Assembly (NCBI GenBank): GCA_016191425.1
Contig: JACPOR010000008.1
Coordinates: 13,835 to 77,834, forward strand
Source: Chloroflexota bacterium
Lineage (GTDB): Bacteria; Chloroflexota; Limnocylindria; Limnocylindrales; CSP1-4
Direction: 5' to 3'
Length of the DNA: 64,000 nt
Shown here in pieces: positions 1 to 64,000 of the stretch. The notes under the pieces are model-generated. The model was not told the origin of the DNA and searched no databases. It saw nothing but the letters and a program-made list of their open reading frames with translations. The translations under genes and the position numbers were made by a program. The first letter of the stretch is position 1; each line of letters starts with the position of its first letter.

Positions 1-538
1 CAGCGATCTCCCCGAGCGTGTGGCCGTGGAACTTCCCGAAGTCAATCGGATGCAGGCGGGCATCCGCCACGGACGGCAGTGGCGCTGGCCGATGGCGGGG
101 ATCCCGCGCCCGGTCGAGCGGACCCGTCGGCTGGGAGGCCCTGGGCGGCTCACGGTCCACCCGTTCGGCCTTGAACGGTGACTGTCCCTGCGGCGACGCC
201 GCCGGGCCCGATCGCGTGTCGCGCGGACGGAACGTCCCCGTCGTATCCAATCGGCCGGTGACCGGACGGCTCGGTTTCGGCCTGGGGGGGCCGGAGCCTC
301 GGCGAGCCAGACCGTCCTCGTCCGTGGGTGCGGCACGACCGGGCACCGCGACCTGGAGCTGCTCGTACGCTCGATTGATCTCGGCCATCTTCCGGGTGGC
401 CGCCCGCGCCGCCGCCGGGTCCGTGCCTGCGACGTCCGGGTGGTTCGCCCGGGCGAGCTTCCGCCAGGCACCCTTGATGGTCGCCTGGGAGGCCCCGGCG
501 GGAACGCCGAGCACGAGATGTGGGTCGCGTTTCGTCAC
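1..538 (-). CDS. J-domain (DnaJ-like) protein with C-terminal FGKxxGxTLGEI (DUF3820-like) domain; runs off the left edge
   Basis: Not in the ORF track. Manual translation from GTG at 538 gives VTKRDPHLVLGVPAGASQATIKGAWRKLARANHPDV...KMAEINRAYEQL (HPD motif). The same frame reads IDFGKFHGHTLGEIA at the edge. TACACT lies 6 nt upstream. Confidence 0.85.
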   Translation of the reverse strand, partial: MTKRDPHLVLGVPAGASQATIKGAWRKLARANHPDVAGTDPAAARAATRKMAEINRAYEQLQVAVPGRAAPTDEDGLARRGSGPPRPKPSRPVTGRLDTTGTFRPRDTRSGPAASPQGQSPFKAERVDREPPRASQPTGPLDRARDPRHRPAPLPSVADARLHPIDFGKFHGHTLGEIA

Positions 539-600
539 CCGCCGAGTGTATCGAGCGACCGCGCTTGACAGCGGACCCAGCCTGAAGTCCCCTGTAGTCG

Positions 601-1713
601 ATGTCGATGAAGGGAAGAATCCGGTGGACCGGCTTCGCAGCCGCGATCACCGCCACGCCGTTCGCGCTGGCGTGGCGGTTCGCCCACGTCTATCGCGGCC
701 GGGCCGGGTACCCCAGGCCGATGCCGCCCACGTCGGACCCGTCGGCGTTCGGTCTGTCGTTCGAATCCCGCTTGGTCCGGACGGCCGATGGCCTCGACCT
801 GCCGGCGTGGTGGATGCCCGCGGCCGCGAAGGGTGGGGCTCCGGCAGTCGTCCTGGTGCACGGCTGGGAATCGGCCCGCCATCGGACGCTCCCGAACGCG
901 AGGTTCCTTCATGCACTCGGCTATCACGTCCTCGCCATCGACGTGCGAGGGCACGGGGCCAATCCGGCGGAAACCCTGCCGGTGAGTGCGGGCGAATTCG
1001 GCGCCGACGCCCTGGCCGCGGTCGAGTGGGCGCTGGCGGATCCGGGCGTGACGAACGTGGCCGTCCTGGGACATTCGCTGGGTGCGGTCGGAGCCATCCT
1101 GGCTGCCGCCGCCGAACCCCGGGTCGCGGCCGTGATTGTCGCTGCCGCCCCGGTCGACCCGTACCGGCTCACCAGGCAGACGTTCCGCCTGGCGCACCTG
1201 CCGATCCCCGATGTCGTCGCCTATCCCCTGGCCTGGTTGACGACGCGCGTCTACCTCGAGCCACGCGGTCGCACGGCTCGTGAGGTCTCGGCGACCGACG
1301 CCCTGCGGCGATACGCCGGGCCCGTCCTCGTGATCCACGGCACGGACGACCGCGTCGTCCCCTTCGCCCATATGGCCCGGCTCGTTGCCGCGGGCCGAGC
1401 CACCCGAACCGGGGACGCGAGGGGGCCGGCCGTCGAGTCGCTGGCGATTCCCGAAGGTCGGCACAGCTGGCTCTACGAGTTTCCGGCCTACAGGGCGGCT
1501 ATCGGGCGCTTCCTCGCCGTCGCGTTCGGCGGTCCCCTGTCGCCGGATGACGCGGCGGCGACAGCCGCCGGAGTTGATGTCAGACGCCCGGTCGAGCCGG
1601 ATCACGGGTTCTCGGCCCTCGCCAAGGTCGAGTCGACGCCGGGCGGCTCCGGCGACCCGGGAGCGCGCGGGCTGGTCGAGGATGGCCTCGCCATCGGAGC
1701 AATCGGAACCTGA
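601..1713 (+). CDS. Alpha/beta hydrolase
   Basis: VLVHGW, DVRGHG, GHSLG nucleophile elbow, IHGTDDRVVP acid motif, GRH catalytic His. Confidence 0.9.
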   Translation: MSMKGRIRWTGFAAAITATPFALAWRFAHVYRGRAGYPRPMPPTSDPSAFGLSFESRLVRTADGLDLPAWWMPAAAKGGAPAVVLVHGWESARHRTLPNARFLHALGYHVLAIDVRGHGANPAETLPVSAGEFGADALAAVEWALADPGVTNVAVLGHSLGAVGAILAAAAEPRVAAVIVAAAPVDPYRLTRQTFRLAHLPIPDVVAYPLAWLTTRVYLEPRGRTAREVSATDALRRYAGPVLVIHGTDDRVVPFAHMARLVAAGRATRTGDARGPAVESLAIPEGRHSWLYEFPAYRAAIGRFLAVAFGGPLSPDDAAATAAGVDVRRPVEPDHGFSALAKVESTPGGSGDPGARGLVEDGLAIGAIGT

Positions 1714-2235
1714 ATGGACGTCGACACGGCAATCGCCGGTCTGCGAGCTGTGCGCGCGTTCGAGGATCGGCCGCTGGCCGCGGACGATCTCGGCGCCATC
1801 GTCGAGGCGGGACGGCGTGCCGGCAGCTCGAAGAACCAGCAACGCTGGGCGTTCATCGTGATCACCGAGCGGGAACGGCTCCGCGCCCTGGCCTCGGTCG
1901 GGCCGTTCGCCGGCCATCTGGCGGGCGCGGCGGCAGCCGTGGCGCTCGTGACGCCGGATCCCCGCGGGCCGGGTCAACCGCTCTCCGTGCTCTGGGATCT
2001 GGGGCTCGCGTCGCAGAACATGATCCTGGCCGCGTGGGCGCGGGGAATCGGGAGCTGCCCGGCGACCGTCTACGACGCCGACCTCGCGGGCCGTCTCCTC
2101 AGGCTCCCACCCGGCCGGACCTGTGAGTTCCTGCTCTCGTTCGGCTACCCGACCGATCCGAGCGCTCTGACCCGGCGGCTCAGGCCGGGAGGGCGCCGAC
2201 CCCTCCACGAACTCGTCCATCGCGAGGAGTGGTAA
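1714..2235 (+). CDS. Nitroreductase family protein
   Basis: RAVRAF, AGSSKNQQRWAFIV, DLGLASQNMILAAWARGIGSC. Directly abuts the upstream stop. Confidence 0.92.
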   Translation: MDVDTAIAGLRAVRAFEDRPLAADDLGAIVEAGRRAGSSKNQQRWAFIVITERERLRALASVGPFAGHLAGAAAAVALVTPDPRGPGQPLSVLWDLGLASQNMILAAWARGIGSCPATVYDADLAGRLLRLPPGRTCEFLLSFGYPTDPSALTRRLRPGGRRPLHELVHREEW

Positions 2236-2312
2236 GGCCCACCTCGACGCCGGCCTTCCGGGAGGCGGACCTCGGGGACGCCCTTCGTCTTGCCTCCCTC
2301 GGCGGCCCCGGC

Positions 2313-2753
2313 TCAGCGACGACGGCGCAGATACGCGGTCAGCCCCGCGTCGTAGCCCATCGATTCGTAGAGGCGGCGCGCATCCGGCCGGTGGTGCCCG
2401 GCCGTCACCTCCACGAACGCCGCTCCACGTTCAGCGCCGATCCGCTGTGTCTCGGTGACCAGGCGTCGACCGACCCCTCGGGCTCGAGCACCGGGGTCGA
2501 CCACGAGAGCCAGGATCCGAATCGCCACGTCGTCATGCTCGAATCGGGGGATCACGTGGAAGGCGATGAATCCGATCACGATCCCGTCCGCGTCGGCGAC
2601 GATGACGCCCGACTCGTCGCTGCTGAACCGCGTCAGTCGAGCGGCAACCATCGACGGAGTCACCGGGTACCCCTCGTCCGTGAACAGGGCGGCGATGCGG
2701 TCGGCGTCCGCCGGGGTGGCGGGACGCAGCCTCGTACCGGGGATCTCTGTCAT
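2313..2753 (-). CDS. GNAT N-acetyltransferase
   Basis: LRPATPAD start, LVVDPGARARGVGRRL acetyl-CoA motif A, ARRLYESMGY. Confidence 0.92.
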   Translation of the reverse strand: MTEIPGTRLRPATPADADRIAALFTDEGYPVTPSMVAARLTRFSSDESGVIVADADGIVIGFIAFHVIPRFEHDDVAIRILALVVDPGARARGVGRRLVTETQRIGAERGAAFVEVTAGHHRPDARRLYESMGYDAGLTAYLRRRR

Positions 2754-2795
2754 GCCCTGATGGTATCGCCCGCATCCCCGGCGCGGGAGCCGACG

Positions 2796-3623
2796 CTACC
2801 GGGAAAGGAGGTCGGCGATCGGAGCACCGACCGGTTCGAAGCCGAGTCGGGCATAGAGTCGCTCGGTTCGCTCCATGCCTGCCTCGGCCAGGAGGTGGAT
2901 GAGGCCGGTACCCTCGGCAAGCGCCTCGGTGATCGCGACCGCCGTGAGCAGCGATGCAAACCCGCGACCCCGCAGGGACGGGATGGTTCCGATCGAGGAC
3001 AGGTAGGTCATGCCGGCGAGGGTCACGCGACGCGCCGCTGCGACCGGCCGATCGTCATCGAGGAGCACCAGCGCCGCCCCGCCAGGGCGGCGAGCCGCGG
3101 CAAGAGATTCCGCGGCCAGGGCCGGGATGCGGTCGGACTCGACGTCGAAGGCGTCGACCAGAATTCGGGCCACATCCATGGCCCGGGACGTCGCCCCGGA
3201 TCCGACGTGCTCGACGCGGAGATTCGGCCGTCGGTCGAGCGTTCGTGCCAAGCCGATCGCCGGTCCGGTGTCCGCGAGGGCCATGGCTCGATCCCGGCCG
3301 ACCAGACGGAAGCCGGACCCGACGAGGCGGGTCTCGAGATCCGCCGGGCGACCGCCGAGCGGCAGCGTTCGCACGTGCGGCAGGCGCCCGAGCGTGGCGA
3401 ACACGGTGACGATCTCATCGAGTCGTCGATCGAAGGCGTCGTGGTCGACCGGCCAGTCCAGCGCGACGAGGCGGTTCCAGAACGGCTCGGCATCGGACGG
3501 GTCATGAAGCAGAAATCCATCACCCAGATCGCGCAGCTCGCGGCCACCATGGGCGTGGACGCGCGCCTCGTGAATCGCCAGCTGACGGCTGAGCGCTGGA
3601 TCGAGGGTGAGGATCGGAGCCAC
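2796..3623 (-). CDS. GNAT N-acetyltransferase (long form)
   Basis: C-terminal IGTIPSLRGRGFAS and ERLYARLGF motifs. Confidence 0.88.
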   Translation of the reverse strand: MAPILTLDPALSRQLAIHEARVHAHGGRELRDLGDGFLLHDPSDAEPFWNRLVALDWPVDHDAFDRRLDEIVTVFATLGRLPHVRTLPLGGRPADLETRLVGSGFRLVGRDRAMALADTGPAIGLARTLDRRPNLRVEHVGSGATSRAMDVARILVDAFDVESDRIPALAAESLAAARRPGGAALVLLDDDRPVAAARRVTLAGMTYLSSIGTIPSLRGRGFASLLTAVAITEALAEGTGLIHLLAEAGMERTERLYARLGFEPVGAPIADLLSR

Positions 3624-3634
3624 GCAAACGGCGA

Positions 3635-4651
3635 TCAGGCCGCGTTCGAACGATGGAGGGCGAAGAGCGTCGCTCCGGAAGGGAGCTCGATGACCGTCGG
3701 CACGGGTGTTCCAGCCGCCTCGAACCAGGCCAGGTACGCGCCAGCGTCACGAAGCCCCGCCCCCATGAACACCTCATCGAGGTGGACGCCGGCGATCAGC
3801 TCGCCATGGATCGAGTGCAGTTCGTCCTGGTCCGTGGGCAGCAGCCAGTCGAGCACCAGCAACCAGCCGTCGTCCTCGAGAGCCGGCCAGGCCGCGCGAA
3901 GCGATGCGGCCGGATCATCGAGCACGTGCAACGCGTACTGGAAGTAGATGAGATCGAAGCGCCCGCCCGCCGCGACGTGGTCGATCGACACCGAGTCGAT
4001 GCGAATGCGATTCTGAAGATCGGCGTCCTCGATCAGCTGGTTCGCACGAGCGCGTGAATCGGGCTCGTCCTCGATCCCGAAGAGGCGCAGATCCGGGAAT
4101 CGCTGGGCCATGGCGAGCAGCCACCGCCCCCCACCGCAGTGCACGTCGAGGATGCGGCCACCGGTCGACAGCCGGGCGACGAGATCGGGCAGGGCGGCCA
4201 GGGCCTCCGCGAAGAAGACGGCGACATCCTGGCGTGTCACGCGCTCGATCGCGGACCGGTACCGGTCCGGCCGATTCCGGATCGGCGCGCCGGTCCGGAA
4301 GAACTCGAGCAACCCGTCCCAGTCCAGGGTCGAGACGACTGAGTGGATCACCTGTCCGCCGAGATAGACGGTCCGCTGTTCATCGATGAGGACCACGGCG
4401 AGGCCCTCGTCGATCCGCAACACGTCGCTGGAGCTGATCAACCCGTGTGCGTCGGCTGCCCAGGCCCAGGTCTCGACCGCCCTGGGGTGCGTCCCTGTCC
4501 GTACGGCGAGCGCATCGACGCTGAGGCCGGCCCCGCCCGCGGCCCGGAGCGCATGGAAGAACCCGAGCTCGATCCCGAGATAGGAGATCCACGTGCGGTA
4601 GAAGCCGCCGAGAGCGGCGATGACGTCGTCGTGCTGCTCGTCGAGGTGCAT
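3635..4651 (-). CDS. Class I SAM-dependent methyltransferase with N-terminal winged-helix domain
   Basis: GIELGFFHAL...LAVRTGT wHTH-like N-terminus, ILDVHCGGG SAM motif, FDLIYFQYALH. Confidence 0.88.
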   Translation of the reverse strand: MHLDEQHDDVIAALGGFYRTWISYLGIELGFFHALRAAGGAGLSVDALAVRTGTHPRAVETWAWAADAHGLISSSDVLRIDEGLAVVLIDEQRTVYLGGQVIHSVVSTLDWDGLLEFFRTGAPIRNRPDRYRSAIERVTRQDVAVFFAEALAALPDLVARLSTGGRILDVHCGGGRWLLAMAQRFPDLRLFGIEDEPDSRARANQLIEDADLQNRIRIDSVSIDHVAAGGRFDLIYFQYALHVLDDPAASLRAAWPALEDDGWLLVLDWLLPTDQDELHSIHGELIAGVHLDEVFMGAGLRDAGAYLAWFEAAGTPVPTVIELPSGATLFALHRSNAA

Positions 4652-4762
4652 GGTGGCCCGATTGTCGCACGATTGCCGCGGCGGAATAACCGGCTACGCC
4701 GTGGTAGCATGTGAGCCCACGGGAGCGCCACCGCGGCGACCCGGATCCACTCGGAGGGCCCG

Positions 4763-6835
4763 ATGCCCGCACTCACCCGCCGGATCGGCCTTGGCCTGGC
4801 TGCTCGCGGCGACCCGGACGATGTCGTCGACTGGTCACGGCGCGCGCGAGACGTCGGCCTCGATTCGGTCTGGATCCACGATTCCTACTTCGAACGTGAT
4901 GCCGTCACGTTCGCGACGCTGGTCGCGCACGGCGTCGCGCGCGACCGCGACGGCGGGTCGTTCCGCGTTGCCCTGGGCGCTGTCAACCCGAATACGCGCC
5001 ATCCGGTGGTCCTGGCGATGACCGGCTCGGCTCTCGACGAAATCCTGCCTGGTCGAATCGTCATGGGCATCGGGACGGGGCTGCCGATCAGGCTCAAGCA
5101 GATGGGCATCCCGTACGAGCCGGTCGCGGCCATCGAGAGGGTATCGACGGCGATGGACCAGGTCCGTGCCCTGTGGGCCGGCGAGCGGCTTCCATCCGCC
5201 ACGCCGGGCCTGCCGCCGATCCAGCCGATGTTCCCGCCCACCCACCGGATCCCCCTCGTGATCGCCGCCTATCGCCGGGAGTTCGTGGCCCTTGCCGGCC
5301 AGAAGGCCGATGGCTACCTCGCCCGACCCGCCGAATCGATTCCCTCACTCCGTGGGATCCTCGAGCGGCTGCGGTCGTCCGCGATCGAAGCGGGCCGCGA
5401 TCCCGACGCCATCGAAACGGCCGGCTACCTGCTATCACTCGTGGACAAGACCCGGCGAGAGGCGCTCAACCGCGCCAAGCGTGAGCCATTCGTCATCTAC
5501 ATGATGTCGATCCTCTCGGACATCTCGCTCGGCCGGGCCGGCTTTGATCGCGAGCTGCGCGATGCCATCGCCACCGCCTGGCGGGCCGAGGACTTCACGT
5601 CGGCCGGCAACCTCATTCCGGACGGTCTCCTCGATGCCTTCATGTTGTGCGGGACACGCGAAGATGTGGCCGAGAAGGCGCTGGCGTTCCGGACCGAGAC
5701 GGGCCTTCAGCTCCCCCTGCTCCAGCCGGTTCTCCAGGAGGACCGGCAGATCGACGAGCTGCTCGCCGCGGCCACGATCTTCGCGGGACTGCCGGTCGGT
5801 ACAGCTCCTTCATCGGCGACGCGCCCATGGGCGGTCGGCAGCGCACCCTCAACCGCCGCGGTGCTCATCGATCCGGGGCCTGTCCGTGGCGCGCTCGACG
5901 ACGATCGCCGGCTCGGACCCGTGGAGGCACTCCGGCGGCGCGCCGGGGCGACATGGGAGATCGTGCGGCCATTCGCCTACACCGCCTCTGTGATCCCGGT
6001 TGCCGTGGGATCGGCGCTCGCGTACGTGGACGGCCGCTTCGAGCTCCTGCCGTTCCTTGCCGCCCTGGTCGGGGCGGTCCTTCTGCATTCGGGCACCAAC
6101 ATCGTCAATGAAATCTACGACGTCCGGCAGGGCATCGACACGATCGTCTCGCCCCGGGCAAGCCATGCGATCGTCAAGGGTCGGATGACCGAACGGACCG
6201 CGTTCATCGTCGCGTTCGGGGCCTTCGGCCTGGCCGTGGCGGTCGGGGTCTACCTCCTGTGGCTGCGCGGCCCGGCGATCGCCGCGCTCGGGCTCGCTGG
6301 CCTCATCGGTGGCTGGGGCTACACCGCCCCGCCCCTCCAGTACAAGTACCGGGCGCTCGGCGTACCGCTCGTCTTCGTGCTCATGGGGCCGCTCATGGTT
6401 GTCGGCAGCTACTTTGCGGTCACGGGATCGTGGAGCCTCGTCGCGGGCATCCTCTCCATTCCGGTCGGCCTCCTCGTGGCGGCGATCCTGCACGGGAATG
6501 AATGGCGCGACATCAGCGAGGACACCCGGGCCGGCATCGTGACGCTGTCCTCGCGGGTGGGCAAGGAGTGGGCACACTACGGTTACGTGGCGCTCGTCCT
6601 CGGTGCCTACATGACCCTGGGGCTCACCGTCGCGGCCGGACTCCTGCCACCAGCCACGTTGGTGGCGATCCTGTCGCTGCCGTTCCTCGCCCAGGTGGTT
6701 CGCTCCGCGGAACTCGGCGCGACCGGCCAGACGAGGGCGATCGCGATGATCGACCTCCAGACCGCGCGCCTCCACCTGGCTTTCGGGGGTCTTCTTGTCC
6801 TGGGGGTCCTCCTGTCCGGTCTCCTCCGTGGCTAG
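4763..6835 (+). CDS. Fusion of LLM-class (luciferase-like, flavin/F420) oxidoreductase and MenA-type UbiA prenyltransferase
   Basis: N-terminal ~340 aa: GLDSVWIHDSYFERDA, NPNTRHPVVLAM, ALAGQKADG. C-terminal ~300 aa: RPFAYTASVIPV, NIVNEIYDVRQGID, YTAPPLQYKYRALG, NEWRDISEDTRAG and multiple TM helices. Single uninterrupted frame. Confidence 0.88.
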   Translation: MPALTRRIGLGLAARGDPDDVVDWSRRARDVGLDSVWIHDSYFERDAVTFATLVAHGVARDRDGGSFRVALGAVNPNTRHPVVLAMTGSALDEILPGRIVMGIGTGLPIRLKQMGIPYEPVAAIERVSTAMDQVRALWAGERLPSATPGLPPIQPMFPPTHRIPLVIAAYRREFVALAGQKADGYLARPAESIPSLRGILERLRSSAIEAGRDPDAIETAGYLLSLVDKTRREALNRAKREPFVIYMMSILSDISLGRAGFDRELRDAIATAWRAEDFTSAGNLIPDGLLDAFMLCGTREDVAEKALAFRTETGLQLPLLQPVLQEDRQIDELLAAATIFAGLPVGTAPSSATRPWAVGSAPSTAAVLIDPGPVRGALDDDRRLGPVEALRRRAGATWEIVRPFAYTASVIPVAVGSALAYVDGRFELLPFLAALVGAVLLHSGTNIVNEIYDVRQGIDTIVSPRASHAIVKGRMTERTAFIVAFGAFGLAVAVGVYLLWLRGPAIAALGLAGLIGGWGYTAPPLQYKYRALGVPLVFVLMGPLMVVGSYFAVTGSWSLVAGILSIPVGLLVAAILHGNEWRDISEDTRAGIVTLSSRVGKEWAHYGYVALVLGAYMTLGLTVAAGLLPPATLVAILSLPFLAQVVRSAELGATGQTRAIAMIDLQTARLHLAFGGLLVLGVLLSGLLRG

Positions 6836-7490
6836 GACCTCGACCGCCGACGACCGCCCCGGTTCCCTCGCACTCGTCATCGGGCTGGCGGCAGCGGCCA
6901 CCGCCTTCACGGCCACGTTTCGTGGCCCCCGCGCGCGGTTCTGGGATCGCATGACGCTGACCGGCCTGTCGCTGGGGTCGCTTGCGCTCCTGACGTCGGC
7001 ACGGGCTCGTGGCGCTCGCGTGCGGCTCTGGCACATTCCTCTCGGGCTCCTCTCGGCCGGGATCCTGTACGTCACATTCGAGATCGGGGATCGGTTCGCG
7101 CGCCGCTACGTGCCACAGGGCGACGCCCAGATCCGCGACATCTACAGCCTTCGGGCCCTGCGACCACGCAGAGAAATCGCGACGAGGCTGGCCACGGTCA
7201 TCGGGCCGGCCGAGGAGCTCTTCTGGCGTGGCCTCGTCCAGGCAGCGCTCATGCGCCGATTCGGCCGCTGGCGCGGGGCGGCCCTCGCGGCCGGCGCCTA
7301 CGGCGGTGTCCACGTCACGTCCGGCAACTTCACGCTCATCGGCGCGGCTGGGGTCGCCGGCGCGCACTGGTGCGCCCTCTATGCGGCGGGCGTTCCCCTC
7401 GGTACCCTGATCGTCAGCCACGTTGCCTGGGACGTCTGGATCTTTCTGGTCCAGCCGACCGGCGAGATCGAGGTCCTCGCAGCGGCCTGA
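6828..7490 (+). CDS. CPBP (Abi / type II CAAX) intramembrane glutamic endopeptidase
   Basis: AEELFWRG, YGGVH and SHVAWD motifs; hydrophobic. GTG start overlaps the end of the upstream gene. Confidence 0.9.
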   Translation: MARTSTADDRPGSLALVIGLAAAATAFTATFRGPRARFWDRMTLTGLSLGSLALLTSARARGARVRLWHIPLGLLSAGILYVTFEIGDRFARRYVPQGDAQIRDIYSLRALRPRREIATRLATVIGPAEELFWRGLVQAALMRRFGRWRGAALAAGAYGGVHVTSGNFTLIGAAGVAGAHWCALYAAGVPLGTLIVSHVAWDVWIFLVQPTGEIEVLAAA

Positions 7491-7539
7491 TCCACGCCAC
7501 ACTGCAACCGATCCCGCCCGGGCGGTGTTCCGGAGAGTG

Positions 7540-8145
7540 ATGGACGCTGACCTCGCCCTCGCCGCAGGCCTTGCCACCGATCTCGATCTGGCGTTCCCGA
7601 CACTCGTCGACGCGCATGCGAGACGGCTGTTCACGATCGCGAACCGGTATCTCGGTGTGCCCAGTGATGCGGAGGAGGTCACGCAGGATGCCCTCGTCCG
7701 GGCCTACGACGCTCTTTCGAGCTACGACCGCGATCGAATCCGGGCGCTGCGCCTCCGACCATGGCTCGCCACCATCACGCTCAATCTTGCCCGGAACCGT
7801 CGACGGCGGATCGCCGACAGGCGACCTGCGACCAGCATCGAACCACTCGTGAAAGCGGGCTGGCAACCGATGGTGACCTCGAACGCCCTCCCGTCCGCGA
7901 TCGCCGAGCGTCGGGAGGAAGAACGCGACCTTGCCATCGCACTGCTGAGCCTGGCACCCAGGATCCGCGAGGCCGTGGTGCTTCGCCACGTCGATGGGAT
8001 GTCCGTCACGGAGACGGCCGTGGCGCTCGGGCGACCCGAAGGCACCGTCAAGGCGCAGGTCGCCCGAGGCCTCGCGATCCTTCGTCGACAGCTGACCAGC
8101 GGACCCCATGACCAGCCGCGCTCTGAGAAGGAGAAGACCGCATGA
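7540..8145 (+). CDS. ECF RNA polymerase sigma factor
   Basis: Region 2: DAEEVTQDALVRAY...PWLATITLNLARN. Region 4: REAVVLRHVDGMSVTETAVALGRPEGTVKAQVARG. Confidence 0.93.
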   Translation: MDADLALAAGLATDLDLAFPTLVDAHARRLFTIANRYLGVPSDAEEVTQDALVRAYDALSSYDRDRIRALRLRPWLATITLNLARNRRRRIADRRPATSIEPLVKAGWQPMVTSNALPSAIAERREEERDLAIALLSLAPRIREAVVLRHVDGMSVTETAVALGRPEGTVKAQVARGLAILRRQLTSGPHDQPRSEKEKTA

Positions 8146-8990
8146 GCGACACCGGACCCATTCGCCGGCACGATATCGCAGCAACCGAAGCCCCTCCACG
8201 GGACGACGAGATCATTGCCGGGCTGGCGGCGCTGGGCTCTCCCGCTCCCCACGACGTGGCCCTCGGCGCCCTCGTCCGGGTTGGCCTGGCCGATGCATGG
8301 GCGGAGCTGCCATCGCCGCTCGGCGCCATCGGGATTGCCTGGAACGGGCGCGGCATCTCATGGCTCGATCGGGCCGACGACGCTGCCAGGTTCCAGGACC
8401 GATTTGCCGAGCACGTGGGCCGTCCGCTCCGCCGCACCGAGCAGGTTCCGGAGCGAATGGCGATGGCAGTCGCGGCGCGCCTCGCGGGCAACCGTCGGAT
8501 CCGGATCCCGCTGGACCTCCGCGGCCACACGCCCTTCGAGGTGGCGGTCTGGCTCAAGGCACTCGAGATCCCGCGTGGCGAGGTTCGACCATACGGCTGG
8601 ATCGCCGCCGAGATCGGTCATCCGAAGGCGGTTCGGGCTGTCGGGACGGCCCTCTCCCACAACCCGGTGCCCCTCGTCGTCCCCTGCCATCGCGTGGTTC
8701 GGAGCGATGGGACCATCGGGCAGTACTCGCTGGGAGGCCCCGAGGCCAAGCGCACGGTCCTGGAGACGGAAGGGCTCGATACGGTCGCCCTGGAAGCCCA
8801 GGCCCGCTCCGGGCTGCGGTACCTCGGATCGGCCACCACCGGGGTTGTGTGCCTGCCGACATGCCACCATGCTCGTCGCATCGGGGCTCCGCACCGCAGA
8901 CCATTCCGATCCCTGGCCTCGGCGGTCCAGGCCGGCTACCGGCCCTGCCGTTCCTGTCGACCCGATTCGGGCTCGGCGATCGCGGCCTAG
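8142..8990 (+). CDS. ogt: Methylated-DNA-protein-cysteine methyltransferase with C-terminal Ada zinc-binding domain
   Basis: TPFEVAVW, IPRGEVRPYG, RAVG, NPVPLVVPCHRVV active site. C-terminal TTGVVCLPTC...GYRPCRSC. ATGA overlap with the sigma gene. Confidence 0.93.
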   Translation: MSDTGPIRRHDIAATEAPPRDDEIIAGLAALGSPAPHDVALGALVRVGLADAWAELPSPLGAIGIAWNGRGISWLDRADDAARFQDRFAEHVGRPLRRTEQVPERMAMAVAARLAGNRRIRIPLDLRGHTPFEVAVWLKALEIPRGEVRPYGWIAAEIGHPKAVRAVGTALSHNPVPLVVPCHRVVRSDGTIGQYSLGGPEAKRTVLETEGLDTVALEAQARSGLRYLGSATTGVVCLPTCHHARRIGAPHRRPFRSLASAVQAGYRPCRSCRPDSGSAIAA

Positions 8991-9130
8991 GAATTCGGGC
9001 CGGGCCGAGGCCGGCCCAGGTCAAGGGCCGGCCCACGAGGCCCGGCCCGGCCCCGACCCGGGGGAAGAGACCCACGACTCCCGGAATCTGAGGGTGGCGC
9101 ACCCGCCCATGTCCCGCTACACTCCGAACC

Positions 9131-9886
9131 TTGGACCAGTCAACTATGCCAAAGCGAACGAGCGGCGTCGCCCTGTGGGCGGCCATGGCCACCCTCTACG
9201 TGGTCTGGGGCTCCACGTACCTCGGGATTGCGATCGCCATCGAGAGCATTCCCCCATTCCTCATGCTCGCCATCCGATTCGCCATCGCCGGTTCACTCCT
9301 GGTCGCCGTGGAGATCGTCCGGGGTGACCTCCTCCGGGTCCGGCCATCGCGTCGCCAGATCCGCGACGCCGCCATCGTGGGAGCCCTCCTGCTCGGTATC
9401 GGCAACGGCTTCGTGGCGTTCGGCGAGCTGACGGTCGCGTCCGGGATCGCGGCGATGCTCATCGCGCTCATGCCGGTCTGGCTCGCGGTGCTCGGCTGGA
9501 TCTACTTCCGCGATCGCCTTCCGATCGTCGTGGTGGCTGGAATCGCCCTTGGGATGGCGGGGGTCACGCTCCTCGTCTGGCCACAGGGAGGCGTGGCCTT
9601 CGAGGTCGTGGGAATCGTTGCCCTGCTCGTCAGCCCGTTCGGTTGGGCCCATGGCTCGCTCTTCTCCGCGAGGAAGGCCGACCTCCCTGGCCGGCCCCTG
9701 ACATCGACCGCCGTCCAGATGCTGGCGGGCTCCGTCGTCCTGCTCATCGAAGGTGTTCTCACCGGTGAGCTCGGGGCGCTCGGCGCGAGGTCGATCGCCG
9801 ACCCGGAGGAAGCCATTTCGATGCGACCGGCCGTCGCCGACCTGGTCAGCCTCGAGCCCGACCCTCAGCGAATACGGCCCCAATGA
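9131..9886 (+). CDS. EamA/DMT transporter (YedA-like), C-terminally incomplete, possible pseudogene
   Basis: LYVVWGSTYLGI and PPFLMLAIRF signature. The second EamA repeat stops after about two helices and passes into a hydrophilic tail. Start is 9131 (TTG) or 9146 (ATG). Confidence 0.8.
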   Translation: MDQSTMPKRTSGVALWAAMATLYVVWGSTYLGIAIAIESIPPFLMLAIRFAIAGSLLVAVEIVRGDLLRVRPSRRQIRDAAIVGALLLGIGNGFVAFGELTVASGIAAMLIALMPVWLAVLGWIYFRDRLPIVVVAGIALGMAGVTLLVWPQGGVAFEVVGIVALLVSPFGWAHGSLFSARKADLPGRPLTSTAVQMLAGSVVLLIEGVLTGELGALGARSIADPEEAISMRPAVADLVSLEPDPQRIRPQ

Positions 9887-9977
9887 TCCGTCGGCGAGGG
9901 ACGCGAGGTACGAACCTCGGGCGTGCTGAACCGCCCGGCCGCGGTCTCCAGTCCGGTTGGCTGGAGCGGGAAGTTGG

Positions 9978-11216
9978 TCAGGCCCGACCCGCGCCGGCGG
10001 CGACGGACGCGGGGAGGCGGTCGACACCCTGTGCGGGAAGGGGCTCGCACCGAATCGGCCGATCCTCGCGATAGCCGAGGGCGTAGTCGGCCTGGATCAA
10101 GGTGTGCAGCTGGCTGGTCCCCTCGTAGATGACCGCGGCCTTGGCGTTCCTGAGGTAGCGCTCCACGGGGAACTCGTTGCTGTACCCGTTCGCGCCGTGG
10201 ATCTGGATGGCGTCGAGGGCGCTCGCGACCGCGTGGTCCGTTGCGTGCCACTTCGCAAGGGACGTCTCACGCGTATTGCGGACCCCGTGGTTCTTCAGGA
10301 ACGCCGCGCGCCAGACGAGAAGCCGCCCGGCCTCGATGCCGGCGACCATCTTGGCCAGCATCTGCTTGACGAGCTGGTGCCGCCCGATCTCCACGCCGAA
10401 CGTCTCGCGCTCGTGGGCGTACTTGAGGGACGCATCGAGGCAGGCCTGGGCCAGGCCCACGTTTCCGGCCGCGACGGTGAAGCGCCCCTGGTCGATGGCG
10501 CTCATCGCGATGAGGAAACCCTCGCCTTCCTCACCGATCCGATGCTCGGCCGGGACGCGGACCTCGTCGAGGTTGATCAGCCCGGTATTGCCGGCCCGGA
10601 TCCCGAGCTTGCCGTGCAGGGTCCCGGTCGTGAGCCCGGTCATGCCGCGCTCGAGGAGGAACGCGGTGACGCCCTTGTGCTTCTTCGACCGATCGACCGA
10701 CGCGAAGACGAGGAAATGATCGGCGATGTCGGCGAGGCTGATCCAGATCTTCTGGCCGTTGAGGACGTAGGAATCGCCGTCCCGACGCGCGGTCGTGGCG
10801 AGGTTCGCCGCATCCGTCCCGACGCCGGGTTCGGTCAATCCGAAGGTCGCCAGCTTCTCGCCGCGGGCCTGAGGCACGAGCCAGCGCTGGCGCTGCTCGT
10901 CCGTGGCCCATTGCATCAGGGTCAACGAGTTGAGCCCGACGTGGACGCTCTGGACGACCCGGAACGCCGTGTCGGCCCGCTCCAGCTCCTCGCAGATGAT
11001 CGCGAAGCTCAGGTAGTCCATGCCCGAACCGCCCCACGCCTCCCATATGGGGGCGCCGAGCAGTCCGAGTTCGCCCATCCTGCTGAAGACCTCGCGATGG
11101 ACCTCGCCGCTCTCATCCCAGGCACGGATGTAGGGCAGGATCTCGTTCTCGGCGAAGTCGCGAACGGTCTGCTGGACGAGCCTGTTCTCGTCGGTCAGGC
11201 GGAGGTCGATGGACAC
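9978..11216 (-). CDS. Acyl-CoA dehydrogenase
   Basis: FGLTEPGVGTD, LNGQKIWIS, AIQIHGANGY, IYEGTSQ. GTG start follows a GAGGT RBS. Confidence 0.95.
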   Translation of the reverse strand: MSIDLRLTDENRLVQQTVRDFAENEILPYIRAWDESGEVHREVFSRMGELGLLGAPIWEAWGGSGMDYLSFAIICEELERADTAFRVVQSVHVGLNSLTLMQWATDEQRQRWLVPQARGEKLATFGLTEPGVGTDAANLATTARRDGDSYVLNGQKIWISLADIADHFLVFASVDRSKKHKGVTAFLLERGMTGLTTGTLHGKLGIRAGNTGLINLDEVRVPAEHRIGEEGEGFLIAMSAIDQGRFTVAAGNVGLAQACLDASLKYAHERETFGVEIGRHQLVKQMLAKMVAGIEAGRLLVWRAAFLKNHGVRNTRETSLAKWHATDHAVASALDAIQIHGANGYSNEFPVERYLRNAKAAVIYEGTSQLHTLIQADYALGYREDRPIRCEPLPAQGVDRLPASVAAGAGRA

Positions 11217-11300
11217 GGGTACCTCGATCGAGTGGAATGCCGGGTGCCTGCGCATCATGCCACCGCGTGGCCCGGGGATGCCTGCCTATACTCGTCCGAC

Positions 11301-12599
11301 ATGGCCGACCAGACGTCCGACCTCGATCTCGCCGTCCTTGCCGGCGGGCACCTGACCCCGGTCCTCGGGCGCTATTTCGAGCGCTCCTGGAGCCACGGCG
11401 TCGGTCACCGGCTGTACGACACGAGCGGCAAGGCTTACCTCGACTTCGCCAACGGCATCGCCGTGACGGCACTCGGCCATGCCCATCCGGCCGTGACGGC
11501 CGCCATCCACGCCCAGGTGGACCGCCTGATCGGCCCGACCGGCGCCATCGGCTACTCGGAGCCCGTCGTCCGCCTCGTCGACCGGCTTGCCGCGACGCTG
11601 CCCGACCCGATCGATTCGATCTTCCTGCTGAACTCGGGCTCGGAGGCCATCGACGGCGCCATGAAGCTCGCCCGTCGCGTCAGCGGTCGGCCGGTGATCA
11701 TCGGTTTCGCTGGCGCGTTTCACGGGCGGACGTACGGGGCCACGTCGATCACGAGCTCGTCGCCGAACTACCGGCGCGGCTATGAACCCCTGCTGCCGTC
11801 CATCTATCTCGCGCCGTTCCCGTCGGTCTGGCGGGAATTCGACGGCGACGAGGACCGGGCGACGGAGGTCTCGCTGCAACGCCTCCGGACGATGTTCGCC
11901 GGTGTGGTGCCGGCGTCAACGGTCGCGGCCATCTTCATCGAGCCCATCCAGGGCGAGGGAGGCTACCTGCCCGCCCCGACGTCATTCCTGCGCGGCTTGC
12001 GGGAACTCTGTGACGAGCACGGAATCCTGCTCGTCGCCGACGAAATCCAGACCGGCTACGGGCGTACCGGCGCGATGTGGGCGTTCGAGCGAGCCGGAAT
12101 CGTGCCGGACGTCGTCTGCATCGCCAAGGCCATCGCCAACGGGCTTCCGCTGTCGGCGATCGCGACGTCCCGGGACCTGCAGGAGCGCTGGGGTCGTGGC
12201 GCCCACGGATCGACGTACGGCGGCAACCCGGTGGCCTGCGCGGCTGCGCTGGCGGTCCTCGAGACCATCGAGAGCGAAGGGCTCGTGGCGAACGCCGCGG
12301 CTCGCGGAGCGGAGCTGACGGCGGGCCTCAGCCGACTCCAGGCCGAGGACGAACGCATCGGCGATGTCCGCGGACCGGGCCTGATGGTGGGCGTGGAACT
12401 CGTCTCGGACCGGGCGTCGAAGAAGGCGGATGGCGCACTGGTGGATCGACTCGTGGCAAGGGCGGCCGACCTGGGACTCCTCATCCTGGCATGCGGGGTC
12501 GAGCACCAGGTTGTTCGCTGGATCCCGCCCATTGACGCGTCGCGCGCCGAAATTGCCGAAGCCCTCGAGATCTTCGGCGAGGCGCTCCGGACGGTCTGA
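11301..12599 (+). CDS. gabT: Class III PLP aminotransferase (4-aminobutyrate aminotransferase-like)
   Basis: YLDFANGIAV, NSGSEA, FHGRT, IEPIQGEGGY, DEIQTGYGRTG, AKAIANG. The track's N-terminal extension is the antisense shadow of the neighbouring gene. Confidence 0.9.
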   Translation: MADQTSDLDLAVLAGGHLTPVLGRYFERSWSHGVGHRLYDTSGKAYLDFANGIAVTALGHAHPAVTAAIHAQVDRLIGPTGAIGYSEPVVRLVDRLAATLPDPIDSIFLLNSGSEAIDGAMKLARRVSGRPVIIGFAGAFHGRTYGATSITSSSPNYRRGYEPLLPSIYLAPFPSVWREFDGDEDRATEVSLQRLRTMFAGVVPASTVAAIFIEPIQGEGGYLPAPTSFLRGLRELCDEHGILLVADEIQTGYGRTGAMWAFERAGIVPDVVCIAKAIANGLPLSAIATSRDLQERWGRGAHGSTYGGNPVACAAALAVLETIESEGLVANAAARGAELTAGLSRLQAEDERIGDVRGPGLMVGVELVSDRASKKADGALVDRLVARAADLGLLILACGVEHQVVRWIPPIDASRAEIAEALEIFGEALRTV

Positions 12600-12604
12600 C
12601 CACC

Positions 12605-12721
12605 GCCCGGCGGCACTCGCCTGTGGGCTGCGGCCCGGCGGCACTCGCCTGTGGGCTGCGGCCCGGCGGCACTCGCCTGTGGGCTGCGGCCCGGCGGCAC
12701 TCGCCTGTGGGCTGCGGCCCG
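12605..12721. repeat. Perfect tandem repeat, 4 x 28 bp (GCCCGGCGGCACTCGCCTGTGGGCTGCG)
   Basis: Units start at 12605, 12633, 12661 and 12689, plus a 5-bp partial unit. No spacers. Confidence 0.97.
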
Positions 12722-13226
12722 CAAGCCGATTATCGGTTCTGGTGCAATCAGTTCGTCTTGCCGCCGAGCCGAGTCCGTCCGGTGCGGACGAGTGCGGTCC
12801 GGCTGGTTGCAGACGTGAACGTACCGGTGGGTATGAGGTGAGGGAAGCCGTACTTCGGTCCAATCGGGGGCAGTACCCCCGGTGCGGGGTGCCCTGTGCG
12901 GTTTCGGCGTGGTCTGGAGGCATCCGGTTTCGTCATCGGCCCGAGGCCGGAGTGGTCGCGGCCCGCTGCGTGCGCATGGCGCCCGGGCGTTCGTTCCGGG
13001 GGTGCCGGTTCGGCCTGATTGGACTGGCACACGGTACGGACCGACCGTCCACTCCCCACACGCGTGGTAGGCGGCAATTGCGGGAATGAGACGCCTCATC
13101 GAAACGCAGACCACGCTCAACATCGCCGGGTGTACGGTCCGGACCCCGCCTACCACTCCCCAGGCGAGTGCTCCGGAACGCCGCCGCACCCGTGGGATAA
13201 TCCGGACCTCGCATCGAGGTTGCGCG

Positions 13227-13616
13227 CTGAGCTACTGGATCGTGGCGCTGGGACTGGTGGCCTTCGGGTTCGTGACCGGGTTCAGCATCGGCGCGCCGTT
13301 CTTCCTGGTCGGGCTTGCCCTGCTCGTCCTCGGGCCGCTTCGCCGCCGACCGCGCATCTTCTGGCCCCCACTCATCGGGCTCCTCGCGTTCATCCTCGGC
13401 GTGCTCATGTTCATTCCGCTGTCCTGCACGGCGATCGACGGGGTCGGCCAGGTCTCGAGCACCGTGTGCTCGGGCATCCTCGGACCGCCCTGGTCGGGCT
13501 CGGGGCTGTACAACCCACCGCCCGAGGCGTTCGCGCTGGCTTTCCGCTCCGGGGCCGTGGCCGGGGTCGCGGCCGCAATCGTGACCCTGGCGTGGCTGAC
13601 CTACCGCCGGCGATAG
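13227..13616 (+). CDS. Small hypothetical membrane protein; start uncertain
   Basis: Several hydrophobic segments (YWIVALGLVAFGFV..., LIGLLAFILGVLMF..., VAGVAAAIVTLAWL) and a Cys pair in a loop. GAGGT precedes CTG at 13227; the ORF is open from 13086. Confidence 0.65.
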   Translation: MSYWIVALGLVAFGFVTGFSIGAPFFLVGLALLVLGPLRRRPRIFWPPLIGLLAFILGVLMFIPLSCTAIDGVGQVSSTVCSGILGPPWSGSGLYNPPPEAFALAFRSGAVAGVAAAIVTLAWLTYRRR

Positions 13617-13719
13617 GATCCGCCCGGGAGCGGGCCGTCATCGGGGCCGTTCTGACGGAAACCATGGCCGACACAGACCTGCCGACCGCTGCGTGGCGAT
13701 AATCAGAAAGTGCTCAAAT

Positions 13720-13795
13720 TGGCGCCCCCGGCAGGATTCGAACCTGCGACCTTCCGCTTAGAAGGCGGCTGCTCTGTCCACTGAGCTACGGGGAC
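13720..13795 (-). tRNA. tRNA-Arg (anticodon TCT)
   Basis: 76-nt cloverleaf GTCCCCG...CTTCTAA...GGTTCGAATCC...CGGGGGCGCCA with encoded CCA. Confidence 0.97.
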
Positions 13796-13839
13796 TGGCC
13801 CAACTCTACCGCAGGGTTCGCGCGCGCTACGCTAGGCCC

Positions 13840-14865
13840 ATGGCACCGACCGCATCCTGGATCGCGTCCCGGCCGGAGGTTTCGATGGCTGAGGCCGCGA
13901 CGGCCCTCCAGCGCTGGTGGGGTCTCGCGGGGCAGCTCGACGATCTGCCGAGCGAGCGCGATCGGAACGTGCTCGTGCGTGACGTCGACGGCCGACCGAC
14001 CCATGTCCTCAAGATCGCCAACCTGGCTGAGGAACCGGCGTTCCTCGAATGTCAGCACGAGGCCATGGTCCGGGTCGGGCGGGGAGGGGTGCCCGTCCAG
14101 CAGGTGACCACGGCCGTCGATGGGCGGGAACTCGTGGCCCTCGGTGACCCCGGCCCGCCGTGGGCCCGCGTCCTCACCTGGCTGCCGGGCCGGACGCTCG
14201 CCTTGATCACCGCGCCGAGCAGCGATCTCTGGACGAACCTCGGCGCGACGATGGGTCGCAGCGCCACGGCCCTCCTCGACTTCGATCACCCGGCCGCGCG
14301 CCGGGAATTCCAATGGGACGTGTTGCGGGCCGAATCCGTCATCGCCGGCGGGCTCGGCGATGTCGATGACCCGGACCACCGACGCTTGCTCGCCGGAGTC
14401 CACGATCGCCTCCGAGCGGACCTCGTCCCGCGACTCACGACCCTCCGCCGGAGCCCAATCCACAACGATGCCAACGATCACAACGTCCTTGTGAACGACA
14501 ACGGGTCGCGCGTCGCCGGGCTCCTGGACTTCGGCGACATGGTCCATTCCGTGACGGCCCAGGAAGCCGCGGTGACCTGTGCCTATGCAATGTTTGGCCG
14601 TGGTGATCCCGTCGCGGTCATGGAGGCCGTGGTGGCGGGCTTCACAACCACCTGTCCCCTTACCGTCGACGAGCTGGACGCGCTGCCGTCGCTGATCCTT
14701 GCGAGGCTGGCCATGAGCGTTGCCATCGCCGCCAGCCAGGCACGCCTCTCCCCGGACCCCTACCTGCGTGTATCCGAAGAGCCTGCCTGGGACCTGCTCA
14801 AACGACTCGCTGCGATGCCCCCGTCCCAGCTGCGCGAGCATGCCCACGGAGCCGCGGGCCGATGA
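13840..14865 (+). CDS. APH-family phosphotransferase (hydroxylysine kinase-like)
   Basis: LPSERDRN, VLKIAN, IHNDANDHNVLV catalytic loop, LLDFGD. Confidence 0.9.
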   Translation: MAPTASWIASRPEVSMAEAATALQRWWGLAGQLDDLPSERDRNVLVRDVDGRPTHVLKIANLAEEPAFLECQHEAMVRVGRGGVPVQQVTTAVDGRELVALGDPGPPWARVLTWLPGRTLALITAPSSDLWTNLGATMGRSATALLDFDHPAARREFQWDVLRAESVIAGGLGDVDDPDHRRLLAGVHDRLRADLVPRLTTLRRSPIHNDANDHNVLVNDNGSRVAGLLDFGDMVHSVTAQEAAVTCAYAMFGRGDPVAVMEAVVAGFTTTCPLTVDELDALPSLILARLAMSVAIAASQARLSPDPYLRVSEEPAWDLLKRLAAMPPSQLREHAHGAAGR

Positions 14866-16193
14866 GCGCGGCCTCGATGAACACTGTCGACCTCCTCGCG
14901 CGGCGCCGTCGGCGCCTCGGAGCAGACCTGTCGCTGAGCTATCGCGCGCCTTTGACGATCGTCCGGGGCAGTGGTGCGCACCTGTACGACGCGGACGGCC
15001 GCGCGTATCTCGACCTCGTGAACAACGTCGCGCACGTCGGGCATGCCCATCCGCGTGTCGTCGAGGCCGCCGCGCGCCAGAAGGCTCTCCTCGAGACGAA
15101 CACGCGGTACCTGCACCCACTGATCCTCGACTACGCGGACCGCCTGACGGCAACGCTCCCGGCGGGCCTCGACGTTGTCCACCTCGTCAACTCCGGCAGC
15201 GAGGCGAACGAATTTGCCCTCCGGATGGCCCGAACCGTGACCGGACGGCGTGACGTGGCCGCCCTCGAGTCGGGCTACCACGGCAACACCAGCGGGCTCG
15301 TGGACATCAGCCCGTACAAGTTCGATGGACCGGGCGGTTCAGGGCGCCCGGCAAGCACCCATGTCGCTCCTCTTCCCGATCCGTATCGCGGTCGCCACTC
15401 GGGCGACGGACCGCGGCCCGGCACGACCGAGGGCCGCGTGCAGGCGCATCCGTACCTCGCCGATCTCGAAGCCGTCCTGACGGCGGCCGCGGACGATGGT
15501 CACCCCGTCGGCGCGTTCTTCATGGAATCCGCGCCCGGGTCAGCGGGTCAGGTCGTTCCACCGCCTGGCTACGTGTCGGGCGCCTTCGAGGTGGCCCGCG
15601 CGGCCGGCGCGCTCGCCATCGCCGATGAGGTCCAGGTTGGCTTGGGCCGCGTCGGCAGTCACTGGTGGGCATTCGAGGTCGACGGCGCGATGCCGGACAT
15701 CGTCACGATGGGCAAGCCGCTCGGCAACGGCCATCCGCTCGGGGCGGTCGTGACGACGCGCGCCGTCGCCGACGCGTTCGCGAACGGGATGGAGTATTTC
15801 AACACGTTCGGTGGCAACCCGGTCTCGGCCGCGGTCGGAATCGCCGTTCTCGACGTCATCGAGGAAGAGGGGCTCAGAGCGCGCGCGCTCGAGTCCGGGG
15901 CACGATTCGTCGCCGGCCTGCGCGAACTCGCCGGGCGGCATCAGGCAATCGGTGACGTGCGGGGCCTCGGGCTGTTCCTCGGCGTGGTCCTCGTCCGGGA
16001 TCGGGCGACGCGCGAACCGGCAACAGAACTTGCCGCCGCCGTTGTCGAAGGAGCTTTGGCGCACGGCATATTGCTCAGTGCGGACGGGCCGGATCATGAG
16101 GTCCTCAAGATCAAGCCGCCGCTCGTGATCACGGAGGCGGACGTGGACCGAACCATCGAGACCCTCGACCTCCTGCTGGCCGAACTCGCCTGA
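14862..16193 (+). CDS. Class III aminotransferase-fold phospho-lyase (PHYKPL/ETNPPL-like)
   Basis: [62 protein letters not shown]-coupled to the kinase gene. Confidence 0.9.
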
Positions 16194-16251
16194 ACGTCGC
16201 GTCGACGTGGCGCGTTTCGCCGCTCGCCGGAAAATTGCGCCGTTCGACCTA

Positions 16252-16282
16252 TTGACAGGCGGGGGGATGCACGGGCTATGGT
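16252..16282 (+). promoter_or_regulatory. Possible sigma70 promoter of the DNA methyltransferase gene
   Basis: TTGACA at 16252 and TATGGT at 16277; the 19-nt spacer is longer than optimal. Confidence 0.35.
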
Positions 16283-16342
16283 CACCGGCCCCGACGGGTG
16301 CACCGGGTTGCGCCGGCGGGCGACGGGAGCCCAGACCGCCAG

Positions 16343-17695
16343 ATGGCCGCGATTTCCGGCGCCGAGAGCGCCGCGCCGACCCAGCTCGACCTCGAGCTAT
16401 CCACCGAGTTGCCGCGCCTCGGGATCGAGCCCGAATGGAAGGCGCAGCGGCGGCTGTGGGGGCATCCGTTCCATCCGATGTGCTCGTACCTCGCGAGCTT
16501 CCCGGCCGCCCTGAGCCACGCGTTCATCGCCCGGTACAGCCGGCCGGGAGACGTCGTCCTGGATCCGTTCGCGGGGCGCGGGACGGTCCCGCTCCAGGCG
16601 AGCGCGGAGGGCCGGATCGGGGTCGGCAACGATCTCAATCCGTTCGCCCATCTCCTCACGGCATCGAAAGTGGAACCGGCGACGGCCGCCGAATCCAGAA
16701 CGCGGCTGGCGCGACTCCGACTCGCCTGGCCGGCAGCGTCGGCCCGTTACCTGGAACTCGCTGCGGCCATCCAGCACGACCCCGCTGGCGGGGGCCCGGA
16801 GCCTGTTCCGGCCGAAGTGGCGATCGCCTTCCACCCGACGACCTTCGGGCAGCTCCTCTACGTCCGGGATGCCCTGGATCTCGATGATCGAGTGGACCGC
16901 TTCCTGGCGGCCGCCATCACCGGGATCCTCCACGGCAAGAGTGCCTCGTACCTGTCGGAGCTGATGCCCAACACGTTCAGCATGGCGCCCCGATATGTGC
17001 GCGACTTCGCCGCGCGGACCCAGTTCGCGTCACCGGAGCGTGACGTGTTCGCCGGACTCGCGGCGAAGCTCGACCGACTCTTCCGTGCCCCACTTCCGGG
17101 CTCGGCCGGGATCTCTCTCCTCGGCGATGCCAGGGACGCCGGGCGTCGGGCCGCGTCCACACTCCGATCTCGAGGGCTTCCTGACCGCATCCGGCTGGTC
17201 GTGACATCGCCGCCGTACCTGCGGGTGGTCAAGTACGGCTACTACAACTGGTTGCGCGCCTGGTTCCTCGGCTTTGATCCACGCGCTATCGACGCGACGC
17301 TCGACGACGCGCACCACCGAGCGCCGTACCTCGCCTTCATGCGCGAGGTCCTCCATGGGCTCCGGCCGGCTCTGACCGACGACGCAATCCTGGTGCTCGT
17401 GATCGGCGACGTCGCGACCGATCGCGGTCGCACCATCAGGAACGGCATCGGCCTGGCCGAACAGGTCTGGGCGGAGGCCGCGGCTCCCGAAGGCTACAAG
17501 CTGGCCGGCGTTGCGCTGGATGACGTCCATCCCGCGCGCAAGATGACCAAGCTGTGGGGTGCCGAGGCGGGCCGAGCGACGCAACTGGACCGAATTCTCG
17601 TCCTCGGCGCGACCGACCTCAGCCGCCGAAGAGCCCTCAGTGGAGCCTCGGTTCCCGTCGACTGGACGTGGCCGCCCCGACTGCGCGCGCTGTAG
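16343..17695 (+). CDS. Orphan amino-type DNA methyltransferase (probably N4-cytosine, alpha motif order)
   Basis: FHPMCSYLASFP, VLDPFAGRGT (motif I) precedes VVTSPPY (motif IV). No adjacent restriction endonuclease. Confidence 0.88.
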   Translation: MAAISGAESAAPTQLDLELSTELPRLGIEPEWKAQRRLWGHPFHPMCSYLASFPAALSHAFIARYSRPGDVVLDPFAGRGTVPLQASAEGRIGVGNDLNPFAHLLTASKVEPATAAESRTRLARLRLAWPAASARYLELAAAIQHDPAGGGPEPVPAEVAIAFHPTTFGQLLYVRDALDLDDRVDRFLAAAITGILHGKSASYLSELMPNTFSMAPRYVRDFAARTQFASPERDVFAGLAAKLDRLFRAPLPGSAGISLLGDARDAGRRAASTLRSRGLPDRIRLVVTSPPYLRVVKYGYYNWLRAWFLGFDPRAIDATLDDAHHRAPYLAFMREVLHGLRPALTDDAILVLVIGDVATDRGRTIRNGIGLAEQVWAEAAAPEGYKLAGVALDDVHPARKMTKLWGAEAGRATQLDRILVLGATDLSRRRALSGASVPVDWTWPPRLRAL

Positions 17696-17764
17696 CCCGC
17701 CCTCGCAGGTAGCGGGATCCGCGGGCCCCGGGCCCCGGGCCCCGGGCCCCGCTAGAATGCGGCC

Positions 17765-17992
17765 ATGCAGCAGATGTACCACCCATCCGATCTCGCGTCG
17801 ATGGATCCCCTGGTCCTCATGAAGAACCTGGATCACGTCAGGATGACCAGCCGGCGCCTGAGCTACATCCTCCAGCAGCAGGTCCACCTGTACGTGCCCG
17901 AGGCCAACCAGCTCCGCGAGCAGATCGACCGGTACGTCGAGGCCGAGCGACAGATCGAGGGCGAGATGGCGAGGCGTCGCATTCGCGCCTGA
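17765..17992 (+). CDS. Small hypothetical helical protein (75 aa)
   Basis: Strong GC3 codon usage, TAGAAT 6 nt upstream of ATG, coiled-coil-like C-terminus. Confidence 0.8.
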   Translation: MQQMYHPSDLASMDPLVLMKNLDHVRMTSRRLSYILQQQVHLYVPEANQLREQIDRYVEAERQIEGEMARRRIRA

Positions 17993-18109
17993 ACGACCCC
18001 GTTCGTGGCTGGACGACCCTGCCGGCGGCCGATCGACGGGTGCGACACCCCGGACGACCGCGGTGCCGAAGAGCGCCGAACCCCAGCACGTATGGACAGT
18101 GGCGGGCAG

Positions 18110-18388
18110 TCAGACCTCGGCGGCGATCCTCACGCGAAGGCGAGCCCGGTCCTCCGTGACCACCGCGCTGACCAGCGCGGCGAGGGCCGGCATCTCGAAC
18201 AGCGTGAGCCCGATTCCGTTCGCCGCGAGATCCTCCGATCCCCAGCCCCGAAAGAGGCCTCGGCCGGCAACGCCGCACATTTCGTCATACAGCTCGGGCC
18301 AGCCGACCTTCTTCCGCTCGTAGCAGAACCGGACGAATTCGAGCGCCTCGTCGGACGGCGCTCCCACGGGCGCGGGGCGCGCAACCAT
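18110..18388 (-). CDS. Small hypothetical protein (92 aa)
   Basis: GGAGG RBS upstream; globular-looking sequence EFVRFCYERKKVGWPELYDEMCGVAGRGLFRGW. Confidence 0.78.
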   Translation of the reverse strand: MVARPAPVGAPSDEALEFVRFCYERKKVGWPELYDEMCGVAGRGLFRGWGSEDLAANGIGLTLFEMPALAALVSAVVTEDRARLRVRIAAEV

Positions 18389-18553
18389 CGATATCTATCC
18401 TCCACGTCGATGCGCGACGGAAACTCGCGCGAGGCACGGCGAGATGGACCGTGACCCGCGGCCGGGGGTATCTGGGGGCCGGCGGACGCCCTCCCGAGGT
18501 TCGTTGCCGACGCGGTCATGGTACGTCCGGAGGCACTCTGGCCGATAGGGGTG

Positions 18554-18586
18554 TTCTCCACCTTTTCGTCCACCAAGTTATCCACA
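18554..18586. promoter_or_regulatory. DnaA-box triplet (one perfect, two degenerate)
   Basis: TTCTCCACC at 18554, TCGTCCACC at 18566 and TTATCCACA at 18578; same orientation, 12-bp period, intergenic. Confidence 0.6.
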
Positions 18587-18666
18587 GGCGGTTCCGACCC
18601 CCTGATGCCCATGGTCGAGGCAGTCCCGCCGCGGTGCACTGCCGCCCGGCAATGCTCCCGCTCCTG

Positions 18667-19716
18667 TCAAACCGGGGTCCGGCTGACGCCGAGCCCGGGT
18701 CCATCGCCGAGCCGCCAGCGGTGGTCCGGCCGCAGCTCCAATCCCTCGAATGGGTCGTCGGCGAGCAGGAGGCAGCCGTCGAGATCCACCCACTCCGCCA
18801 GGGACGCGCACGCGGCCGAGGCGGCGATCGCAACCGATGTCTCCTCCATGCAGCCGAGGAATCGGCGGAAACCCAGGTCCCGCGCGCGGGCAAGCATCCG
18901 CGCCGCCGGGCCCGGTCCGCCGACCTTTGCGAGCTTCACATTGACGGCGGCGACGACGCCGACGAGCCCGTCGAGGTCCTCGTCGGTCACGCACGACTCA
19001 TCGGCCACGATCGGCAGATCCGTGAGTTGCTGGAGGTCTGCCATCCAGTCCAGGCGCGTGGCCGGGAACGGCTGCTCGATGAGTTCCACGCCGAGTGCGA
19101 TGAGATCCGGCACCAGGGCGCGGGCGATCTCGGGCGTCCAGCCCGTGTTGGCGTCAACGCGGATCGGTCCGTCGAAGACGTCGCGCACGGCGCGAATCGT
19201 GGCCACGTCGGCCGGCCCGCCACACTTGATCTTCAGGGCCGGGAATGCGGCGGCGCGGCGGGCGCGCTCGGCGACCACCGAAGGTTCATCCAGGCCGAGC
19301 GTGAAGTCGGTCGGTGGGATGGCCGGCGACAGGCCGAGCAGGTTCCAGACCGGCCGACTCGTGACCTTCCCGACGAGATCGTGGAGGGCCGAGTCGATCG
19401 CACATTTCGCGCCACCGTTCCAGCGGATCGCGTCGTGCATCGCGTCGCCTGCGGCGCGCAGTCCATCGGGCGAAGGGTCGGGCTCACCGAGCGAGGCCAG
19501 AAGAAGCGGATAGACAGCCGCCATCGTTTCCGGCGTATCGCCGTAGAACCGATCCGGATACCCCTCGCCGACGCCCACGATTCCCGGGAACCGATCATCT
19601 TCGAGCTCGACGACCACGGTCGTCACGAACGCGCCGGCGTCGTGATCCGATCGAGCGATGCGGAACGGCTCCTTGAGCCGGAGCTTGAGGGTCTCGTGGC
19701 GGATCCGGAGCGTCAC
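18667..19716 (-). CDS. dgcA: Enolase-superfamily dipeptide epimerase / N-acetyl-D-glutamate racemase-like
   Basis: EPFRIARS, LKIKC, RVDANTGW, IEQP, ADES, NVKLAK, GCMEET, DLDG. GTGA overlap with the DUF1611 gene. Confidence 0.85.
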   Translation of the reverse strand: MTLRIRHETLKLRLKEPFRIARSDHDAGAFVTTVVVELEDDRFPGIVGVGEGYPDRFYGDTPETMAAVYPLLLASLGEPDPSPDGLRAAGDAMHDAIRWNGGAKCAIDSALHDLVGKVTSRPVWNLLGLSPAIPPTDFTLGLDEPSVVAERARRAAAFPALKIKCGGPADVATIRAVRDVFDGPIRVDANTGWTPEIARALVPDLIALGVELIEQPFPATRLDWMADLQQLTDLPIVADESCVTDEDLDGLVGVVAAVNVKLAKVGGPGPAARMLARARDLGFRRFLGCMEETSVAIAASAACASLAEWVDLDGCLLLADDPFEGLELRPDHRWRLGDGPGLGVSRTPV

Positions 19717-20822
19717 GCGGTGGCCCGGGCGTCGTTCGCCAAGACCCACGGCAGGGCCTCGACGGCCTGGTGGATCGACGCCCAGAGTTCGTCGCCGCCG
19801 AAGCGGACGGGGTCCGCGGCGGGCAGGCCCGTCGCCCGGGAGATGTCCTCGATGACCCGCCGGGCATCGGCGTCGTCGGGATAGAGAGACGTATTGAGGG
19901 CGAGGGCAACGACTTTCGTCGGAGCGATGAGCGCGGCCACGCTCTCGTGGAGGCGGATGAACCCGGGCAGATCGGCAATCGGGAAGGACACGTCGGGCAG
20001 GTGGTCGAAGTCGTGGTTGGCCAGGCCCGGCTTGTGGACCATGACGAGCGCGTGGGGCGTCGAGCCGTGGATGAGGCTCAGGGTCACCGACGAGTAGGCC
20101 GGGTGATCCAGGGACCCCTGACCTTCCACGAGCACCCAGTCCCCGCGCGATTCGGCTTCGCCCGTCAGCCACTCGACGGTGCCCTGCGCGAAGTCGCTGA
20201 TGACGCGATCGATGGCGACACCCCAACCGTCGATCATCATGCCGGTCTGGCCGGTCGGGACGAAGACGCAGTTGTCGCCCGCCTTGAGGGCGGACGTGCG
20301 CAGCTCGAGAGCGACCGACATCTTGCCGATCGCGCAGTCCGTGCCGACCGTCAGGATCACCCGCGAGCCCGGCCGGTGTCGCCGTCCGACTGCCGTCTCG
20401 TGCCGCTCGGGCGGTCGCCGGTAGTCGACGATCTCGACCCCGGTTGCGGCCGCTTCGGCGGAGAATGCCGCATCGTCGCCGAGGAAGGTGTGAAGGCCGG
20501 AATGGACGTTCAGGCCGGCTCGGAGGGCATCGACGATGATGGCCCGCCAGTCGTCCGGGAGGCGGCCGCCGGTCGGCGCAATCCCGATGAGGAGCGTATC
20601 CGGCCGACGGGGCATCGCCAGGGCCTCATCCAGTGTCGCAACAGCCGGGATGTCGTGGCCCGGCAGCCATTCACTCACATTCCGGCCGGCGATCGAGGAG
20701 TCCAGGAGCGCGACGATCTCGTCGGTTCCGTAGCGGATGACACCCATCGCCGTCTTGGCATTGTGGGCCCGGAACTGTCCCTCTGTGAGAATGACGAGGC
20801 GACGCGAATCGGATGCGGTCAT
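19713..20822 (-). CDS. dgcN: DUF1611 protein / D-glutamate N-acetyltransferase-like
   Basis: AKTAMGVIRY, GIAPTGG, SGLHTFL, VGTDCAIGKM, TGQTG, VEGQGSL motifs. Confidence 0.88.
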   Translation of the reverse strand: MTASDSRRLVILTEGQFRAHNAKTAMGVIRYGTDEIVALLDSSIAGRNVSEWLPGHDIPAVATLDEALAMPRRPDTLLIGIAPTGGRLPDDWRAIIVDALRAGLNVHSGLHTFLGDDAAFSAEAAATGVEIVDYRRPPERHETAVGRRHRPGSRVILTVGTDCAIGKMSVALELRTSALKAGDNCVFVPTGQTGMMIDGWGVAIDRVISDFAQGTVEWLTGEAESRGDWVLVEGQGSLDHPAYSSVTLSLIHGSTPHALVMVHKPGLANHDFDHLPDVSFPIADLPGFIRLHESVAALIAPTKVVALALNTSLYPDDADARRVIEDISRATGLPAADPVRFGGDELWASIHQAVEALPWVLANDARATA

Positions 20823-20920
20823 GGTCCCGCAGTGTACGGGAACGGGATATGCCCCCGGAGATCCGAAGGCGCGGGCGTGGCCCCAGAGGTTGGTACCCGC
20901 ATACCGGAGTCCAAGTGAGC

Positions 20921-20975
20921 CGTCTCATGCGTCTCAGCCGCGTTCACCCAGTACCTCCAAGAGACGCATGAGACG
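20921..20975. repeat. Perfect 15-bp inverted repeat just inside the island end
   Basis: CGTCTCATGCGTCTC at 20921-20935 and GAGACGCATGAGACG at 20961-20975. Confidence 0.9.
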
Positions 20976-20990
20976 CAAGAAACAGGATTC

Positions 20991-21013
20991 ATAAGGGCTC
21001 CAATAAGGGCTCC
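20991..21013. repeat. 11-bp direct repeat ATAAGGGCTCC x2 (possible integrase arm-type site)
   Basis: Copies at 20991 and 21003, about 80 bp inside the att-like copy. Confidence 0.6.
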
Positions 21014-21019
21014 CGCAAG

Positions 21020-21039
21020 ATGTGCTACTGTTAGCACAT
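21020..21039 (+). promoter_or_regulatory. Toxin-antitoxin operator palindrome overlapping an extended -10
   Basis: ATGTGCTA-CTGT-TAGCACAT contains TG-C-TACTGT, 6 nt before the antitoxin ATG. Confidence 0.75.
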
Positions 21040-21313
21040 GGCATCGACGGGCATCAGGGAACTGCGTCAGCGCGCCAGCGAGTTGCTGCGACGGGTGGAG
21101 GCCGGCGAGACGATCGAGATCACCGATCGCGGCCGACCGGTGGCCGTCCTCGCACCACTGCCGAACCAGCGTCCGATCGAACGCTTGCGGGTATCCGGCG
21201 ATCTCGAGCCGGCGGGGGCGGACCTGAAGGACTTGCCTGAGCCGTTGGTCCTGGCGCCCGGACAGGAAGCCCCGTCGAGCGTCCTCGATCGACTGCGCCG
21301 CGATGAGCGCTGA
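21038..21313 (+). CDS. vapB: Phd/YefM-family antitoxin
   Basis: GIRELRQRASELLRRVEAGETIEITDRGRPVAVLAP. Confidence 0.93.
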   Translation: MASTGIRELRQRASELLRRVEAGETIEITDRGRPVAVLAPLPNQRPIERLRVSGDLEPAGADLKDLPEPLVLAPGQEAPSSVLDRLRRDER

Positions 21314-21704
21314 ACGGGCGACGTACGTCGACTCGTCGGCGCTGGTGAAGCTCGCCGTTCGCGAACCCGAGTCGGCGGCGCTGCGGCGCCATCTGGGTCG
21401 CCGTCGGCCGCTTGTGTCAAGTGCCCTTGCCCGGACGGAGGTCGCGCGCGCGCTCCTTCCCCTTGGGCCCGACGCGGTTCGACGAGGCAGGGAGGTGCTC
21501 GCGCGGGTGGACTTGCTGCGTGTAAACGATCGCGTCCTCCACGCGGCCGGACTGCTGCCCCCGGCCGATCTTCGATCGCTCGACGCCATCCACCTCGCGA
21601 GCGCCGAGCAGCTCGGTTCGGACCTGCGGGGCTTCGTGACGTACGACGAGCGCCTGGCGAATGCGGCCGCCGTCCGAGGGTTCCGGGTGATCCAACCCGC
21701 CTGA
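21303..21704 (+). CDS. vapC: VapC PIN-domain toxin
   Basis: YVDSSALVKL, EV, LRSLDAIHLASA, VTYDERL. Overlaps the antitoxin gene. Confidence 0.95.
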   Translation: MSAERATYVDSSALVKLAVREPESAALRRHLGRRRPLVSSALARTEVARALLPLGPDAVRRGREVLARVDLLRVNDRVLHAAGLLPPADLRSLDAIHLASAEQLGSDLRGFVTYDERLANAAAVRGFRVIQPA

Positions 21705-21832
21705 CCATCGAGCTTGGCGAACCCGACGGGAGGGAGGGAGTGGCGATCCCCGATCTTTCCGGCACGCTTTCGTGCGAGCACTCGTAGATCGCGCGTGACG
21801 TGAGCTGGGTTTGGCCGGGCGCGGGCCTGCCA

Positions 21833-24640
21833 TCAGTCCCCCATCGCGTCTCCGTCGGCCGATTCGGATACGAGGCCGAGACGCACCGCGATCGCAGCGA
21901 TCTCCGCGCGGCCGTTCGCTCCCATCTTCGACTTGATGTTCGATACGTGCACGCTGGCCGTCTTCTCGCTGATGAACAGGTCGGCTGCGATCTCCCGGTT
22001 CGTGCGCCCCAGGGTGACGCGCTCAAGGACGTCCTGTTCGCGCCGCGTCAGCCTGAACGGGGTCCCACGGCCGACGGGCGCGGCGCCGGAAGCTCGCCCG
22101 GACGCCACGGGCCGGCCTGCGAGCTCGAGCCGTGACCGCAAGGCGAGCCGTTCGATCTCCCGTTGGAGGGGCGCGGCCCCCAGATCGCTCGCTATGTGGT
22201 GCGCCTCCACCGCAGCCGCCTGCGCGGCGGCCCGGGACCCGCGAGCGAGCAGGAGCGCCTCGGCCTGGCGGAATCGGCTGTAGGCCTGGTCATGGGGATG
22301 ACGCAGCTCGTGGGCTGCGGCCGCCGCGGTGGCCCACTCTGCTGCGCTCGAGCCACCCATGAGCCGGCTCAGCTCCGCCTTGCCGAGGGCCACGTCGAGG
22401 GCCAGGTGTGGGTCGCCCCCACCAGGAAGCTCGCGCACGAGCCGCGCGTGACAATCGAGCCGTCTGTCGAACTCGCGTCCGATCGCGAGCGCCTGGTCCA
22501 GCCCCGCCGCATCGCCGCGAGGGCGAGCCACCTCGGCGAGGTCTGCCGCAGCACGGATTGCCAGGCGGTGGCACACGCGCATGTGGACGTCGCGCTCCGG
22601 CTCAGCCGAGCGCGCCAGGCTCTCTCTCACCGAGTCGATGGCCTCGGACGGCTGCCCGCGCGCGATCGACAGCAGGGCGATGCTCGAGTACAGGTCGGTC
22701 CATCCGTAGGCGGTTGCGGTGAAGGCCTTGCACATCAGCAGCACGACTTCGAGGTGTTCGGCGGCCGAGTCCAACCTGCCGCGGCCCAGGTCGAGGAGCG
22801 CCCGGGCACCATGCGCCATGACTCCGTGCGATCCCACCGGGTCTCGCTCGAGCGCCGCCGAGATCCAATCGTCTGCCTCCGCCCAGTGCCCGAGGCGGAA
22901 GGCCGATAAGCCCCGAATGGCCCGCAGCGCGCTTCCGAATCCCTCCGCTCCCCAGCGGCCGCTCTCGGCGATCCCCTCATCGGCCACGCGGCGGGCCTCG
23001 TCCAGGTCTCCGGCCCAGTGGAGTGCCAGCGCCAGCTCGATGGAGATCTCGGCTGCCCCGGTGAAATCCCCGACCGAGCGCGAAAGGGTCAGCGCCTCGC
23101 GCAGGGTGCGAACGCCCGAGTCGGCTTCACCGACCGCGCTGGCATTGCGGCCGATGCAGCCCAGCGCGCGGATCTCGGCCGTGGCCGAGCCAACCAGGCG
23201 CGCGGTTGCCAAGGCCTCCTGGGCGATGCGGTTTGACTCGCTGAAGTGACACTTCAACCCCAGCGCCTGGGCCAGGACGCCCAGCACCTGGGCTCGCGCG
23301 ACCGACGGAGGGTCGGCCGGCAGGAGGTCCAGCGCTCGAAGCGCCAGCGGCTGTGCGGCGTCGGGATTGCCCGAGCCGAGGTGATACACGGCCAACCGCT
23401 CGAGCAACGTCCCGGTGCGGATCGGGTCGGGCTCAACGAGGGACTCGAGCGCTGCCTGCACCAGCTCGATCGCACGCCGGTATGCGCCGGACACGGCGGC
23501 TGACTCGGCGGTGCGCATCGTCAGCTCAAGGCGCGTCAGTCCTTCGACGGTCTCGGCGGCGGTCGGCCACAGACTCAACGCGAGGTGGTAGTGGGCGAAT
23601 GCGTTGCCGAACGCGAACATCCGCTCCGCCGCCTGTCCGGCGCGCAACAACGCGGGCAAGGCATGTCGCGCATCGCGTGACTCGTACCAGTGGTGAGCAA
23701 GCTCGGAGGCCACCGCGGCATCGATGTCCAGGCCGGCATGGAGCGATTCGACCGCTGCTGCGACCGCGGCATGCAGCGCCAACCGCTCACCTGGCAGAAG
23801 TTCGCCGTAGGCCGCTTCCCGAAGGAGGCCGTGGCGGAACTGCATGACGTGATCGTCGCCCGCCAGCAGGAGGTGGCGGTCGATTGCCTCCCGCAGCGCG
23901 GCAGCCATCTCGGCCTGCTTCATGTGGGTGACGATCGCCAGGACGTCATGTCGCGCGGACTGACCGGCGACGGCGACGACGCGCAGCAAGTCTCGCGCCG
24001 AGGGCGACAGGCCGCCGACTCGGGCCAACAGCGTCTCGCGAAGGGAAAGACCCAGGCGTTGCTCGCCGCGCTGCTCCACCGCGAGCAGCTCCTCGGTGAA
24101 GAAGGCATTGCCTCCGCCGCGCTCGTGGAGGCGAGCGACGAGGGCGCGGTCGGGAGGCTTGCCGTGGATCCCCGCAAGCTGGTCGTGAACCTCGTCGGCG
24201 ATGCGCTCGATCAGCCCGAGCACGTGGAGGTAGAGGCTGGACTGGCTCGACGAGGTGGGTGCTTCGGCCGGCGTCTCGCCATCGCCGCCGGACTCGAGGT
24301 CGGGGATCAGCTGGAGGACGGCTGATCGTGCCGGCCCGACGATGCGTTCGCGGTCCTCAGGCGGCAGGGCCTTCAACCACGGACGAAGCGCGGCGACGAG
24401 TGGGTCGTAGGGCGGCGCCCCATCTCCGAGGTCGACACATCCACCTCCCAGGAAGCGCAGTCCGCTGGACTCGACGCCCGCTCGCAGCTCCGCGAGTAAA
24501 CGGGTCTTGCCGACGCCGGCCTCACCGCCGACGATGACCGTGCCAACCGCTCCCGACCTGGCGCCTTCCAGGGCGGCCCGCAGCCGTTGGAGCTCGTCGC
24601 CGCGGCCGACGAACACGGGGCTCGAGATTCGCGAGATCAT
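21833..24640 (-). CDS. Large ATPase-TPR-LuxR transcriptional regulator with an apparent internal deletion
   Basis: FVGRGDEL, GGEAGVGKTRL Walker A, GGNAFFTEEL, FRHGLLREAAY, C-terminal LTRREQDVL...FISEKTASVHVSNI HTH. No Walker B segment seen. Confidence 0.9.
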   Translation of the reverse strand: MISRISSPVFVGRGDELQRLRAALEGARSGAVGTVIVGGEAGVGKTRLLAELRAGVESSGLRFLGGGCVDLGDGAPPYDPLVAALRPWLKALPPEDRERIVGPARSAVLQLIPDLESGGDGETPAEAPTSSSQSSLYLHVLGLIERIADEVHDQLAGIHGKPPDRALVARLHERGGGNAFFTEELLAVEQRGEQRLGLSLRETLLARVGGLSPSARDLLRVVAVAGQSARHDVLAIVTHMKQAEMAAALREAIDRHLLLAGDDHVMQFRHGLLREAAYGELLPGERLALHAAVAAAVESLHAGLDIDAAVASELAHHWYESRDARHALPALLRAGQAAERMFAFGNAFAHYHLALSLWPTAAETVEGLTRLELTMRTAESAAVSGAYRRAIELVQAALESLVEPDPIRTGTLLERLAVYHLGSGNPDAAQPLALRALDLLPADPPSVARAQVLGVLAQALGLKCHFSESNRIAQEALATARLVGSATAEIRALGCIGRNASAVGEADSGVRTLREALTLSRSVGDFTGAAEISIELALALHWAGDLDEARRVADEGIAESGRWGAEGFGSALRAIRGLSAFRLGHWAEADDWISAALERDPVGSHGVMAHGARALLDLGRGRLDSAAEHLEVVLLMCKAFTATAYGWTDLYSSIALLSIARGQPSEAIDSVRESLARSAEPERDVHMRVCHRLAIRAAADLAEVARPRGDAAGLDQALAIGREFDRRLDCHARLVRELPGGGDPHLALDVALGKAELSRLMGGSSAAEWATAAAAAHELRHPHDQAYSRFRQAEALLLARGSRAAAQAAAVEAHHIASDLGAAPLQREIERLALRSRLELAGRPVASGRASGAAPVGRGTPFRLTRREQDVLERVTLGRTNREIAADLFISEKTASVHVSNIKSKMGANGRAEIAAIAVRLGLVSESADGDAMGD

Positions 24641-24791
24641 TCGACGATTATCGGCGTTGTGGGAGTACGGCTTCAGTCAAGACCGGCTGGCCTAAGGAAC
24701 TCCCTCGCCCGGAACTAAGGAGCGCCCCATTGCAGAGGCTCGCCACCGAGGCATACGATCCGGCGACCGTGACGGTGAACCGGAGCAGCCC

Positions 24792-25043
24792 ATGACTGAT
24801 GCATCGAGTGCCCCGGCCGCGGACGTTCGCATGGACCTCGTCGGGCAGGCCTGTGCGACATTGACTCCGATGATCGCGTTTCGGATGCGCGAGTTGCTCA
24901 CCGGCCAGGTCCTGGAGGTCATCTCCGACGACCCCACGGCGCGCAGCGGCTTGGCTTCCTGGTCGAGGCTGACAGGCAATCCGATCGTGGCCATCGTCGA
25001 AGACGGGTCAGGGCGGACCCGCTACTACCTGCGTCGGAAGTAG
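24792..25043 (+). CDS. TusA/SirA-like sulfur carrier protein
   Basis: MDLVGQACATLTP, GQVLEVISDDP, W...TGN, YYLRRK. Confidence 0.85.
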   Translation: MTDASSAPAADVRMDLVGQACATLTPMIAFRMRELLTGQVLEVISDDPTARSGLASWSRLTGNPIVAIVEDGSGRTRYYLRRK

Positions 25044-25061
25044 GCCTGGAGGAGCAGATCG

Positions 25062-25421
25062 GTGGCGAGATTCATGGCGCAATCCACGCACGGTCGCGAG
25101 GATCCGGAACGAGCCACGCTGCCGTTCATCGTGGCGAACGTGGCCGCATCGGCCGATCAGCAGGCCATCGTCCTGCTCACGATCGAGGGCGTGTGGCTGG
25201 CGACGAAAGGCTACGCGGACGACATCCACCACGAGGGCATGCCGCCGCTCCGCGAAGTCCTTGCCTCGCTGCTCGCAAACGGTGGGGAGATCTGGGCCTG
25301 CGGCGCCTGCACGAAGCCGCGGGGCATCACCGAGGAGCACCTGATCGAGGGTGCGAGGATCATATCCGCGGTGGACTTCGTCGCCGAGCTGGCGAGCGGC
25401 ACCCCCCTCTACACCTGCTAA
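25062..25421 (+). CDS. DsrE-family protein
   Basis: THGREDPERATLPF, LTIEGVWL, GGEIWACGAC; GGAGGAG RBS. Confidence 0.88.
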   Translation: MARFMAQSTHGREDPERATLPFIVANVAASADQQAIVLLTIEGVWLATKGYADDIHHEGMPPLREVLASLLANGGEIWACGACTKPRGITEEHLIEGARIISAVDFVAELASGTPLYTC

Positions 25422-25554
25422 TACGGCCAGGAAATGAGGAGATTCGGGTCGGCCGCCTAAGGACCGTGCCGATGTGGTGCGCCGACCTGAGGACCACCCT
25501 CTCCCCTGGATGAAGCGGGGCACGCGCACCGCCGCAGCAGATGGAGAGGGAAGG

Positions 25555-26499
25555 ATGACCGGTTTCTCAGCGGGCAAATCCACGCGCCAGCGCCGTCGAC
25601 CGGCGGACGCCAGTCTCGTCCGGGTCCTGGCGGCCTTCGTGGCGATCCTCCTGATCGCGCCGGCAAGCGTCGCCGGCAAGTCCTTCAGCGCCTGGGGATC
25701 GGCGGTCGCCGAAGCCGGCGTCAACACCGCGGCGGCCGAGGGCTGTCCGATCGAGTCACCGGACGGCCTCAGCCTCTACATCGCCTCGAACCGCGCCGGC
25801 GGGACGGGCAGCCCCGACCCGAACGACATCTGGGTCTTCCAGCGCGAGTCGATCGATGGACCGTGGGGCCCGGCCGAGAACCTCGGCATGCCGGTGAACT
25901 CGACCTTCGCCGACTACTGCCCCACGCCCCTCCGGGGCAAGGCGCTGTTGTTCGTGTCCACCCGGCCCGGCGGCTGCGGTGGCGGCGACATCTACCTTGG
26001 ACGGAACAACCCGGCTCACGGCTGGTCGATCCAGCACCTCGGCTGCGACGCGGCCGGCAGCGGACCGAACTTCCCGGGCGGAGAGTTCGGGCCGTCGCTC
26101 GTCGAGACAGACGAGGGCACGTTCCTGTTCTTCTCGAGCGACGGCTACGAGGTCGGCGGCGACCAGGACATCTACATGAGCCGCCAACTCGCCGATGGCA
26201 GCTTCGGGCCGGCCACGGCCGTCTCCGAGCTGAACACGCCCCAGCACGACTTCATGCCGAACGTGCGCAAGGACGGCCTCGAGATTGTGTTCAACTCGAA
26301 CCGGGCCGGGGGCTTCGGTATGCAGGACGTGTACACCTCGACGCGCTCGTCGACGAGCGAGCCGTGGTCGACCCCGATGAACCTGGGCTCGAACGTGAAC
26401 ACGGCCGGCAACGAAACGCGCTCGTCGCTGTCGTGGGACGGCCTGCGCCTCCACTTCGGCCGCGACGGGGACATCTACGTGAGCACCCGCTCGCGCTGA
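25555..26499 (+). CDS. Secreted beta-propeller protein with PD40/TolB-like repeats
   Basis: Signal-peptide-like N-terminus. Repeated P-x-x-SPDGLSLYIASNR...DIW/DIY...W-x-x-P-x-NLG units. Confidence 0.82.
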   Translation: MTGFSAGKSTRQRRRPADASLVRVLAAFVAILLIAPASVAGKSFSAWGSAVAEAGVNTAAAEGCPIESPDGLSLYIASNRAGGTGSPDPNDIWVFQRESIDGPWGPAENLGMPVNSTFADYCPTPLRGKALLFVSTRPGGCGGGDIYLGRNNPAHGWSIQHLGCDAAGSGPNFPGGEFGPSLVETDEGTFLFFSSDGYEVGGDQDIYMSRQLADGSFGPATAVSELNTPQHDFMPNVRKDGLEIVFNSNRAGGFGMQDVYTSTRSSTSEPWSTPMNLGSNVNTAGNETRSSLSWDGLRLHFGRDGDIYVSTRSR

Positions 26500-26565
26500 C
26501 CGCACCTGGCGTCAGTCGGAGGCGGCGCCATCCGGGGCCGCCTCCGCGCATATCTCCTCAGAGAG

Positions 26566-26603
26566 ACAACAAAACGCCCCCGGGGCTCGGATCCGGGGGC
26601 GTT
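26566..26603 (-). terminator. Intrinsic terminator downstream of tRNA-Glu
   Basis: AACGCCCCCGG / CCGGGGGCGTT stem followed by a U-rich tract on the minus strand. Confidence 0.8.
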
Positions 26604-26617
26604 GGAACAACCCGTGT

Positions 26618-26694
26618 TGGTACCGCATACCGGATTCGAACCGGTGATCTCCGCCTTGAGAGGGCGGTGTCCTGGGCCTCTAGACGAATGCGGC
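26618..26694 (-). tRNA. tRNA-Glu (anticodon CTC)
   Basis: 77-nt cloverleaf GCCGCAT...CCGCC-CTCTCAA-GGCGG...GGTTCGAATCC...ATGCGGTACCA. Confidence 0.97.
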
Positions 26695-26759
26695 CTGAGG
26701 GTCGCGCTCGTCGCGCGAGACGGCGGATGATACCAAAAGACCGTTGATCCGGTCCCGAC

Positions 26760-27644
26760 CTAGAGCCGATTCACTTCGAGGAAGCCGCGAATCGCGTCGG
26801 CGACCTGCTGGAAGCCGGCCTCCCCGACAACCAGCCCGTAGTGCGAATGGGCGGCAAACGGCTCGTACTGGCCGTCGAGCCACTCGGCCAGGCGCTCGGC
26901 CGTCTCCATGGAAACCTGGCGGTCGAGGCCGCCCCCGATCACGAGTCGCGGTACGTCGTTGAATGCTTCGCGATTGATCCTGATGCCCCGGAGCACCGCG
27001 CGCCTCGCGCGACCCGATTCGTGCGGCTTCTGGCCCATGAGGTGCTGGATGCGCAGGATGTCGGGGATCGACAGATCTCGACAATCACGCTGCAGCCGCT
27101 CGGGAAGGGTCGCCCAGCCGATCAGTGCCTTGCCGTAGAGCTCGGGGATGTCGCGCAGCTCGTGCTGGTGGACCGGCAGCCGCAGCTCGCCCGGCGGTTC
27201 GGACGACACGAGGACGAGGCCGGCCAGGGTCTGACGCTCCGCCGCCTTCATCGCCAGGAGGCCGCCCATGCCGTGGCCAATCACGACGACACCCGGGCCG
27301 AGTCGCGCCATCACCGACGCGACGTCATCGACGTACATCTCGAAGGACAGTTCCGCAGGGTCGGCGGTCCGGCTCCAATGGTGATTGCGCAGGTTGAGGG
27401 CATGGCCCTCCCAGCCCCGACCGGCGAAGTATCCGAGGTAGCGTTCCCAGAGCCACGAGCCACCAAGTTCACCGTGGACGAAGAGGAGCGGCTTCCGTCT
27501 CGAGCGGCGCTCAGGCAGCCACGACTCGACGTAGATGCCCCGCTCGTCCAGCTCGATCTCGTCCTTCCGGATCGGCCGGCCGCCGATCGAGGGCGACTGG
27601 GCTCGGCCGAGAATGTCGTCAGGTGTCGTACCGGGCATGCTCAC
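26760..27644 (-). CDS. Alpha/beta hydrolase-fold protein lacking the nucleophile Ser
   Basis: PLLFVHG, LNLRNH, elbow reads GHGMGG, GGGLDRQV, HSH. Confidence 0.88.
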   Translation of the reverse strand: MSMPGTTPDDILGRAQSPSIGGRPIRKDEIELDERGIYVESWLPERRSRRKPLLFVHGELGGSWLWERYLGYFAGRGWEGHALNLRNHHWSRTADPAELSFEMYVDDVASVMARLGPGVVVIGHGMGGLLAMKAAERQTLAGLVLVSSEPPGELRLPVHQHELRDIPELYGKALIGWATLPERLQRDCRDLSIPDILRIQHLMGQKPHESGRARRAVLRGIRINREAFNDVPRLVIGGGLDRQVSMETAERLAEWLDGQYEPFAAHSHYGLVVGEAGFQQVADAIRGFLEVNRL

Positions 27645-28966
27645 CCCTCCAGCGGATTGATGACGAGGCCGGTGATGGCCTTCGGATAGATGTACGTGCT
27701 CTTCTGGGGCATGACGTCACCGGCGGCCGCCACCGCAACCATGTCCGCGGCCGGCGTGGGGTCGAGGAGGAACGCGGCATCGGCGCCTTCGACGCCAGCG
27801 TCAACGAGGGCAACTGCCTCGGCCGCGTCCTTGGTGTAGGTCAACCGGGATCCGCCGGCCACCGCGAGCGCGTCGAGGCCGACGACCGACTCGAGCACGG
27901 CGCCGAGGAGCGAGACGTCGAGATGCCGGACGGCGGTGCCACCGGGCGGCAGGATCGGCTCGAAGGCCGCCCGATCCGCGAGCAGGATCGATCCGCCGCC
28001 ACGGGTCCAGAGCCCGATTCGACCCCCCTCGGCAGGCGCGCCAGCGGAAGCCCGACCAAAAGTGCGAACCAGGTCCCGTGCCGCCACGTGACCCTCGATG
28101 TCGAACAGCGGTGCCAGCCCGGCCCCGAGCGCCGCGAGGCCCTCGGGGCCAAGTCCGCGGACCACGCGGTGCGTCGGCAGCACCACGAGCGGGCCGGCTC
28201 CCGCCTCGAGGAGGAGCATCAGGACGAATTCGAAGCCTGCCTCGTTCTCCGGATCGGCCGGCCCACCGACCCGACGCTCGGCCTGGAAACGGAGTGCCGT
28301 CTCGTAGCGGTGGTGACCGTCCGCGATCGTGAGCGGCGCTCGCGACGCCAGTCCGGCGAGGAGCTCGGCCCGGCCATCCGCCCCGGACGGAAGCACCCAG
28401 AGGCGGTTCCGCTCACCAATCATGTCGGCGACATCGACGACAGGCGGTTCTCCCGCGACGTCCGCCAGGATCTGGGCAACCCGCCCGGTTGCGTCCTCGT
28501 ACACCGCCACCACCGGACTCGTGTTGACGTTGGTGGCACGGAGCAGTCGATAGCGATCTTCGCGCGGTCCCGGCATCGTCCGCTCGTGCGGCAGCACACC
28601 CGTCCCGAACGGCACGAGACCCACCCGCGCGAAGAATCCGCGGCGCACCGACATGGCATCGTCGCCCGGTCGCTGGAATTGCTGTTCGTAGACGTAGATC
28701 GATGGGCGCGCGTCCCGCCCCATGACCCCGTCGCCTCGCCACTTCGACAATAGCCGCCCCGCCCGGCGATACATGTCGTCCGGGTCGACATCGTCCATCT
28801 CCGCCGCCGGGAATTCGAGTCGAACGACGTTGAACGGGCTCCTGGCGAGGAGATCACGGCGCTCGTCGGCGCCGATCACGTCATAGGGCGGCGCCACGAC
28901 GAGGCCGATGTCGCCGACCGCGTCGGCATCATAGCGAAGGGCGCGGAACGGATGAACGACGGGCAC
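27641..28966 (-). CDS. DUF1015 family protein
   Basis: PFRALRY, APPYDVI, VLPHERT, IADGHHRYETAL, MPQKSTYIYPK. Confidence 0.93.
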   Translation of the reverse strand: MPVVHPFRALRYDADAVGDIGLVVAPPYDVIGADERRDLLARSPFNVVRLEFPAAEMDDVDPDDMYRRAGRLLSKWRGDGVMGRDARPSIYVYEQQFQRPGDDAMSVRRGFFARVGLVPFGTGVLPHERTMPGPREDRYRLLRATNVNTSPVVAVYEDATGRVAQILADVAGEPPVVDVADMIGERNRLWVLPSGADGRAELLAGLASRAPLTIADGHHRYETALRFQAERRVGGPADPENEAGFEFVLMLLLEAGAGPLVVLPTHRVVRGLGPEGLAALGAGLAPLFDIEGHVAARDLVRTFGRASAGAPAEGGRIGLWTRGGGSILLADRAAFEPILPPGGTAVRHLDVSLLGAVLESVVGLDALAVAGGSRLTYTKDAAEAVALVDAGVEGADAAFLLDPTPAADMVAVAAAGDVMPQKSTYIYPKAITGLVINPLEG

Positions 28967-29172
28967 ATGCACCTCGAGGCTGGATCCGGGATGGCCGGAT
29001 ACGCCGGCTGCACCGCGAATCAGGTCGATTCGGACCGGGAGATGGCATCTGGATCGTACGATAGGCACGGCCGAAAGGCGACCGACCGCGTGGCCGGTGG
29101 CCGCGGCGCAACTTTTCGGTCCCACCCGGCGTCGATCCTCCGATCACCGAGCCAACCGTTCCGGGAGTCGCC

Positions 29173-31653
29173 GTGCTGCTCGCCAAGTTTCTGGCGCGCC
29201 CCAGCGCCCGCTCGATGCGTACCGCGTCGACGATGCTGCTCGTCCTCGGCGTGCTCCTCGGCCCGCTCGCGATCGTCGCGCACGCTGCAACCCCGATCGA
29301 GATGGGCGCCCGGGTCCTCCTGCAGGGCCACGCCCGCGTCGGCTCGTGGATGGCGATCGAGGTGGACCTGGCCAATGACGGACCCGCCGTCAAGGGCGAG
29401 ATCCAGCTGGCTGGAGGTGCCTCGGGTCGCACGCGGTTCTCGGTACCGGTCGACCTGCCAACGAACTCGCGCCAGTCCTATGTCCTGCATGCGCAGCCGC
29501 CGGCCTTCGGCCGATCGGTGAAGGTCGAGCTCATGGCGGGTGGGTCAACCATCGGCAGCACCGACGTCACGTTCCAGATCCACGACGCCACGCAGCTCGT
29601 GGTCGGTGTGATCGCCGAACAGCCGCAGGGGATCATCGCCGAGCTCAACCTCGATCCCAACCAGGCCGGCCTTGCTCCTTCGATCCTGGCCCTCGGCATC
29701 GCGGACCTCCCGGATCGCCTCGAGGCCTGGGGAACGCTGGACCGGCTGATCTGGCAGGACATCGACAGCAACCTGCTGACAGCCGACCAGCTGGCGGCCC
29801 TGCGCGGCTGGATCGCGGGCGGTGGCCGGCTGGTGATCACGGGCGGGACTGCCGGCATCGGTACGTACTCCGGGTTCCCCGATGTCCTCCTGCCCTACCG
29901 GCCGACCGCCACCGTCGATATCGCGCCGACCAGCCTGACCGGGATCATCGGGGAGATGCCGGCGAACGCCACCGACCTTCCGGCGCAGGGGGGAACCCTG
30001 CGGGCCGGGCGATCGCTGGCCACCTCCGGGGATCGTGTCGTCGCCGCCGAGATGGACTACGGCTCTGGATCGGTCACCGTGCTCGGCTTCGACCCGGCGA
30101 CGTCCTGGCTGGCAGCCACCCGTGACATCGACGCGATGTGGCGCCGCCTCCTGCCCCAGCGGAGCGCGGGTGGTCCCGTGGTCGGATCCGACGACAGCCA
30201 GATCGTCAATGCCGTCAACCAGCTCGCCTCGCTCGCCCTGCCCCCAATCGGCGGGCTGCTCCTCCTCATCGGCGGCTACATCCTCCTGATCGGACCGATC
30301 AATTATCTCGTGCTCCGTCGCCTGGATCGGCGGGAGCTGGCCTGGATCACGATGCCCGTCCTGATCGGCGCGTTCGCAGTCGGGTCGTACGGCTTCGGGA
30401 CGACGCTCCGGGGCACCGACCTGATCGTCAACGAGGTGGCCGTCGTCCGCGGCGCGCCGGGTGCGACCGAGGGAGCGGCCCAGGTCTACGTCGGGATCTA
30501 CTCCCCTGTCCGCTCGACCTATCAACTCGAATTTCGCGGTGGAGCCCTGTTGGCGGCTCCCGCGAGCGGCGATTTCGCCGGCAATGGGGATCCGAACACG
30601 CTGGACATCGTGCAGGGAGATCCGGCCGTCGTCCGAGACCTGGCCGTCGGATTCTCCTCGCTGCGCACGGTGCGTGCCGACGCGCCGGCGTCCGTGCCCC
30701 TCGTCACGGCTACGATCACGTTCTCGAATGGCCTCATCAGCGGCGGCATCACCAACGCCTCGTCGATCACCCTCGAGAAGGTCGCGCTCGTGCTCGGTGG
30801 ATCTGTCGCCGTCATCGGCGACATGGAACCGGGCAGTTCGAAGCAGGTTTCCCTCAGGCCGTCCGGCAACCCCTTCTTCGAGTCCCTGTCGGACCGTATG
30901 TTCGGACAGGTGTTCTTCGGCGATTCCTCGCAACTCACCGACGAAGGGCTCCGGATACGCGTCCGCCGCGCGGTCGTCGACCAGCTAACTTTCGACCCGA
31001 TGTTCGGGACGGTCGGGGCGATCAACGCCAGCGGTCCGGTCATCCTCGCATGGGGCCGGGACGCCGTCCTCGACGTCCAGGTGCAGGGCCAGAGGGCGCG
31101 ACGGAACGCCAACGTCCTGTATTACCTGCCGGTCGGCCTCGATGTCAGCGGCAAGACGACCTTCACCTCGGACCTGATCACCTCGACCGTCGTCTCCTCG
31201 GACGCCGCGTTCTTCAACAAGGATCCATTCTCGGTGAACCTCGGGTCCGGCTCGGCGACCCTGGCCTACCGGCCCATCTCGTTCAGAGGCTCGCTCGCGG
31301 CGTCCGACGTCCAGTTCAGTCTGAACGGCGGCGCCGTGCCGGGAGCGGGCGCAATCCGCATCAAGCCCCTCGATAAGCCGCCGGTCGCCTGCACTGACTC
31401 GACCAACAGCAACCCCGCGGGCTGCGCGCCGCCACGCCTTGACGGGATCCCGGAGATCGATGTCTTCGACGTGGCGGCCGGCGCCTGGGTCCGCCTCCCG
31501 CACCTCGGCCAGGGGGCCATCTATGCTCTCGACGATCCCGCCCCGTTCGTTGACCCCGCCACCGGCCAGATGCTGCTGCGGTTCGTCAATGAATCCGCAG
31601 ACCAGGGGCTGGGGTTCCAGTTCCAGCTTTCGATCAGCGGGGTGATCTCGTGA
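29173..31653 (+). CDS. Large membrane-anchored protein with glutamine-amidotransferase-like domain; start uncertain
   Basis: Signal-like N-terminus, LRGWIAGGGRLVITGG, TM pair YILLIGPINYLVLRRLDRRELAWITMP. Confidence 0.85.
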   Translation: MLLAKFLARPSARSMRTASTMLLVLGVLLGPLAIVAHAATPIEMGARVLLQGHARVGSWMAIEVDLANDGPAVKGEIQLAGGASGRTRFSVPVDLPTNSRQSYVLHAQPPAFGRSVKVELMAGGSTIGSTDVTFQIHDATQLVVGVIAEQPQGIIAELNLDPNQAGLAPSILALGIADLPDRLEAWGTLDRLIWQDIDSNLLTADQLAALRGWIAGGGRLVITGGTAGIGTYSGFPDVLLPYRPTATVDIAPTSLTGIIGEMPANATDLPAQGGTLRAGRSLATSGDRVVAAEMDYGSGSVTVLGFDPATSWLAATRDIDAMWRRLLPQRSAGGPVVGSDDSQIVNAVNQLASLALPPIGGLLLLIGGYILLIGPINYLVLRRLDRRELAWITMPVLIGAFAVGSYGFGTTLRGTDLIVNEVAVVRGAPGATEGAAQVYVGIYSPVRSTYQLEFRGGALLAAPASGDFAGNGDPNTLDIVQGDPAVVRDLAVGFSSLRTVRADAPASVPLVTATITFSNGLISGGITNASSITLEKVALVLGGSVAVIGDMEPGSSKQVSLRPSGNPFFESLSDRMFGQVFFGDSSQLTDEGLRIRVRRAVVDQLTFDPMFGTVGAINASGPVILAWGRDAVLDVQVQGQRARRNANVLYYLPVGLDVSGKTTFTSDLITSTVVSSDAAFFNKDPFSVNLGSGSATLAYRPISFRGSLAASDVQFSLNGGAVPGAGAIRIKPLDKPPVACTDSTNSNPAGCAPPRLDGIPEIDVFDVAAGAWVRLPHLGQGAIYALDDPAPFVDPATGQMLLRFVNESADQGLGFQFQLSISGVIS

Positions 31654-32618
31654 CCACGATCGTGCGAACCGAGGGCCTCGTTAAGCGATATGACCGGACA
31701 CTCGCGGTTGCGGGCGTGGACCTCGACATCGAGGCGGGCGAGATCTTCGGCCTCGTCGGCCCGAACGGCGCCGGGAAGACAACGACGCTCCGGATCCTGG
31801 CGACGCTGCTCGAGCCGACGGCGGGCGAGGCAGAGATCGCCGGCTGGTCCCTGGCCCGGAACCCCAACGAGGTGCGTCGCGTCCTCGGCTTCATGCCGGA
31901 TGTGTTCGGGGTCTACGACGACATGCGGGTCTGGGAGTACCTCGACTTCTTCGGCCGGTGCTACGGCCTGCCGGCGGCGACGCGGAAGCGGGTCATCGGC
32001 GACCTGCTGGACCTGGTGGACCTGGGTGACAAGCGGGACGCGTACGTCCAGGGCCTCTCCCGCGGGATGCAACAGCGCCTGTGCCTCGCCCATGCCCTGG
32101 TCCATGATCCCAAGGTGCTGCTCCTCGACGAGCCCGCCTCCGGGCTGGATCCACGCGCCCGCGTCGAGCTCCGGGAGCTCCTTCGCGAGCTCCGGTCGCT
32201 GGGCAAGACCATCGTGATCAGCAGCCACATCCTCCCGGAGCTCGAGGAGCTCTGCACGAGCGTCGCCATCGTGGATCGGGGCCGCGTCCTGGCATCGGGG
32301 CGTATCTCTGACATCGAGCGACGGCTTCGCGTCGGGGCCGTCCTGCAGGCTCGCGTCCTCGCCGAGGGCGAAGCCCTGGAATCCGCGCGTGCCTGGTTCT
32401 CCGGACAGCCTGACGTGGCGTCGGCGGCCATCCTCCCCGATGGCATGCTGGAACTCGGGTTCCGCGGCGACGAGTTCGGTGCTTCGGCACTCCTGCGCAA
32501 TGCCGTCTCGTCCGGACTGGCGATCGCCAGCTTCTCGCGGGCAGCGAGCGACCTCGAGGAGCTCTTCCTCCAGGTCACCGGGCTGGACGAGCCGGCGGCC
32601 GCGGCGGTGACGGCGTGA
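31650..32618 (+). CDS. ABC transporter ATP-binding protein
   Basis: GPNGAGKTT, LSRGMQQR, LLLDEP, SSH. Confidence 0.96.
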   Translation: MTTIVRTEGLVKRYDRTLAVAGVDLDIEAGEIFGLVGPNGAGKTTTLRILATLLEPTAGEAEIAGWSLARNPNEVRRVLGFMPDVFGVYDDMRVWEYLDFFGRCYGLPAATRKRVIGDLLDLVDLGDKRDAYVQGLSRGMQQRLCLAHALVHDPKVLLLDEPASGLDPRARVELRELLRELRSLGKTIVISSHILPELEELCTSVAIVDRGRVLASGRISDIERRLRVGAVLQARVLAEGEALESARAWFSGQPDVASAAILPDGMLELGFRGDEFGASALLRNAVSSGLAIASFSRAASDLEELFLQVTGLDEPAAAAVTA

Positions 32619-33754
32619 TCGGCCGGATGGCTTCCCGTCGACCGCGAATCGCGCTGCCGGGGATCACGGCGATCCTCGTCAAGGAACTGCGCGGCCGGAT
32701 GCGCGGCAGGCGAGCGTTCGTCTCGGTGACGATCTACGTTCTCATCGTGGCCGGGTTCGCGGGGATGGTCGGCCGGATCCTGGAGGAGAGCGTCCGCCAG
32801 AATTTCGGCTTCAGCCCCGAGTACCAGTCGGCCTCCATCGGGCGTGGGATCTTCATCTCGCTGATGTACCTGCAAACGCTCATGATCGCCGTCCTTGCCC
32901 CGGCCTCGACGGCTGGGACCATCAGCGGCGAGCGCGAGCGACAGACGCTCGACTTGCTTGCGGTGACCCCGATCTCGTCTCTCGCCATCGTGGTCGGCAA
33001 GCTGCTTTCGTCGCTGACCTGGGTGTTCGTTCTCATCCTTGCCTCGATCCCCGTCGCGGCCCTGGTCTTCGTCTACGGAGGCGTGGCACCGGACGATCTG
33101 CTGCGGGGATATGCCCTGCTGTTCGTGACCGCCACGGCCTTCGGCGCGCTCGGGATCTTCTTTTCGGCGCTGGTCCGCCGAAGTGGCGCCGCCACCGGAC
33201 TCACGTTCGTCTCGATCCTCGTCGCCACCGTGGGCCTGACGTTCGTCTGGGTCTTCCTGCGCGTCAGTGTGCCCAACAATCTCGATGGCCCGGGTCTCGC
33301 CGCGAATCGACCGCCCGAGGCCCTCCTCTACCTGAATCCGTTCGTGGGTCAGGCGGACGTGGCCTGTGGAGCGGAGGGCGGGACCGGGTCCTGGTGCTCG
33401 ATCATCGCCGAAGTGACGGGGACGAACCCGTCCTTCGGCCAGCCCGTTCCGGTCGCGCTCGGTGTCGCGCCCGATGGAGGGATTGGCCAGGCCTGTGTTT
33501 CTGACGGGACGACCACGAAGTGCACGAGCGCGGTCGCCGGCCCCGGGCTCGCGGCTCCCGATGCGATCGCTAACGATGTCGTAGCCGATCCGGCATCACT
33601 CCGTGATCGCTACTGGCCGAGGTCTGCCCTGACGCTCCTGCTCGTATCGCTCGGCTTCACGGTCGCGGCAGTCCAGCTCATCACGCCGGCTCGTCGATGG
33701 CGGCCACATCTGCCCGGCCCCAGGCGGCGTCCCCGCGCCAAGGATTCCGCCTGA
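32615..33754 (+). CDS. ABC-2-type permease
   Basis: KELRGRMRG, ISGERERQTLDLL, IVVGKL, multiple TM helices. Confidence 0.92.
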   Translation: MIGRMASRRPRIALPGITAILVKELRGRMRGRRAFVSVTIYVLIVAGFAGMVGRILEESVRQNFGFSPEYQSASIGRGIFISLMYLQTLMIAVLAPASTAGTISGERERQTLDLLAVTPISSLAIVVGKLLSSLTWVFVLILASIPVAALVFVYGGVAPDDLLRGYALLFVTATAFGALGIFFSALVRRSGAATGLTFVSILVATVGLTFVWVFLRVSVPNNLDGPGLAANRPPEALLYLNPFVGQADVACGAEGGTGSWCSIIAEVTGTNPSFGQPVPVALGVAPDGGIGQACVSDGTTTKCTSAVAGPGLAAPDAIANDVVADPASLRDRYWPRSALTLLLVSLGFTVAAVQLITPARRWRPHLPGPRRRPRAKDSA

Positions 33755-35739
33755 TGGCGGGAGGCCTGCCCGACTGGGGTCGAGTGCGCCGCGCCCTGCG
33801 CCGACCAGATGCGCCCGCAGCGGCGTTCCTGATTCCCGAGGACCCGCGGCGGATCCATCCCGGGCCCCTCGACCCTGACCTGGAGCGGCTGCGGATCGAG
33901 CTCAGCCCGCATCGCCGACGGCTGTGGGTTCGTCGTATCGTCCGTCGCGCCTGGCTCACGCTCGCGGCCGCAATCGGCGCCGAGCTCGTGCTCTTCCTCG
34001 CCGGCCGGGCGTGGCCGATCGAAGGTCTCGCGGCCGTCGGAGCGAGCATCCCGATCCTCGCCCTGGTTCTCCTCGCCGCGGCGTCGGCACGAGCCCGTCC
34101 CGGCCTCGGTGAGACCGCGCTCGCCGTTGATCGGGAAGCCCGCCTCGGCGACCGCCTCGCGACCGCTCTCGCCCTCGGCGGTTCCGTCGCCGCGGCGGCC
34201 GGGCCACCATCCGCGGAAGAGGAGGCACTGCCGGCCAACCACGCGGTCGCGCTCGACCTGGCTGGAGAGGAGCAGCGCTTCGTCCGCCGCCAACGACGGG
34301 ATGCGCTCGCGAGCCTGCGCCTGGTCCCGACCACGCTGTTTCGGCCCCGGCTCCCGCGTCGTCCGGGCCTGGCCGTCATCCTCCTCTCAGTTGCCCTGAT
34401 CCCCACGCTCCTGCTGCCGAATGCCCAGGACGCCGTCATCGCCCAGAACCGGGCCATCCGGGAGCAGGCGACGGCGCAGGCCGGGAAGCTCGACCGGCTG
34501 GCGGACCGACTCGCTTCGAAGGGCATCAATCCGGACGATCCGCGGACCCGGCTTGCCAAGGAGCTGCGCGATCTGGCCCGGCAGCTCCGCGACCATCCTG
34601 ACGACCTGACGACGAACCTCGCCAAGCTTGGCGCGGTCGAGGCGGCACTGCGCTCGCAACTCGACCCGGCCAATGAGCAGCGAGCGGCCGCGCTCTCATC
34701 GCTCAGCCGCGGCCTCTCCCGCGCCGCGACCGGCGATGCCAGGGCCAACCCGAACGGCGATCCGACCACGGCCGCCCGGGACCTCGAGGATCTCTCGCGG
34801 AACCTCGACGCGATGACCCAGGCCCAGCTACAGGACCTCGCGCGGCAACTGGCCGAGCTGCAGGGAACGGCGAGTCAGGCGTCGGGCGCATCCGCACAGG
34901 CGCTCCGAGACGCCGCCCAGAGCCTGGCCCAGGGAGACATGGCGGGTGCGAAGTCGGCCCTGGACCGGCTCGCCGAGACCCTCGGTGACGCCCAGAACAG
35001 CGTCGCCCAGAACCGCGACCTCGCAGGTGCGGCCAACCAGCTCCAGGACAGCCGGCGCGACCTCGCCAACTCGGGACGATCGGGCCAGCCCGGCTCGACG
35101 GGCGGACAGACCGGGCAGGGCGGGGCAGGTCAGCCCGGAACCGGGCAGCCGGGAAGGAGTGGCACTCCGGGTAGTTCGGGGCAGCCCGGGGGAAGCGGAC
35201 AACCCGGCAGCGCCGGACAGGGCTCCGGTTCGGGTCAGCGGTCGGGGCAGGGGTCGGGCTCTGGCCAGGGGTCGGGGCAGGGCTCGGGCTCTGGGCAGGG
35301 CTCGGGTCAGGGCTCGGGCTCCGGGACCGGCTCGGGCTCCGGGCAGGGCTCGGGCTCCGGGACCGGCTCGCTTGGCGGCGGGGGATCGAACGCCAGCTAC
35401 CTCGGATCCGGAACCGGCGGTAACGGCAGCGCCGGCGGGCCGGTCAATCCCAACCGACCCTCGGTCCTTGGAGCTGACCTCAGCAGCATCTTCGCGCCGT
35501 TCGATCGCCTCGGGAATCCCGGGGACCCGTCGTACATCTCGGGCGCGGGTGGGTCGGGCCAGGTCACGCAGGGCAGCCAGCAGGGGCCCGGGTCGGATCC
35601 GGGATCGTACGTCCCCTACTCCCAGGTCTTCGGCCAGTTCCAGCAGTACGCCCTTACGTCGCTCGAGCGCGGCTACGTGCCCCTGTCGGTCAAGGATTAC
35701 GTGCGGGACTACTTCAGCTCACTCGATCCTCAACAGTAG
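33754..35739 (+). CDS. Membrane protein with long coiled coil and Gly/Ser/Gln-rich tail
   Basis: N-terminal TMs, DREARLGDRLATAL, heptad-rich middle, GSGSGQ repeats, C-terminal YVPLSVKDYVRDYFSSL. TGATG coupling to the permease. Confidence 0.85.
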   Translation: MAGGLPDWGRVRRALRRPDAPAAAFLIPEDPRRIHPGPLDPDLERLRIELSPHRRRLWVRRIVRRAWLTLAAAIGAELVLFLAGRAWPIEGLAAVGASIPILALVLLAAASARARPGLGETALAVDREARLGDRLATALALGGSVAAAAGPPSAEEEALPANHAVALDLAGEEQRFVRRQRRDALASLRLVPTTLFRPRLPRRPGLAVILLSVALIPTLLLPNAQDAVIAQNRAIREQATAQAGKLDRLADRLASKGINPDDPRTRLAKELRDLARQLRDHPDDLTTNLAKLGAVEAALRSQLDPANEQRAAALSSLSRGLSRAATGDARANPNGDPTTAARDLEDLSRNLDAMTQAQLQDLARQLAELQGTASQASGASAQALRDAAQSLAQGDMAGAKSALDRLAETLGDAQNSVAQNRDLAGAANQLQDSRRDLANSGRSGQPGSTGGQTGQGGAGQPGTGQPGRSGTPGSSGQPGGSGQPGSAGQGSGSGQRSGQGSGSGQGSGQGSGSGQGSGQGSGSGTGSGSGQGSGSGTGSLGGGGSNASYLGSGTGGNGSAGGPVNPNRPSVLGADLSSIFAPFDRLGNPGDPSYISGAGGSGQVTQGSQQGPGSDPGSYVPYSQVFGQFQQYALTSLERGYVPLSVKDYVRDYFSSLDPQQ

Positions 35740-35754
35740 CGCCCGGAGGGACTC

Positions 35755-36768
35755 ATGGAGACGAGCATCATCGATGGCGGCGCCAGCCCTATGGCGCCCG
35801 AGGCCTTTGCCGAACGGGCGAGTGCGATCGAGCGCGAGGTCGGCCGAGTGATCGTGGGCCAGCGTGAGCTGGTCCGCCAGACCGTGACCGCCCTCCTGGC
35901 GAACAGCCATGTCCTCCTCGAGGGCGTTCCCGGTCTCGGCAAGACGATGCTCGTTCGGACGATCGCCGACGTCATCGACTGCGCGTTCAACCGGATCCAG
36001 TTCACTCCGGACCTCATGCCGGCCGATATCACGGGCACGAACATCCTGGTCGAGGAAGGCGGCCGGCGAATCTTCCGCTTCCAGCCCGGGCCGATCTTCG
36101 CGAACCTCGTCTTGGCCGACGAGATCAACCGGGCCACGCCCAAGACGCAGTCGTCGCTCCTCGAGGCCATGCAGGAGCACCAGGTGACGGTTGCCCGGCA
36201 ACGGTATCCGCTCGACGCGCCGTTCTTCGTCCTGGCCACCCAGAACCCGCTTGAAATGGAGGGGACCTATCCCCTGCCCGAGGCACAGCTGGACCGCTTC
36301 CTGTTCAAGGTCCACGTCCCGTTCCCGTCCGAGGAAGACCTCGCGACGATCATCGAGCGGACAACGGGTGTCGACGCCCCCACGGCGAACACGGTTTGCA
36401 CGGCCGCCCAGATCGTGGAGATGCAGCGACTCGCCCGAGCCGTGCCCATCGCACCCCACATCACTGCCTACGCCGTGAGCCTGCTTGCGGCGACGCATCC
36501 GGACCAGCCGAGGGCCCCCCAGATCGTGCGCGAGTACGTCCGTTACGGCGGCTCGCCCCGCGGGGCACAGGCCCTGGTGACGGCCGGCAAGATCTACGCC
36601 CTGCTCGACGGCCGCTTCAACGTTGCGATCGACGATATTCGCGCGGTCGCGCTGCCGGCACTTCGGCACCGTGTCATCCTCAATTTCGAGGGTGATGCCG
36701 AGGGCATCACGACCGAGGCGATCGTCCATTCCATCCTCGACGCGGTCTCCGCACCTGCAGTCGAATAG
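35755..36768 (+). CDS. moxR: MoxR-family AAA+ ATPase
   Basis: LLEGVPGLGKT, RIQFTPDLMPADITG, LADEINR, ATQNPLEMEGTYPLPEAQLDRF. Confidence 0.97.
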   Translation: METSIIDGGASPMAPEAFAERASAIEREVGRVIVGQRELVRQTVTALLANSHVLLEGVPGLGKTMLVRTIADVIDCAFNRIQFTPDLMPADITGTNILVEEGGRRIFRFQPGPIFANLVLADEINRATPKTQSSLLEAMQEHQVTVARQRYPLDAPFFVLATQNPLEMEGTYPLPEAQLDRFLFKVHVPFPSEEDLATIIERTTGVDAPTANTVCTAAQIVEMQRLARAVPIAPHITAYAVSLLAATHPDQPRAPQIVREYVRYGGSPRGAQALVTAGKIYALLDGRFNVAIDDIRAVALPALRHRVILNFEGDAEGITTEAIVHSILDAVSAPAVE

Positions 36769-36797
36769 CCGCCGCGGCGCAGCACGAATCGAAACGC

Positions 36798-37790
36798 ATG
36801 GACGGTCCGCTCGGGAACCCGCAGCCTGCCGATGCAGCCGCGCCGGCCCGGACCAACGCGGGCTCGTCCGGGCACGACAGGGCGCGGCGCGTCCACCTTC
36901 CCTCGGACCTTGACCCCACCGTCTTCGACGAGACGTTCCTGCGTCAGCTGGAGCGCCTCCAGGTCCTGATGCGGGCACCCGTCCGTGGCGGCCTGAAGGG
37001 CGGTCGGCGCTCCGTGAAGCGGGGCCAATCCGTCGAGTTCGCCGACTTCCGCGACTACGCGCTCGGCGATGACCTCCGCCAGCTTGACTGGAACGTCCTG
37101 GCTCGCCTGGAAAAGCTCTTCATCAAGCTCTACGTCGAGGAGGAGGATGTCACGATTTCGTTCCTCATCGACACGTCGGCCTCGATGGGATCGGGACGCC
37201 CGTCCAAGTTCCTGTTTGCCCAACGGGCCGCGGCGGCCCTCGGCTACATCGGTCTCGCCTCGGAGGATCGGGTGGCCGTCACCACCCTTGGAGGCCGGGC
37301 CGGACGACGGCAGGTCGCCCTGCGAGGATCGGGCCGGGTTTTCCGGCTTCTCTCGGCGCTCTCGGCGATCGCGGTGGCGGAAGGCCCGACAGATCTCCAG
37401 GCGGCAGCCCGCCACGCGGGTGCCCAGCTATCCGGTCGCGGGGTCATCGTCCTCCTGTCCGATCTCCTGGATCCGCATGCCGATCGGGTGATCCGCGAGC
37501 TGGCGGCCACCGGATCCGAGCTCATCGTGCTGCACCTGCTCTCGCCGCAGGAGCTCGATCCCGCCCTCGAAGGGGACCTTCGCCTCGTCGACGTGGAAAC
37601 AGGCGACGGGGTCGACGTCACCGTCGATCTCGCGACGCTCGACAGTTACCGGCAGCGGCTCGACACGTGGCGTGACGGGTTCGCCGACCTTGCCGCGCGG
37701 CGTCGGGCGACCTATGTGCCCTTGTCGACCGTCGTTCCGCTGAGCGACCTGATGTTCGCGGAGCTGCGGCGACGCCAGGTGGTGGGCTAG
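36798..37790 (+). CDS. DUF58 (vWA-like) protein
   Basis: GQSVEFADFRDYALGDDLRQLDWN, IDTSASM. Confidence 0.95.
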   Translation: MDGPLGNPQPADAAAPARTNAGSSGHDRARRVHLPSDLDPTVFDETFLRQLERLQVLMRAPVRGGLKGGRRSVKRGQSVEFADFRDYALGDDLRQLDWNVLARLEKLFIKLYVEEEDVTISFLIDTSASMGSGRPSKFLFAQRAAAALGYIGLASEDRVAVTTLGGRAGRRQVALRGSGRVFRLLSALSAIAVAEGPTDLQAAARHAGAQLSGRGVIVLLSDLLDPHADRVIRELAATGSELIVLHLLSPQELDPALEGDLRLVDVETGDGVDVTVDLATLDSYRQRLDTWRDGFADLAARRRATYVPLSTVVPLSDLMFAELRRRQVVG

Positions 37791-37792
37791 CG

Positions 37793-40048
37793 ATGCCATT
37801 CGTTGCCCCTCTTGCCCTCCTCGGACTGCTCTTCATCCCGGCCGTCATCGCCATGTACCTGCTCAAGCTGCGGCGAGCTGAGACGGTGGTGTCGTCGACG
37901 CTGCTCTGGCAGCGCCTGGTGGCAGACGTCGAGGCCAACGCGCCATGGCAGCGCCTGCGGCGGAGCCTGCTCATGTTGCTGCAGCTGCTCCTCGTGCTGC
38001 TGTTGGCGCTCCTCGCGGCCCGCCCGTTCCTCGAGCGACCCGCCGGGCTCGCCACGGATCTCGTCATGGTCATCGACACGTCGGCCAGCATGGGCGCCAC
38101 CGACGTGTCACCGGATCGCCTGACCGCGGCGACGCAGAAGGCCATCGAGGCGCTGCGCGACCTGCCCGCCGGCGGCAAGGTCAGTGTCGTCGCGGCCGGT
38201 CGAACGGCACGAGTCGTCGTGAACGCAACCGCGGATCTCGGCCGCGTGCGGGCGGCGCTCGAGGGGCTGCGTGTCAGCCCGGCCACGGGCGATCTCGGTG
38301 ACGCGCTCGTCCTTGCCGACGCCCTCGCGTCGCGCTCCGGGGACGCCGAGATCCTCGTGGCGACGGACGCGGCTCTGGCGATTCCCCCGACGACGCGGAT
38401 CGAGCACACCGTGAAGGTCCTTCAGGTCGGGCGCGACGGACGGAACCAGGCCATCGTGGCGTTGGCCGTCCGGCAGGGTGCGTCCGGAGTCAGCCGATCC
38501 GTGTTCGTGAGCATCGCGAACCTGGCTCTGCAGACAGCCCAACGACGACTCCAGGTATTCGGCGACGGGGTGCTGCTCGAGGCTCGGGACCTCCTCCTCG
38601 ATCCCCAGACGAGGGCCGAGGCGACGATCGATGACATCCCGTTCGGCGTTGCCGTGATCGAGGTCCGCCTGGATCGTTCAGGCGGTGCGCCAGACGTCCT
38701 GGCGCTCGATGACCGCGCCTGGGCAATCGTCCCGCCGGAGCGACTTCGCCGCATCCTCCTCGTATCGGACGGCGACCCCTACCTGGAGACGGCGCTCACG
38801 TACCTGCCCAACACGGAGCTCTACGGGGTGAAGGTGGCGGACTACGGCCCCGCGACCCATCCGGAGCTGTTCAACCTCATCATCTTCGAAGGCACCCTGC
38901 CGGCCGAGTTGCCCGCGACGCCAGTCCTGTCGATCGCTCCGACATCGTCGTCGGTGCTCGGCGAGGTCGTCGGCACCCTGAAGGATCCGGCCATCGGATC
39001 GCTCGATCCCGCGGAACCGGTCCTCCGCTACGTGGACCTGTCCACGACGCACGTGGGGACCGCAGTCAAGCTCGCCCTGCCGGCCTGGGCGAGGACGGTC
39101 ATTCCGGGGCCCGCCGGAGCACCCCTCCTGTATGCGGGAACGGTGAGCGGCAGGCCGGCCGCGGTCCTCGCGTTCGAGCCACGCCTGTCGGACCTGCCCC
39201 TCCAGGTGGCCTTTCCGATCCTCGTCTCGAACCTCGTCGGGGAGTTGATGGGTGGCTCTTCGACGCCGTCACAGGCCCTGGAGCCCGGCAGCCCCGTCAC
39301 GCTCCCGCTGCCCGCCGGCGCGACGGGGCTGAAGGTCACGAAGCCCGGTGGCGAGACGGTCGATCTCCAGCCGGGCACGCCCGGCGGCGGCAGCGCGAGC
39401 TTCAGCCAGACGGACCAGCTGGGCGTGTACAGCGCGGTCCCGATCCTGGATGCGTCGGCCACGCCCAATTCCGCGGCGCCCGTCGTCACGGCAACCCCGA
39501 GCACCACAGCCACGTCGAGCGCCGCGACGGGCCTCGCCTCCCCGACCCCGGTTCCGACGCCACCATCCGCCGACCCGAACGCCCCCGTCCGGTTCGCCAT
39601 CGATTTGTTCGATCCGGCGGAGTCGAACATCATTCCCGGGTCGGCGGCGGCCATCGTGGCGCTTGGCGGCGGGCTGACATCGGGCCCCGATCGATCCGCC
39701 GGGTCGGCTCCCCTGCCATCGGCACCGTCGGGATCGCCCGCGCCATCGTCCGCATCGCCGGCGCCATCCGGTGCCAGTGCCGGGGCCGGGGCCGGTGCCG
39801 GTGCCGGGGCCGGTGCCGGGGCCGGTGCCGGTGCCGGTGCCGTAACCGACCGCCCGGCGGCACGGGATGAGCTCTGGATCCCGATCGTCCTCCTGGTCCT
39901 CCTCGTGCTCATGGTCGAGTGGCTCACCTACCAGCGCGACGCGGCCACCCGGCTGTGGCGGGCCATGCGCGCTCGAGTCGGCCTGGCGCCGCCAGCCTCG
40001 CCCGGGACCGGGACGCCCGCGACCCACGAGTCACGGCGCGACCGCTGA
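37793..40048 (+). CDS. BatA-domain / vWA membrane protein
   Basis: PLALLGLL...YLLKLRR...SSTLLW...LAARP BatA N-terminus, IDTSASM MIDAS, SDLPLQVAFP, C-terminal TM ending VEW. Confidence 0.93.
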   Translation: MPFVAPLALLGLLFIPAVIAMYLLKLRRAETVVSSTLLWQRLVADVEANAPWQRLRRSLLMLLQLLLVLLLALLAARPFLERPAGLATDLVMVIDTSASMGATDVSPDRLTAATQKAIEALRDLPAGGKVSVVAAGRTARVVVNATADLGRVRAALEGLRVSPATGDLGDALVLADALASRSGDAEILVATDAALAIPPTTRIEHTVKVLQVGRDGRNQAIVALAVRQGASGVSRSVFVSIANLALQTAQRRLQVFGDGVLLEARDLLLDPQTRAEATIDDIPFGVAVIEVRLDRSGGAPDVLALDDRAWAIVPPERLRRILLVSDGDPYLETALTYLPNTELYGVKVADYGPATHPELFNLIIFEGTLPAELPATPVLSIAPTSSSVLGEVVGTLKDPAIGSLDPAEPVLRYVDLSTTHVGTAVKLALPAWARTVIPGPAGAPLLYAGTVSGRPAAVLAFEPRLSDLPLQVAFPILVSNLVGELMGGSSTPSQALEPGSPVTLPLPAGATGLKVTKPGGETVDLQPGTPGGGSASFSQTDQLGVYSAVPILDASATPNSAAPVVTATPSTTATSSAATGLASPTPVPTPPSADPNAPVRFAIDLFDPAESNIIPGSAAAIVALGGGLTSGPDRSAGSAPLPSAPSGSPAPSSASPAPSGASAGAGAGAGAGAGAGAGAGAGAVTDRPAARDELWIPIVLLVLLVLMVEWLTYQRDAATRLWRAMRARVGLAPPASPGTGTPATHESRRDR

Positions 40049-43000
40049 TGGGCATTCGGTTCGAGACGCCCGCATGGCTGCTTGTGCTGATCCCGATCCT
40101 GCTCATCATTTTCGTCCCGCACCTGGCCGCGCGTCGTCGCGTCGGCGTGGCGCGGCGCCGGGCGGCCCTTGCGGTTCGAACGGTCGTGGTCGCTTCCCTG
40201 GTCTTCGCCCTCGCCGGTTTCCAGCTCGTGCTGCCGGTCGATCGACTGGCGACGGTCTTCGTCGTGGATCTGTCCGACTCGGTCGGCCCCGCCGGACGCG
40301 CGTCCGCCCTGGCGTTCCTCCGCGAGAGCCTCGCCGTCATGCCCGACGGCGACGCGGCGGGGGTCGTGGCGTTCGGCAAAGACGCCCTCGTCGAGCGCCT
40401 GCCCGAGGAGATCCGCCAGATCGAGCGAATTCGATCCACGCCGGTGACCGCGGCGACCGATGTCGGCGGTGCCCTGCGGCTTGCCTCGGCCCTGTTCCCG
40501 GATGAGATGCAGAAACGGATCGTCCTGATCTCGGACGGCAACGACACGACGGGCCGGGGTCAGCAGGAGGCCGCCCTGGCGGCGACCCGAGGGATTCAGG
40601 TCGAGACGCGGCTCGTCGGTGTCGAGCAACGTGATGAGGTCCTGGTGGAGCGGGTCCAGGCGCCATCGACGGCGCGGCTGGGCGAAACGATCGAGGTTGC
40701 CGCGACGGTGGTCTCCAGCGTGGCGCAATCGGCGGTCGTCCAGTTGTATGCAGACGGGCAACTCGCCGATACCCAGGCCGTCGACCTCCTCGAAGGCTCG
40801 AATCGGCTGGTCTTCGACGTCAAGCCCGCCGAGGCAGGATTCCATACCTTCCGGGTGGTCGTGGAGGCCGCCCGCGACACGTTCAGCCAGAACAACCGAG
40901 CCGACGCCAACACGATCGTCAAGGGCGAGCCCCGGATCCTCGTCCTGGCCGGCAACGCCGATGTCGCCGCAGAGCTCGTCTCGGCGCTCACGATTGAAGG
41001 GCAGAACGTCGAATCGATCGTGCCGGAAGCCCTCCCATCGAACTTCTCCGGGCTCGCGAACTACGACAGTGTCGTGATGGTGGATGTCCCCCGGATCCGC
41101 ATGAGCGATCGACAGCTCGCGGCGCTCCAGGTCTACGTCCGAGATCTGGGGCGTGGCCTCGTCATGGTCGGCGGCCCGGACAGCTTCGGGGCCGGCGGCT
41201 ATGCGAAGACGACACTCGAGGAGACGCTGCCGGTCGACATGGGCGTCCGCAATCGCCAGCAGGAGCCCGATGTGGCACTGGTCGTGGTGATTGACAAGTC
41301 CGGGTCGATGGACGCCTGTCATTGCAACTCGTTCGGGGGCGGGCAGGGTGGCGGCCAGCTACAGGGCGTACGCAAGGTCGACATCGGCAAGGAAGCCATC
41401 CTGCGGGCCGCGGCGGCCCTCACGGCTCGCGACGAACTCGGCGTGGTGGCCTTCGATGATTCGGCCCATTGGGTGGTCCAGACGAAGCCCCTCGGCCAGA
41501 TCTCCGACCTGCAGGGACAGATCGGCGGCATCAACCCGCTGGGTACCACGAACATCTTCGCGGGGCTGGACCAGGCGGTCACGTCGCTGGAGAAGGCGAC
41601 GGCGACGCGCCGGCACATCATCCTGCTGACCGACGGCTGGTCGCGGTCCGGCCAGTACGACGAGATCATCGCGCGGATGAAGGCGGCCGGTATCACATTG
41701 TCCACGGTGGGTGCCGGCGGCGGCGCGAATCCGTTTCTCGAGCAGCTCGCGACGCAGGGCGGGGGCCGCTTCTACGCCGCGGCCAATCCCGCCGCAATCC
41801 CGGACATCTTCCTCAAGGAGACGGAGCAGGTCGCCGGCCAGCAGATCGTCGAGGAACCGTTCTTCCCGATCCAGACCAGCTCCTCGCCCATCCTCCGCGG
41901 CCTCACGGACGGCTTTCCTCAGCTGCTCGGCTACAACGGGACGACGGCCAAGTCAGCCGCCCAGTCTGTCCTGGTCACGGCCCGCGACGACCCGCTTCTC
42001 GCCCAGTGGCAGTACGGTCTCGGGCGGAGCGTGGCCTGGACCTCCGACTCAACGGGTCGCTGGGCGCGAAGCTGGATCACCTGGCCGGGGTTCTCGAAGT
42101 TCTTCAGCCAACTTGTCGGATGGACCTTCCCCGGGGAGGAAGCGGGCGGGATCGAGGCCTCGTTCGACGTCAAGGACGGCCGGACGACCCTCCACGTGGA
42201 GTCGGTGCAATCGGACGGGTCCCCGCGTGACTTCTACAGCACCTCCGCGGTCCTCGTCGGACCTGACCTCAAACCCGTCGAAACGGACCTCGACCAGGTC
42301 GCTCCCGGCGTCTACGAGAAGGACCTGGGTGAGATCGGCGCGGGCGCCTACGCCGTGCGAATCACCCAGATCCGCCCCGGCAGCCCGGCCCTGGGACGGA
42401 CCGTCGGCCTGGTGGCACCGGTGGCTGCCGAGTACCGGCTGCTCGGGGCGAACGAGCCCCTGCTGGCCACGCTCCGAGCGGCCACGAATGGCCGGGTGAT
42501 CGCGACGCCCGTGGACCCGTGGCTGCACGACCTCCGGCTGACGTCGTCGTTCACGGAACTCTGGCCGTGGCTCCTGCTTCTGGCGTTGCTCCTCTGGCCG
42601 CTGGACATCGCTCTCCGGCGAGTGTCGCTGGGTCGGCGGGAACTCGCGGACGGATCGGCCTGGCTGGCTCGACGCTGGCGCGGACGCGGGGTCGCCGCGC
42701 CGCGGACGGCGACGGCCGCGGGGATGCTCGCCACTCGGGACCGGGCTGGCGGCGCGAGCGCGCGGGCCGCGATCCTTCGAGCCCACGATGAGGCGCCCGC
42801 GCCCACGGCAGCCGAGGACACGACCGCGCCGCAGCAGGCTGAAGGCACCCGGGCGCAGCAGGCTGAAGGCACCCGGGCGCTGCCACCGTCCCCTGCCCAG
42901 GCGCTGCCACCGGCACCCACCCGGGCGCTGCCGCCGTCCCCTGCCCAGGTGCTGCCACCGGCACCCACCCAGGCGCTGCCACCGTCCCCTGCCCCCGACG

Positions 43001-43062
43001 CGGGCGACGAAGATACGTTGGCCCGCCTGCGGGAAGCCAAGCGACGCGCTCGGGGTGGGTAA
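40048..43062 (+). CDS. Double-vWA membrane protein with glutamine-amidotransferase-like domain
   Basis: VDLSDS and IDKSGSM MIDAS motifs, GLVMVGGPDSFGAGGY, WQYGLGRSVAWTSD, Pro-rich repeated tail. TGATG coupling. Confidence 0.93.
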   Translation: MGIRFETPAWLLVLIPILLIIFVPHLAARRRVGVARRRAALAVRTVVVASLVFALAGFQLVLPVDRLATVFVVDLSDSVGPAGRASALAFLRESLAVMPDGDAAGVVAFGKDALVERLPEEIRQIERIRSTPVTAATDVGGALRLASALFPDEMQKRIVLISDGNDTTGRGQQEAALAATRGIQVETRLVGVEQRDEVLVERVQAPSTARLGETIEVAATVVSSVAQSAVVQLYADGQLADTQAVDLLEGSNRLVFDVKPAEAGFHTFRVVVEAARDTFSQNNRADANTIVKGEPRILVLAGNADVAAELVSALTIEGQNVESIVPEALPSNFSGLANYDSVVMVDVPRIRMSDRQLAALQVYVRDLGRGLVMVGGPDSFGAGGYAKTTLEETLPVDMGVRNRQQEPDVALVVVIDKSGSMDACHCNSFGGGQGGGQLQGVRKVDIGKEAILRAAAALTARDELGVVAFDDSAHWVVQTKPLGQISDLQGQIGGINPLGTTNIFAGLDQAVTSLEKATATRRHIILLTDGWSRSGQYDEIIARMKAAGITLSTVGAGGGANPFLEQLATQGGGRFYAAANPAAIPDIFLKETEQVAGQQIVEEPFFPIQTSSSPILRGLTDGFPQLLGYNGTTAKSAAQSVLVTARDDPLLAQWQYGLGRSVAWTSDSTGRWARSWITWPGFSKFFSQLVGWTFPGEEAGGIEASFDVKDGRTTLHVESVQSDGSPRDFYSTSAVLVGPDLKPVETDLDQVAPGVYEKDLGEIGAGAYAVRITQIRPGSPALGRTVGLVAPVAAEYRLLGANEPLLATLRAATNGRVIATPVDPWLHDLRLTSSFTELWPWLLLLALLLWPLDIALRRVSLGRRELADGSAWLARRWRGRGVAAPRTATAAGMLATRDRAGGASARAAILRAHDEAPAPTAAEDTTAPQQAEGTRAQQAEGTRALPPSPAQALPPAPTRALPPSPAQVLPPAPTQALPPSPAPDAGDEDTLARLREAKRRARGG

Positions 43063-43181
43063 CCGAGGGCGGGTAACCGAGGACGGGAACCGACGGCGGG
43101 CAGGCCGGATCCGACCTGCGCGATCCCGCCGCGTCACGGGTTGCCTTCGACGCACGTAGCCGATCAACGCGGTGACGTCGC

Positions 43182-43218
43182 GACGCTGATCTGAGCCACC
43201 CCTCGCAGATCAGCGTCG
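43182..43218. terminator. Hairpin between convergent genes
   Basis: GACGCTGATCTG / CAGATCAGCGTC 12-bp inverted repeat; no U-tract. Confidence 0.4.
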
Positions 43219-43301
43219 GCCCGTAGTGGGCGGCGTCGCCCGCGGGTCGATCGGCGTCGGCGTGGGCGAGAATCACGGGCAGTCCGGTCGGTTGATCGGG
43301 A

Positions 43302-45410
43302 TCAGCCCGAGCGGCGGGCAACACCCAGAGCGGCGATGGCGCTGACGGCGCCCGGGTCGTCGAGCGAGGACAGATCGCCCGGGTTTTGTCCCAGGAAGGC
43401 CGCTCGAATGACCCGCCGCATCACCTTGCCCGACCTGGTCTTGGGAAGCGCGCGAAGGCAGACGATGAGATCGGGTTTCAGCGCCTTCCCCAGCGAATGC
43501 ACGACCGCCGCCGAGATGTCCGCGCGAAGGCCCGGACCGTCGGCGACGCCCGGCGACAGGACGCAGAAGACCGCGATGGACTCGCCTTTGATGGCATGGG
43601 GAATGCCGATGGCCGCAGCCTCGACCACGGCGGCATGCCCCACGGCGGCGCTTTCCACCTCGGCCGGTCCAACCCGCTTGCCGGCGACCTTGAGCGTGTC
43701 ATCGGACCGACCCTGGATGTACCAGTAGCCGGCCTCGTCGACGAGGGCCCAGTCGCCGTGCACCCATACGCCAGGGAATCTGGACCAGTATGTCTCCACG
43801 TAGCGATGCGGGTCATTCCAGAACCCGCGGGTCATGCCCGGCAACGGCTGTCGAATGACGAGCTCGCCGACGCGCCCTCGAACTGGTTTCCCGTCGGCGT
43901 CCAGCACGTCGGCGGCCACTCCGACGTTCGGGCCGGCGAAGGACATCGGGCGCAGCGGTGTGACGAGGTTGCCGGCCAGGATCCCGCCGGAGACCTCGGT
44001 GCCGCCGCTGTAGTTGATGATCGGGCAGCGGCTCGTGCCGACCTCACGAAAGAACCACCACCACGGGTCCGGGTTCCATGGCTCGCCGGTGGAGCCGAGG
44101 ACGCGCAGGGACGAGCGGTCGTGCGCGCGAACGGGATCGCTGCCGTGCTGCATGAGCGAGCGGATGACCGTTGGACTGAGACCAAGATGGGTGACCCAAT
44201 GGCGCTCGACGATGGACCACAGTCGATCGGGGCCTGGGTAATCGGGAGTGCCTTCGAAGAGCACGAGACGCGCCCCGAGGATCAGGGCACCGGAGATTGC
44301 CCACGGACCCATCATCCAGCCGAGGTCGGTGAACCAGAACAGGCTGTCGCCGGCGCGGAGATCGAAGCAGTGCGCGAGATCCTGCGCGGCCTTGATCGGA
44401 AATCCGCCGTGAACGTGGACCGCGCCCTTTGGTCGGCCGGTGGTCCCGGACGTGTAGATCACCATGTACGGGGCTTCTGGGTCCGTCTCGGGACGCTGAG
44501 GGAAGGCCCGGCCGGTCGCATGGGAAGTCGGCCCGGTCGCGTGCGAAGCGGGCCGGGTCGCGTGCGAAGCTGGCCGCGTGGCCGGCGGACCGGGCCCGGT
44601 GGCCTGCGAGCCGGACCCCTCCACGCCGTCCATCGCGTCCCACCAGCGGTCCCGTTCGGGGTCCCACGGAAGTGCGGGCCGGAGTGCACCGAGCCGGCGA
44701 ACCACGATGATGCGGCGGACGGACGGGGCCAGGGCGACGGCCTCGTCCGCCGTCTCCTTGAGCGGGACGGCGGCCCCGCGGCGGAGGAACCCGTCGGCCG
44801 TGACGAGCAGCGATGCCCCGCAGTCGTTGAGGCGGGCCGCGACGGCCGCCGCACCGTACCCCGAGAAGATCGGCGTGAAGATGGCCTGCAGGAGACCGAG
44901 GGCCAGGACTGCGATCGCGGTCTCGGGGATCATCGGCAGGAGGATCCCGACTCGATCACCCGGCCCGATTCCCTCGGCCGCAAGCATCGCGGCGGCACGC
45001 TCAACGGCCTCGCGCAGCTGCCGGGCGGTGAACCGACGGACCGTGCCGTCCTCCCCTTCCCAGACGAGGGCCTCGGCACCGGGTTCGCGTTCCGCACGCG
45101 GGTCGATCGCCGCGGCGGCGTGGTTGAAGGCACCGCCGACCCACCAGGGCGACCACTCCGGGCCGCCGGCCAAGTCGAGGGTCTGCCGCGGCCGCCGCTG
45201 CCACGGGAGTGCGAGGTCATCGGCGGCGGCACCCCAGAACCAGGCGGGATCCGTTGCGGCCCGGGTCTGGACCGCCGTCAGGTCGGGCAGACCCGTGGCC
45301 GCCACGAACCGGGCAAGACGCGATCCCGCAAGCTCCACGGGACCGGGACGCCAGGCAGCGTCGGGAACGTCCTGTCCGAAGGTCGGCCAGGTCGGGTCGG
45401 GGTCGGGCAC
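43302..45410 (-). CDS. Acetate/acyl-CoA ligase (AMP-forming)
   Basis: YTSGTTGRPKG, DLGWMMG, STGEPW, SGGTE, GRSDDTLKVAGKR, LPKTRSGK. GTG at 45410 is preceded by TAGCAT. Confidence 0.93.
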   Translation of the reverse strand: MPDPDPTWPTFGQDVPDAAWRPGPVELAGSRLARFVAATGLPDLTAVQTRAATDPAWFWGAAADDLALPWQRRPRQTLDLAGGPEWSPWWVGGAFNHAAAAIDPRAEREPGAEALVWEGEDGTVRRFTARQLREAVERAAAMLAAEGIGPGDRVGILLPMIPETAIAVLALGLLQAIFTPIFSGYGAAAVAARLNDCGASLLVTADGFLRRGAAVPLKETADEAVALAPSVRRIIVVRRLGALRPALPWDPERDRWWDAMDGVEGSGSQATGPGPPATRPASHATRPASHATGPTSHATGRAFPQRPETDPEAPYMVIYTSGTTGRPKGAVHVHGGFPIKAAQDLAHCFDLRAGDSLFWFTDLGWMMGPWAISGALILGARLVLFEGTPDYPGPDRLWSIVERHWVTHLGLSPTVIRSLMQHGSDPVRAHDRSSLRVLGSTGEPWNPDPWWWFFREVGTSRCPIINYSGGTEVSGGILAGNLVTPLRPMSFAGPNVGVAADVLDADGKPVRGRVGELVIRQPLPGMTRGFWNDPHRYVETYWSRFPGVWVHGDWALVDEAGYWYIQGRSDDTLKVAGKRVGPAEVESAAVGHAAVVEAAAIGIPHAIKGESIAVFCVLSPGVADGPGLRADISAAVVHSLGKALKPDLIVCLRALPKTRSGKVMRRVIRAAFLGQNPGDLSSLDDPGAVSAIAALGVARRSG

Positions 45411-45477
45411 GGCATCGATGCTAGCAGCAACGACCCCCGTTCCGGCGCCGAACGTCCCGGTCGGATAGCCTCCCTCC

Positions 45478-45942
45478 ATGCACCGCTCGAGCCGCCGGTT
45501 CGTCGCCTTCGTGAGCGTTGCCGCCGTCCTGCTGGCCGGCTGCAGCGCGATCCTGCAGGGTTCTCCGGAGCCGACCCCGATGGACTTTCCGAGCCTGGCT
45601 GGCGAGCTCGCAACTCGAGGCATCGCGCTCGATCGGATCACCTCGGGCGACGATGGCTGCCGTGACAGCACCCTGACAGCCACCGCGATCGGGTTCGATG
45701 CGAGTGGGCTCGGCCTGACGACCCCGGCGCGCCTGCGGATCTACATCTTCCGGAACGGTGAGACCTACGATCGCCGGCGCCCCGATGTCGATCGCTGCGT
45801 CGCGGCCTGGGCTCAGGATCCCGCGACCGTCGAGTTCGTCGACTCGCGACCGTTCGTCCTGGCCGGGCAGGGTCCATGGCCGGCCGCCTTCAAGACGGCG
45901 GTCCGTGGGGCCCTCACCGCGGCGGCGGGCAACGGAGGCTGA
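45478..45942 (+). CDS. Putative lipoprotein
   Basis: Basic N-terminus, hydrophobic stretch and LLAGC lipobox. Confidence 0.8.
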   Translation: MHRSSRRFVAFVSVAAVLLAGCSAILQGSPEPTPMDFPSLAGELATRGIALDRITSGDDGCRDSTLTATAIGFDASGLGLTTPARLRIYIFRNGETYDRRRPDVDRCVAAWAQDPATVEFVDSRPFVLAGQGPWPAAFKTAVRGALTAAAGNGG

Positions 45943-45984
45943 CCAGGTGCTCGGCGATGCCCGTCCCCGCGCTGCCGCGGTCGG

Positions 45985-47151
45985 TCAGAGAATTCGCAGC
46001 CCGAGGATCCGTCGCGCAATGACCAGCCGCTGCACCTGGCTGGTCCCCTCTCCGATCTCGGTGAGCTTCGCGTCGCGCAGGAAGCGTTCGACCGGGTAGT
46101 CGGTGACGTAGCCGTACCCGCCGTGAACCTGGATTGCGGCGTTGGTCGCCCGGCTCGACACTTCGGACGCGAACAGCTTCGCCTCGGCAGCCGCAAGGCT
46201 GAAGTCGCGGCCCTGATCCTTGAGCCAGGCGGCCTTCCATACCAGGGCCCGGGCGGCCTCGATTTCCGTTGCCATGTCCGCGATCATGAACGCCACGCCC
46301 TGGAACGAGCCGATCGGTCGCCCGAACTGTTCCCGGGTCTGGGCGTAGGGCACGGCCGCGTCGAGCGCCGCCTGGGCAAGGCCGACGGCCATGGCGCCGA
46401 TGCTGATCCGGCCACCGTCAAGGATCTTCAGGAACGTCCGGAACCCCTCGCCCTGGGCACCGAGCATGTTCGAGGCGGGGATGCGACAGCCGTCGAAGAA
46501 GAGCTCTCCGGTCGCCGAGGCATGGAGCCCGAGCTTGTCCTCGAGTCGCCCGACGCGGAAGCCCTGGGTCTCGGCCGGCACAATGAACGCCGTGATCTCG
46601 GCCGAGCCATCGCCCTTCGAGCCCGTTCGAGCCGTGACGATGTAGGTACCCGCCTGACCGGCGTTGGTGATGAACCGCTTGCCCCCGTCGATGATCCAGG
46701 TGCCACCGTCAGGCCCGTCCTCGTGGCGCGCCGCTGTTCGGGTCCCACCGGCGTCCGAGCCGGCTCCGGGCTCGGTCAGCCCGTAGCCGCCGAGCACCCG
46801 ACCACTCGCCATCGGCACCAGGAACGCCTGCTGCTGTTCGTGTGTACCGGCGAGATGCAGCGGACCGCAGCCGAGGGACGTGTGGGCCGCGACGATCAGG
46901 CCCAGCGACCCCCAGACGCGACTGATCTCCTCGACCGCGATCGCATAGGCCAGCGTGTCCAGGCCAGCGCCGCCCTCGTCCTCCGGGATCGGGATGCCGA
47001 GCCAGCCCATCTCTCCGAGTCGGCGCACGATCTCGACCGGGAAGCGACGCTCCCGTTCATGGTCGTCGATCACCCGAGCGACCTCGCGTTCCATGAACTC
47101 GCGGATCGTCGATCGAAGCAGTTCGTGCTCCGGCGAGAGATCAAGGTCCAT
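45985..47151 (-). CDS. Acyl-CoA dehydrogenase (short/branched-chain type)
   Basis: GLTEPGAGSDA, KRFITN, LDGGRISIG, AIQVHGGYGY, IGEGTSQVQR. Confidence 0.96.
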   Translation of the reverse strand: MDLDLSPEHELLRSTIREFMEREVARVIDDHERERRFPVEIVRRLGEMGWLGIPIPEDEGGAGLDTLAYAIAVEEISRVWGSLGLIVAAHTSLGCGPLHLAGTHEQQQAFLVPMASGRVLGGYGLTEPGAGSDAGGTRTAARHEDGPDGGTWIIDGGKRFITNAGQAGTYIVTARTGSKGDGSAEITAFIVPAETQGFRVGRLEDKLGLHASATGELFFDGCRIPASNMLGAQGEGFRTFLKILDGGRISIGAMAVGLAQAALDAAVPYAQTREQFGRPIGSFQGVAFMIADMATEIEAARALVWKAAWLKDQGRDFSLAAAEAKLFASEVSSRATNAAIQVHGGYGYVTDYPVERFLRDAKLTEIGEGTSQVQRLVIARRILGLRIL

Positions 47152-47219
47152 GAACGGAGCGTAGCATCCACGACCCGTTCGGCACCGCGCGGGTCCTGTC
47201 TTTCCGCTAGCCTCTCGCC

Positions 47220-48020
47220 ATGCCCGAGCGCGCGCAGCAGGCCGGCTCCGAGTTGCCCGAGACGGTGGCCGGCTCCGAGCGCGCGCAGCAGGCCGGCTCC
47301 GAGTTGCCCGAGACGGTGGCCGTCTCCACGTTCGGCCACGCCCCGACCAACGGCGCCCCGACCGTCATCCCTTCCCCTTCCTCGCTCCGCCGCGCCATCC
47401 TGGTCAACCTCCGCCAACGGGGCCCGATGTCACCCGACGCACTCGCGACCCACCTCGGCGCCAGCAGGACGGGGGTCCTGCAGCAACTCCATGCCCTGGA
47501 AGAGGGCGGGCTGGTCAGCCACCAGTTGGAGCGACACGGTGTCGGACGGCCACGGCATCGGTACGACGTCACTCCCGATGCGCAGGACCTCTTCCCGATG
47601 GACTACGACGGCTTCGCGCTCGGGCTCATCGAGGCGATCTCGGCCGTCGGCGGCGAAGAGCTCCTCGACGAGGTCCTGGCGGCACGGCGGCGTCAACTCG
47701 GAAACCGGATCCGGGAGCGGCTCGTCGAGCGACTCGCGGCGGACGCCCCCCTTGCCGATCGGGTCCGGGAACTTGCCGTCGTCCAGGATGCGGCCGGCTA
47801 CCTTGCCGAGGCAATCATCGGACCGGATGGGACGATCCGTATTCGGGAACACAACTGCGCGATCTACCACGTTTCGCGCGAGGTGAACCTCTGCTGCGAA
47901 GCCGAGCTGGCGCTGTTCCGGTATGTCTGTGGAACCAACGTCGAGCGCGAGACCCACATCGCGGCCGGCGATCGCTCCTGCACGTTCCGGTTCGGCCAGC
48001 CCACGAACCGGCCGGACTAG
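47220..48020 (+). CDS. SufR/ArsR-like winged-helix regulator with Cys-containing effector domain
   Basis: RRAILVNLRQRGPMS...GVGRPRHRY, IREHNCAI, LCCEAEL, GDRSCTF. Confidence 0.88.
   Translation: MPERAQQAGSELPETVAGSERAQQAGSELPETVAVSTFGHAPTNGAPTVIPSPSSLRRAILVNLRQRGPMSPDALATHLGASRTGVLQQLHALEEGGLVSHQLERHGVGRPRHRYDVTPDAQDLFPMDYDGFALGLIEAISAVGGEELLDEVLAARRRQLGNRIRERLVERLAADAPLADRVRELAVVQDAAGYLAEAIIGPDGTIRIREHNCAIYHVSREVNLCCEAELALFRYVCGTNVERETHIAAGDRSCTFRFGQPTNRPD
47224..47322. repeat. 51-bp tandem duplication in the regulator N-terminus
   Basis: Units start at 47224 and 47275, encoding ERAQQAGSELPETVA twice. Confidence 0.9.
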
Positions 48021-49072
48021 GCTTCTTCGCGCTCCACGGCCACGCGAGTCGCCGGCCGGCGGCTCGGCACCGGGATGTCCGAGACATTCGGCACGAACGA
48101 CGCCGCCATCGCCGTCGCCGCGGCGTGCTCCTGTTCCTCGACGGACAGGATGCCGAGGCGCCCCAGCGTCGCGAGCTCGTCGCGGATGTAGGTCTTGAGC
48201 ATCTCGGGACCATCGGTCGAGATGGTGAACCGGACGTCGTTCCGCCGGAACGTGTCGAAGATCCAGCGGAGCTCTTCCCAACCGGACACGACCCTGGTAT
48301 TGAGGTTGGAGGTGGGACAGATCTCGAGGACGATGCCGCGCTCGCGGATCATGGCCATCGCGCGGGGATCGTAGGCGGCCTTGACGCCGTGACCGATCCG
48401 GTCCGGCTCGAGGAGCTCCACGACGCGGGCGACTTCGTCCACCGGGCCCGACTCTCCCGTGTGGATCGTGATGCCCAGGCCGTACTGGCGGGCGCGGCGC
48501 ATGAGCTTTCGGTAGTCGGCGACGCGGAAGGTGGACGACTCCGGCCCGGCGATGTCGAGCCCGACGACCCCGCGATCCCGCCACAGGATGGCCTTCTCCG
48601 CGATGATCTCATTGAGCTGGTAGGGAAACGCCCGATCGAGGCAGAAGATCAGGCCGGGCTTGACCGGGTACTCCAGCCGGGCACGATCCATGCCCCGGAC
48701 GGCAGCCGCGATGATGTGGTCGAGGTCCTGCTCGCCGCCCCGATTTCGCTTCATCGGGTTGAACCGAAGCTCCATCGTGGTGATGTTGTTCTTGCGATAG
48801 GCCCCGCCGACGACTTCGTAGACGCTCCGCTCCACGGCTAGTGGGGAACTCTGGATGAGCTCGGTCCAGTGGAACAGCTGGAGGTACGTTTCGAATGATT
48901 TGGCGGCCCGGGTGTTGACCGTGATCAGCTCGCGGAAACCCCAATAGTCCTTCGTCGGGAGCTTGATGCCCTGTGAGTGGGCGATGCCCCACATGATCGA
49001 GGGCGTGACGGCCGCGCCGAGATGGCAGTGGAGTTCGGCAAGCGGGACGGAGCGGGAGAGCTGGCGGGCCAT
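48017..49072 (-). CDS. add: Adenosine deaminase family protein
   Basis: ELHCHLG, GLDIAGPE, TIHTGE, RIGHG, EICPTSN, STDGP. Confidence 0.92.
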   Translation of the reverse strand: MARQLSRSVPLAELHCHLGAAVTPSIMWGIAHSQGIKLPTKDYWGFRELITVNTRAAKSFETYLQLFHWTELIQSSPLAVERSVYEVVGGAYRKNNITTMELRFNPMKRNRGGEQDLDHIIAAAVRGMDRARLEYPVKPGLIFCLDRAFPYQLNEIIAEKAILWRDRGVVGLDIAGPESSTFRVADYRKLMRRARQYGLGITIHTGESGPVDEVARVVELLEPDRIGHGVKAAYDPRAMAMIRERGIVLEICPTSNLNTRVVSGWEELRWIFDTFRRNDVRFTISTDGPEMLKTYIRDELATLGRLGILSVEEQEHAAATAMAASFVPNVSDIPVPSRRPATRVAVEREEA

Positions 49073-49102
49073 CAGGACCGAGGATACGCGCTCAACTGAC
49101 CG

Positions 49103-50164
49103 TCATCCGGCCAGAGGAACGACTCGACCCTCGGAATCGAGGGTTGCCTGGCGGCGGCGCATGGCCCTGAGCTCGGCGCCCGGAACCTGGTCGCGAGCGT
49201 GGTAGCTGGACCGGACCAGCGGACCGGACTCGACGTGCTTGAAGCCCAGAGCGAGGGCCTCGACCTTCATGGCCGCGAACTCATCGGGGTGGTAGTAGCG
49301 CTCGAGGGGCAGGTGCCTCATCGACGGTCGGAGGTATTGCCCGATGGTCAGGATGTCGCAGTCGACCTCGCGCAGGGCGACGAATGCCTCGGTCATCTCC
49401 TCGCGCGACTCGCCCAGTCCGACCATCAGCGAACTCTTGGTGTGAACGTCGTGACCGTACTCGGCGGCATAGACCTTGGCACGCTCCAGGACGCCGAGCG
49501 TCCGATCCCAACGGGCGCGCTTTCGGACAGGTTTCTGAAGGCGTTTCACGGTCTCCAGGTTGTGATTGAGGATGTCGGGACCGGCTTCCATGACCGTCCG
49601 CAGGGGTGCTTCCTCCCCGTTGAAGTCCGGAATCAGGACCTCGACGCCCATCCCCGGCACGCGGCCGCGCAGCTCGCGGATCGTCTCGGCGAAGACGTGC
49701 GCACCACCGTCGGGCATGTCGTCGCGGGCCACCGACGTCACCACGACGTGCTCCAGTCCGAGGTTCTCGAGCGCGTCGGCGACACGCCGCGGCTCGTCGT
49801 CGTCGAACCAGGTGGGCTTGCCGGTCTTGATATTGCAGAAGCCGCAGGCCCGGGTGCAGGTGTCGCCGAGGATCATGATCGTGGCGGTGCGCTGGTCCCA
49901 GCACTCCCCGACGTTCGGGCAATGGGCTTCCTCGCAGACCGTGTTGAGATTAAGGCCGCGGAGGAGCCGCTTGAGATCCTGGTAGTTCTCGCCCGATGGC
50001 ATTCGTGCCTTGATCCAGTCGGGGTGCCGCCGCAGCGGCATCGATCCGTCGACTGGCTCGAGTCCGAAGGGGCCGCCGCCGCCCATCGCTATCGAAAGCG
50101 ACGCCGCGGGGGCATGCCCGTGCCCGGCGTCGGGCGGCTGGAACATCGGAAGCTCGCGAGCCAT
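49103..50164 (-). CDS. lipA: Lipoyl synthase
   Basis: TVCEEAHCPNVGECW, CTRACGFC, GPLVRSSYHA. Confidence 0.98.
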   Translation of the reverse strand: MARELPMFQPPDAGHGHAPAASLSIAMGGGGPFGLEPVDGSMPLRRHPDWIKARMPSGENYQDLKRLLRGLNLNTVCEEAHCPNVGECWDQRTATIMILGDTCTRACGFCNIKTGKPTWFDDDEPRRVADALENLGLEHVVVTSVARDDMPDGGAHVFAETIRELRGRVPGMGVEVLIPDFNGEEAPLRTVMEAGPDILNHNLETVKRLQKPVRKRARWDRTLGVLERAKVYAAEYGHDVHTKSSLMVGLGESREEMTEAFVALREVDCDILTIGQYLRPSMRHLPLERYYHPDEFAAMKVEALALGFKHVESGPLVRSSYHARDQVPGAELRAMRRRQATLDSEGRVVPLAG

Positions 50165-50168
50165 TGCG

Positions 50169-51815
50169 CTAGTAGATCGGAGTCGCAGGACTGATCGCCT
50201 CGAGCCAGGCCTTGATGTCCCGAAGCAGGGCTGCTCCGCCGGCGCCGTCGTTGGCGCGATGATCGACGCCGAGCACCATGTTCATGATCGAACGGATCGC
50301 GATGACGTCGCCCTCGGGCGTCTCAACGACCACCGGCCGCTTGGTGATCCGGTCCATGGTCACGATTCCGACCTCGGGGACGTTCATGATCGGCATGACC
50401 ATGTTTGTACCGAGCCAGCCGGTGTTGTCGACCGTGAAGGTCCCGCCGCCGAAGTCGTCCACGCGGAGCTTCCCGGCCCGTGACCGCTCGGACACCGCCG
50501 CGATGGCGATATTGATCCCGGAGATCGAGAGCTGGTCCACGTCCCGGATGACCGGCACGATCAGGCCGTCGGCCACGGCGACCGCGATCCCGACGTTGAT
50601 CCGGCGCTTGGCCATGAGTCCCTGTTCGGTCCAGTGGGCGTTGAATGCGGGATTGCGGCGCAGCGCCTCGGCCGACGCCTTGACGACGAAGGGCACGAAG
50701 CTCAGCGGGATCCCCTCCCGAGCCTGGTAGTCCTTCTTGTTCCGTTCGCGGAAGCGGACCAGACTCGATACATCGACCTCCACTTGTACGTAGGCATGCG
50801 GGACCTGGAGGGCACGGGTCATCTGCGCGGCGATTCCCTTCCGCATCTGGGTCATGGGAATCAGGACCTCGTCCGCGCCGGCCGGGAACACGATGCCGGG
50901 GCCGGGCGACGTCGTTCGAGCCGGGGTCGATGCATCGGCCGCCGCTGCGACGACCGGGCTGCTCGACCGGCCCACCTGGGCAGGGCTCGGCGCGACAGTC
51001 GGGATTGACGTTCCGCGGGTGGCGTCCTGCTTGCCGACCGGCTGCCCGGTCCGCTGCGACTCGACGTAGTCGGTGACGTCTTGCCGGGTAATCCGGCCGC
51101 CGCCACCGGTGCCGACGACCATCGCCGACTGGAGACCGTGCTCGCGGAGCAGGCGCCGAACCGCGGGCGTCATGCGAGCGTCGGGATTGCCCGGGAGCTC
51201 GTGGAGCGCCCGCTCATCCGAGCCGGCGGGCCCAGGGGTCGTCATGGGCGCCGCGGCCGACGCGGTGACGGGTGGTGCCGCAGCCCCTGCCGCGGGTTCG
51301 GGCCCCGCCGGAGCGGAGGCTGCCGGAGCGGAGGCTGCCGGAGCGGGCGCTGGCGGAGCAGTGGGCGCGGGCGTTGCCGCGGGCGCCGCTGGAGCAGTGG
51401 GCGCCTCCGCTGTTGCTGCGGGCGCCGCTGGAGCAGTGGGCGCCTCCGCTGTTGCTGCGGGCGCCGCTGGAGCAGTGGGCGCCTCCACTGTTGCTGCGGA
51501 CGCCATTGGAGCAGTGGGCGCCTCCACTGTTGCTGGCGCCGCCGCATGCTTTACGGGCGCGGCCGATGCGGCGGCACTGCCGACCTCGTCGATGATCGCG
51601 ATCTCGGCATTGTTCGGAACGGTCTCACCCTCCTGGACGAGGATTTCGCTCAGGATGCCTTCGTACGGGGATGGGACCTCGGCGTTGACCTTGTCTGTGA
51701 TCACCTCGAGCAACGGCTCGTATTTGTCGATGTGATCGCCCGGCTGCTTGAGCCACTTGCCGATCGTTCCCTCGGCCACGCTCTCGCCCAGCTGGGGCAT
51801 CGTCACCTTGACCAC
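50169..51815 (-). CDS. bkdB: 2-oxoacid dehydrogenase E2 (branched-chain type)
   Basis: MPQLGESVAEG...TDKVNAEVPSP lipoyl domain, TPAVRRL E3-binding domain, DHRANDG catalytic motif; GAGGAGG RBS. Confidence 0.93.
   Translation of the reverse strand: MVKVTMPQLGESVAEGTIGKWLKQPGDHIDKYEPLLEVITDKVNAEVPSPYEGILSEILVQEGETVPNNAEIAIIDEVGSAAASAAPVKHAAAPATVEAPTAPMASAATVEAPTAPAAPAATAEAPTAPAAPAATAEAPTAPAAPAATPAPTAPPAPAPAASAPAASAPAGPEPAAGAAAPPVTASAAAPMTTPGPAGSDERALHELPGNPDARMTPAVRRLLREHGLQSAMVVGTGGGGRITRQDVTDYVESQRTGQPVGKQDATRGTSIPTVAPSPAQVGRSSSPVVAAAADASTPARTTSPGPGIVFPAGADEVLIPMTQMRKGIAAQMTRALQVPHAYVQVEVDVSSLVRFRERNKKDYQAREGIPLSFVPFVVKASAEALRRNPAFNAHWTEQGLMAKRRINVGIAVAVADGLIVPVIRDVDQLSISGINIAIAAVSERSRAGKLRVDDFGGGTFTVDNTGWLGTNMVMPIMNVPEVGIVTMDRITKRPVVVETPEGDVIAIRSIMNMVLGVDHRANDGAGGAALLRDIKAWLEAISPATPIY
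51379..51534. repeat. 4 x 39-bp coding tandem repeat in the E2 Ala/Pro linker
   Basis: Units at 51379, 51418, 51457 and 51496 encode ATAEAPTAPAAPA variants. Confidence 0.9.
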
Positions 51816-52032
51816 TGAGTCGGACCCTCCTCGCGGAACGTGGGGCGCGTGTCCTGCCGGGCCCGCCGACGGGATGGCACGTAGTGTCGCCCATCCGGCG
51901 TTCATATGCCACCGCCTCCGAACCGTGCGGGTGCGCGGGCGAACTGCGATCGGTGTTTGCGCGATCTCCCGCCCAGCCCGACCGGTCCGCCCAGCGCGAC
52001 CAGGGCCCGCGCGGCAAGCCCAGGGCCCAGAT

Positions 52033-52097
52033 ACGAACCGGGTTCGTGCTATCGCCCGCGGAAGCCAATGTTCGGCCCAATTACGAACCGGGCTCGT
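52033..52097. repeat. Pair of 15-bp palindromes, 50 bp apart
   Basis: ACGAACCGGGTTCGT at 52033 and ACGAACCGGGCTCGT at 52083, each preceded by GGCCCA-NN-T. Confidence 0.85.
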
Positions 52098-52893
52098 GGA
52101 AGGTGCGGGAAGCTGCCGCTGACTCCGATGCGGCCTGTCGAGTCGTGCTCGACACGAGCGTGGAAGGGCCGGCGATCGCCGCCCGAACGCGTCGTCGACT
52201 GACAGGACCGCACCTACCACGAACGACGTTCGTAAATGGCAGAAATATGAGTAGTCCAGTGGCACCGGACGGCGCCTGGAGCCAGCCGCGGGCCGCGACT
52301 CCGGCGAGAGGATACGTTCGCGCCAACACAGCGTCATGGCTGGCAACGCGTCGGCGCGCCGTGGACGAATCGGGCAGAACAAGCATCCGAGCCACCACCC
52401 GGCCGCGCCAGCCCGCGCGCTCGAGTGCGACCCTGAGGGCAACGCGAGCCTTCATGTCGTGCGTGCGAAGCGTTTCCTCGACGGACGTGAGTTGTGTCTT
52501 CACCTCGACGACAAGCACGGTCGAGGTCGACGGATGCCAGGCGAGGACGTCGATCGATCCACGGTCCGCGTAGATCGCGAACGTCACCTCCGGAATCACG
52601 ACCCAGCCGGCTGCATCGAGGACCGCCGCTGCCCGGCCCAGGAGGGCCGCGTGCCCCTCGTCCACCAACCGGTCGATGTCGCCCCCGCGCCACCGGATGG
52701 TGACGGTGAGATCAGCGCCGAGCTTCTGAACGAGCTCGTCGAGGATGCGGACGCGGACGCCGCCGAGTTGGCCTCGTTCGATGAGCGACACGAGATCCTG
52801 GCTCACCCCGGCAGCCTCGCCGAGATCCGTTTGGCGCAGACCCTTCCTGATCCGGAGGGCTCGAATGGTCCGCCCAAGTCGAACGGCATCCAT
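52081..52893 (-). CDS. XRE-type HTH fused to PD-(D/E)XK nuclease-like domain
   Basis: IRALRIRKGLRQTDLGEAAGVSQDLVSLIERG HTH; PEVTF...GSIDVLAWHP...LVVEVKT nuclease motif. Confidence 0.9.
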   Translation of the reverse strand: MDAVRLGRTIRALRIRKGLRQTDLGEAAGVSQDLVSLIERGQLGGVRVRILDELVQKLGADLTVTIRWRGGDIDRLVDEGHAALLGRAAAVLDAAGWVVIPEVTFAIYADRGSIDVLAWHPSTSTVLVVEVKTQLTSVEETLRTHDMKARVALRVALERAGWRGRVVARMLVLPDSSTARRRVASHDAVLARTYPLAGVAARGWLQAPSGATGLLIFLPFTNVVRGRCGPVSRRRVRAAIAGPSTLVSSTTRQAASESAAASRTFHEPGS

Positions 52894-52980
52894 AGCGGGG
52901 ATGGTGGCGGGATGGGCTTACGTCGTGATCATCCGGCGGTGGCCGGGCGTCGCGTCTCCGCCGCACGAACTCGCGCCAAG

Positions 52981-53164
52981 TCCGATCCGGGGTTCGGCGA
53001 TCCCGAGGACCGCCAATCCGCGCCCAGTCGCCTCACGCCCAGTCGCCTCGCAACCAATCCGATCCGGGGGCCGGCGATCCCGAGGGCGAGCCAATCGGAA
53101 CCCACGCCGATCGGAACCCACGCCGATCGGCGCCAACCCGCCCACGCCGATCGGCGCCAATCCG
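52981..53164. repeat. Nested short direct repeats upstream of the HTH-nuclease gene
   Basis: ~29-bp TCCGATCCGGGG..CGGCGATCCCGAGG at 52981 and 53058; CGCCCAGTCGCCTC at 53021 and 53036; CCCACGCCGATCGG at 53101, 53117 and 53141. Confidence 0.85.
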
Positions 53165-53173
53165 TCCCCTCGA

Positions 53174-54157
53174 TCAGTACGCGGCGAGCTTCCTGATGCC
53201 GTCGGCGATCTTCTCCGGATTGACCATGAACCAGTCCTCGAGGACGTGGTTGTAGGGCACCCCGGGAACGTCCGGCCCGGCGATCCGTGTCACGGGCCCG
53301 TCGAGGTAGTCGAACGCCTCCTCAGCGACGATCGCGGCCACCTCGGCACCGTAGCCGCCGAACCGGTTGTCCTCGTATACGACGAGGCACTTGCCGGTCT
53401 TCCGGACGGAATTGAGGACCGTTTCCTTGTCGATCGGACGGAGCGTACGGAGGTCCACGACCTCCACGCTGATCCCCTCGTCCATGACGACATCCGCGGC
53501 CTCGAGCGCGTAGTGGGCCATCAAGCCATAGGCGATCACCGTCACGCGCGAGCCTGCGCGGGTGACCGCCGCGCGGCCGAGCGGGATCGTGTAGTCCGTG
53601 TCCGGCACGTCGCCGCGGACCGATCGGTACATCTTCTTGTGCTCGAAGAACAGGACCGGGTCGTCGTCGCGGATCGACGAGCGGAGCAGGCCCCTGGCGT
53701 CGTATGGCGTCGACGGAATGACGATCTTGAGGCCCGGGATGTGGGTGAAGAACGCCTCGACCGACTGGGAGTGGTAGAGCGCGCCGTGCACTCCCCCGCC
53801 GTACGGAGCCCGGATCGTCATCGGGACGCCGAACCCGTTGTTGGATCGGTAGCGCATCCGGGCCGCCTCGGACAGGATCTGGTTGAACGCCGGGAAGATG
53901 AAGTCGGCGAACTGGATCTCGGCGACGGGGCGCAGCCCGTTCATCGAGGCGCCGATCGAGGTTCCGACGATCATCGATTCGGTCAGCGGGGTATCGATGA
54001 CGCGATCGTCACCGAATTCGGCCCACAGCCCGTCCGTCGCCAGGAACACCCCGCCTTTCTTGCCCACATCCTCGCCGAGCACGATCACCGTCGGATCGCG
54101 GCGCATCTCGTCGGCGAGCGTTTCGCGGATCGCCTCGATGAAGGTCTTCAGGGCCAT
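53174..54157 (-). CDS. bkdAB: 2-oxoacid dehydrogenase E1 beta (branched-chain type)
   Basis: GEDVGKKGGVF, DTPLTES, EIQFADF, GALYHSQS, FFEHKK. Confidence 0.93.
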   Translation of the reverse strand: MALKTFIEAIRETLADEMRRDPTVIVLGEDVGKKGGVFLATDGLWAEFGDDRVIDTPLTESMIVGTSIGASMNGLRPVAEIQFADFIFPAFNQILSEAARMRYRSNNGFGVPMTIRAPYGGGVHGALYHSQSVEAFFTHIPGLKIVIPSTPYDARGLLRSSIRDDDPVLFFEHKKMYRSVRGDVPDTDYTIPLGRAAVTRAGSRVTVIAYGLMAHYALEAADVVMDEGISVEVVDLRTLRPIDKETVLNSVRKTGKCLVVYEDNRFGGYGAEVAAIVAEEAFDYLDGPVTRIAGPDVPGVPYNHVLEDWFMVNPEKIADGIRKLAAY

Positions 54158-55242
54158 CAGTGGCCCCCGCCCGACCCGTCGTGCGACGTACCCGGCCCGG
54201 TGAGCCCCCACGGCGGCGGGGTCTCGGAGGGCCATTCCTCGGCGTAGACCCACTGCATCGCCGTCGATGGTTCCGGGTCGGGCTGGGCTTCCGCATACTC
54301 GGTGGCCGCGTGGACCTCGGCCTTGATCTCGGCATTGAGCCGGACCTCGACCGCTTCGGTGAGCACGCCGGCCTCGGCGAGCTGCGATCGAAATTGGGGC
54401 AGCGCATCCATGGCCTTGAGACCCGCGAGTTCCTGCTCGGGTCGGTACTTGGTCTGCTGGTCGTCGGACGAATGCGCGGTCAGTCGGATGACCTTGGCCT
54501 CGATGAGCGTGGGGCCGTCACCGCGCCGGGCACGCTCGACCGCTTCGCGTCCGGCCGCATAGCATGCCAGGACATCGGAGCCGTCCACCACGACCCCGGG
54601 GATCCCGTACCCCGATGCGCGATCCGCCACGTGTTCCGTGGCGAGCTCCTGGCTCGCCGGGACGCTGATCGCGGAGCCGTTGTTCTCGACCACGAGGATG
54701 AACGGCAGCCGGTGGATGGCAGCGAAGTTGAGGCCCTCGTGGACATCGCCCTGGTTCGAGCTCCCCTCGCCCATCGAGGTCATGGCGACCTGACCGGTCT
54801 TGCGGATCCTGGCCGCCAGGGCGATGCCGACAGCGTGGAGCATCTGCGTCGCGACCGGCGAGGACAGCGACACGAGGTGGTTCTCGGCGTTGCCGTAGTG
54901 GCCCGGCATCTGGCGACCACCCGACGACGGGTCGGCAGCCTTGGCGTATTGCGCCATCAGGATGTCCTGGGCCGACATCCCGAAGGCCAGGCAGGTTGCG
55001 ATTGATCGATAGAACGGCGCGATCCAGTCCTTCTTGCGTTCGAGTGGCCAGGCCAGACCCACCTGCGCGCCCTCGTGGCCCTGGCCGCTGATCACGAACG
55101 GGATCCGCCCTGCCCGGTTGAGAATCCACATCCGCTCATCGACCGCACGTGCCAGCGCGACGGTTCGGTACATCGCGATGAGGTCGGCATCCGTCAGGCC
55201 GACCGATGCGGCGAGGTCCGACTGCGCGCTACCGGTCGTCAT
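54157..55242 (-). CDS. bkdAA: 2-oxoacid dehydrogenase E1 alpha (branched-chain type)
   Basis: RAGRIPFVISGQGHE, SGGRQMPGH, GEGSSNQGD...ENN ThDP motif, AHSSDD; resembles Bacillus BkdAA. Confidence 0.92.
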   Translation of the reverse strand: MTTGSAQSDLAASVGLTDADLIAMYRTVALARAVDERMWILNRAGRIPFVISGQGHEGAQVGLAWPLERKKDWIAPFYRSIATCLAFGMSAQDILMAQYAKAADPSSGGRQMPGHYGNAENHLVSLSSPVATQMLHAVGIALAARIRKTGQVAMTSMGEGSSNQGDVHEGLNFAAIHRLPFILVVENNGSAISVPASQELATEHVADRASGYGIPGVVVDGSDVLACYAAGREAVERARRGDGPTLIEAKVIRLTAHSSDDQQTKYRPEQELAGLKAMDALPQFRSQLAEAGVLTEAVEVRLNAEIKAEVHAATEYAEAQPDPEPSTAMQWVYAEEWPSETPPPWGLTGPGTSHDGSGGGH

Positions 55243-55265
55243 CAGGCGAATCGGCAGTCCATGGC

Positions 55266-56708
55266 TCAGAAGTTGATCGATCGGCCATCGACCGCCATCG
55301 CGGCCTCGCCGATCACTTCGGCGAGCGTCGGGTGGGCATGCGTGGCGGCGCCGATCTCCCAGGGTGTCGCCTCGAGCTCGAACGCCAGCGACGCTTCCGC
55401 GATGAGGTCCGTGGCGTGCGGACCGATGAGGTGGACACCCAGGGTATCGCCCGTGGCCTTGTGCCCGATGACCTTGGCGAAGCCCTCGTATTCGCCACCG
55501 ATGATCGCCTTGGCGATCGCCTGGAACGGGACCTTGCCGACCGCATAGGGGATCTCGCGCTCCTGGCACTGCTGCTCGGTCAGGCCGATCGAGGCGATCT
55601 CCGGGCGGCAGTAGGTGGCTCGGGGTTGCTGGACGTAGTCGATCGGATGGACGTCCGCCTCCCCGGCAATGACATGGGCGGCAACGATGCCCTCGTGGGC
55701 GGCTGTATGGGCGAGCAGGAGCCCCCCCACGATGTCGCCGATCGCGTAGAGATGTGGTTCCCGCGTTCGCATCCGGCCGTCGACCTTCACGAACCCTCGC
55801 TCGATCTCGGCCCTCGTGGTTTCGAGCCCGACATCCTCGATGTTCGGCGCCCGGCCGGTGGCCACCAGGAGCAGGTCGGCGGTCAGCTCCGAGGCCTGCT
55901 TGCCCTCCGGACCGACGGTGATCTTCACGTTCGACTTCGTTGCCTTGACGGACTTGACGTCGAATCGCGCGCTGGTCATCACGGTCACGCCGCGGCGCGT
56001 CAGGCTTCGCTCGAGCAGCTGGCTGACCTCGCGGTCCTCCGCGGGCACGACGGCCGGGAGGTACTCGAGCAGCGTCACGTGGACGCCGAGGTCGTGGTAC
56101 ATGGACGCGAATTCCACGCCGACGGCTCCGGCGCCGATGATGATCACGTCCTTCGGGAGGGCGGCGGCGGTCAGGACATCGTCGGAGGTCACGATCCGCT
56201 TTCCGTCAGGTTCCAGCCCGGACAGCGACTTGACCCGGGAGCCGGTCGCCAGGATGACGTCCGTGCCCCGCAGAACGCGTTCGCCGCCACCACCGGGCGC
56301 TCCGTCCTCGCCGTGCATCTGCACGCGGACGGTGGTGGGACCTTCAAGACGACCTCGACCCTGGATCCAGGCGACCTTGTTCTTGTCCACGAGTGTCTTG
56401 AGGCCGGTCCACATGCGCTTGACGACCTGGTCCCGGCGGGCGGCCATCCGCGCGTAGTCGAGCACGGCCTCGCCGGGGAGGTCGATGCCGAAGTCCGCGG
56501 CATGCCGGATCCGCTCGGCGAAGGCAGCCGATTCGAGGAGTGCCTTGGTCGGGATGCAGCCACGATGGAGACAGGTCCCGCCGATCTTGTCCTCGTCGAC
56601 CAGGGCGACCCGAAGGCCGATCTGGGCCGCCCTGAAGGCTGCGCTGTATCCGCCCGTCCCGGCGCCAAGCACGATGAGATCGAAGTCGTTCGATGAACCG
56701 ACAGCCAT
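55266..56708 (-). CDS. lpdA: Dihydrolipoamide dehydrogenase (E3)
   Basis: GAGTGG, GGTCLHRGCIPTK, HAHPTLAE. Confidence 0.97.
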   Translation of the reverse strand: MAVGSSNDFDLIVLGAGTGGYSAAFRAAQIGLRVALVDEDKIGGTCLHRGCIPTKALLESAAFAERIRHAADFGIDLPGEAVLDYARMAARRDQVVKRMWTGLKTLVDKNKVAWIQGRGRLEGPTTVRVQMHGEDGAPGGGGERVLRGTDVILATGSRVKSLSGLEPDGKRIVTSDDVLTAAALPKDVIIIGAGAVGVEFASMYHDLGVHVTLLEYLPAVVPAEDREVSQLLERSLTRRGVTVMTSARFDVKSVKATKSNVKITVGPEGKQASELTADLLLVATGRAPNIEDVGLETTRAEIERGFVKVDGRMRTREPHLYAIGDIVGGLLLAHTAAHEGIVAAHVIAGEADVHPIDYVQQPRATYCRPEIASIGLTEQQCQEREIPYAVGKVPFQAIAKAIIGGEYEGFAKVIGHKATGDTLGVHLIGPHATDLIAEASLAFELEATPWEIGAATHAHPTLAEVIGEAAMAVDGRSINF

Positions 56709-56950
56709 GATCAGACGGACTCCGGTTCTGCCGCGACGGGCCCGGGATCGGCGGCGGCGGCTCGCATCAAATGGGCCGACCGGGCGGGGAATGCATCGGG
56801 CACGATGGTACGCGGGCGATCCTGAAAGGCGCAAACGGAGGCCCCTCCGGGCGGCGCAAACGGAGGCCGCTCGGGGCGATGATAGACTCGGGCGCGAACC
56901 GGGTGTCCCCGTCCCCCCTCGTGACTCGGGACCCCACCGGAAGGGAAGTC

Positions 56951-57604
56951 GTGGACCCGACGCTGCTTCGCGTGCTCTTGCTGATCGGGGCCTATCTCGC
57001 GGGATCCATTCCGTTCAGCGTGATCGTGGCTCGCCTGACGGGCGGCCCGGATCCGAGGAGCGTCGGATCGGGACGCACCGGCGGCACCAACGCCCTGCGT
57101 GCCCTCGGGCGCAAATGGGCGACCGTCGTGGTGACGGGCGATCTGGCCAAGGGCGTCCTGCCCGTCCTCCTTGCCCGCGTGCTCACGGATGGGGATCCGC
57201 TGGCCGAGGTCCTCGCTGCGGCCGCGGCGGTGTTCGGCAGCTCGCATTCGATCTTCGTCCGTTTCGGGGGCGGTCGTGGCGTCGGGACCGGCGTCGGCAC
57301 GATGCTGGTTATCCAGCCGATCGCGATCGTCATTGCCGCGCCGGTGTTCATCGGGGTCATCCTGATCACACGATACGTGTCGCTCGGCTCACTGCTCGGG
57401 TCGGCCGCGACGTTTCCTGCGATGCTGCTGATCTGGGCGGTGGCGTCGGGCGCCGTGCCCCCGGCCTACCTCGTCTGGGCGGCTGCGGGACCGGCCCTCA
57501 TCTGGCTCGCCCATGCCGACAACATCGATCGTCTGGTGCACGGCACCGAGCGCAAGTTCGATCTGTCCATGCTCGGCGGGCGCGGGCGCAGAGGCGCCGC
57601 ATAG
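56951..57604 (+). CDS. plsY: Glycerol-3-phosphate acyltransferase
   Basis: YLAGSIPFS, GSGRTGGTNALR, DLAKG, FGGGRGVGT, HADNIDRL. Confidence 0.93.
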   Translation: MDPTLLRVLLLIGAYLAGSIPFSVIVARLTGGPDPRSVGSGRTGGTNALRALGRKWATVVVTGDLAKGVLPVLLARVLTDGDPLAEVLAAAAAVFGSSHSIFVRFGGGRGVGTGVGTMLVIQPIAIVIAAPVFIGVILITRYVSLGSLLGSAATFPAMLLIWAVASGAVPPAYLVWAAAGPALIWLAHADNIDRLVHGTERKFDLSMLGGRGRRGAA

Positions 57605-57634
57605 GTTGGACTCGGAGGCGGCCCGAGGTACTCG

Positions 57635-58144
57635 TCAGGACGGCGGTGGAATCTCACTGAGCCGGTTGTCTTGGTCTGCGAAGTCCCAGACATCCAACGC
57701 CGGCGGCTCCACACCCAGGTTCGTCAACGCGGTGCAGACCTGGCTTCGATGATCGGTCCCGTGATGCAGCGCCTGGGCGAGCCGGATGCCCAGCGGAGCG
57801 AGGCTTTGCGATCCGTCGTCGCGAACGCGGGTGACGACGACATCAGGATCCAGGTTCTGGGCCACGAGTTCATTCCAGGCGGCGCAGTTGACCTCCATCG
57901 CGGCCCGCAACTCCCCGAGGTCCATCGCGGGCTCGTCGATAGTCGGCACGAGCCCGCCTGTCAGGGCGAACAGGTACGACGAATCGCCCCCGACCGTGTG
58001 GCGCATCGTGTCGAGGATGGAGCCGTACGTTCCCGCCACGCTCGTCCCGAGCTGGTCTGGAGTCAGCTGCAAGCAGGTATCAATCAACCGAAGGGTCGCC
58101 CACACGTGGTGCGCGAACGCGTCCTCGAGCAGTGATCTTGTCAT
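57635..58144 (-). CDS. DinB family protein
   Basis: FAHHVWATLRL, GTYGSILDTMRH, QALHHGTDHRSQV; TACGAT 6 nt upstream of ATG. Confidence 0.92.
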   Translation of the reverse strand: MTRSLLEDAFAHHVWATLRLIDTCLQLTPDQLGTSVAGTYGSILDTMRHTVGGDSSYLFALTGGLVPTIDEPAMDLGELRAAMEVNCAAWNELVAQNLDPDVVVTRVRDDGSQSLAPLGIRLAQALHHGTDHRSQVCTALTNLGVEPPALDVWDFADQDNRLSEIPPPS

Positions 58145-58400
58145 CGGCGGATCGTAGCGTCTCGGGTCGGGGGATGCCACCAGGAAAGCTGCGCACCCGG
58201 GTCGCTGACGTGGCGCTCGATGTTCGACGTCAGGCCATGAGCCGCGACTCCCCGCTCGCGAGAGATGGGTACAGCGGCGCGCGGGGGCCGGCCGGCCCGC
58301 TCTTCCACCAAATCTAGGGACACGACCCGTCGGTCGAGCGCCGGGCATCACCGCGATGCGCTCGGTGAGCGGGTCGGTGGCCACGAGATTGCCGTCTCTC

Positions 58401-58605
58401 ACGAACCGTGTTCGTGTTACGGGCCCGCCTGCGCTGAACCGGGCCCACGTACGAACCGGAATCGTACAAGGCCCATCTGTGTGCCACCTCGCCTGGGTGA
58501 ACGGTCTGCGAGCGTCGGGCCGAGCACGCTCGCGCCGGCGTCCTGTAGCGCGGACGGCACAAGTCCCGACGGAACCGTACCTACGACGAACCGGGATCGT
58601 ATCTG
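58401..58605. repeat. Three solo copies of the ACGAACC-type palindrome
   Basis: ACGAACCGTGTTCGT at 58401, ACGAACCGGAATCGT at 58451 (50 bp apart) and ACGAACCGGGATCGT at 58586. Confidence 0.8.
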
Positions 58606-58766
58606 AGTCGCGCCGGTGCCGAGGGTCTTGAACTCCGGCGCACGTGGGGGCCCGCCGCTCCGCAGGCAGGCAGTGGACTGGCACCCGACAGGCACCAGTC
58701 GCCTACCCCGGCGCACATTGGGCTCGCCTGGCGCGCGGGAATGTCACGCGGCGGCCGACGCCCGAC

Positions 58767-58934
58767 CTACGGGGAACGCCGCCGATAGACCGAAGAGGCA
58801 GCGACCGCGGCGATCACGATGCCGACGACGCTGATGACCGAGCTGGGAATTGGCGCCACGAAATACTGGAGTAGTACGCCAACCGCCCCGACGGCGAGCC
58901 AGACGGCAAAGAACGTGATGATGACCCTGGCCAT
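58767..58934 (-). CDS. Small two-TM membrane protein (55 aa)
   Basis: AGGAGG RBS, two hydrophobic helices, basic C-terminus. Confidence 0.65.
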   Translation of the reverse strand: MARVIITFFAVWLAVGAVGVLLQYFVAPIPSSVISVVGIVIAAVAASSVYRRRSP

Positions 58935-59098
58935 CCCCGTTGCCCTCCTGTTCAGTGCGGGACAGTATCGGTCCGCGTCGGTATCGGTCGACGTCGGCTC
59001 GAGGCACCTGCCGACGTCGGTTCGAGGCCTACTGCGCGTGGCGAGCATAGCGGCGAGACATCGACTGGGGGTGCCATCACGAAGTCCGATGAATCACA

Positions 59099-59135
59099 AC
59101 GACCCGGGCCGGCTGACTGCCCGGGTCGTCTTTTT
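59099..59135. terminator. Intrinsic terminator-like hairpin
   Basis: ACGACCCGGGC / GCCCGGGTCGT stem followed by CTTTTT on the plus strand; downstream of the zinc-ribbon gene. Confidence 0.65.
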
Positions 59136-59187
59136 GGACTCTGGTTCCCGCGAACCCCCAGCGGGTTCACGTGCCGAGAGGAGAGAA

Positions 59188-59592
59188 CTAGCCCCGCATC
59201 GTCCGGAAACAATCGGAGCAATAGACCGGCTTGCCGCTCGTCGGGCGGAACGGGACCTTGGCCTCGTTGCCGCAGTTGGAGCACGTTGCCGCAAACATCT
59301 CACGGGTGCCGCGGTCGCGGTCGCCGTAGCCACCACCACCGCCGCCGCCGTAACCACCGCCGCCACCGGCGCTGTAGCTGCCGCCAGCCGAATAGCTGCC
59401 GGACGAGCCGTAATCGCTGCCCGAGCCGTAGCCCGCGCCACTCGACCCCCGAGCAGCCTTGCGGCTGGCTCGACAGGACGGGCAGCGGCGCGGCTCGGTG
59501 AAGCCACGTTGCGCGTAGAAGTCCTGCTCAGATGCGGTGAAGACGAACTCCTGTCCGCAATCCGCGCAGGTCAGATTCTTGTCGTTGTACAA
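59188..59592 (-). CDS. Zinc-ribbon plus CxxC-x17-CxxC domain protein with Gly/Tyr-rich linker
   Basis: DKNLTCADCGQEFVFTASEQDFY...PRRCPSC; MFAATCSNCG...KPVYCSDCF; GAGGAG RBS before TTG. Confidence 0.93.
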   Translation of the reverse strand: MYNDKNLTCADCGQEFVFTASEQDFYAQRGFTEPRRCPSCRASRKAARGSSGAGYGSGSDYGSSGSYSAGGSYSAGGGGGYGGGGGGGYGDRDRGTREMFAATCSNCGNEAKVPFRPTSGKPVYCSDCFRTMRG

Positions 59593-59938
59593 AACGAGAA
59601 CTCCTCTCGGTAGCCGCCGCGATGCCGTTCGGGTTCTCGCGTCAGCCGTGAGATGAGTCCGGTTCGTGGTCGTCTACGCGTATGCAGTCACGGACCGTGC
59701 CGTGACATTGGGCGTCGCGGAGCATACGCGGTATCGGCGACCCTGCCTAGTCCTGAATTGCAGCGATGTCGTCGGCGAGGGCGGATCGTGATGCGTGCGA
59801 GCCTCTCGCGATGCGTGCGCGCCTCGCACGCGTGTGGCGCACAGGCGCCGCGTGCGTGCGGCGAACGGGCGCAGGGTGCCGTCGCGTGGCAGGGTGGCCG
59901 GGACGCGAGGCGGTCACGAACTCGCCGCGTCGAACGCG

Positions 59939-61441
59939 TCAGTCCTCGATCGCCCAGCCTCGAACACGATCAACGGCGCGGGCCCAGCGGCGGCGTCGTC
60001 GGGCCCGATCCGCCGTGTCCATGACCGGCTCGAATCGCCGATCAAGTGCCCATTTGGAGCGCAGTTCGTCAAGCCCCGTCCAGAATCCGGTCGCGAGTCC
60101 CGCGAGGCTCGCGGCCCCGAGGGCAGTCGTCTCGGCGACCACGGGACGCTCCACCGGGATCCCCAGCAGATCGGCCTGGGCCTGGAGGAGTGCGTCATTG
60201 ACAACGGCCCCGCCGTCGACGCGCATGGAGAGCGGCGGCCGATCGGTGTCGGCAGCCATCGCCTCGACGACGTCGGCGACCTGCTGGACGATCGAATCGA
60301 GCGTGGCGCGGGCGATGTGGCCGAGCTCGGTCCCGCGGGTGATGCCAAGGATTCCCCCGCGCGCGGCGGGATCCCAGTACGGCGCGCCGAGGCCGGTGAA
60401 CGCGGGAACCATGACGATCCCACCGTCATCGTCGACGGAAGCGGCGAGCGCCTCGATGCCCGCCGACTGGGCAATCGCGTGGAGGCCGTCCCGCAGCCAC
60501 TGGACGGCTGCTCCGGCTACGAAGACCGAACCCTCGAGCGCGTAGGTGGCTGGTCCGCCAGGCTGCAACTGCCAGAGCACGGTCGTGATCAAACGGTTCC
60601 GCGACTCGACCGGGGTCGCTCCCGTGTTGCGCAACAGGAACGCCCCGGTCCCGTAGGTGGTCTTGCTCTGCCCGACCTCGAAACAGGCTTGTCCGAACGT
60701 CGCTGCCTGCTGGTCTCCGGCCAGCGCGGCGATGGGGATCGGCCGCCCGAAGATGGCCGGATCCGTCGCGCCGACCAGGCCGGAGGTGGGCACGACCTTC
60801 GGCAGCATCGCCTCCGGGACATCGACGAGCTGGAGCAGCTCCGAGTCCCAGGCGAGTCGATGCAGGTCGAACAGGAGCGTGCGGCTGGCATTGGATACGT
60901 CGGTGACGTGGACACGGCCGCCCGTGAGCCGCCAGGCGAGGAAGCTGTCCACCGTCCCGAATGCCAGCTCGCCGCGTTCGGCGCGTGCCCGGAGCCCCGG
61001 CGTTGCGTCGAGGATGTGGGCGATCTTGGGGCCGGAGAAGTACGCGTCAATCGGCAGGCCGGTCCGCTCACGGAACAGCGATTCGAGGCCCTGACCGCGA
61101 AGCGCCTCGCACGCGGGAGCCGTGATCCGGCTCTGCCAGACGATGGCATCGGCCACCGGGGCGCCGGTCGCGCGATCCCAGACGACCGTCGTCTCGCGCT
61201 GGTTGGCGATCCCGATCGCCGCGATTCGCCCCGCTCCCCCGACTGCCTCGACCACCTCGCGAGCGACGTCCAGCTGCGTATCCCAGATCGCCTCCGGATC
61301 GTGGGTCACGTGGCCCGGCGAGGGATACCGCTGCTCGAACGCGCGCTGGGCGCTGGCGACGGGTCGACCGTCACGACCGAAGACCATCGCGCGGGAAGAG
61401 GTCGTGCCCTGGTCGAGGGCCAGGATCAGTCGATCGTCCAC
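59939..61441 (-). CDS. glpK: Glycerol kinase
   Basis: [44 protein letters not shown]. Confidence 0.98.
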
Positions 61442-61447
61442 CGCAGC

Positions 61448-63091
61448 CTATCGCCCCGGAACATCGAACTCGGCCCTCGCGTTTCGGAGGAAGGTCGACA
61501 CCTCGCTCGCCTGCCGAGCCCGATCCCACCCGAGCTCGCTGCCCATGAGCTCGGCGACGCGCGGCGCGATCGAGGCCGCTCGATCCGGCAACTCCTGGCT
61601 CAGCCGCATCCGTCGACTGAGCGTGTCATCGAGCGTGAGGGCGTATTCGCGGGTCACGGCCCAGGGTACCTCCGCTTCGATGTGCTCGGTGGATCCGAGG
61701 GGACGCAGGAGGTCGCGATCGCGACCGAGATCCACGACCGCCTCGGCATCGATGCCATGTCGATCCACGAGCCGACGGGCAACGGCCGCCGGCAGGCCGG
61801 TCTCGCGTTCGAGGCGGGCGCCAAGAATCGACAGGTCGGCCAGTGGCGCCGCGCCAACCAGGGACAGGTCTGCGGTCCGCGATGGACGGGCGCGGGTGGT
61901 CTCGGGACCCAGCGCCGAGTCGACGGCGTCCCTGGCCATCACCCGATAGGTCGTGTACTTTCCCCCGCCGATCCTGACCACGCCGGACGGGTCGGTGGTG
62001 ACTCTGTGTTCTCGCGATGCCTTGATCGTCGAGCCACCGACGTCGCCGACGAGGGGCCGCAGGCCGGCATAGGTCCCGAGGATGTCGTCCCGCGTCAGGT
62101 CGATCGTCATCCGGCGGTTGACGACGCCGAGGAGCTCGTCGACGTCCTCGTCCAGGGCACTCGGGTGATCCAGGGCGCGGTCATCCTCGTGATCCGTCGT
62201 CCCGATCAGCCAGTGGTTCGGCCAGGGGATGATGAACACGACGCGGCCGGGGATTCTCAACGTCATGCCACCGCGGGCCTCCAGGCGTTCCCGGCGGATG
62301 ACGAGATGGGCACCCCGGCTGGGCACGACCTTGGCCGCTCCCGCTACGGGTGCGAAGCGCTCGTCGGGGTGGGCGGCCCAGACCCCCGTCGCGTCGATGA
62401 CGCGGGTCGCGCGGATGTCGAACCCCTCGCCCGTGTCTCGATCGTGAGCTCGGACGCCGATGGCTTGACCGCCCTCGAGCAGCGGCGCATCAGCCCGCAC
62501 CCGCGTCGCCAGGACCGCGCCCAGCGCGACCGCGGAGCGGGCGACCGCGAGAGCGAACCGCGCGTCGTCCTCGACGCCATCGTGATAGACGATTCCGGCC
62601 TGCAACCCCTCGGGTCGGAGCTGCGGGGCGAATTCCAGTGCCGCGGCGCGTCGCATGTGCTGGGCAAAGCCCGCCCCCTGCCTCGAACCGAGCAGGTCGT
62701 AGAGGAGGATGCCCGACCCGTAGAAACCCTGATGGATCAGCGGCCAGCCGTAGATCGGGAACAGGAACGGCTCGAGCCGGACGAGGTGGGGCGCGTTTCT
62801 GAGCAGGCGGGCCCGCTCCTCGAGGGCCTCCGCCACGAGCCCGAAGTGGAGCTGCTCCAGGTAGCGGAGCCCGCCGTGGATCAGGCGCGAGGAGCGACTG
62901 GACGTACCCGCGGCGATATCCGACTGCTCGACGAGGGCCGCCCGAAGGCCGCGGCTCTGCGCATCCAGCAGGGCACCGGCACCCACCACCCCGCCACCGA
63001 CGATCAGGACGTCGAAGGCCTCTCCGGACAGCCTGGCGAGCGCGGCCCGGCGCTGGGACGGTGCCGAAGAGCCGGTCTCGCGATCGACCAT
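61448..63091 (-). CDS. glpD: Glycerol-3-phosphate dehydrogenase/oxidase
   Basis: VGGGVVG, GTSSRSSRLIHGGLRYL, DDAR, GGKYTTYR. Confidence 0.97.
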   Translation of the reverse strand: MVDRETGSSAPSQRRAALARLSGEAFDVLIVGGGVVGAGALLDAQSRGLRAALVEQSDIAAGTSSRSSRLIHGGLRYLEQLHFGLVAEALEERARLLRNAPHLVRLEPFLFPIYGWPLIHQGFYGSGILLYDLLGSRQGAGFAQHMRRAAALEFAPQLRPEGLQAGIVYHDGVEDDARFALAVARSAVALGAVLATRVRADAPLLEGGQAIGVRAHDRDTGEGFDIRATRVIDATGVWAAHPDERFAPVAGAAKVVPSRGAHLVIRRERLEARGGMTLRIPGRVVFIIPWPNHWLIGTTDHEDDRALDHPSALDEDVDELLGVVNRRMTIDLTRDDILGTYAGLRPLVGDVGGSTIKASREHRVTTDPSGVVRIGGGKYTTYRVMARDAVDSALGPETTRARPSRTADLSLVGAAPLADLSILGARLERETGLPAAVARRLVDRHGIDAEAVVDLGRDRDLLRPLGSTEHIEAEVPWAVTREYALTLDDTLSRRMRLSQELPDRAASIAPRVAELMGSELGWDRARQASEVSTFLRNARAEFDVPGR

Positions 63092-63303
63092 CAGGCTTCC
63101 GGCGGGCGATTGGTCGCGACCCGCCAGAGCACGATGGTCGTCCCGACCAGCAGGACCAGGATCGTGAGCGGCGTGTGGAAGACGAGGCGCTGGGCGGGCT
63201 CCGGCAGGAGGCCGGTCACCACCGCCAACCCGAGCACGACCACAGCGGCACCGGAGGCAACCAGGGCCACCTGGCGCACGCCGGGCTGCGATCGCTCAAC
63301 CAC
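63091..63303 (-). CDS. Small two-TM membrane protein
   Basis: Two hydrophobic helices; overlaps both nnrE and glpD. Confidence 0.7.
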   Translation of the reverse strand: MVERSQPGVRQVALVASGAAVVVLGLAVVTGLLPEPAQRLVFHTPLTILVLLVGTTIVLWRVATNRPPEA

Positions 63304-64000
63304 GGTCGGCCTCAGCCGGGATCCCGATCGGGGCGACGAGAACCTTGCCTGCGAGGGCGGCGCCGCGACCGGTCCTGAGGCCCGTCTTGGGCCGGTGGAA
63401 TGTGACCGTGAGGTCTGCCTGTACGACGGGGTCGGACGGGTCGCCGGAGGAAAGATCCACGGCCGAAGGCGTGTCGACGGCTACGACCGGGACACCGGCC
63501 TTGCGGGCACGCCCGATAAGCTCCACGGCTCCCCGGATCGGTTCTCGAAGGACGCCTGACACGCCCGTCCCGAGGAGCGCATCGATGACGATGGACGCAT
63601 GGTCGACATCGTTGCCGAGGATGGCCAGCTCCCGTGCCACGGCCGTATGGACACGCGTGACCCGGGGCTCCGCTGCGAGCCGGTCCCAGTTCCGGGTCGC
63701 GTCGGGGGTGCTCGGCCGGGCAGACGACGAGACGAGCGCGGCGATGACATCAAAGCCCGCCTGCGCCAGTCGGCGCGCTGCCACGAACCCGTCCCCGCCG
63801 TTGTTCCCTGGTCCGCACATGACGAGGACCGGACCCTTGCCGACCCTGCCCGTCGCTTCGGCAAGGGCCCGCGCGCCCGCGGCGACGGCCGTCCCCGCAT
63901 GCTCCATGAGGCGCTCGCCGGGCATCCCGAACGCATGGGCCCGGCGATCGATGCCCGCCATGGCTTCCGCACCGATCGGGGGACGGCCGGCGGCGTCAGA
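63296..64000 (-). CDS. nnrE: NAD(P)H-hydrate epimerase (YjeF N-terminal domain); start lies beyond the window
   Basis: LMEHAG, CGPGNNGGDG, IDALLGTG, AVDTPS. Frame is open to the right edge; no dehydratase domain follows. Confidence 0.93.
   Translation of the reverse strand, partial: SDAAGRPPIGAEAMAGIDRRAHAFGMPGERLMEHAGTAVAAGARALAEATGRVGKGPVLVMCGPGNNGGDGFVAARRLAQAGFDVIAALVSSSARPSTPDATRNWDRLAAEPRVTRVHTAVARELAILGNDVDHASIVIDALLGTGVSGVLREPIRGAVELIGRARKAGVPVVAVDTPSAVDLSSGDPSDPVVQADLTVTFHRPKTGLRTGRGAALAGKVLVAPIGIPAEADRG

Follow-up and report, generated by a model that had tools for sequence, protein, structure and literature searches.

A candidate nuclease–repeat partnership in Limnocylindria: an HTH-fused restriction-fold gene ending in a dispersed palindromic module

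A gene encoding an XRE-type helix-turn-helix (HTH) fused to a PD-(D/E)XK nuclease fold ends, in a Limnocylindria genome, in a palindrome-bearing repeat that is also scattered through the genome without the gene, and the arrangement therefore looks like a partnership between an enzyme and a mini-element. The gene lies in the window (the whole 64,000-nucleotide stretch of DNA that was analyzed) and belongs to a cassette family that is restricted to the class Limnocylindria (Chloroflexota). Below we describe its anatomy and fold, the expansion of its family, the association of gene and repeat, the insertion polymorphism of the repeat, and the co-occurrence of both across relatives. At roughly even odds (about 0.5), we interpret the system as a Limnocylindria-specific nuclease–repeat partnership, analogous to REPIN–RAYT or IS–MITE pairs and built on a different enzyme fold, in which the protein would mobilize the repeats.

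The protein and the module at the end of its gene

The gene (52081–52893, minus strand) is a 270-residue open reading frame read from 52893 to 52081. Pfam places an XRE-family HTH at the N-terminus, with HTH_31 matching residues 5–62 (E = 3.5e-10, 40.5 bits against a cut-off of 27) and HTH_3 scoring 29.7 bits (cut-off 23); structural matches of this domain include C.AhdI, ClgR, and HipB (Z 10–11.7). The C-terminal part is covered by no Pfam family. The AlphaFold model, with pLDDT above 90 over residues 73–218, has a restriction-endonuclease-like α/β core, and the best structural matches of residues ~80–222 are the PD-(D/E)XK nucleases XisH (2okf, Z 10.6), AF1548 (1y88, Z 10.1), the nuclease end of Upx (9wuf, Z 9.7), and NucS (2vld, Z 9.6), with 105–116 residues aligned at 10–22% identity. 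Foldseek matched the model to PfoI, NucS, R2 RLE, and SduA, and in the ESM Atlas the only matches were unnamed Chloroflexota clusters. XisH, the fdxN-element excision controlling factor, lacks an N-terminal XRE HTH and the RRRVR tail described below, as do NucS, AF1548, and the Upx C-terminal domain, and the common fold is no proof of a common function. Across 20 relatives, Asp115, Glu130, and Lys132 are invariant and Glu102 is at least 90% conserved, forming the E…D…E-x-K motif, which argues for an active nuclease. As modeled, the protein is of the PD-(D/E)XK nuclease fold, with cleavage activity predicted.

A sequence-only reading of this DNA had described a block of ~1.35 kb with a single XRE-HTH plus PD-(D/E)XK protein and neither transposase nor integrase. 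Pfam and the AlphaFold model bear out the first point. As to the second, Pfam and NCBIfam detected no transposase domain or integrase in the block, all three other long ORFs tested there lacked a Pfam match, and no further ORF with a family match was found in the block as a partner for the XRE gene.

The 3′ end of the gene is overlapped by a module of ~215 nt (52024–52239, minus strand) with three 15-bp palindromes and 32-nt inverted arms, arranged in the sense of the gene as P3 arm, variable interior of ~99 nt, P2 arm, and P1. The P3 arm (52208–52239, minus strand; palindrome 52219–52233) lies within the coding sequence and encodes P219–G229 (PFTNVVRGRCG). Its inverted partner, the P2 arm (52077–52108, minus strand; palindrome 52083–52097), is 81% complementary to it over 32 nt and spans the stop codon. 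P1 (52024–52048, minus strand; palindrome 52033–52047) repeats the outer arm once more, at a distance of 50 bp from P2. The P1 palindrome is perfect (6+3+6), and that of P2, which starts 50 bp past it, has one arm mismatch and shares one base with the TAA stop (52083–52081). Allowing up to one mismatch, the window has five occurrences of the palindrome pattern, with 0.18 expected; 0 of 100 shuffles reached five. The two palindromes 50 bp apart, one overlapping the stop, had been recognized from the sequence and stand; the third, inside the coding sequence, had been overlooked, and the proposal that the pair marks the end of the cassette gives way to a module with three palindromes, which reaches into the coding sequence and is also found without the gene.

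The family-conserved part of the protein stops near residue 238 (~52180) and includes an RRRVR tail (residues 233–237) that is unchanged in all 20 relatives. Since the P3 arm encodes residues 219–229 and is followed by this invariant tail, it represents family coding sequence and no late insertion. Residues 240–270 translate module sequence and show no conservation as protein, and orthologues at 67–74% identity have their stops earlier in the aligned tail; judged from these alignments, the overlap of stop codon and palindrome is particular to this genome. Because both arms are at the 3′ end, the gene lies outside the repeat-bounded unit, and neither defined ends nor a target-site duplication could be found for an element carrying the gene. 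An integron gene cassette consists of an ORF and an attC site (R″/R′ core sites, GTTRRRY), with the IntI integrase; by eye, GTTCGTG, the core of the arm, departs from that core site.

A cargo slot between E1-beta and E2

The block, 1,358 bp in length (51816–53173), keeps apart E1-beta (53174–54253), its upstream flank, and the E2 acyltransferase (50169–51815; Biotin_lipoyl, E3_binding, and 2-oxoacid_dh domains), its downstream flank. Both are on the minus strand, as are lpd (56834–55266), E1-alpha (55569–54157), and lipA (50164–49103). From the E1-beta stop to the upstream region of the XRE gene runs a strain-specific, unstranded spacer (52937–53173) with a 39-nt repeat (52970–53008 and 53047–53085) and a 16/24-nt tandem repeat (53101–53164). 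By eye only, the 39-nt repeats resemble degenerate arms. In Logan contigs of a related population (X2), the XRE gene stands beside E1-beta with another spacer sequence.

Across the genus, the E1-beta/E2 gap is near-empty, at 140–173 bp, in four genomes. The XRE gene occupies 22 of 40 gaps, in either orientation, and the remaining gaps hold unrelated cargo (SPFH, SnoaL, STAND/LuxR ATPases, GNAT, TetR, DUF488, and MFS). Seven of the 22 slot-resident genes are reversed, and at the inverted loci L022 and L017 palindromes are again found at the 3′ end of the gene. The slot residents do not form a single clade: the starred branches require a minimum of three changes of the co-oriented label and of two changes of the opposite one.

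A conserved motif, GGATGGGCGACACTA (51882–51896, minus strand), precedes the E2 start by ~70 nt and is kept at empty sites as well, with GACACTA at 11 of the 12 loci listed and CAGACTA at the twelfth. Scanning for sigma-70 and terminator consensus sequences gave no promoter and no hit at this motif, which may be a promoter or control element of E2's own. Given its conservation even at empty sites, the gap is probably the boundary of two transcription units and not the interior of an operon. On the sequences compared, the slot is hypervariable, lies between an E3–E1alpha–E1beta unit and an E2–lipA unit, and appears to tolerate many kinds of cargo, which corrects the operon picture for this genus. 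The block had been proposed as a selfish element inserted inside the bkd operon, co-oriented so as to spare its expression. The variable locus and the near-empty site in relatives agree with that proposal; the site is a general cargo slot, however, and no element ends were found. The operon-sparing insertion is left unsupported by the motif upstream of E2 and by the seven reversed genes.

Gene-free modules and paralogue-specific repeats

Thirteen exact palindromes occur genome-wide against ~0.06 expected, a rough estimate from base composition, and a reversed-pattern control gave zero. One architecture is common to 11 clustered loci (a pair at the end of contig C27 and the start of C42 is probably one locus), and about 9–10 further loci of the genome carry the module gene-free; a gene-free copy is also present in the window (58390–58607, plus strand; palindromes at 58401, 58451, and 58586). 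Gene-free copies are mostly intergenic, with one in frame within a dnaE-like gene, and both orientations relative to neighboring genes are represented. Module length ranges from ~165 to 240 nt. All 11 modules have P1 and P2 50 bp apart, and the P2–P3 spacings fall into classes of 125/126, 135/136, 146, and 157 bp, close to whole helical turns, which favors recognition on DNA. Alignment of the 11 copies shows decayed interiors, persistent arms, and conserved outer ends.

One gene-free copy (C53:149421) lies within a ~380-bp insertion that is absent from 4 of 4 aligned relatives; in one genome (G047), the same flanks have 65 bp between them. No target-site duplication was evident in the flanks of the 11 aligned copies or in one filled/empty pair, where the flanks are too diverged for a duplication or sharp junction to be read. 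Among Logan contigs of four metagenome runs, one of them probably the source run, no excision or inversion joint across module or cassette was found. In this genome (92% complete), the Y1/RAYT transposase family (PF01797) had no match; it was detected in control genomes.

The protein family is multi-copy, with up to 11 matches per genome, and the suggestion that paralogues would carry palindromes at their 3′ ends was borne out, with inverted repeats whose sequence differs by paralogue. An inverted repeat spanning the stop codon (at least 20 nt, loop 80–200) was found at 16 of 60 family genes and at 1 of 300 control gene ends; with an inverted-repeat score of at least 13, the counts were 18 of 60 and 4 of 300. 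No repeat passed the filter in 44 of the 60 family genes. Arms of different paralogues differ in sequence yet remain complementary. Two of the six paralogues in this genome have arm types of their own, the copy being confined to the 3′ end. In paralogue C25a, the arms are 43 nt long, differ in sequence, and occupy the equivalent position in the protein; this arm type recurs at 18 other loci. The other four (C50, C25b, C5b, and C4) have few or no gene-free copies: none were found dispersed in this genome for C25b, C5b, and C4, and C50 has tandem 89-bp repeats downstream and no dispersed copies. In another genome (G018), two of three paralogue modules tested have gene-free copies, at 10 or more loci and at ~5 loci, and no other copy of the third (L076) was found. 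Another family of the class bears a different palindrome, TTGCC-N4-GGCAA, at the same codons, with one to three copies downstream, and in the two cases tested (G217 and G134) it matched only one or two other loci each. This genome often has repeats close to the ends of its genes: of 150 control gene ends, 45 have a match at one or more other loci and 2 have matches at 14 or more.

Two or more exact palindromes are present in 6 of 9 genomes with an orthologue at 67% identity or above and in 0 of 52 others, counts that are not independent because the genomes are related MAGs. The 52 others include similarly close relatives (G003, G068, G069, and G070), and three of eight relatives with a close orthologue (G014, G052, and G057) lack the exact palindrome. 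The association of motif and gene that the sequence-only reading had proposed to test is supported, in that dispersed gene-free repeats follow the cognate gene across relatives.

A possible mechanism and its competitors

The analogy with REP/RAYT systems, already drawn from the sequence, is a fair description of how the pair may work, because the family is multi-copy, its paralogues carry 3′ repeats, and dispersed gene-free copies follow the cognate gene. In the available text of Bertels & Rainey 2011 (PMC3116915), REPINs are, as here, short palindromes set as hairpin-capable inverted repeats, mostly intergenic, with few genes and many repeats; the present inverted doublets are likewise hairpin-capable and dispersed between genes. 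Each REPIN group is tied to its own adjoining enzyme gene, as may be the case here. Compared with that text, the enzyme is an XRE-HTH plus PD-(D/E)XK protein instead of an HUH/Y1 transposase, the repeat extends into the 3′ coding sequence of the gene itself, each module contains three palindromes with a fixed 50-bp offset, and copies number in the tens, not hundreds. As with the IS/MITE pairs in the available text of a review (PMC10969869), a ~200-nt non-coding, insertion-polymorphic element with terminal inverted repeats has a coding relative with the same arms. Unlike an IS, the gene here is not enclosed, both arms lying within or after its last 55 codons; DDE, serine, tyrosine, and HUH transposase domains are all absent, and no target-site duplication is seen. 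That review, in its main text as available, never uses the word "nuclease". The Rickettsia palindromic elements it treats sit in frame inside coding genes, like the XRE tail and the dnaE-like ORF, but belong to another lineage and have another sequence, whereas copies here are mostly intergenic and linked to a candidate partner enzyme.

In the partnership that we favor, the block would be one copy of a multi-copy cassette family, each cassette comprising its own upstream region, one XRE-HTH plus PD-(D/E)XK gene, and a 3′ inverted-repeat module whose inner arm is coding sequence a little ahead of the RRRVR tail. Different paralogues would have different palindromes and their own gene-free sets. 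An HTH dimer would recognize the cognate palindromes, and the nuclease domains would cleave the paired arms or DNA close to them, with the arms either brought together by looping of the DNA or extruded as a hairpin or cruciform. The home copy would be the module borne by the gene, with gene-free modules as non-autonomous copies spread in trans; binding, cutting, and mobilization are the activities we infer for the protein. More tentatively, the system may constitute a new class of selfish DNA, in which an HTH-fused restriction-fold nuclease, a mobilizing enzyme not of the DDE, HUH, serine, or tyrosine type, spreads its own palindromic mini-elements from a master copy in the last codons of its gene, paralogues and repeats co-diversifying within one bacterial class. 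Literature searches on Limnocylindria repeats, Chloroflexi MITEs, and XisH/XisI nucleases gave no description of such a nuclease–repeat pairing, and one on restriction endonuclease-like enzymes with bacterial miniature inverted-repeat elements found nothing.

It is unlikely that the protein is instead a transcription factor, with the nuclease-fold domain used for dimerization or as an effector, or as a nicking regulator. The palindromes would then be operators, the module would have spread by other means as a binding-site MITE, building a regulon, and the 3′ copy would provide autoregulation or roadblock control. Such a role would suit an HTH that is nearest to operator-binding repressors and antitoxins (C.AhdI, ClgR, HipB, and HigA2), palindromes of 15 bp, typical of HTH-dimer sites, a helical-turn P2–P3 spacing of the kind used by looping repressors, and the mostly intergenic position of gene-free modules. 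The conserved nuclease motif speaks against it, however, as do the location of the sites at the gene's 3′ end instead of its promoter, the copy within dnaE-like coding sequence, and the persistence of arms while module interiors decay.

We consider it distinctly improbable that the modules are ordinary MITEs of an unrelated, unidentified transposase, with 3′ ends of XRE genes as a preferred target or a local duplication and the gene as a bystander. The genome is repeat-rich, no element ends enclosing the gene were found, and for the majority of family genes gene-free copies were not detected, all of which this account would explain. It does not accommodate an inner arm that is family-conserved coding sequence followed by the invariant RRRVR and hence not inserted, nor the different arm types that paralogues bear at the same codon position, the co-occurrence of modules with the cognate orthologue across close relatives, or the lack of PF01797 matches.

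Very little probability attaches to an RNA role, in which a 3′ stem-loop would stabilize, terminate, or regulate the mRNA and gene-free copies would be REP/BIME/ERIC-like. With DNA parameters, a 236-nt stretch does fold into one long hairpin plus a P1 hairpin (−58.7 kcal/mol, z −3.6, with 0 of 200 shuffles equally stable), and complementarity is kept as arms vary between paralogues. Against this, scanning 51500–53500 with Rfam turned up nothing but noise up to E 5, modules are found facing either way with respect to their neighbors, the spacing classes track the DNA helical repeat, and palindromic 15-bp cores at a fixed 50-bp offset are unneeded by an RNA stem.

Scarcely credible is a toxin–antitoxin or anti-phage system in a variable defense islet, with the HTH as antitoxin or sensor and the nuclease as effector: the nuclease core weakly matches Upx and PDC-S02, the HTH weakly matches CapH and controller proteins, and STAND-type NTPases occupy the slot in some relatives, but beyond the weak core matches NCBIfam, PADLOC, and PHROGs picked up only the HTH, which alone was significant in PADLOC and PHROGs, the block has no partner gene, and gene-free modules and their co-occurrence with the gene would go unexplained. 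A type II toxin–antitoxin pair finds no support (no adjacent toxin gene; NCBIfam couple_hipB at 35 bits against a cut-off of 71.65), and a LexA or other regulon box was set aside because conserved flanks and a fixed three-site architecture exceed an operator.

The nuclease–repeat partnership predicts cognate binding, arm cleavage, and mobilization in trans. Many dispersed palindromes and MITE-like repeats of bacteria have no known partner enzyme, and the present case is a lineage in which a DNA-binding protein of nuclease fold is linked to a repeat family in a recurring, paralogue-specific way. If the partnership is real, an enzyme of the restriction-endonuclease fold would join the short list of mini-element spreaders, part of the repeat load and of the contig breaks in Limnocylindria genomes would be accounted for, and an element would be seen writing itself into coding sequences, both in the tail of its own gene and in the dnaE-like ORF.

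The gene between E1-beta and E2

On the minus strand of the window, lpd (56834-55266), E1-alpha (55569-54157) and E1-beta (54253-53174) are followed by E2 (51815-50169) and lipA (50164-49103), with a block of 1,358 bp (51816-53173) separating E1-beta from E2. The block holds a single credible gene (52893-52081, 270 codons); no family was found for its three other long ORFs. Pfam places an XRE-type HTH at residues 5-62 of the encoded protein and returns no match C-terminal of it (after residue 62). An AlphaFold model, for which an alignment of 20 relatives served as input, shows pLDDT above 90 across residues 73-218 and disorder past residue 223. By structure alignment and Foldseek, the modeled C-terminal domain matches the PD-(D/E)XK nucleases XisH (2okf, Z 10.6) and AF1548 (Z 10.1), followed by the nuclease end of Upx (Z 9.7, 22% identity), NucS (Z 9.6) and Can2 (Z 8.7). 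As D115, E130 and K132 are also invariant among aligned relatives and E102 nearly so, the sequence-only reading of an XRE-HTH joined to a PD-(D/E)XK domain was right. All 20 relatives compared share an RRRVR motif (residues 233-237) without variation. In orthologues of 67-74% identity the stop codons fall within the aligned tail, so residues 240-270 and the overlap of the second palindrome with the stop are particular to this genome.

We inspected the region that follows E1-beta in 44 genomes of the genus. The gap between E1-beta and E2 (the slot) carries a family gene, co-oriented in 14 and opposite in 7; E2 is reached without one in 15, and other genes fill the slot over at least 4 kb in 3. 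The contig is too short to judge in 5, one of which, G001, carries both the gene and E2 on a different contig. The insertion proposed by the sequence-only reading finds a near-empty counterpart in four of the 15, with gaps of 140-173 bp, and the gene is not fixed at this position, being present in 22 of 40 judged genomes. Other occupants include family-less small conserved proteins, SPFH, SnoaL, STAND and LuxR-type ATPases, GNAT, TetR, DUF488 and an MFS transporter. The tree mixes slot-resident genes with copies from other loci, and its starred branches require at least three changes for the co-oriented label and at least two for the opposite label (row L006 is labelled 'else' despite slot residence).

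Of 12 loci compared, 11 share a GACACTA-containing motif 60-80 nt ahead of the E2 start, and empty sites have it too; it reads GGATGGGCGACACTA at 51882-51896 (minus strand) and is conserved across the genus, at the equivalent place in 11 other genomes. The motif, which does not fit the consensus in a sigma-70 scan, may be a promoter or control site. Because the motif is conserved even at empty sites, the gap looks like the border of two transcription units, and there is no need for the earlier suggestion that the gene was co-oriented to spare operon expression.

Directly after E1-beta, many relatives have a small gene or a pair of them (112-173 codons; motifs LRxILEPYR and HDWFAGV), beginning within roughly 30 bp (3-46 bp) of its stop (loci L018, L021, L022, L035, L037, L041, L043, L051 and others); Pfam assigns them no family. 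G021 (L004) has an apparent decayed remnant of such a gene, where the source genome has tandem repeats instead. Two repeats fill the spacer that separates E1-beta from the XRE gene: a 39-nt direct repeat (52970-53008 and 53047-53085, 85% identical), which by eye looks like a degenerate form of the outer arm in the module described below, and a 16/24-nt tandem repeat (53101-53164). This spacer differs in sequence in a related metagenome population.

The 3′ module and its gene-free copies

The claimed palindrome pair at the gene end was confirmed: a perfect 6+3+6 palindrome (P1, 52033-52047) is followed, exactly 50 bp start to start, by one with a single mismatch (P2, 52083-52097) that touches the TAA stop. 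The pattern is seen five times in the window, where 0.18 occurrences would be expected. Overlooked by the sequence-only reading were a third palindrome (P3, 52219-52233) within the XRE-nuclease gene and 32-nt inverted arms (52077-52108 and 52208-52239; 81% complementary, 99 nt between). The gene lies outside this repeat-bounded unit, and the inner arm encodes P219-G229, directly before RRRVR. As the family conserves the coding sequence of the inner arm, the module at the gene is best seen as a home copy that gave rise to the gene-free ones, rather than as one inserted there. At loci with an inverted family gene the palindromes are still at its 3′ end, so gene and module travel together.

We searched the source genome (2.38 Mb, 68.8% G+C, 56 contigs) and found 13 exact palindromes, against none for a reversed-pattern control. 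Palindromes with up to two mismatches cluster at 11 loci of one common architecture (P1, P2, inverted P3), with conserved arms and variable interiors. The P1-P2 distance is exactly 50 bp in all 11, and P2-P3 distances are 125, 125, 126, 135, 135, 136 (four modules), 146 and 157 bp. These classes (125/126, 135/136, 146 and 157 bp) are steps of about whole helical turns, a hint, from few independent events, of recognition on duplex DNA.

None of the other module loci has an XRE-gene remnant upstream, and the gene-free modules are mostly intergenic. One copy lies in frame within a dnaE-like ORF of 1,354 codons outside the window (C50:3955-8019 = L116:56-4120) with PHP, Pol III alpha, finger and HHH domains. 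An in-frame insertion (roughly 290 residues) splits the Pol III alpha domain; it holds a complete module (palindromes at C50:5833, 5883 and 6019) and a GRGTGYG-type tandem repeat, and no stop codon interrupts the frame. Such in-frame copies recall the Rickettsia RPEs described in PMC10969869. Another copy (C53:149421-149628) sits in a ~380-bp insertion absent from all four aligned relatives, the closest of which has 65 bp between the flanks. The window copy at 58401-58600 has no match at the orthologous site in relatives, one of which has 82 bp there. No target-site duplication was seen in the flanks of 11 aligned copies or in one filled/empty pair, which is too diverged to place the junction.

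Many contigs stop right after E1-beta or at modules, and the repeats probably break the assembly. The near-identity of the modules at the end of C27 and the start of C42 indicates that they are probably one locus and that the two contigs abut. On C56, C12 and C27 (at the end), C42 (at the start) and C6 (near the end), at most a few hundred bases separate a module from the contig end. The closest gene-free copy (L001, on C6) is 84% identical over 222 nt and has three tandem outer arms; in its surroundings (5139-5650 and 5884-6395) it falls between a tRNA-like stretch, judged from translation pattern alone, and an htpX-like gene, and a GC-rich short tandem repeat (CCCAGCCCGCC-like) precedes it.

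Paralogues and their repeats

The family protein gives up to 11 matches per genome within the genus and is present in 24 of 24 genus genomes searched, compared with 1 of 16 in a neighbouring family. Its nuclease domain occurs in 9 of 151 sampled phylum genomes, all nine of the window's own class; by source names it belongs to Chloroflexota, 'Candidatus Limnocylindria'. With a filter that required an inverted repeat to be 20 nt or longer, its loop to measure 80-200 nt and one arm to be coding with its partner at or beyond the stop, we detected such repeats in 16 of 60 family genes with flanks versus 1 of 300 control gene ends of the source genome, a contrast that is overstated because the family genes are kin; the positives are scattered over the tree.

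In C25a, a paralogue in the source genome (38% identical; C25:39241-40014 = L055:3242-4015), 43-nt inverted arms with a 133-nt loop are unrelated in sequence to those of the block gene, yet sit at the matching protein position. This arm type recurs gene-free at about 18 other loci (e.g., C37:12003, C2:17939, C21:43624 and C40:29757). In another family of the class, the palindrome TTGCC-N4-GGCAA lies at equivalent codons and recurs one to three times downstream, spaced 50 and 100 bp, with few copies elsewhere. Of three paralogue modules tested in the near-complete genome G018, two have gene-free copies (no fewer than 10 loci for one, about 5 for the other), and the third lacks any. Inverted repeats thus lie at the 3′ ends of several paralogues, with arm sequences that differ between them. 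Two or more exact palindromes of the block's type occur in 6 of 9 genomes with an orthologue at least 67% identical (source genome included) versus 0 of 52 others, which include relatives about equally close by flanking DNA identity.

Proposed mechanism and alternatives

Together, these findings describe a nuclease-fold protein of a sequence-specific DNA-binding type. Its gene terminates in one copy of a repeat that is mobile or, at the least, polymorphic for insertion; repeat types are paralogue-specific, and gene and repeats co-occur. We infer that an HTH dimer would bind the 15-bp palindromes, that the nuclease domains would act at paired arms, on looped DNA or an extruded hairpin, and that gene-free modules would be copied or moved in trans. 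The analogy to REP/RAYT drawn by the sequence-only reading survives in the way of working, which resembles REPIN-RAYT (PMC3116915) or IS-MITE pairs, but it departs from both in the enzyme that defines them: the source genome yielded no Y1 transposase, no transposase domain was found and, in contrast to IS-MITE pairs, the gene is not enclosed by repeats. Our literature searches turned up no description of such a nuclease gene/repeat pairing.

The spaced palindromes could also be binding sites of a looping regulator that were carried around by a MITE, but the invariant residues argue for an active nuclease. Alternatively, unrelated MITEs may favour XRE-nuclease gene ends; the matching protein position of unlike arms and the joint occurrence of orthologue and palindrome speak against this rival. 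Folded as a single strand, the module forms a long hairpin together with a shorter one at P1 (z -3.6), a feature that would fit an RNA 3′ structure. A TA or defence gene is a further rival, but would leave the dispersed modules unexplained. Under a bolder version of the trans-acting nuclease reading, the family may represent a new enzyme class for mini-element spread.
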